From contig JACPCX010000124.1 of the NCBI GenBank assembly GCA_016184305.1, forward strand, positions 1 to 25,440: a stretch of 25,440 bases of DNA, in the 5' to 3' direction. A program made the translations under genes and the position numbers. Position 1 is the stretch's first letter; the number at the start of each line of letters is the position of its first letter. This DNA comes from Candidatus Rokuibacteriota bacterium (lineage in GTDB: Bacteria; Methylomirabilota; Methylomirabilia; Rokubacteriales; CSP1-6). Below, piece by piece: positions 1 through 25,440 of the stretch. A model generated the notes under the pieces. That model did no database searches. It was not told where the DNA came from and saw only the letters and a list, made by a program, of their open reading frames with translations.

Positions 1-99
1 GCTCAACGTACAGAGAGTACGCCTCGCGTGCGGCCGTCGGGCGCCGCCTCGCATCTGGACCTTTTTGAGCAGCCTGCGAGTTTTTCAGCAACCTGCTAG
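1..99 (-). repeat. Copy A (cut by window edge) of dispersed CTAG-flanked palindromic MITE-like element
   Basis: Reverse complement of 1-99 matches 15223-15321 with 3 mismatches. It begins at CTAG (96-99), whose TAG is the prcA stop codon. Confidence 0.9.
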
Positions 100-788
100 G
101 TGCCGGGCTCGAGCAGCTGGTGCAGGACCTCGGAGGGAATCCGGCGGAACCTCCGGCGCTCCTTGTTGCGGTCGAGCACCGCGACCTCGAGGTCCCGCTC
201 GGTGAGGGTCTTGTTCTGGGTCACCATGAGGGCGCGGACGCCGAGCTGGAGCGCCCCCGCCAGGTCGAGGCCCTCCTGGAAGTTCTCCTTGAGGTAGCGG
301 CGGATCTCGTCGGCCTGTCCGCCCATGGCCGCGAAGTTCTTCTCGTCCTCGATCGTCCCGTCGTAGAGGATGTGGTAGATCTCGTTCTTGGACCCGTTCG
401 GGTCCCCCACCTCCACCACGAGCACCTCCACCTCGAAGGGCTTGATGTCCTGGGTGAAGATGTTCCCGAGCCCCTGCGAGTAGGCGTTGGCCAGCGCCTT
501 GGCGCTCACGTCCCCGCGCGAGTACGAGTAGCCCTTCACGTCGGCGTGCCGGACCCCGGCCACGCGCAGGTTCTCGAACTCGTTGTACTTGCCCACGCCG
601 GCGAAGGCGATGCGGTCGTAGATCTCGGAGATCTTGTGGAGCAGCGTCGAGGGGTTCTCCGCCACCAGCAGGATCCCGTCGCGGTACTCGATGGTGACGA
701 TGGCCTTGCCGCGGGAAATGCCCTTGCGGGCATACTCCGCCTTGTCCTTCATCATCTGCTCGGGCGAGACGTAGTAGGGCAGCGGCAT
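96..788 (-). CDS. prcA: 20S proteasome alpha subunit
   Basis: MPLPYYVSPEQMMKDKAEYARKGISRGK...LHKISEIYDRIAFAGVGKYNEFENLR is typical of actinobacterial-type PrcA. ATG overlaps the prcB stop (TGATG); an alternative GTG lies at 791. Confidence 0.96.
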   Translation of the reverse strand: MPLPYYVSPEQMMKDKAEYARKGISRGKAIVTIEYRDGILLVAENPSTLLHKISEIYDRIAFAGVGKYNEFENLRVAGVRHADVKGYSYSRGDVSAKALANAYSQGLGNIFTQDIKPFEVEVLVVEVGDPNGSKNEIYHILYDGTIEDEKNFAAMGGQADEIRRYLKENFQEGLDLAGALQLGVRALMVTQNKTLTERDLEVAVLDRNKERRRFRRIPSEVLHQLLEPGT

Positions 789-1594
789 CACAGCCTGCCT
801 CGGTCGTTGAGGATCGCTTCGCAGTGGCGGCGGACGTCCTCGTCCGGCAGGTCGCTGATCCCCGAGCGGGTGATGGTCTTCACGGTGGGGAAGATGCCGC
901 GCATGAGGTCCGGCCCGCCGGTGCCGAGGTCCTCGTCGGCCGCGTCGAGCAGGGCCTCGACGGTGACCCGCACCGCCTCGTCCTTGCCCATGTCGCGCTT
1001 GAAGCGCTTCTTGAGCGAATCCCGCGCGTCCTTGCCGCCGGAGCCCTGGGCGAAGTAGTCGGTCTCCTCGTAGCGGCCGCCCGTCACGTCGTACTTGAAG
1101 AGCCGGCCCACGCCCGCCTTCTCGTCGAAGCCCGCGAAGATGGGCACCACCACGAGCCCCTGCATGGCCATGGGCAGGTTCACGCGGATCATCTGTCCGA
1201 GCCGGTTGGCCTTGCCCTCGAGGGAGAGGTTCTCGCCCTCGACCTTCTCGTAGTGCTCGAGCTCGGTCTGGAAGAGCCGGGCCATCTCCATGGCCGGCCC
1301 CGCCGCCCCCGCGATGCCGACGGCCGAGAGGTCGTCGGCCTTGAAGATCTTCTCGATGCGGCGGTGGGCCACCTGGTACCCCTCGCTGGCCTGGCGGTCG
1401 CCGGCCATCACCACGCCGTCCCGGTAGCGGACCGCGAGCACCGTGGTGCCGTGGGGCACGGGCGGCGGCCCCTGCGGATCCTGTCCGGTCCAGGTGGACG
1501 GTGGGGGGAGCAGGTGGGGCGCGCTCCGCCGCAGGACCTCGGAGAAGGAGGAGGTGGCGTAGTCGAAGAAGGCGGCCTGCCAGCGAGCCTCCAT
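788..1594 (-). CDS. prcB: 20S proteasome beta subunit (49-aa propeptide, catalytic N-terminal Thr)
   Basis: C-terminal part of ORF 788..3157: MEARW...PHG|TTVLAVRYRDGVVMAGDRQA, GSGG, DLGTGGPD. ATG at 1594 overlaps the dop stop (TGATG). Confidence 0.95.
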   Translation of the reverse strand: MEARWQAAFFDYATSSFSEVLRRSAPHLLPPPSTWTGQDPQGPPPVPHGTTVLAVRYRDGVVMAGDRQASEGYQVAHRRIEKIFKADDLSAVGIAGAAGPAMEMARLFQTELEHYEKVEGENLSLEGKANRLGQMIRVNLPMAMQGLVVVPIFAGFDEKAGVGRLFKYDVTGGRYEETDYFAQGSGGKDARDSLKKRFKRDMGKDEAVRVTVEALLDAADEDLGTGGPDLMRGIFPTVKTITRSGISDLPDEDVRRHCEAILNDRGRL

Positions 1595-3093
1595 CAGACG
1601 TCGCCGCTCGGCTTGCCCAGGTTGCGCAGCAGGTCTCCCGCGGTCGGGGAGTCGGCGAAGAGCTCGCGCACGTGCGCCTCCGTGCCGCGCAGCGGCTCGA
1701 GCATGAAGATCTTCTTGAGGGGCCCTTCCTTGAGGTCGAAGATCACCGAGTCCCAGGAGGCGGAGACCACCTCGTCGGCGTACTTCTGCAGGCACATGCC
1801 GCGGAAGTACGCCCGCGTGTCCTTCGGGGGATCGTAGATCGCCTTGGAGATCTCGTCGTCCGTCACCAGGCGCTCCACCGCGTCGGACTCCTCGAGCTTG
1901 TAGTAGAGGCCCCTGCCCGGCCGGATGTCGTGGTACTGGAGGTCGATCATGGCCACCCGCGACTCCGACCACGGCAGCCCGTGCTTGTCCCTGTAGGCCT
2001 CGATGAGGTGCCGCTTGATCACCCAGTCCAGCTCGCGGTCGAGGCTCATGGGATCCCGGGCGAGACGCGTCAGCACCGACTCCCAGCGCGCCATCACGTC
2101 CTCGACCCACGCCTCGTGAGGCCGCGTCTCCCAGTAGCGCCGCGCCCGGGTCAGGAACTCCCACTGGAGATCCACCGCGCTGAGCGCGCGGCCGTCCTTC
2201 AGCCGGAAGGTCTCCCGGCAGGCGAGGTCCCGCGACACGTTCCGATACGCGATCACCGGGGTGTCGAGCGAGAGATCGCGGTCGATGAAGTCGTCCTCGA
2301 TCATGCTGAGCACGATGGCCATGGTCCCGCACTTGAGGTAGGTGGCCGTCTCGCTCATGTTTGCGTCGCCCACGATGACGTGCAGCCGGCGGTACTTCTC
2401 GGGATCGGCGTGCGGCTCGTCCCGGGTGTTGATGATGGGACGGCTGTGCATCGTCTCGAGCCCCACCTCGGTCTCCAGGAAGTCGGCCCGCTGCGAGATC
2501 TGATAATCGCAGTGCTCGGTGCTGTTCTCGGCGCCGACCTTCCCCGCGCCGGTGAAGACCTGGCGGCTCACGAAGAACGGCATGAGGTACTGGGCGATGC
2601 GGGCGAAGGGCACCTTGCGGTCCATCAGGTAGTTCTCGTGGGTGCCGTAGGAGTTGCCCTTGGAGTCCGTGTTGTTCTTGTAGATCAGGATCCGCTGCTC
2701 GGGCGGCGAGACGGCCTCGGCGCGGGAGCGGGAGAGGTTCAGGATCCGCTCGCCGGCCTTGTCCCAGATGACGCAGTCCCGCGGGTTCGTCGTCTCGGGC
2801 GACGAGTACTCGGGGTGGGCGTGGTCCACGTAGAAGCGCGCGCCGTTGGAGAGGATCAGGTTGATGAGGCGCGACTCCTCCTTGGACGGGACCTCCTTGT
2901 CCTCGGCGTACTCGAAGCCGCGGGCGTCCCGCAGCGGGCTCTCGGCCTCGTAGTCCCAGCGGATCCGCGACGACCGGTACGTCTCGTAGGAGTTGATCAG
3001 CAGCAGCGAGGACAGGATCGGGTTGAAGTCGGGCTGGTTCTTGACGGTGATCCCGTACTCGGTCTCGATGCCCATCACCTTCGGAATCGCCAT
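1594..3093 (-). CDS. dop: Depupylase/deamidase Dop (PafA/Dop family)
   Basis: MGIETEYGI, Dop-loop RWDYEAESPLRDARGF, NGARFYVDHAHPEYS, KNNTDSKGNSYGTHENYL, NTRDEPHAD..YRRLHVIVGDAN, DLQYHD, ASWDS. Confidence 0.92.
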   Translation of the reverse strand: MAIPKVMGIETEYGITVKNQPDFNPILSSLLLINSYETYRSSRIRWDYEAESPLRDARGFEYAEDKEVPSKEESRLINLILSNGARFYVDHAHPEYSSPETTNPRDCVIWDKAGERILNLSRSRAEAVSPPEQRILIYKNNTDSKGNSYGTHENYLMDRKVPFARIAQYLMPFFVSRQVFTGAGKVGAENSTEHCDYQISQRADFLETEVGLETMHSRPIINTRDEPHADPEKYRRLHVIVGDANMSETATYLKCGTMAIVLSMIEDDFIDRDLSLDTPVIAYRNVSRDLACRETFRLKDGRALSAVDLQWEFLTRARRYWETRPHEAWVEDVMARWESVLTRLARDPMSLDRELDWVIKRHLIEAYRDKHGLPWSESRVAMIDLQYHDIRPGRGLYYKLEESDAVERLVTDDEISKAIYDPPKDTRAYFRGMCLQKYADEVVSASWDSVIFDLKEGPLKKIFMLEPLRGTEAHVRELFADSPTAGDLLRNLGKPSGDV

Positions 3094-3179
3094 GCCCCCC
3101 CCCGAGTTCGGACCGCTGCGTCTTCCATGCCGACACCTGGCTTGCCGCGGGCGGCACGGGGCAGGGGGCCGGAGAGAAA

Positions 3180-3215
3180 CGCGGCGGGGGCGGCCGTGGT
3201 CCCGCCCCCGCCGCG
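3180..3215 (-). terminator. GC-rich hairpin after arc (weak intrinsic terminator or stabiliser)
   Basis: 14-bp perfect stem CGCGGCGGGGGCGG/CCGCCCCCGCCGCG with an 8-nt loop, 4 nt after the arc stop. Followed on the minus strand by TTTCTCT. Confidence 0.55.
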
Positions 3216-3219
3216 CCGG

Positions 3220-5052
3220 TTACAGGTACTGGCCGGTGTTGATCAGCCGCTCGACCGCCCGCTGCTTGTCCTTGCTCTCGCCCATGAGCGGCTTCACGTA
3301 GACGATCCGCTCGCCCTTCTTGCCGGCGATCTTGGCCCAGTCGTCGGGGTTGGTCGTGTTGGGCAGGTCCTCGTTCTCCTTGAACTCCTCGCGGACGGCG
3401 TCGAGCATGTCCGCGAGCGTGATGCCCTTCTCGCTGGTCTGGATGTAGCGCTTCAGCGCGAGCTTCTTGGCCCGCCGCACCACGGACTCGATCATCGCCC
3501 CCGAGGAGAAGTCCTTGAAGTACAGGATCTCCTTGTCGCCGTTGGCGTAGGTGACCTCCAGGAAGCGGTTGTCCTCCTCGAGGCTGTACATCTCCTCGGC
3601 GGTGGCGGCGATCATGCGGTCCACGGTCGCCTGCAGGTCGCCCCCGTGTTGCCGGGTCTCGGATTCGTGGATCGGCAGCTCGGTGGTCATGTACCGGTTG
3701 AAGATGTCCACCGCCGCCGACTTGTCCGGGCGCTCGATCTTGATCTTCACGTCGAGCCGCCCCGGGCGCAGGATGGCCGGGTCGATGAGGTCCTGCCGGT
3801 TCGAGGCCCCGATCACGATGACGTTCCTGAGATGCTCGACGCCGTCGATCTCGGCCAGGAGCTGCGGGACGATGGTGGTCTCCACGTCGGAGGAGATGCC
3901 CGAGCCGCGGGTGCGGAAGAGCGCGTCCATCTCGTCGAAGAACACCACCACCGGCACGTCCTCGGCGGCCTTCTCGCGCGCCTTGATGAAGATCTCGCGG
4001 ATCTTCCGCTCGGTCTCGCCCACGTACTTGTTCAGCAGCTCGGGGCCCTTGATGTTGAGGAAGTAGCCCTTCACCTTCTCGCCGCGCTTCTCGGAGATGC
4101 GCTCGGCCAGGTTGTTGGCCACCGCCTTGGCGATCATGGTCTTGCCGCAGCCCGGCGGGCCGTAGAGCAACACGCCCTTGGGCGGGGCCAGGTGGTGCTC
4201 GCGGTAGTAGTCGGCGTACAGGTACGGCAGCTCCACCGCGTCCTTGATGGTCTCGATCTGGGCGCCCAGGCCGCCGATGTCCTCATAGCTGATGTCCGGG
4301 ACTTCCTCGAGCATCAGGTCCTCGACCTCGCTCTTCGGCAGCTTCTCCAGGAGGTAGCCGCTCTTGCCGTCCATCAGGATGTGATCGCCCACCTTGAGCC
4401 GCGCGGCGCGCAACGGGTCCGCGATGATGCTCACCTTGTCCTCGTCGGCGCGGAGCGTGACGACGGCGCGCGCCTCGTCGAGGACCTCCTTGAGGATGAC
4501 GACCTCGCCCTGGATCTCGTAGCCGGCCGCCTCGACGACGTTGAGGCCCTCGTTGAGGACCAGCTCCTGGCCGGGCTTGATCTCCTCGGGCTTGATGGAC
4601 GGGTGCAGGTTGACCTTCACCTTCCGCCCCTGCGAGAGGATGTTGACCGTGCCGTCCTCGTTGACGGACAGGTAGACGCCGTAGGTCGAGGGCGGCGCGC
4701 ACAGCTTGTCGACCTCCTCGCGAAGCGAGGAGATCTGCTCGCGCGCCTCGTAGAGCGCGTTGACGAGCTTCTCGTTCTGGTTGAAGGACTGCACGAGCTG
4801 GCGGTTTGCCTCGCGGAGCTTGTTCTCGAGGACCATGGTCTCCCTGGGCGCGTCCTCGGCCTTCTTGCGCAGCCGCACGGTCTCCGCCTCGAGCGAGCGC
4901 ACGTATGCCTGCAGGTCCTGCACCTGTACCTCGTACTCGGTGAGTCGCCGGCGATAATTCGAGTCCGTCATGGGAAGGAACTTGGACAACCCCTTCATCC
5001 CTTCGGACGAAGGCTCCCTGTTCGGGCTGGGCTTCTTCTCGAACTCCTTCAT
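3220..5052 (-). CDS. arc: Proteasome-associated AAA+ ATPase ARC/Mpa
   Basis: N-terminal coiled coil, PPSTYG, OB domains, Walker A GPPGCGKT, Walker B VFFDEMD, RPGRLD, C-terminal GQYL docking motif. Start is approximate (ATG 5052 or GTG 5061), downstream of the predicted promoter. Confidence 0.95.
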
Positions 5053-5139
5053 CTCCTCCACCCATTCCTTTCCGGGTGAGTCCGCGGGCGCTGCGCCAGG
5101 CGGAGCCCGTCGTGGGGACATCGCCCCACACGCGGCGTC

Positions 5140-5169
5140 AGTATAGGGGCCCGTTTCGCGGGGTGTCAA
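5140..5169 (-). promoter_or_regulatory. sigma70-type promoter of the proteasome operon
   Basis: Minus strand TTGACA (5169-5164), 18-nt spacer, TATACT (5145-5140). Confidence 0.75.
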
Positions 5170-5441
5170 GGGAATTGCCCCTGAATCACCGTTCACATCC
5201 ATCGAATTCATTTGAGTTTTCCCGATCTCTGCCCGGGGCGCTCCCCTATCGCTCTCACCCTGTCAAACGCCTCGCGGAGCGGGGGAGTTCCACTCTCAAC
5301 ACCAGGGTTCGGCTCCCCCGCTGCACTTGATAAGCAAGTTCGATGCCCGTCGCTGAGTGAATGCCGGCCCATGGGACGACTCGGAGATGGGGCAGGAGGG
5401 AGCGATGCGGTGTCGCGATCCGCAAGATCCGGCGACAGTTC

Positions 5442-5470
5442 TGGCCATGAGGTGACACCGGTCGTATAAG
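5442..5470 (+). promoter_or_regulatory. Putative promoter giving a leaderless transcript of the SBP gene
   Basis: TGGCCA, 17-nt spacer, TATAAG; the ATG at 5477 lies only 6 nt after the -10 hexamer. Confidence 0.4.
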
Positions 5471-5476
5471 AGGGAT

Positions 5477-7072
5477 ATGCCGCTACGCGCCCTGGTGTGC
5501 TGCTGCGTCCTTGCCATGTTCTTCGTGCTCGGAGGAGCGCCCGTTGCTAGCGCTCAGGGCTCGGTGCTGCGCGTGGGGCTCTCCCAGCTGCCGGCGACGC
5601 TCGATCCTGCCCTGGCCGTCGACGGGCCGGCTGCCATCGTCGCGCGCCACGTCTTCGATCGGCTTGTCCACTACCGCGAGGGATCGAGCGACGTGGAGCC
5701 GGGGCTGGCCCTCCAGTGGAGCGTGGCGCGGGACGGGCTCGCCTGGACCATCAGGTTGCGCGAGGGCGTTCCCTTCCACGACGGCACCCCCCTCACGGCC
5801 CAGCACGTGGCGGTGAGCCTCGAGCGGATGCTCTTCCCGGGCCACCCGCAAGCCCCCGAACGGAACCCGGTGGTGCCGCGGCTGCTGCGCGGGACCCCGG
5901 GCGTCATCAAGGAGATCCGCGTGCCGGATGCGCGGACCATCCAGATCCATCTCGTGCTCCCCTATGCGCCCCTCCTGACGGTGCTGGCGCATCCCGCCCT
6001 CGGCGTCGCGCGCGCGACCACGGGCCCCGATGGTGGCACGCGGTGGGTTGGCACCGGACCCTATAGCCCGGCGGAGATGGGCCCGGGTCGGATTGCCCTG
6101 GACGCCAACTCCTTCTACTGGGGCGGCGCGCCGCGAACGAGCCGGCTGGTCTTCCGCGAGTACCCGGACGTCGAGCAAGGCGAGGCCGATCTCGACGCGC
6201 GCGCGCTCGATGTGCTGATCCCCGACGTCCCCCCGTCACGGCTCGCCGGAGCGCTGTCCGTCCCCGGCTGGCGCATCGGCTACCTGGCCATGCAGACCGA
6301 GCGCGACCCGTTCAGGCGGAAGAAGGTCCGTCAAGCGGTGGCGGCCGCGCTCGATCCCCAGGCCATCGCCTCGGCCGTGGAGCCGGTGGCCGTCCCGCTC
6401 TCGTCCTTCCTGCCGCCGGGCGTCTGGGGCAGCGTGGCCGCTGGGGCGTCCCCGGGCAGGGCCAGCCCGGAGGCGGCGCGACGTCTCCTCGCGGCGGCCG
6501 GGTTCCCCCGGGGGGTCTCGTCCCAGCTGGTCGTGGCGGGGGTCGGCCCGGGGCTCGACGTGGGGCGCCTGACGGATGAGCTCTACTGGACGCTCGGGGC
6601 CGCGGGGATCGCGCTCTCGGTCCTGCCCGAGACACCCGACATCGCCCTGCGAGTGGCTCAGAGCGGCGAGCACCAGATGATCCTCGTCGAGGCCCGCGCG
6701 GAGGGCGGCGATCCGCACCTGCTCCTCTACCCGCTCTCCACGAGCGAAGGGGCCGCCAAGGGAGGCGCCGCCGTGAACCTGTCCTTCTATCGGAACCCGC
6801 GCCTCGACGATCTCCTGGCCCGCGGCAGCCAGCTCTCCTTCCGTCCCGAGCGCCAGCGCGTGTACGCGCGCGCGCAGGCGCTCCTGGCCGACGAGGTCCC
6901 CTGGATCCCGCTGTACGTGCGGCTTCACTGGGCCGTGGCGCGCCCCGAGGTCCGCAACCTGCGCCTGCACCCGAGCGGCTGGCATCGGCTGGACCGCGTG
7001 GTGATCGAGCCTTCGTCTCTCGCGCCTGCCTTGCCTCCCGCGCCTGCCCCGCCTCTCACTCCGAGGCCATGA
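5477..7072 (+). CDS. ABC transporter substrate-binding protein, family 5 (DppA/OppA-like)
   Basis: Signal peptide; LDPA, VFDRLV, PGLALQW, LREGVPFHDGTPLTA, VGTGPY, PFRRKKVRQAVAAA, VPWIPL motifs. Confidence 0.9.
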   Translation: MPLRALVCCCVLAMFFVLGGAPVASAQGSVLRVGLSQLPATLDPALAVDGPAAIVARHVFDRLVHYREGSSDVEPGLALQWSVARDGLAWTIRLREGVPFHDGTPLTAQHVAVSLERMLFPGHPQAPERNPVVPRLLRGTPGVIKEIRVPDARTIQIHLVLPYAPLLTVLAHPALGVARATTGPDGGTRWVGTGPYSPAEMGPGRIALDANSFYWGGAPRTSRLVFREYPDVEQGEADLDARALDVLIPDVPPSRLAGALSVPGWRIGYLAMQTERDPFRRKKVRQAVAAALDPQAIASAVEPVAVPLSSFLPPGVWGSVAAGASPGRASPEAARRLLAAAGFPRGVSSQLVVAGVGPGLDVGRLTDELYWTLGAAGIALSVLPETPDIALRVAQSGEHQMILVEARAEGGDPHLLLYPLSTSEGAAKGGAAVNLSFYRNPRLDDLLARGSQLSFRPERQRVYARAQALLADEVPWIPLYVRLHWAVARPEVRNLRLHPSGWHRLDRVVIEPSSLAPALPPAPAPPLTPRP

Positions 7073-7343
7073 CGGGGCGGCTGCTGGTCGCGCTCCTCAC
7101 CGTGCTCTTCCATTCAGGGTAACCTCGGCACCCTCCACCGCGAAGCGGTTTCGTTCAAGCTCCGCACTCGGACGTGGCGGCGCGTGCGGACCCGGCCCCC
7201 CCAAGGATCGTTCCCAATGCTCCCACCGATGCCGATGGCACCGCTTCCCCCGCCTGGATCCGGCCGTAGCCCTGCGTCTGGCCCTGCTGATGGCGTGGCG
7301 AAGCTGGATCGTCATCCAGGCTGCGGCGCCCCGCGAGATTCCC

Positions 7344-7373
7344 TTGGAGGTCGCACGCCCGTCCTGCTACAGT
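7344..7373 (+). promoter_or_regulatory. Putative extended -10 promoter upstream of the SH3/LysM genes
   Basis: TTGGAG, 18-nt spacer, TACAGT preceded by TG (TGcTACAGT). Confidence 0.35.
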
Positions 7374-7595
7374 CGGGCCGTGCCACGCCTTGTGAACCCG
7401 TCGGCGTTTCGCCTCCTCGGACGCGGCGTCTTCTGACGCGTTCTCCCTAGCTCCCCCGGGCCGGCGCCGTGCGCGCCGGCGCACCGGATCGAACAGCTCC
7501 CGGGCCCGCCGGGGGTGCCGCCCGTGTCTCAGGCCGGCTGCCTCCGGCGCCCCGGACCCGCCAAACCACCCCACGGACTCACGGGAGGTTCCAAC

Positions 7596-8084
7596 ATGCG
7601 CACGCAAACGGCCCCCCAGACGACCGACAGCCTGAGGTGGGTGGTCGCCCTGCTCGCCCTCCTGGGCGCCGCCACCCTGCCCGCCCAGGAGACCGACGCC
7701 GGTCCCCAACGCTTCGTGCGCGTCAAGGTGGACACGGCGAACCTCCGCGCCCGGCCGTCGCTGAAGGCCGAGAAGGTCCGCGACGCCTACGAGAACGAAC
7801 CCCTCCACGTGGTCGGCCGGCAGGGCCGGTGGCTGGAGGTGCGGGACATCACCGGCGAAGCCGCCTGGATCTACGCCCCGCTCACGGACGGCCGGCCGGC
7901 CGTCGTGGTCGTCCGCGATGTCGTCAACGTGCGGGAGGGTCCCGGAACCGGGCATCCGATCGCCTTCACGGCGGAGCGGAGCGTCAACCTGCTCGTGCTC
8001 GATCGCGCGGGGCGATGGCTCCACGTGCAGCACGAGGTGGGCGAGGGTTGGCTGCACGACTCGCTCGTCTGGGGCCCGCCGTGA
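7596..8084 (+). CDS. Secreted protein with two bacterial SH3 (SH3b/SH3_4-like) domains
   Basis: GGAGG RBS before ATG 7596; signal peptide; two repeats ANLRARPS...GRWLEV...AWI and VNVREGPG...GRWLHV...EGWL, ending LVWG. Confidence 0.85.
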   Translation: MRTQTAPQTTDSLRWVVALLALLGAATLPAQETDAGPQRFVRVKVDTANLRARPSLKAEKVRDAYENEPLHVVGRQGRWLEVRDITGEAAWIYAPLTDGRPAVVVVRDVVNVREGPGTGHPIAFTAERSVNLLVLDRAGRWLHVQHEVGEGWLHDSLVWGPP

Positions 8085-8092
8085 GGCCGCTG

Positions 8093-8950
8093 ATGGCCGC
8101 CCGGATCTGGAGGAGCCGGCTCCGGGCGTGGGCGGTCGGCGTAGCGGCCGCGGCCGGCTTCGCGGTCCCGGTCTCCGCGGCCGACGCGGCGGTCGGCGCC
8201 CCCGTCTGGTGCCACGTCGTGCGGCGTGGGGAGTCTCTGGCCGCCATCGCCCGGGGGGCCGACACGTCGCAGGCACGGCTCCGCCGCCTGAACGCGCTTC
8301 GCCGCGGCGCGCCGGTCCGCCCCGGGGACGTGCTCGCGCTCCCCGCCGTCGAACGCCTCCGGAGCGGGCGGCTCCAGTCGTTCGCGGCGCCCATCCCGGC
8401 GAGCCGGGGCCACCTCGTCCGCGAGAACGCCCGGGCGGATGCCGAGCGGCTCTCCCGGCTCCGGACCCGCGGGTCACTGCGTCGATTCGTCCGCGCCGGC
8501 CTGCTCGTCTCTCTGCCCGAGGAGGCGCGTGGATTCCGCGTCGTCGGCGTCCCCCGCTGGCGACGGGTGGCCCGCCCCTGGACGCGGCTCTTCATCCAGC
8601 AACTCGGCGAGGCCCTGCACGCGCTGTTCCGGAGCCGCCTCCGCGTGACGGACCTCACGCGGACCGAGGCCGTCCAAGAGGCGCTGGGGGAATGGAACGG
8701 CAACGCGGCGCCCGCACGGGGCGCCATCGCCTCGACGCACCTGACCGGCGCCACGGTCGACCTGTCCAAGGTCGAGCACTCCGACGTCGAGCTAACGTGG
8801 CTGCGCCTGGTGCTCGGTCGCCTGACCGCGCGGGGCCTCGTGAGCGCCATCGAGGAGTTCGCCCAGCCGCACTTCCACGTGATGGTCTTCCGCGCCTATG
8901 CGCGCCACGGCGTCCGACTCCGCGCCCCCGTGGCGATCGGTGGCTGCTAG
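8093..8950 (+). CDS. LysM-domain protein with DUF5715-like (M15/LAS-type Zn peptidase-like) domain
   Basis: Signal peptide; LysM HVVRRGESLAAIA...LNAL...PGDVL; DLTRT...NAA...STHLTGATVD (H-x6-D) and HFH. Alternative GTG start at 8081. Confidence 0.75.
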   Translation: MAARIWRSRLRAWAVGVAAAAGFAVPVSAADAAVGAPVWCHVVRRGESLAAIARGADTSQARLRRLNALRRGAPVRPGDVLALPAVERLRSGRLQSFAAPIPASRGHLVRENARADAERLSRLRTRGSLRRFVRAGLLVSLPEEARGFRVVGVPRWRRVARPWTRLFIQQLGEALHALFRSRLRVTDLTRTEAVQEALGEWNGNAAPARGAIASTHLTGATVDLSKVEHSDVELTWLRLVLGRLTARGLVSAIEEFAQPHFHVMVFRAYARHGVRLRAPVAIGGC

Positions 8951-9002
8951 CCGCGAGCGCGCCGGCCCTCGGTGCCGTGAGGCGCGAGCGCGTCTCGTCC
9001 AA

Positions 9003-9385
9003 CCTGGGGCCGAGGAGCCGCCAATCGCGTCGACCCTTGACCACATCGTGGCCGCCGTTGCGGCGTGAATGTACGGCACCTTGCGCGGCGCCCTGGCAGG
9101 GCGCAAAATCGCGTTCGACCGTGACGCTTCGACCGCCACGGTCGAGGGCCGCATCGCCGGCATCGGAAGACCATCCGCATCGAGGCCATCCACGTGCCTT
9201 ACGATCTCGCGGTTCCGGGGGAGGCGCGGGAGGCCACCGAGCGCGCCCTGGCGGCGCATCCTCAGGGCTGCCCGGCGCATCAGAGCGTCAAGAACGCCAT
9301 CCACATCACATGGTCGGCCTCGCTCAGGGCGGGCGACCAGGTGCTCTCGATCAAGGAAGAAGGCCACGAGAGCCCTTCGGCCTAG
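9003..9385 (+). pseudogene. Remnant of an OsmC-like selenoprotein gene (5'-truncated, frameshift at ~9166)
   Basis: Reads EEPPIASTLDHIVAAVAA-TGA(9066-9068)-MYGTLRGALAGRKI...VEGRIAGIG, then in the -1 frame KTIRIEAIHVPYDL...HPQGCPAHQSVKNAIHITW. TGA sits at the first catalytic Cys position and the second Cys (CP) is retained. Confidence 0.72.
9088..9104 (+). promoter_or_regulatory. SECIS-like hairpin downstream of the in-frame TGA
   Basis: GCGCCCT-GGC-AGGGCGC perfect 7-bp stem with a G-initiated loop, about 27 nt after the UGA. Confidence 0.5.
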
Positions 9386-9625
9386 AGACTTTGCGGAGAT
9401 TGGCCCGCGTGTGCGACGGAGCCGGACCCGCAGGCACCGCACCCTGCGACAGGCCCCGCCCGCCACACGCGACGACCGTTCGTGAAGAATGCGGGATAGC
9501 GCATGTCCCGATCTATGTGTCGAAAAAGGCCGCAAAGGAGGTGTCCCGTTCTCGGCTCGATCCGAACGCAGAGGCAGCGCTGACGCTGACATGCTGGGCC
9601 TGGCCGGCACACGGGAGAGACTACA

Positions 9626-9913
9626 GTGAGAATCGGGAAATCCATCCTGCGACGCGCCGTCGTGTGGCTCATCCTCGGGCTGATCGGCGGCGGGATCGCC
9701 GCCGACCTCTGGTGGCGCCAGGCGACCCGAGGGACCGACAAGCAGGTCAAGCAGCTGCAGACGGAACTCGATTCTGAGAAGATGGGCGCGCAGCAGCTGG
9801 AATCGAAGCTTGCCGAAGCCAGCGGCGAACTCCGTCAGCTGAAGGAACAGCTCGCAGCCGAGAGAAATCTCCGGCGCCGGTACGAAGATCTCGTGACCCG
9901 GGGGCGAAAGTAG
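9626..9913 (+). CDS. Hypothetical membrane-anchored coiled-coil protein
   Basis: GTG start after GGGAGAG; basic N-terminus, one hydrophobic helix (AVVWLILGLIGGGIAA), then a heptad-rich Q/E/K/L segment. Confidence 0.65.
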   Translation: MRIGKSILRRAVVWLILGLIGGGIAADLWWRQATRGTDKQVKQLQTELDSEKMGAQQLESKLAEASGELRQLKEQLAAERNLRRRYEDLVTRGRK

Positions 9914-9978
9914 CGGACGTCCGGACAGAAACGGCTTGCCGGCGCGACCCCTGCGTTCGAGCAGGAGGAAGGCGCTCA

Positions 9979-10242
9979 GAGACTGTGAGGGAATCGCCCG
10001 CGAGCGGCGAGGGAGCGTAGGCTGACGACGGCGTCGCGCGGGTTCATCGTGAATGGGCCGTCGTCAACGGGGGAGCCCCGGCCCGCCGCGGCCTGACTCG
10101 TCCAGTCCCCGCCCGATCAGGGCGTGGCCGCTCATCCGGCCGCCCCCGCCGCCCGCCGGAGCCCCACCGCGCGCATCAGGTTGTGCGCCAGCGCGAACCA
10201 CAGCAACACCGCCTGGACCTTCCGGAGGCCGCGCACCAGCAA
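9979..10242 (-). mobile_element. IS1182-family-like remnant (transposase C-terminus and terminal repeat)
   Basis: Minus strand encodes LLVRGLRKVQAVLLWFALAHNLMR...stop (10132), resembling the C-terminal motif of IS1182 DDE transposases. Ends in ...TTCCCTCACAGTCTC at 9979. Confidence 0.65.
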
Positions 10243-10545
10243 GAAGCACGCGCTCGCCGATCCCGGGCCGTCCGACGGGCTGACCGAGGCGGTGACCGCC
10301 GTCTTCAGCAGCACCTCGGTGATCAGCGGCCTGGGCAAGGCCGTCGTCATGAAGACCGGTCCGGCGACGGAGTTCGGGCGCGTGGCGGCGGGCCTCGTCG
10401 GCCGCCCGCCCGAGACCGAGTGCGAGCGCGGGGCGCGGCGCTTCGGCTTCCTTATTCTGGAGATCGTCATCTTCCTCTGCCGCCACTCTTCTTCGCCTTC
10501 CTCCTCGCCATGGTCGCCGGCTACCTGGGGCTCGTCGAGGCTCGG
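10243..10545 (+). pseudogene. Internally deleted fragment of an MgtA-like P-type ATPase gene
   Basis: AVFSSTSVISGLGKAVVMKTGPATEFGRVA...RPPETECERGARRFG (actuator/TM3 region) is joined at ~10477 to LPPLFFAFLLAMVAGYLGLVE (last TM helix). Confidence 0.7.
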
Positions 10546-10587
10546 CTGGACTTGATCGGGTGCGCGTGGTAGAAAAATTCACCCCCC

Positions 10588-10731
10588 ATGCTCTCGATTG
10601 CCGACACCGTCACGGAGGTGGTCCACTGGGTGTTTCCCGAGCACGCGGGCGCCCCGGGACAGATCCACGGCGGGCGGACGATGCAGTGGATCGCCACCGT
10701 GGGGACCATATCCATTCACGAGGGAAGGTGA
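10588..10731 (+). pseudogene. Truncated hotdog-fold acyl-CoA thioesterase (47-codon N-terminal remnant)
   Basis: MLSIADTVTEVVHWVFPEHAGAPGQIHGGRTMQWIATVGT matches the V-F-P-x-H-A-N/G-x2-G-x-I-H-G-G thioesterase signature, then ends just before yebC. Confidence 0.65.
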
Positions 10732-10738
10732 GGGCATC

Positions 10739-11491
10739 ATGTCCGGGCATTCACGCTGGTCGCAGATCAAGCGGAAGAAGGGCAAGACGGACGTGCAGCG
10801 GGGGAAGCTCTTCTCCAAGATCCTCCGCGAGATCACGGTGGCGGCGCGCAACGGCGGCGGCGATCCCAAGGGCAACGTGCGCCTGAAGGCCGCCATGGAG
10901 GCGGCGCGGGCCGCGAACATGCCCGCCGACAACATCAAGCGCGCGATCCAGAAGGGCACCGGCGAGCTGCCGGGGGAATCCTACGAGGAGATCACCTACG
11001 AGGGCTACGGGCCCGGCGGGGTGGCCATCCTCCTGCAGGTGCTCACGGACAACAAGAACCGCACCGGCCCCGAGATCCGGCGCGCCTTCGAGAAGAACGG
11101 CGGGCGCATGGGCACGGCGGGGTGCGTGGCGTGGATGTTCGACCGCCGGGGCGTGATCCAGGTGGATGCCGAGCGGGTGACGGAGGACGACCTGCTGGAG
11201 AAGGCGCTGGACGCGGGCGCCATGGACGTCAAGCGGGTGGAAAAAGCTTTCGAGATCACCACGGCCCCTGATGAAATGGAACCGGTGCGGGAGGCGCTGG
11301 AGCGCCAGGGCATCCCTGTGCTGGAGGCCGCCGTGGCCATGCTGCCCCAGTCCACGGTCCGCGTGGAGGGCAAGGAGGCCTCGGTGGTGCTGCGGCTGAT
11401 CGAGGCGCTCGAGGAGCAGGACGACGTCCAGGCTGCCTACTCGAACTACGATATCCCCGACGAGGTCCTCGACGCCATCTCCGCCGCCTAG
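10739..11491 (+). CDS. yebC: YebC/PmpR family protein
   Basis: MSGHSRWSQIKRKKG, NMPADNIKRAI, YEGYGPGG, TDNKNRT, VAWMF, DDVQ. Confidence 0.96.
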   Translation: MSGHSRWSQIKRKKGKTDVQRGKLFSKILREITVAARNGGGDPKGNVRLKAAMEAARAANMPADNIKRAIQKGTGELPGESYEEITYEGYGPGGVAILLQVLTDNKNRTGPEIRRAFEKNGGRMGTAGCVAWMFDRRGVIQVDAERVTEDDLLEKALDAGAMDVKRVEKAFEITTAPDEMEPVREALERQGIPVLEAAVAMLPQSTVRVEGKEASVVLRLIEALEEQDDVQAAYSNYDIPDEVLDAISAA

Positions 11492-11641
11492 CAGGATGCG
11501 GAAAAACTCCGCAGGCCGCTCAAAAACGTCCAGATGCGAGGCGGCGAGGGAGGCGACGAGCGAGGCGGACTCGATGTACGTTGAGCGAGGAGCGACCAGC
11601 GCCGTACCTCCGGAGATGGGCGTTTTTCAGCGGCCTGCTAG
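11488..11641 (+). repeat. Copy B (diverged) of CTAG-flanked palindromic element
   Basis: CTAG-CAGGATGCGGAAAAA-ctcc-GCAGGCCGCTCAAAAACG...CGTTTTTCAGCGGCCTG-CTAG. The first CTAG contains the yebC stop. Confidence 0.85.
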
Positions 11642-12170
11642 GGCGCTGCGCGTGATGGGGGTGGACCCCGGGCTCGTGGACACCGGTTTCGGCGTCCTCG
11701 AGGCGGGGCCCGGCGCCGTCACGGTCGTGGACGCGGGCGTCATCAGCACCTCCGCCAGCCAGTCCCTGGAGGCGCGGCTCAACGCCATCTACCGCGCCAT
11801 CCACCGCCTCATCCAGGCCCGCGAGCCGGGCCTCCTCGTCGTGGAAGACCTCTACACGGAGTACAAGTTCCCGCGGACGGCGATCCTCATGGGCCATGCC
11901 CGCGGCGTGATCTACCTCGCCGCCCGTCAGCTCGGCGTGGCGGTGCTGGCGCTCGCGCCCGCCGAGGTCAAGCGCGCCATCGCCGGCAACGGGGCCGCCG
12001 GGAAGGCGCAGATGCAGCGGAGCGTCCAGACTCTCCTGGGGCTTGCCGAGCCGCCGCGTCCGTCGCATGTGGCCGATGCCCTCGGGCTGGCTGTCACCGG
12101 CATGGGGCGGGTCACCGGACGGATCCCGACGGGCCGGGGCCGACGGCCCGCGGCGCGGGGGGCCTCATGA
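11616..12170 (+). CDS. ruvC: Holliday junction resolvase RuvC (start uncertain: 11496/11574/11616 within the repeat, or 11652/11655)
   Basis: RVMGVDPG, VVED, MGHARGVI, EVKRAIAGNGAAGKAQM, HVADAL. Confidence 0.92.
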   Translation: MGVFQRPARALRVMGVDPGLVDTGFGVLEAGPGAVTVVDAGVISTSASQSLEARLNAIYRAIHRLIQAREPGLLVVEDLYTEYKFPRTAILMGHARGVIYLAARQLGVAVLALAPAEVKRAIAGNGAAGKAQMQRSVQTLLGLAEPPRPSHVADALGLAVTGMGRVTGRIPTGRGRRPAARGAS

Positions 12171-12829
12171 TCGCCTCGCTCCGGGGCAGGCTGCGCGCGC
12201 GGCTCGAGGACCGGGTGATTCTCGAGGCGGCCGGCGTCGGCTACGAGGTGTTCCTGCCGCCCGTGACCCAGCGCGCGCTGGCCGGCGCGTCGGCGGCAGG
12301 GGGCGACGGCGCCGACGAGATCTCGCTGGCGATCCACTACCACGCGACGCAGAACCAGCCGCGCCCCGTGCTCATCGGATTCACCTCCGAGCTCGACAAG
12401 GAGTTCTTCGAGAAGCTCATCACGGTGAAGGACGTGGGCCCCATGGTGGCGGCCCGCTCGCTGGCGGCCCCGGTGGGCGAGATCGCCGCCGCCATCGCCT
12501 GCCAGGACGAGGGGTATCTCCGCCGGCTGCCCGGCATCGGGCCCCAGAAGGCGAAGAACATCGTGGCCCAGCTCCAGAGCAAGGTGGCGAAGTTCGCGCT
12601 GCTCGCGGCCGAGGAGTCCGCCGGGGAGGCGCGGCCGGCGCGGCCTGCGGCGCCTCTGGATGAAGACGGGCTGCGCGGCCTGGTCTTCGAGGTGCTGGTG
12701 AAGCAGCTCCAGCACCGGCCCAGCGAGGCGGCCGAGCTGATCAGCCGGGCGCTCAGCCGCCGGCCCGACGTCACGACGCCCGAGGAGCTGTTCGACGAGA
12801 TCTATCGCGGGAGCGGAGGCCGGACGTGA
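12167..12829 (+). CDS. ruvA: Holliday junction branch migration protein RuvA
   Basis: MIASLRG, GVGYEV, LIGF...EKLITV..VGP, Hh[10 protein letters not shown]; lies between ruvC and ruvB. Confidence 0.92.
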
Positions 12830-13860
12830 GCGACGAGGCGCACGTCATGAGCCGGGTGGCGCTGCCCGAGGAGGCGCAGATCGAGCGCCAGCTCCGCCCG
12901 CAGCGCCTGGACGAGTACGTGGGCCAGCGCGCGACGGTCGAGAGCCTGCGGATCTCGGTGGAGGCGGCCCGCCAGCGGGGCGAGCCTCTCGACCACGTGC
13001 TCCTCTCGGGGCCCCCCGGCCTCGGCAAGACCACGCTCGCCACCATCATGGCCAACGAGATGGGCGCCCAGATGGTCACCACCGCCGGTCCCTCCCTCGA
13101 GCGGGGCGGGGACCTCATGGGCATCCTCACCAACCTGGGCGACCGCGACGTGCTCTTCATCGACGAGGTCCACCGGCTCCCGCGCATCGTGGAGGAGCTG
13201 CTGTACCCGGCCATGGAGGACTTCGCGCTCAACTTCGTGATGGACAAGGGGCTCAACGCCAAGAGCATGCGCATCCCGCTGCGCCCCTTCACGCTGGTGG
13301 CCGCCACCACGCGGCCGGGGATGCTCTCCTCCCCGCTCCGGGAGCGTTTCGGGATCTTCCACCACCTGGATTTCTACGACGTGGAGGACCTGACGTCGAT
13401 CATCCTCCGGTCGGCCTCCATCATCGGAGCCTCCATCGATCAGGGCGGGGCCGGCGCCGTCGCCCGCCGCTCCCGCGGGACGCCACGCATCGCCAACCGC
13501 CTCCTGCGCCGCGTCCGCGACTACGCCCAGGTGAAGGGGGACGGGGCGGTGACGGCCGAGGTCGCGCGGGACGCGCTGGACCGCGAGGGGGTGGACCAGG
13601 AGGGGCTCGACCGGCTGGATCGCCGCTTCCTCGGCGCGATCATCGAGCAGTACGGGGGCGGCCCGGTCGGCCTCGAGGCCATCGCGGCCACCATCAACGA
13701 CGAGGCGGAGACGCTGGCGGAGGTGGTGGAGCCGTTCCTCCTGAAGATCGGCTTCGTCGTGCGCAGCCCGAACGGGCGGAAGGTCACGGCGGCGGCCTAC
13801 GCCCATCTGGGCCACGCCCTCCCCGCCTCCTCCACGGGCCAGCGCGAGCTTCCGCTGTGA
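12826..13860 (+). CDS. ruvB: Holliday junction branch migration helicase RuvB
   Basis: [67 protein letters not shown]. Confidence 0.97.
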
Positions 13861-14084
13861 CGGACCTCGGGAAAATCCTCGTGGGTTTCGGGGTCGTCAT
13901 GATAGTCCTGGGAGGAATCCTGCTCCTGGCGGGAAATCTCTCAGGGAAGGTGCCATGGATCGGACGGCTGCCCGGGGACATCTACATCGAGCGCGGCACC
14001 TGGCGCTTCTACTTCCCGCTGGCGACCTCCGTCATCATCTCCATCGTCCTCACGCTGCTCTTGTCGCTCTTCGGCCGCCGTTAG
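13857..14084 (+). CDS. DUF2905 family small membrane protein
   Basis: [20 protein letters not shown] signature with two TM helices; usual position after ruvB. Confidence 0.88.
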
Positions 14085-14089
14085 CCCGC

Positions 14090-15226
14090 CGCCGACACGT
14101 CCGGCTGCTCGTCGCTCTCGCCCTCGTCGTGCTCGTGTGTCTGGGGGCGCGCCCGGCGCTCGCCGGAGGCGAGATCCGCGTGGCGCTGGTCGACGGGGTC
14201 CGGACGGTGGATCTGGGCGGCGGTCCATTCGCCATCCAGGACGCGGCCGGCCAGCCGCTCACGACCGAGCAGCCCACGTGGATTCGCCTGGTCCCGGTCA
14301 ACGGGAGCGTGGAAGTTCGCGGCCTGCGCGCCGACCGCGTACGCGCCGGGACCATCCGCGTGGTGGGCGCCAACGGCGGGGCCATGCGGTGGAATGGCCG
14401 CGACTACCCCGGCACCCTGGACATCCTCCGCGCGGGCGACGGACTCCTGGTGATCAACGAGCTGCCGTTCGAGGACTACCTCATGGGTTCGGTCAAGGCG
14501 GAGGCCGGGGAGCGCATGCCGCCCGAGATGCTCAAGGCCCAGGCCGTCGTGGCGCGGACCTACGCCGCCTTCCACCGCCGGCTGAACGCCGGCAAGCCCT
14601 ACCAGATCGTCGCGGCCACCGCCCACCAGCAGTACGCGGGCCAGGTCGGCCCCGACTCGCCGATCTGGGCGGCGGTGAGGGAGACGGAGGGGCAGGTGCT
14701 CCTCTGGGAAGGCGACCTCTTCCCGGCCTTCTACCACACCGACAGCGGCGGCCACACGGAAGACCCGCGCGCGGTGTTCGCGGCCTCGAACATGCCGGCG
14801 CTCCGGCCGGTGCGCATCGAGTTTCCCTCGGAGTCGCCACATCACCTGTGGGCGCTGGACCTGCCGCTCGCCGACCTCAGCGCGCTGCTCCGCAAGGGCG
14901 GCGTCTCGGTGGGGCGCATCGTGGCCCTCGAGGTACTCGAGCGAAGCGTGTCGCTGCGCGCGGCCCGGATCGCCGTCCGCGGCACGAGCGGCACGACCGT
15001 GCTCCGCGGCAACGACTTCCGCCGGCTCGTGGGCTACGACACGCTCAAGAGCACGCTGTTCGCCGTGGCCGTGGATGGGGCCCACGCCCGCTTCTCGGGC
15101 CGCGGCTATGGCCACGGGGTCGGCATGGACCAGGCGGCCGCCAGGACCATGGCCCAGCTCGGCTACTCGGCCCGCCAGATCCTCGAGTACTACTACCCGG
15201 GCGCGGTCTTCTCCACCCTCCCCTAG
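14090..15226 (+). CDS. SpoIID/LytB-domain protein (lytic transglycosylase-like); start codon unresolved
   Basis: Signal-peptide-like N-terminus; YPG..INEL..EDYL..V.AE, LKAQAVVARTY, QQYAG, AFYH..SGG.TE, LKST, GRGYGHGVGMDQ, ILEYYYPG. Confidence 0.88.
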   Translation, partial: RRHVRLLVALALVVLVCLGARPALAGGEIRVALVDGVRTVDLGGGPFAIQDAAGQPLTTEQPTWIRLVPVNGSVEVRGLRADRVRAGTIRVVGANGGAMRWNGRDYPGTLDILRAGDGLLVINELPFEDYLMGSVKAEAGERMPPEMLKAQAVVARTYAAFHRRLNAGKPYQIVAATAHQQYAGQVGPDSPIWAAVRETEGQVLLWEGDLFPAFYHTDSGGHTEDPRAVFAASNMPALRPVRIEFPSESPHHLWALDLPLADLSALLRKGGVSVGRIVALEVLERSVSLRAARIAVRGTSGTTVLRGNDFRRLVGYDTLKSTLFAVAVDGAHARFSGRGYGHGVGMDQAAARTMAQLGYSARQILEYYYPGAVFSTLP

Positions 15227-15374
15227 CAGGTCGCTGAAGAACTCGCAGGCTGCTCAAAAAGGTCCAGATGCGAGGCGGCGCCCGACGGCCGTACGCGAGG
15301 CGTACTCTCTGTACGTTGAGCGTGCGGCCGAGGGCGCCAACGAAGCAGATGGGCCTTTTTCAGCAGCCTGCTAG
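15223..15374 (+). repeat. Copy C (complete) of CTAG-flanked palindromic element
   Basis: CTAG-CAGGTCGCTGAAGAA-ctc-GCAGGCTGCTCAAAAAGG...GTACTCTCTGTAC...CCTTTTTCAGCAGCCTG-CTAG. The first CTAG contains the spoIID stop. Confidence 0.9.
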
Positions 15375-15454
15375 GGCCTCGCCGCCCGTGACCATTTCCT
15401 GGCTGGTAGCCGATCTCCGTCACGCTGCGGCCGGGGAGCTGCGGCATGCGCTGG

Positions 15455-16510
15455 CTACGATGACACCATCTCGCGGATGGCGGCGGCGATGTCGGCCGGG
15501 CCCGGCAGCACGGCGTCCTCCAGCGGGGGCGGGAAGGGGACGGGGACGCCGGGGTTGCCGAGGCGGCGCGGGGCCGTCCTGAGCGCGCCGAAGGCCCGCT
15601 CCGTCACCAGCGCGATGACCTCGCTCTGGATGCTGCACGTGAGATAGGCCTCGTCCACGACCAGCAGGCGGCCGGTCTTCCGCACCGATGCGATGATGGT
15701 CTCGCTGTCCAGCGGGACCAGCGTGCGGGGGTCGATGACCTCGGGGGAGACGCCCTCCGCCGCCAGCGCTTCCGCCGCGGCCAGCGCGTGGTGCAGCGCG
15801 CAGAGCGTCGCCACCACCGTGATGTCGGTGCCGGCCCGCCGCACCGCGGCCTGCCCGAAGGGGACCAGGTAGTCGGGATCCTTGAACCCGGGCGGCGCCG
15901 GCCAGCGGGTGCGGTAGAGTGCCTTGTGCTCGAAGAAGAGCACCGGGTTGTCGTCGCGGATGGCCGATTTCATCAGGCCCTTGGCGTCCGCGGCCGTTGC
16001 CGGCAGCGCCACCTTGATCCCCGGGACGTGAGCGAACCACGAGTAGAGCGTCTGCGAATGCTGTGACCCCGCGCCCTGGCCGCCGCCGCAGGGGAGCCGG
16101 ATGACGAGCGGGACCTTGACCTGGCCGCCGGTGAGGTAGTGCAGCATCGCGGCCTGGTGGGTGAGCTGGTCGATGGCGACGGAGAGGAAGTCGCCGAACT
16201 GGAACTCCACGATCGGGCGCATCCCGCCCATGGCCGCCCCCACCGCCGCCCCCACGACGGCCACCTCCGAGCAGGGCGTGTCGCGGACCCGCTCCGTGCC
16301 GAACTCCGCGGCGAGGCCGCTCGTGACGCCGAAGGGCGGGGCGCCCGCGATGTCCTCCCCCATCTGGAACACCGAGGGGTCGCGCCGCATCTCCTCGCGC
16401 ATGGCCTCGTTGATGGCGCCCCTGAAGCTCGGCCAGTCGCGCTCGGCGGGGGGGGCCGGGCCCCCGGGCCTGAACAGCCGCCGATCGAACACGCGTCCCT
16501 CCGCTGTCAT
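15455..16510 (-). CDS. TPP-dependent 2-oxoacid/acetoin dehydrogenase E1 beta subunit
   Basis: MGEDI, FGTERVRDTPCSE, GMRPIVEFQFGDF, GSQHSQ, DNPVLFFEHKALY, VIDPRTLVPLD, SVRKTGRL. ATGA overlap with the alpha-subunit stop. Confidence 0.9.
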   Translation of the reverse strand: MTAEGRVFDRRLFRPGGPAPPAERDWPSFRGAINEAMREEMRRDPSVFQMGEDIAGAPPFGVTSGLAAEFGTERVRDTPCSEVAVVGAAVGAAMGGMRPIVEFQFGDFLSVAIDQLTHQAAMLHYLTGGQVKVPLVIRLPCGGGQGAGSQHSQTLYSWFAHVPGIKVALPATAADAKGLMKSAIRDDNPVLFFEHKALYRTRWPAPPGFKDPDYLVPFGQAAVRRAGTDITVVATLCALHHALAAAEALAAEGVSPEVIDPRTLVPLDSETIIASVRKTGRLLVVDEAYLTCSIQSEVIALVTERAFGALRTAPRRLGNPGVPVPFPPPLEDAVLPGPADIAAAIREMVSS

Positions 16511-17457
16511 GCCCACAGGTCCTCGAAGGCCTCGTGGGGCTCGGGGAATGGGCTCTGGCGGGCGTACTCCACCGCCGCGGCCACCTCCTCGTCCACCCGG
16601 GCCTCCATATCCGCGTAGGCGTCATCGCTGAGGAGCCCCCCGGCGGAGAGGCTCGCGCGGTAGCGCGCGACGGGGTCCTGGGCGCGGGCGGCGTCCAGCT
16701 CCGCCTGGGAGCGGTAGTGCTGCGGGTCGTGAGCAAGGTGGCCGCCAAGACGGATCGTCCTCGCCTCGACGAGCGTGGGGCCCCCGCCCGCCCGCGCCTG
16801 GGCGACGGCTCCACTGACGGCCTCGAGCACGGCGAGCGGGTCGTTGCCGTCGATGACGACGCCCGGCAGGCCATACCCGGCCGCCCGAGCGGCGATCGAC
16901 TCGGCCTTCACGGCGACCGCCACGGGCTGCGAGATGCAGTAGCCGTTGTTCTCGCAGAGGAGGATGAGCGGCAGCGCCCACATGGCGGCCAGATTGGCGG
17001 TCTCGTGCACGGCGCCCTCGTTGGCCGCTCCGTCGCCGAAGAAGGCCAGGCTCACGCGATCCGTTCCCTTCATCTTCTGCGCCAGCGCCATGCCCCCCGC
17101 CACGGGCACCTGGGCCGCCACGATGCCTCCCATCCCCACGACGCCGCGCGTGACGTCGGTCACATGGTACGACTTGCCCTTGTTGTAGCCGGTGCGCCGG
17201 CAATACAGGTCCGCCATGATGCGCTTCGGATCGAGCCCCCGCGCCACCTGGGGGGCCTGGCCGCGATGGGTGGTGAACACGTAGTCCCCCGGCCCGAGCG
17301 CCGCGCAGGCGCCGGCAGCCACGGCCTCCTGGCCGGTGGAGAGCGACGGCGGGATGCCGCCGATCTCCTCCTGGAAGTAGGCCTCCGCCCACGCCGTCTC
17401 CAGGCGGCGGATCAGGAGCATCGTCCGCAGCAGGTCACGCTTTCGCTCAGGGTCCAA
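16507..17457 (-). CDS. TPP-dependent dehydrogenase E1 alpha subunit
   Basis: GQEA, THRG, TPP motif FFGDGAANEG...ENNGY, GPTLVEA, GHLAHDPQHYR. Probable TTG start at 17457 after GGAGG. Confidence 0.88.
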   Translation of the reverse strand: MDPERKRDLLRTMLLIRRLETAWAEAYFQEEIGGIPPSLSTGQEAVAAGACAALGPGDYVFTTHRGQAPQVARGLDPKRIMADLYCRRTGYNKGKSYHVTDVTRGVVGMGGIVAAQVPVAGGMALAQKMKGTDRVSLAFFGDGAANEGAVHETANLAAMWALPLILLCENNGYCISQPVAVAVKAESIAARAAGYGLPGVVIDGNDPLAVLEAVSGAVAQARAGGGPTLVEARTIRLGGHLAHDPQHYRSQAELDAARAQDPVARYRASLSAGGLLSDDAYADMEARVDEEVAAAVEYARQSPFPEPHEAFEDLWA

Positions 17458-18313
17458 CCCGACGCACCTCCGAGGGCTTGCCAGTGGAGCCCTTGTCGAG
17501 CCCGGCGGCCTTGAGGAGCGGGCTGCCGGCGCCGCTGCCGAAGATGGCGGGACCGCGCGCCAGCATCCCGCCGTCGACCACGATCGTCTCGCCCGTGATG
17601 AAGCCCGCGTCCGGGGAGGCCAGGAAGAGCGCGACGCCCGCGACATCCTCGCCCCGGCCGGCGTCCGGCCAGGGCTGCTTCGCGAGGATCGCCTGCTCGG
17701 CGGCGGCCACGCTCCCCTTGTGGAAGAGATCAGTCATCAGCGGGCCCGGAGCGATGGCGTTGACCCGGATCCGGTGCGGAGCCAGCTCGACGGCCACGGT
17801 ACGCGTCAGGCTGATGATCGCCGCCTTCGCCGCCGAGTAGCCGTGGGCTCCGCCGCCGCCCGCGAGGCCCGCGATCGACGAGGTCGAGATGATCGAACCG
17901 CCCTGGCCCTGGGCCTTCATGGCGGTTGCGCCGTGCTTCATGCCGAGGAACACGCCCCGGAGCAGCACGGCCAGCGTGTAGTCCCACTCCTCGACTCGTG
18001 TCTCGTCGATGGGGCCGAAGGCGCCGCCGATCCCGGCGTTGTTGAAGACGCAGTCCAGCCGCCCGAAGGCGTCCAGCGCGCATCGGATCATCGCCTCGAC
18101 GGCTCGCTCCTCGGCGACGTCGGTCCTGGCGAATCGGATGGCGTCTCGATGTCCCCGCTCCGCGGCGACGTGCAGCACCGCCTCGCCATTGGGCTCGTTC
18201 AGGTCCGCGATCACCACGCGCGCGCCTTCGTCGAGGAACCGGAGCGCCGTGTCGCGGCCGATGCCGTTGGCCCCGCCGGTGATCACCGCGACCTGGCCTG
18301 CCAGCCTGCCCAT
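17447..18313 (-). CDS. Short-chain dehydrogenase/reductase (classical SDR)
   Basis: MGRLAGQVAVITGGANGIG, NNAG, catalytic S and YSAAK, RVNAIAPG, FLAS...ITG...VDGG. Confidence 0.92.
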   Translation of the reverse strand: MGRLAGQVAVITGGANGIGRDTALRFLDEGARVVIADLNEPNGEAVLHVAAERGHRDAIRFARTDVAEERAVEAMIRCALDAFGRLDCVFNNAGIGGAFGPIDETRVEEWDYTLAVLLRGVFLGMKHGATAMKAQGQGGSIISTSSIAGLAGGGGAHGYSAAKAAIISLTRTVAVELAPHRIRVNAIAPGPLMTDLFHKGSVAAAEQAILAKQPWPDAGRGEDVAGVALFLASPDAGFITGETIVVDGGMLARGPAIFGSGAGSPLLKAAGLDKGSTGKPSEVRRVGP

Positions 18314-18356
18314 CCGTTCACCCCCGAGACGGTATCTTGGCGTAAGTCTCGCGGAA

Positions 18357-18857
18357 ATGCCAAGCCAAAGCTCGCGCCGGTACTGGGTCAATTCGCGTCG
18401 CCATACTTCGTTACTCGGTCGCCCGCGACGCTCAACGTACAGAGAGTACGCCTCGCGTCGCTGGCTCCCTCGTGCCTCGTCTGGCTCGCAACTCGAACCG
18501 GCCGGCACTCTCCTCATCGAGCGCAGGATCGAGCGCGCGGAGCTCGTGCGCCTGGCCCGGCTCTTCGGCGACATGATCAAGTTCGTGGTGGACGTGGAGC
18601 GGGGAGTCATCGCCATCGGCGGTGAGCTGCACGCCGACGCGGAGCAGCTCCTCCTCGAGGCCGGCAGCCGCCAGGGGGACCTCTGGGGAGCCAACTACTA
18701 CCCGGGACGGGGGCGGGACGAATGCATCGAGTTCACGTCGCTCATCAATATCCGGCCCTCGCAGGGGAACCCCGGCATGGAGGTGCAGGACCCGGCGCTG
18801 CGGAAGCGGATCCGCGCGCTGACCGGGGCACTCGTCGGCGACGGGGAGGATCTCTGA
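18357..18857 (+). CDS. DUF5674 family protein (start uncertain: ATG 18357, GTG 18546 or ATG 18573)
   Basis: MIKFVVDVERGVIAIGGELHADAEQLLLEAGSRQGDLWGAN...IEFTSLINIRPSQGN matches my recollection of DUF5674. Confidence 0.75.
   Translation: MPSQSSRRYWVNSRRHTSLLGRPRRSTYREYASRRWLPRASSGSQLEPAGTLLIERRIERAELVRLARLFGDMIKFVVDVERGVIAIGGELHADAEQLLLEAGSRQGDLWGANYYPGRGRDECIEFTSLINIRPSQGNPGMEVQDPALRKRIRALTGALVGDGEDL
18376..18506 (-). repeat. Copy D: same hairpin core as A-C but with different outer arms (no IS-like ends, no CTAG)
   Basis: 31-nt identity ACGCTCAACGTACAGAGAGTACGCCTCGCGT (18428-18458) with the reverse complement of copy C, plus shared CTTCGTT and GCCTCG..TGG blocks. Confidence 0.8.
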
Positions 18858-18858
18858 G

Positions 18859-19233
18859 ATGGCGCAGCACGCCTCCCTGCCGCCCGAGCGGTGGGCGGGG
18901 TTCTCGCTCGATCAGCAGGTGCTCATGATCGGGAACGAGATGAACCGGGCGGCGAAGCTCGGGGACGCGCGCGACCGGGGACGCCTGCGGAGCGCCTACG
19001 AGCGGGTGTTCCAGCTCGTCGACTTGACCGTCCAGGTGCAGGCGCGGAGATCCCTGCGCCGGGAGCTGCTGCGGTGGCGCGACCTGATCGCCGCTCTCTA
19101 CGTGGCGCCGGAAAGCGATCCCGACGCGCACGCGGCGGCCTTCCGCTGCCTGCTTCGCTTCACACCGGAGGCGTCGAAGCAGCTCTCGGCGCTCTCGCCG
19201 CCCCCGCGGGACCGGGACGCCGGGCCCGGGTAG
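18859..19233 (+). CDS. Conserved hypothetical helical protein downstream of DUF5674
   Basis: Starts 1 nt after the DUF5674 stop, with a GGAGG RBS; RW..FSL.QQ.LMIGNEMNRA...ELLRWR pattern, predicted all-alpha. Confidence 0.75.
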   Translation: MAQHASLPPERWAGFSLDQQVLMIGNEMNRAAKLGDARDRGRLRSAYERVFQLVDLTVQVQARRSLRRELLRWRDLIAALYVAPESDPDAHAAAFRCLLRFTPEASKQLSALSPPPRDRDAGPG

Positions 19234-19264
19234 CCGCGCCACTGGATGCTGGACTGCGACCGCC

Positions 19265-20302
19265 ATGGACGTCGCGCTCTTCGATTACCCTCTGCCCCCC
19301 GAGCTGATCGCCCAGGAGCCCGTCTCCCCGCGTGACGCCTCCCGGCTCCTGAGACTCGACCGCGCAAGCGGGCGCCGGGAGGACCGGCGCTTCCACGAGC
19401 TGCCGGATCTCCTGCGCCCTGGCGACTGTCTGGTGTGGAATGACAGCCGGGTGATCCCGGCCCGTCTCCTGGGCACGTTCGCCACCGACGGCCGTCCCGT
19501 GGACCTGCTGCTGCTGCGCGAGGTGGCGTCCGGTCACTGGGAGGCGATGGCGCGCCCCGGCCGCCGCTGTCGCCCCGGCGTGAGGATCCAGCTGGCCGGC
19601 GGCGCCGCGCGCGCCGTGGTTCTCGAGCGGACGCCGCGGGGCAACCGTGTCCTCCGGATCGAGACCCCGGGCTCGGTACGGGACCTCCTCGAGCGCCACG
19701 GTCTGCCCCCACTCCCGCCCTATATCGAGCGTCACGACTCGCCGAAGCCCGAGGACTGGCAGCGCTACCAGACCGTCTACGCGCGCGATCCGGGCTCGGT
19801 GGCGGCCCCGACGGCGGGGTTGCACTTCACGCCGGAGCTGATCGAGCGGTTGCGGGGAAGAGGCGTCGAGATCCACGCCATCACGCTCCACGTGGGGCCA
19901 GGCACCTTCAGGCCGGTCCAGGGCGAGGACGTGGAGGCGCATCGGATGGAGTCCGAGCAGGTGACGATCCCTGGCGGTACCGCCGAGGCCGTCACCCGCG
20001 CGAAGGCCGAGGGCCGCCGGGTGGTGGCCGTGGGGACCACGACGACGCGCGCGCTCGAGTGGGCCGCCGATGGAACCGGCCGGTTGCGGCCGGAGACGGG
20101 CGAGGCCGACCTTTTCATCCAACCCGACTACCGCTTCCGGGTGGTGGACGGGCTCGTCACCAACTTCCACCTGCCGCGCTCCACACTCCTCGTCCTCGTG
20201 TCGGCCTTCGCGGGCCGGGAGCTGATCCTCGCCGCCTACGCCCACGCCGTGCAGGCACGCTACCGCTTCTACTCCTATGGCGACGCCATGTTCATCCAGT
20301 AG
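19265..20302 (+). CDS. queA: S-adenosylmethionine:tRNA ribosyltransferase-isomerase
   Basis: FDYPLPPELIAQEP, NDSRVIPARL, PLPPYI, YQTVYA, GSVAAPTAGLHFT, VGTT, TNFHLPRST, YRFYSYGDAM. Confidence 0.97.
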   Translation: MDVALFDYPLPPELIAQEPVSPRDASRLLRLDRASGRREDRRFHELPDLLRPGDCLVWNDSRVIPARLLGTFATDGRPVDLLLLREVASGHWEAMARPGRRCRPGVRIQLAGGAARAVVLERTPRGNRVLRIETPGSVRDLLERHGLPPLPPYIERHDSPKPEDWQRYQTVYARDPGSVAAPTAGLHFTPELIERLRGRGVEIHAITLHVGPGTFRPVQGEDVEAHRMESEQVTIPGGTAEAVTRAKAEGRRVVAVGTTTTRALEWAADGTGRLRPETGEADLFIQPDYRFRVVDGLVTNFHLPRSTLLVLVSAFAGRELILAAYAHAVQARYRFYSYGDAMFIQ

Positions 20303-21460
20303 ATGGCGCCGATCCGGTTCGAGCTGATCCGGACGGAGGGGGCGGCGCGTCTTGGCAGGATCCGCACCGCGCGGGGCGACGTCGAGACGCCCGCCTTCAT
20401 GCCCGTGGCCACCCAGGGGAGCGTGAAGAGCCTGTCTCCCTCCGATCTCCGCGCCGCCGGCGCGCAGATCGTCCTGGCCAACACCTACCATCTCTTCCTG
20501 CGCCCGGGGCACGAGCTGGTGCGGGAGCTGGGGGGCCTCCACCGCTTCATGGGCTGGGATGGGCCGATCCTCACCGACTCCGGCGGCTTCCAGGTCTTCA
20601 GCCTGACGAAGCTCAGGAAGGTCAGCGACGAGGGCGTCGAGTTCCGCTCGCACGTGGACGGCTCGCTCCACTTCCTGTCTCCCGAGACATGCGTCGAGAT
20701 CCAGCAGGCGCTCGGGGTGGACATCATCCACCCGCTCGACGAGTGTCTCGCCCAGCCCGCGACGCCCCCCGATACGGAGCGCTCTCTCGCGCTGACGCTC
20801 CGGTGGCTCGCTCGCTCCGTCGCCGCCCATCGCAAGGGCGACGGCAGCCAGGCGCTTTTCGGCATCGTCCAGGGCGGGATCCACGAGGACCTCAGGCGGC
20901 GCGCGGTGGAGGTCACGGTGGCGCTCGGGCTCGACGGCTACGCCATCGGCGGGCTCGCGGTCGGCGAGCCGACGGAGCGCATGTACGACATCACCGCGCT
21001 GGTCGCTCACCTCCTGCCGCGGGACCACCCGCGCTATCTCATGGGGGTGGGCAAGCCCCACGACCTGGTCGAGGCGGTGGCGCGGGGCGTGGACCTCTTC
21101 GACTGCGTCATGCCCACGCGCAACGCGCGCAACGGCCAGGTCTTCACCGGCGATGGGCCGCTCACCATCAGTCACGCGCGCTACGCGCGCGACCCCGCCC
21201 CGCTCGAGGCCGGGTGCCCCTGCGAGGGCTGCCGCGGCTTCTCGCGCGCCTATCTCCGGCACCTCTTCATGGCGCGGGAGCTCCTCGCCTACCGGCTGCT
21301 CTCGCTCCACAATGTGACGTTCTATCTCGGGCTCATGGCGGCCATGCGCGGGGCCCTCGCCGCGGGCGGTTTTCGGGCATTCCGCTCTCGGTTTCTGGAC
21401 CGTTATGGGGTAGAATCTCACGACGGTTCGCCGGACAGCACGAGAGATACGGAGGCCTGA
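20303..21460 (+). CDS. tgt: tRNA-guanine transglycosylase
   Basis: TPAFMPVAT, LANTYHL, LTDSGGFQVFSL, DEC, GIVQGG, GGLAVGE, PRYLMGVG, FDCVMPTR, Zn site CPCEGC...H. Confidence 0.97.
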   Translation: MAPIRFELIRTEGAARLGRIRTARGDVETPAFMPVATQGSVKSLSPSDLRAAGAQIVLANTYHLFLRPGHELVRELGGLHRFMGWDGPILTDSGGFQVFSLTKLRKVSDEGVEFRSHVDGSLHFLSPETCVEIQQALGVDIIHPLDECLAQPATPPDTERSLALTLRWLARSVAAHRKGDGSQALFGIVQGGIHEDLRRRAVEVTVALGLDGYAIGGLAVGEPTERMYDITALVAHLLPRDHPRYLMGVGKPHDLVEAVARGVDLFDCVMPTRNARNGQVFTGDGPLTISHARYARDPAPLEAGCPCEGCRGFSRAYLRHLFMARELLAYRLLSLHNVTFYLGLMAAMRGALAAGGFRAFRSRFLDRYGVESHDGSPDSTRDTEA

Positions 21461-21465
21461 CACTC

Positions 21466-21801
21466 ATGGTGGATGTGGCGTATGCGGCGGCTCTGTCCCC
21501 GGGCGGCGGTGGCGCCGGCTCGGTGACGACCCAGCTGGTCTTCTTCGCGGCCATCTTCGCGATCTTCTACTTCCTCCTCATCCGCCCGCAGCAGAAGCAG
21601 AAGCGGGAGCGGGAAGCCCTGCTCCGGGCCGTCAAGAAGGGCGATCGCGTCGTGACCACGAGCGGAATGCACGGCACGGTCGTGGGCCTCGATGAGCACA
21701 CGGTGACCCTCAAGGTGTCCGATCAGGTCAAGCTCCAGTTCGACCGGTCGGCCATCGGCCGCATCGTGCCGGCCGCCGGGGAGAGGGAGGGCGCCGCCTG
21801 A
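21466..21801 (+). CDS. yajC: Preprotein translocase subunit YajC
   Basis: C-terminal part of ORF 20059..21801: FYFLLIRPQQK...KKGDRVVTTSGMHG; GGAGG RBS before ATG 21466. Confidence 0.95.
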   Translation: MVDVAYAAALSPGGGGAGSVTTQLVFFAAIFAIFYFLLIRPQQKQKREREALLRAVKKGDRVVTTSGMHGTVVGLDEHTVTLKVSDQVKLQFDRSAIGRIVPAAGEREGAA

Positions 21802-23417
21802 TGCGGCGGCGCCTCCCGCTCCGGATCGGGATCGTCGCCGCCGTCATCGTCGGCTCCCTCCTCTACCTGTACCCGCCCCCCTTCGCCCGGTCGTATCTCT
21901 ACGGGCCCGCGGCACCGGCCGCGCGCCCGGGTGGCATCCTCCCGTCCACCCTGAATCTCGGGCTCGACCTCCAGGGCGGCATCCACCTCGTCCTCGGCGT
22001 GGATCTCGACAAGGCGATCGAGGCCCAGGTGGAGCGCGCCGGGAGCGGGATCCGCAGCTCCCTCGAGAAGAAGGGAATCGCCGTCAAGGGCATCCAGCGC
22101 CGCGGGCCGACCGAGCTCGTCGTGGAGCTGGCCTCGCCCGAGGCCTGGGCCGCCGCCCAGTCGACCTTCGGTGAGCTGGCCATCTTCGAGACGAAGGAGG
22201 CCGACCAGGCCGCGGGGCGCGTGGTCCTGCTGCTCCGAGCCAAGGAGGGCGCGGCGCTGCGCGATCTGGCGGTGCGCCAGGGGCTCGAGACGATTCGCAA
22301 TCGCGTGGACCAGTTTGGCGTCTCGGAGCCCTCCATCCAGCAGCAGGGGGAGAACCGGATCCTGATCCAGCTCCCCGGCGTCCAGGACCCCGAGCGCGCC
22401 AAGGCCCTCATCGGCAAGACGGCGCTCCTGGAGTTCAAGCTGCTCGACGAGCGCGCCGACGTGGACCGCGCCGTGAAGGAAGGGCCGCCCGAGGGGGACG
22501 AGGTCCTGTACCAGCGGCGGGTGGACAAGGAGACCAAGCAGGAGAGCCGCATCCCCTTCGTGGTCCAGAAGAAGACGCTGCTGACGGGCGCCGATCTCTC
22601 GACGGCCCGCGTCTCCATCGACCAGACCACGAGCGAGCCACACGTGTCCGTGGAGCTCAACGCCGCGGGGGCCAAGGCCTTCGCCGATCTCACCGAGGCC
22701 AACGTGAACAAGCGCCTCGCCATCATCCTGGACGGGAACGTGCACTCGGCCCCGGTGATCCGCGAGCGTATCCCCTCGGGCCAGGCGCAGATCACGGGGG
22801 GCTTCACCAGCGCGGAGGCCACGGACCTCGCCATCGTGCTCCGGGCGGGCGCCCTGCCGGCGCCGGTGCAGGTGCTGGAGGAGCGCACGGTGGGGCCGTC
22901 CCTCGGCGCGGACTCCATCCGGCAAGGGATCATCGCCATCCTGGCGTCCACGGCGCTGGTGTGCCTCTTCATGCTCGTCTACTATCGGCTCTCGGGCCTG
23001 ATCGCCAACGTCGCTCTCGGGCTGAACCTGCTGGTGCTCATGGCGGTCATGGCCGGCTTCCACGCGACGCTGACGCTGCCGGGCATCGCCGGCATCGCGC
23101 TCACCGTGGGGATGGCCGTGGACACCAACATCCTCATCTTCGAACGGATCCGGGAGGAGCTGCGGAGCGGCAAGACGGTGCGTGCCGCCATCGGCGCCGG
23201 CTTCACGCGCGCCTTCAAGACCGTCGTGGACACCCACGTGACGGTGCTGGTGTCCGGCCTCATTCTCTACCAGTTCGGGACCGGCCCGGTGAAGGGCTTC
23301 GCCGTGTCCCTCATGATCGGCATCGTGGCGAGCCTGTTCACGGCCGTCTTCTTCACCCGGCTGCTCTTCGACCTGATCTACACGACCTCCCGGAAGGTCG
23401 CGTCGATCTCCATCTGA
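21801..23417 (+). CDS. secD: Protein translocase subunit SecD
   Basis: LNLGLDLQGG, IRNRVDQFGVSEP, LRAGALPAP, VGPSLG, GMAVDTNILIFERIREE, GPVKGFA. Confidence 0.97.
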   Translation: MRRRLPLRIGIVAAVIVGSLLYLYPPPFARSYLYGPAAPAARPGGILPSTLNLGLDLQGGIHLVLGVDLDKAIEAQVERAGSGIRSSLEKKGIAVKGIQRRGPTELVVELASPEAWAAAQSTFGELAIFETKEADQAAGRVVLLLRAKEGAALRDLAVRQGLETIRNRVDQFGVSEPSIQQQGENRILIQLPGVQDPERAKALIGKTALLEFKLLDERADVDRAVKEGPPEGDEVLYQRRVDKETKQESRIPFVVQKKTLLTGADLSTARVSIDQTTSEPHVSVELNAAGAKAFADLTEANVNKRLAIILDGNVHSAPVIRERIPSGQAQITGGFTSAEATDLAIVLRAGALPAPVQVLEERTVGPSLGADSIRQGIIAILASTALVCLFMLVYYRLSGLIANVALGLNLLVLMAVMAGFHATLTLPGIAGIALTVGMAVDTNILIFERIREELRSGKTVRAAIGAGFTRAFKTVVDTHVTVLVSGLILYQFGTGPVKGFAVSLMIGIVASLFTAVFFTRLLFDLIYTTSRKVASISI

Positions 23418-23430
23418 CCCAGGGACGGAC

Positions 23431-24369
23431 ATGCTCCAGATCTTCGTGGATCCGCAGTTCGACTTCATCGGCAAGCGGCGCTGGGCCTACCTGGCGTCGA
23501 TGGTGTTCATCCTCATCGGGCTGGGATCCATGGCGGCCAAGGGCGGCCTGCGCTACGGCATCGACTTCTCCGGCGGCACCCTGATCCAGGTGCGCTTTGA
23601 GAGGGCCGCGCCGGTGGAGCGGATCCGCACGAGCCTCGAGCGGATCCAGATGGGGGAGAGCGTCATCCAGGAGTTCGGCGATCCCCGCGAGTTCATCCTG
23701 CGCCTGCCGCTGGCGGAGACCTCCGCCGAGGCGGTGACCCGCCGGGTGCAGGAGGCCCTCGGCGCGGACGCGGCCCTGGGCCAGGCCGAGATCCGCCGCG
23801 TGGAGTTCGTGGGCCCGCAGGTGGGCCGCGACCTGCAGATCCAGGCCCTCTACGCCGTCCTCTGGAGCATGGCCGGCATCCTCATCTACATCGCCGTCCG
23901 CTTCGACCTCAAGGGCGGCTTCGCCTCCGTGGCGGCCATCATCCACGACGTGCTGGTCTGCCTGGGCGCCATGTCGCTGACCAACCGCGAGATGTCGCTG
24001 CCCTTGCTGGCCGGCCTGCTCACGATCATCGGGTATTCCGTCAACGACACCATCGTGGCCTATGACCGCGTCCGGGAGAACCGGGGCAAGGGGCTGCGAA
24101 AGGGCCAGCCCTTCGCGAGCCAGATCAACGCGGCGATCAACCAGACGCTCTCGCGCACCGTGCTCACCGCCCTCACCACGTTCTTCTCCGCGCTCGTGCT
24201 GTACCTCTTCGGGGGCAAGGTGCTGGAAGATCTGGCCTTCGTGCTCACGGTGGGGGTCATCACCGGGACCTACTCCACCGTGTACATCGCCGGGTCGCTC
24301 ATCGTCGACTGGACGGGATGGATGGAGGGCCGCGCTCGGTCGCGGAAGAAACTCGTAGCAAAAGCTTGA
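23431..24369 (+). CDS. secF: Protein translocase subunit SecF
   Basis: GIDFSGGT, VGPQVG, HDV, IGYSVNDTIVAYDRVREN, TLSRT, GTYS. Confidence 0.97.
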   Translation: MLQIFVDPQFDFIGKRRWAYLASMVFILIGLGSMAAKGGLRYGIDFSGGTLIQVRFERAAPVERIRTSLERIQMGESVIQEFGDPREFILRLPLAETSAEAVTRRVQEALGADAALGQAEIRRVEFVGPQVGRDLQIQALYAVLWSMAGILIYIAVRFDLKGGFASVAAIIHDVLVCLGAMSLTNREMSLPLLAGLLTIIGYSVNDTIVAYDRVRENRGKGLRKGQPFASQINAAINQTLSRTVLTALTTFFSALVLYLFGGKVLEDLAFVLTVGVITGTYSTVYIAGSLIVDWTGWMEGRARSRKKLVAKA

Positions 24370-24411
24370 TTCTAGTGGCAAAATTCTAGGTCAACCTGAG
24401 GAGGACTTGGG

Positions 24412-25440
24412 TTGACCCAGCTGCAGAGCCTGATCGAGGAGATTCCGAAATACCAGCCAGGGGCCGATCTGGACCTGGTGACCCGCGCCTACCGCTTCTC
24501 CGAGCAGTCCCACCACGGGCAGCAGCGCGCCTCCGGTGAGCCGTACCTCTCCCATCCTCTCGAGGTTGCCGGGCTCCTGGTCACCTTCAAGATGGACGTC
24601 ACCACGGTGACGGCCGGCCTGCTCCACGACGTCCTGGAGGACACCCAGACCACCAAGGCAGAGCTCGAGCGCGAGTTCGGTCGCGAGATCGCCGACCTGG
24701 TGGACGGCGTCACCAAGATCGGCAAGCTCGCCTTCTCCTCGCGGGAACAGCGCCAGGCCGAGAACTTCCGCAAGATGCTCGTCGCCATGGCCCGCGACCT
24801 GCGGGTCCTGATGATCAAGCTCGCCGACCGGCTCCACAACATGCGCACCCTCGACTACCTCTCGCCCGACAAGGCGCAAAAGGTCGCCCACGAAACGCTC
24901 GACATCTACGCCCCGCTGGCCCACCGGCTCGGCATGGCGACGGTGAAGGCCGAGCTGGAGGACCTGGCGCTCCGGGCCCTGAACCCGGAGGACTACCAGG
25001 ACCTGATGCGGCGGGTGGCCAAGCGCCGCCTCGAGCGGGAGGACGAGATCAACCAGGTCATCATCTTCCTCCGGCAGAAGCTGGGGGAGGTGGGGATCGA
25101 GGCCAGGATCAGCGGCCGGCCCAAGCACTTCTACTCCATCTGGAAGAAGATGCACGAGGGCGGGCGCGAGTTCGACGAGATCTACGACCTGACCGCCGTG
25201 CGCGCGGTCGTCAAGACCGTCCGCGACTGCTACGGCGCCCTCGGCGTGATCCACTCCCTCTGGAAACCGGTGCCGGGCCGCTTCAAGGACTTCATCGCGA
25301 TGCCCAAGGTCAACATGTACCAGTCCCTCCACACGACCGTAATCGGCCCCAAGGGGGACCCCGTCGAGATCCAGATCCGGACCTGGGACATGCACCGGAT
25401 CGCTGAGGAGGGCATCGCGGCCCACTGGCTCTACAAGGAG
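24412..25440 (+). CDS. rel: Bifunctional (p)ppGpp synthetase/hydrolase Rel (RelA/SpoT homolog), truncated by window end
   Basis: Not in the ORF track. TTG start after GAGGAGGA; translates to HHGQQRASGEPYLSHP, LLHDVLEDT, IKLADRLHNMRTL, GRPKHFYSI, RFKD, YQSLHT, EIQIRT, GIAAHWLYK. Confidence 0.95.
   Translation, partial: MTQLQSLIEEIPKYQPGADLDLVTRAYRFSEQSHHGQQRASGEPYLSHPLEVAGLLVTFKMDVTTVTAGLLHDVLEDTQTTKAELEREFGREIADLVDGVTKIGKLAFSSREQRQAENFRKMLVAMARDLRVLMIKLADRLHNMRTLDYLSPDKAQKVAHETLDIYAPLAHRLGMATVKAELEDLALRALNPEDYQDLMRRVAKRRLEREDEINQVIIFLRQKLGEVGIEARISGRPKHFYSIWKKMHEGGREFDEIYDLTAVRAVVKTVRDCYGALGVIHSLWKPVPGRFKDFIAMPKVNMYQSLHTTVIGPKGDPVEIQIRTWDMHRIAEEGIAAHWLYKE

Follow-up and report, generated by a model that had tools for sequence, protein, structure and literature searches.

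Positions 15223..15374 of a contig from Candidatus Rokuibacteriota fold into one long hairpin with strand-specific mismatches, and the question that this locus raises is whether the structure is kept as a functional nucleic acid or belongs to a mobile repeat. The initial annotation of the window (the whole stretch analysed, 25,440 nucleotides of JACPCX010000124.1, assembly GCA_016184305.1) had favoured a structured RNA or single-stranded DNA motif rather than a MITE. We conclude that the feature is a MITE-like element of uncultured Rokubacteria and not a sense-strand mRNA motif.

The element and its relatives in the window

Copy C (15223..15374, plus strand), delimited from sequence and fold, is a full element of the short form, 152 nt long with a CTAG at both flanks. 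The left CTAG (15223..15226, plus) contains at 15224-15226 the TAG stop codon of ORF 13955..15226, and is followed by the outer-left terminal repeat CAGGTCGCTGAAGAACTC (15227..15244, plus), the inverted mate of the right end; the hairpin core of 127 nt (15245..15371, plus) has an A5-stem-T5 layout and a UCUCU loop, and the right CTAG (15371..15374, plus) is the duplicated target. All of the stem segments first described for this copy were found in the sequence and in the minimum-energy fold of 15223-15380 on the plus strand: GCAGGCTGCT/AGCAGCCTGC, a C.C mismatch, AAAAAGG/CCTTTTT and CCA-GA-TGC/GCA-GA-TGG, then toward the tip GGCGCCC/GGGCGCC, CGC-GA-GGCGTAC/GTACGTT-GA-GCG and the loop. The core holds three tandem G.A sites, one C.C mismatch and G.T wobbles. 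The plus-strand fold reaches -104.1 kcal/mol (z -9.18), which 0/200 shuffles equalled, and the opposite strand folds more weakly (-88.7 kcal/mol, z -7.25). The only ORFs crossing copy C are the high-GC frames 15075..15374 and 15268..15582 of a mechanical ORF list.

The four copies initially counted in the window are all real sequences, but only three belong to the same family. Copy A (1..99, minus strand) is truncated by the contig start and is 97% complementary to 15222-15321; its CTAG at 96-99 contains the TAG stop of ORF 96..791 (minus strand). Copy B (11488..11641, plus strand) has a variant purine-rich middle segment, and ORF 10598..11491 (plus strand) ends with its TAG at 11489-11491; the paired changes ascribed to it, CCGCT/AGCGG and AAAAACG/CGTTTTT, are present, and the G-to-C/C-to-G pair at alignment columns 17/130 is found in copy B alone among 70 copies. 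Copy D (about 18379..18499, minus strand) is a member of a sister family with about 10 loci in the source genome; its termini are different (GGTACTGGGTCAA...), while its interior and tip are related to the main family, with ~74% identity. For copies A, B and C it is true that the strand carrying the G.A form (the GA strand) is the sense strand of the upstream gene, the stop TAG lying within the element's first CTAG.

A mobile family at CTAG sites

The source genome (G000), a 3.2-Mb MAG, holds at least 46 full copies and 77 BLAST loci, and the family was found in 17 of 41 related genomes as well as in at least 120 stretches from public MAGs, mostly titled Rokubacteria, Methylomirabilota or NC10. 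The terminal-repeat pattern has 164 matches in G041, a near-complete long-read genome, versus 0-1 for a backwards-read control pattern; the copy number of the family, by this control and by the 77 loci of the source genome, is far above chance. The plasmid collection gave no element match and the viral contigs a single one. Several contigs terminate within element copies, and the element breaks assemblies of this abundant uncultured soil/groundwater phylum.

Copies come in two size forms, a short one of ~150 bp and a long one of ~215 bp, with a common layout: CTAG, a terminal repeat of ~18-20 nt, an imperfect palindrome of 120-185 nt with the inverted terminal repeat at the end of its 3' arm, and CTAG. 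The terminal inverted repeats, outer-left CAGGNTGCTGAAAAAC versus right end GTTTTTCAGCNGCCTG, are identifiable in 68 of 144 copies. Variation between copies in the outer-left repeat is far above that of the core, which is also far more uniform than the flanks.

The element inserts at sites resembling CTAG, after which each side carries the tetramer or its central TA: filled sites have two CTAGs, and precise empty sites in related genomes have one. G002 and G003 lack copy B and have one CTAG at its site (...GCCGCCTAGGGCG...); they also lack copy C (...CAGTAGGG...), whose site is filled in G001 and, in G006, holds an independent insertion in the reverse orientation. Of 44 element intervals of G001, 37 mapped to one contig of the source genome, and these comprised 11 clean empties (7/11 reading CTAG), 3 remnants and 20 filled or partly filled sites, with three set aside (L255, rearranged; L290, with an overlapping flank match; L011, a sister-family fragment at 3944-3996). 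Among the 68 copies with both ends identifiable the end tetramers are CTAG/CTAG in 22, identical but other than CTAG in four (CTAT, CCAG, CTAA, TTAG) and unequal in 42. Unequal outer bases, for example GTAG at the left with CTAG at the right, fit a 2-bp TA duplication, whereas the four duplicated variant tetramers fit one of 4 bp; because the target CTAG is itself a palindrome, the length of the duplication is masked.

Comparison of congeneric genomes shows that copies come and go, invert, shrink to stubs by deletion and exchange internal modules in place, and they thus mark very recent change in closely related genomes. At 14 filled sites that are orthologous, with flanks ~97-98% identical, we scored one orientation flip (L253/C170, between G000 and G001), four tip-length changes and four AACGAAG <-> GTACCTCCG swaps; core deletions leave stubs in place. 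The target is scarce: the source genome has 661 CTAGs versus about 8804 expected by base composition, a ~13-fold depletion, with 70 of them at elements and 193 at called stop codons. This rarity, together with the role of TAG as a stop codon, explains why the majority of the copies that survive touch or overlap the stop of a gene at one end or the other; the right-end TAG is a stop in 62/144 copies and the left-end TAG in 24/68.

With 150-215 bp lacking coding capacity, terminal inverted repeats, a duplicated CTAG/TA and empty sites in relatives, the feature is most probably a copy of a non-coding, non-autonomous, MITE-like mobile DNA family of Rokubacteria/Methylomirabilota, and the contrast with MITEs drawn by the initial annotation does not hold. 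A trans-acting enzyme would mobilise the element, with either an IS630-like choice of target (TA within CTAG) or an IS5-like 4-bp duplication. Selection on source copies competent for transposition, along with frequent copy exchange, may maintain the complementarity of the arms. The strand asymmetry would act at the DNA level, copies with the stronger GA hairpin on the strand exposed in lagging-strand synthesis perhaps being lost more often.

Known systems offer partial likenesses. IS630 reportedly prefers TA within 5'-CTAG-3', to go by the title that Tenzen and Ohtsubo gave to their work in 1991, and every clean empty site reading CTAG fits such an insertion with duplication. Like MITEs of IS630/Tc1-mariner type (e.g. 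MITEEc1), the element is small, lacks coding capacity, carries terminal inverted repeats and occurs in many dispersed copies; unlike IS630-derived MITEs, it is palindromic over its full length, conserves strand-specific mismatches, carries at the left one additional terminal repeat in direct orientation, and has no IS630-type transposase with matching ends that we could find. IS5-family elements make a 4-bp YTAR duplication, as would fit the four copies with identical variant tetramers, but a search of copy-rich genomes found no transposase of PF01609, PF13359, PF13340 or PF13586. The Correia elements (CREE/NEMIS) of Neisseria duplicate TA, measure 100-155 bp, form hairpin RNA when transcribed and have reported effects on termination and mRNA processing; only their ends are inverted repeats, and we know of no CTAG or stop-codon preference among them. 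By description, the Rokubacteria element shares with them the TA duplication, a similar size and the hairpin, but is palindromic throughout and sits at CTAG/stop-codon sites. ERIC/IRU, the enterobacterial repetitive intergenic consensus of ~127 bp, is an imperfect palindrome found between genes, close to their ends, in regions that are transcribed; internal insertions give rise to its size variants. Our element resembles it, by description, as a ~125-nt imperfect palindrome near gene ends with size variants; it differs in phylum and apparently in sequence, and in having a clear target with duplication and recent turnover.

The supposition that the element was undescribed stands in so far as no Rfam or published family matched. 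The window had no Rfam match, nor did the element at 8 further loci, its best sub-threshold score being to mir-H3 (16.1 bits versus a gathering threshold of 70, E 8.8). In the literature consulted no Rokubacteria/Methylomirabilota repeat and no CTAG/stop-codon MITE was found; PMC11602168 names MITEEc1_IS630, and the supplement of that paper could list the present family. PMC10969869 contained none of the terms sought, and CTAG appears in PMC7002104 only as a methylation motif.

We found no cognate autonomous element with the same ends, in a set of genomes that, G041 excepted, are fragmented MAGs. None of 30 DDE_3 (IS630-type) loci from relatives had a matching terminal repeat, and DDE_3 had no match in G000, G001, G002 or G006; G041, for all its 164 terminal-repeat matches, had no match to PF13358, PF01609, PF13359, PF13340 or PF13586. 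Six candidate pairs of terminal repeats lying 1-2.3 kb apart in G041 yielded no such element, and those of their ORFs with a Pfam match were housekeeping enzymes. This missing partner counts against the MITE-like reading, as do the 42/68 copies with unequal end tetramers; such variability in the outer-left repeat would be surprising if a transposase depended on it, and double-strand cut-and-paste leaves the conserved G.A, C.C and G.T oppositions unexplained.

Conserved pairing, strand and gene context

The covarying arms and strand-specific tandem G.A mismatches first noted in the window are borne out in the wider family. Over 50 stem pairs in 70 short copies (69 distinct), 88.4% of cells pair versus 81.9% in shuffles, 30/50 pairs are changed on both sides versus 17.2, and the covariation score is 0.197 versus 0.098, or at most 0.074 with the partners slid; these comparisons are with shuffles that ignore kinship, and related sequences can beat shuffles without structure. 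On either side of the inner stem, conservation of the AAAAA/TTTTT tracts is about 90% or higher, with covariation at the innermost pair (columns 12-16 with 131-135). Of 423 2x2 loops predicted, 315 are of the GA/GA type, the GA strand gives the better fold in 142/144 copies, and its hairpin gains 13 kcal/mol in stability with RNA parameters and 4 kcal/mol with DNA parameters. The arms remain complementary across subfamilies, and the tandem G.A (CCA-GA-TGC/GCA-GA-TGG), the C.C mismatch and the G.T wobbles are conserved at the same positions in subfamilies with different neighbouring stems.

One account of this covariation, possible but in our judgement rather doubtful, dispenses with selection on the fold: copies or modules would be overwritten from a few sources (concerted evolution), and subfamilies would stem from palindromic founders. 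The module swaps and tip changes, each at four of the 14 orthologous filled sites, are what such exchange would produce, as is a core so much more uniform than its surroundings. Mismatches private to single copies have no strand preference; we sought strand-specific selection as an excess of G.T over A.C and, outside three fixed wobbles, counted 73 G.T versus 87 A.C, and since G.T is not the commoner no strand-specific purifying selection is seen in individual copies. Against this account, the double change of copy B (columns 17/130, 1/70) occurs in no sampled donor, and subfamilies with different neighbouring stems share these non-canonical oppositions at identical positions, so that founders must have kept the strand-specific design. 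Because clear covariation, conserved strand-specific pairs, rapid in-place remodelling and no identifiable transposase are combined here, the family makes an old question about palindromic repeats testable, namely whether the arms stay complementary because a folded strand is under selection or because copies exchange sequence with one another.

Compatible with mobility, and no better than tentative, is the proposal that copies, whatever their orientation, have acquired a use as intrinsic terminators or as hairpins protecting 3' ends. On either strand an A5 tract precedes and a T5 tract follows a GC-rich stem, a layout that may suit such a role in both orientations, and the conservation of the two tracts would agree with it; copies that sit on stop codons could alter mRNA 3' ends. 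Gene 3' ends are favoured among the 144 copies (25 convergent and 54 co-directional contexts versus 1 divergent), but this location is already explained by the TAG/CTAG target and the loss of gene-disrupting insertions. Canonical terminators appear scarce, a simple terminator and promoter scan of 11300-15700 returning 0 sites in 4.4 kb, which is weak evidence as the scanner takes only short perfect stems; the element itself was not called as a terminator by this consensus scanner, its stem greatly exceeds the usual length, and its A and T tracts pair with each other as part of a longer stem. Six RNA runs matched only small shares of a 1.2-kb query.

The hairpin may have a strand-specific role at the DNA level. 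We consider it unlikely that the GA-strand hairpin, with its conserved sheared G.A tandems, C.C mismatch and G.T wobbles, is the true substrate of an unrecognised mobilising enzyme cutting at CTAG; if true, this would be a new kind of hairpin-guided mobile element, and would explain why five copy-rich genomes, including G041, have no IS630- or IS5-type transposase, why pairing is kept across subfamilies and in a sister family with different termini, and why orientation tracks the DNA strand and not the genes. In 34/44 copies of G041 (binomial p 0.0004) and 20/29 of G000 (p 0.06), the GA strand coincides with the strand that is locally richer in C, a bias confounded with gene direction (discordant cases 2 vs 2 in G041, 6 vs 4 in G000), such that replication and transcription are not separable as its cause with 44 + 29 copies.

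REPINs are hairpin-forming doublets whose arms keep pairing and which are mobilised by RAYT transposases, in a model of single-strand mobility. A single-stranded DNA hairpin moved by a strand-specific enzyme, HUH/RAYT-like as for REPINs or of another sort, with the GA fold as substrate and the right CTAG as cleavage site instead of target duplication, is likewise unlikely. Strand-specific non-canonical pairs conserved across subfamilies with different stems, the absence of a DDE partner from the five copy-rich genomes and the bias relative to local GC skew speak for it, and the source genome does encode a RAYT-like HUH gene (C13, 299 aa). Lying mostly on the C-rich strand, the GA strand would, by textbook GC-skew reasoning, not be the lagging-strand template of IS608-type elements, and a true target duplication is consistent with the four variant tetramers that occur identically at both ends. 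The RAYT/HUH link was not supported: 0/17 Y1_Tnp loci have an element within about 1.5 kb, and the HUH protein of G000 was found in 4/17 element-bearing relatives (two broken) versus 7/24 element-free ones. Unlike REPINs, then, the element neither flanks nor co-occurs with a RAYT-like gene, and it has no GTAG head and does have a target duplication.

The sense-strand rule of copies A, B and C fails to extend to further copies. Co-directional contexts are 26 sense versus 28 antisense among the 144 copies, 10 versus 19 from the called genes of G000 and 2 versus 17 in G041, the randomness with respect to transcription that the initial annotation had itself named as counting against its proposal; in the 68 two-ended copies, stop overlap is found 24 times at the left (sense) end and 29 times at the right (antisense) end. 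A cis-acting structured RNA on the sense strand of the upstream gene, serving 3'-end processing or stability, is therefore very unlikely, real as the covariation and the G.A tandems are, because orientation is not sense-biased, no Rfam family matches, and orthologous copies exchange modules and flip in place, lying in opposite orientations at the same site in G000 versus G001 and in G000 versus G006.

Target and mobility of the element

Copy C (15223-15374, plus strand) consists of CTAG, CAGGTCGCTGAAGAACTC, an imperfect palindrome of 127 nt (15245-15371) and a second CTAG. Copies A (1-99, minus strand, truncated by the contig start) and B (11488-11641) are of the same family, as had been proposed in the initial annotation; copy D (about 18379-18499, minus strand), grouped with them there, belongs instead to a sister family whose termini differ and whose interior is about 74% alike. 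This sister family, with termini GGTACTGGGTCAA..., has about 10 loci in the genome of the window (G000). Its kinship with the main family extends over interior and tip, so that elements with different ends have the hairpin interior in common.

In two related genomes, G002 and G003, the site of copy B reads ...TCCGCCGCCTAGGGCG... with a single CTAG, where G000 has CTAG-element-CTAG; the site of copy C is empty in both, and in G006 it holds another copy in the opposite orientation. The flanks of 40 copy-bearing regions from the relative G001, together with those of loci L011 and L018, were mapped to G000 (mostly 95-99% identity), and 37 of the 44 element intervals mapped to one G000 contig. Clean empty sites were found for 11 of these 37, reading CTAG (7), ATAG (2), GTAG (1) and CTCG (1); at 3 sites a short remnant survives, another 20 are wholly or partly filled, and 3 were set aside (L255, a rearranged site; L290, an overlapping flank match; and L011 at 3944-3996, a sister-family fragment). 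The element is mobile and its target is CTAG. Both ends could be identified in 68 copies: CTAG stands at both in 22, another tetramer is duplicated in 4 (CTAT, CCAG, CTAA, TTAG) and the end tetramers are unequal in 42. The duplication is thus of CTAG or of its central TA, the palindromic target hiding which. CTAG is about 13-fold under-represented in G000 (661 sites observed versus ~8804 expected from base composition), with 70 of the 661 at elements and 193 at called stop codons; called genes end in TGA (1497), TAG (666) or TAA (132).

The element works like a MITE, a non-autonomous inverted-repeat mobile element, with all the features of one except a known autonomous partner; the initial annotation's preference for a structured RNA or single-stranded DNA motif over a MITE is not supported. 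The element's target choice is closest to that of IS630-type MITEs, and its whole-length hairpin near gene ends to that of ERIC and Correia elements. None of 30 IS630-type transposase loci examined in relatives has the element's ends, and the long-read genome G041 yielded no match to PF13358, PF01609, PF13359, PF13340 or PF13586, despite its 164 terminal-repeat matches. The genes found between repeat pairs spaced 1-2.3 kb from each other in G041 are housekeeping ones. A RAYT-like HUH (Y1 transposase-like) protein of 299 aa with an extra C-terminal part is encoded in G000 (C13:34221-35117; L190:961-1860, minus strand); intact versions occur in G002 (cut by a contig end), G007 and G015, broken ones in G003 and G028. 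The protein is not linked to the element: no element lies near any of the 17 Y1_Tnp loci, and among relatives the protein is present in 4 of the 17 with the element versus 7 of the 24 without it.

A strand-asymmetric hairpin

Folded as RNA, the plus strand of copy C forms a single hairpin of -104.1 kcal/mol (z -9.18, equalled by 0 of 200 shuffles) and the minus strand a weaker one of -88.7 kcal/mol; every helix and mismatch described in the initial annotation is exactly reproduced. When 70 short copies, 69 of them distinct and drawn from many genomes, were scored against this fold, standard-pair cells (88.4% versus 81.9% shuffled), double-sided changes (30 of 50 pairs versus 17.2) and the covariation score (0.197 versus 0.098) were each reached in 0 of 500 shuffles; the comparison ignores phylogeny, and kinship alone can lift sequences above shuffles where no structure exists. 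Sliding the partners by 1-3 columns brought the score to 0.074 or less, and RNAalifold kept 33 pairs, 19 with double changes.

Of 144 copies, 142 fold more stably on the GA strand, the one whose hairpin carries the tandem G.A oppositions, when RNA parameters are used (mean -99.5 versus -86.6 kcal/mol), as do 137 under DNA parameters; GA lies opposite GA in 315 of 423 predicted 2x2 internal loops. Within CCA-GA-TGC/GCA-GA-TGG, the arm left unforced by the search pattern is nearly invariant (G in 83/83, A in 80/83). Fold, covariation and one-strand GA tandems had been correctly observed. Apart from three fixed wobble positions, G.T oppositions (73) do not outnumber A.C ones (87); the asymmetry is therefore a design of the family and not the product of purifying selection on each copy.

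Copies are also remodelled where they stand. A comparison of G001 and G000 at 14 orthologous filled sites shows one inverted copy (L253/C170), different tip lengths at 4 sites (short versus long or intermediate), AACGAAG in the 3' arm exchanged for GTACCTCCG at 4, tandem dimers reduced to single copies at 2, and nearly identical copies at 2 (2 mismatches in 202 nt, 3 in 215 nt). In 32 copies with the most frequent middle stem (G000 supplying 10 and other genomes 22), the outer-left repeat and flanks vary far more than the core. Frequent copy-to-copy exchange therefore contributes to the core's uniformity and makes covariation a weaker proof of selection; it leaves unexplained the recurrence of the same non-canonical oppositions across subfamilies whose stems differ. 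The hairpin may have a strand-specific role at the DNA level.

Position and orientation relative to genes

The right-hand TAG, read on the opposite strand, is a gene's stop codon in 62 of 144 copies; of the 68 copies whose left end could be identified, 24 have a stop codon in the left-hand TAG. The association with stop codons, like the CTAG target, holds when re-tested here. A divergent gene context was called for only 1 of 144 copies and a convergent one for 25. In copies A, B and C the GA strand is the sense strand of the upstream gene, as had been noted, yet this does not generalize: co-directional contexts among the 144 copies divide into 26 sense and 28 antisense, with 10 and 19 for called genes in G000 and 2 and 17 in G041. 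These counts contradict a sense-strand role in the mRNA. The GA strand coincides with the locally C-rich one in 34 of 44 G041 copies (p 0.0004) and 20 of 29 G000 copies (p 0.06), a bias confounded with gene direction (discordant cases 2:2 and 6:4, respectively). Copies with the stronger hairpin on the strand exposed in lagging-strand synthesis might be lost by deletion more frequently; stubs lacking the core, which read CTAG-terminal repeat-GCAGGCTG-CTAG, exist.

Some copies closely adjoin genes. At C108:20651-20862 in G000 the right-hand CTAG lies 2 nt upstream of an ATG (CTAG-CC-ATG), so any ribosome-binding site would sit inside the element; the ORF, starting MCGIVGYIG, is presumably glmS-like. 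Within about 10 nt after copy B a GTG-start frame opens (window 11645-11700), its product, presumably RuvC-like, being conserved in G002, G003 and G006; the mechanical ORF crossing copy B (11496..12170) is over-extended. In G028 a copy (L008 1506-1631, within L008:1416-1994) directly adjoins a cluster of three tRNA genes.

Family size and distribution

BLAST with copy C matched 77 loci in the G000 assembly (3.2 Mb, 239 contigs, 70% G+C), and anchor matching identified 46 full copies, of which 17 are short, with a core of about 105-125 nt, 28 long, with one of about 175-185 nt, and 1 intermediate; the long form carries an insert of 60-68 nt at the hairpin tip. Of 41 related genomes, 17 have the family, with a patchy distribution among genera. 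It is without any match in Rfam, and no description was found in literature whose coverage excludes the supplement of a large MITE census (PMC11602168). A scan of one genome per species gave at least 120 stretches matching the element's pattern, nearly all titled Rokubacteria, Rokuibacteriota, Methylomirabilota or NC10. Metagenome-assembled records titled Sulfotelmatobacter, Acidoferrum, Limnocylindria or Nitrosocosmicus also hold many copies (L027, L029, L037, L041 and others from record DASPOZ01; L040, L065, L066, L089), which suggests mislabelled or mixed bins, or inter-phylum transfer. One core-motif copy lies on a 138-kb IMG/VR contig filed as viral (L239).

A separate purine-rich unit of 60 nt, about 80% similar to the long form's tip insert, occurs in tandem arrays of 2-4 units at 36 further BLAST places; loci in G000 are C18:32864-32980 (also 33437-33474), C142:867-1044, C76:60899-61022, C168:14706-14798 and C15:3730-3851. 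In one case the array is in frame within an ORF starting with a lipoyl-domain sequence (E2 acyltransferase-like), adding units of 20 residues to a linker.
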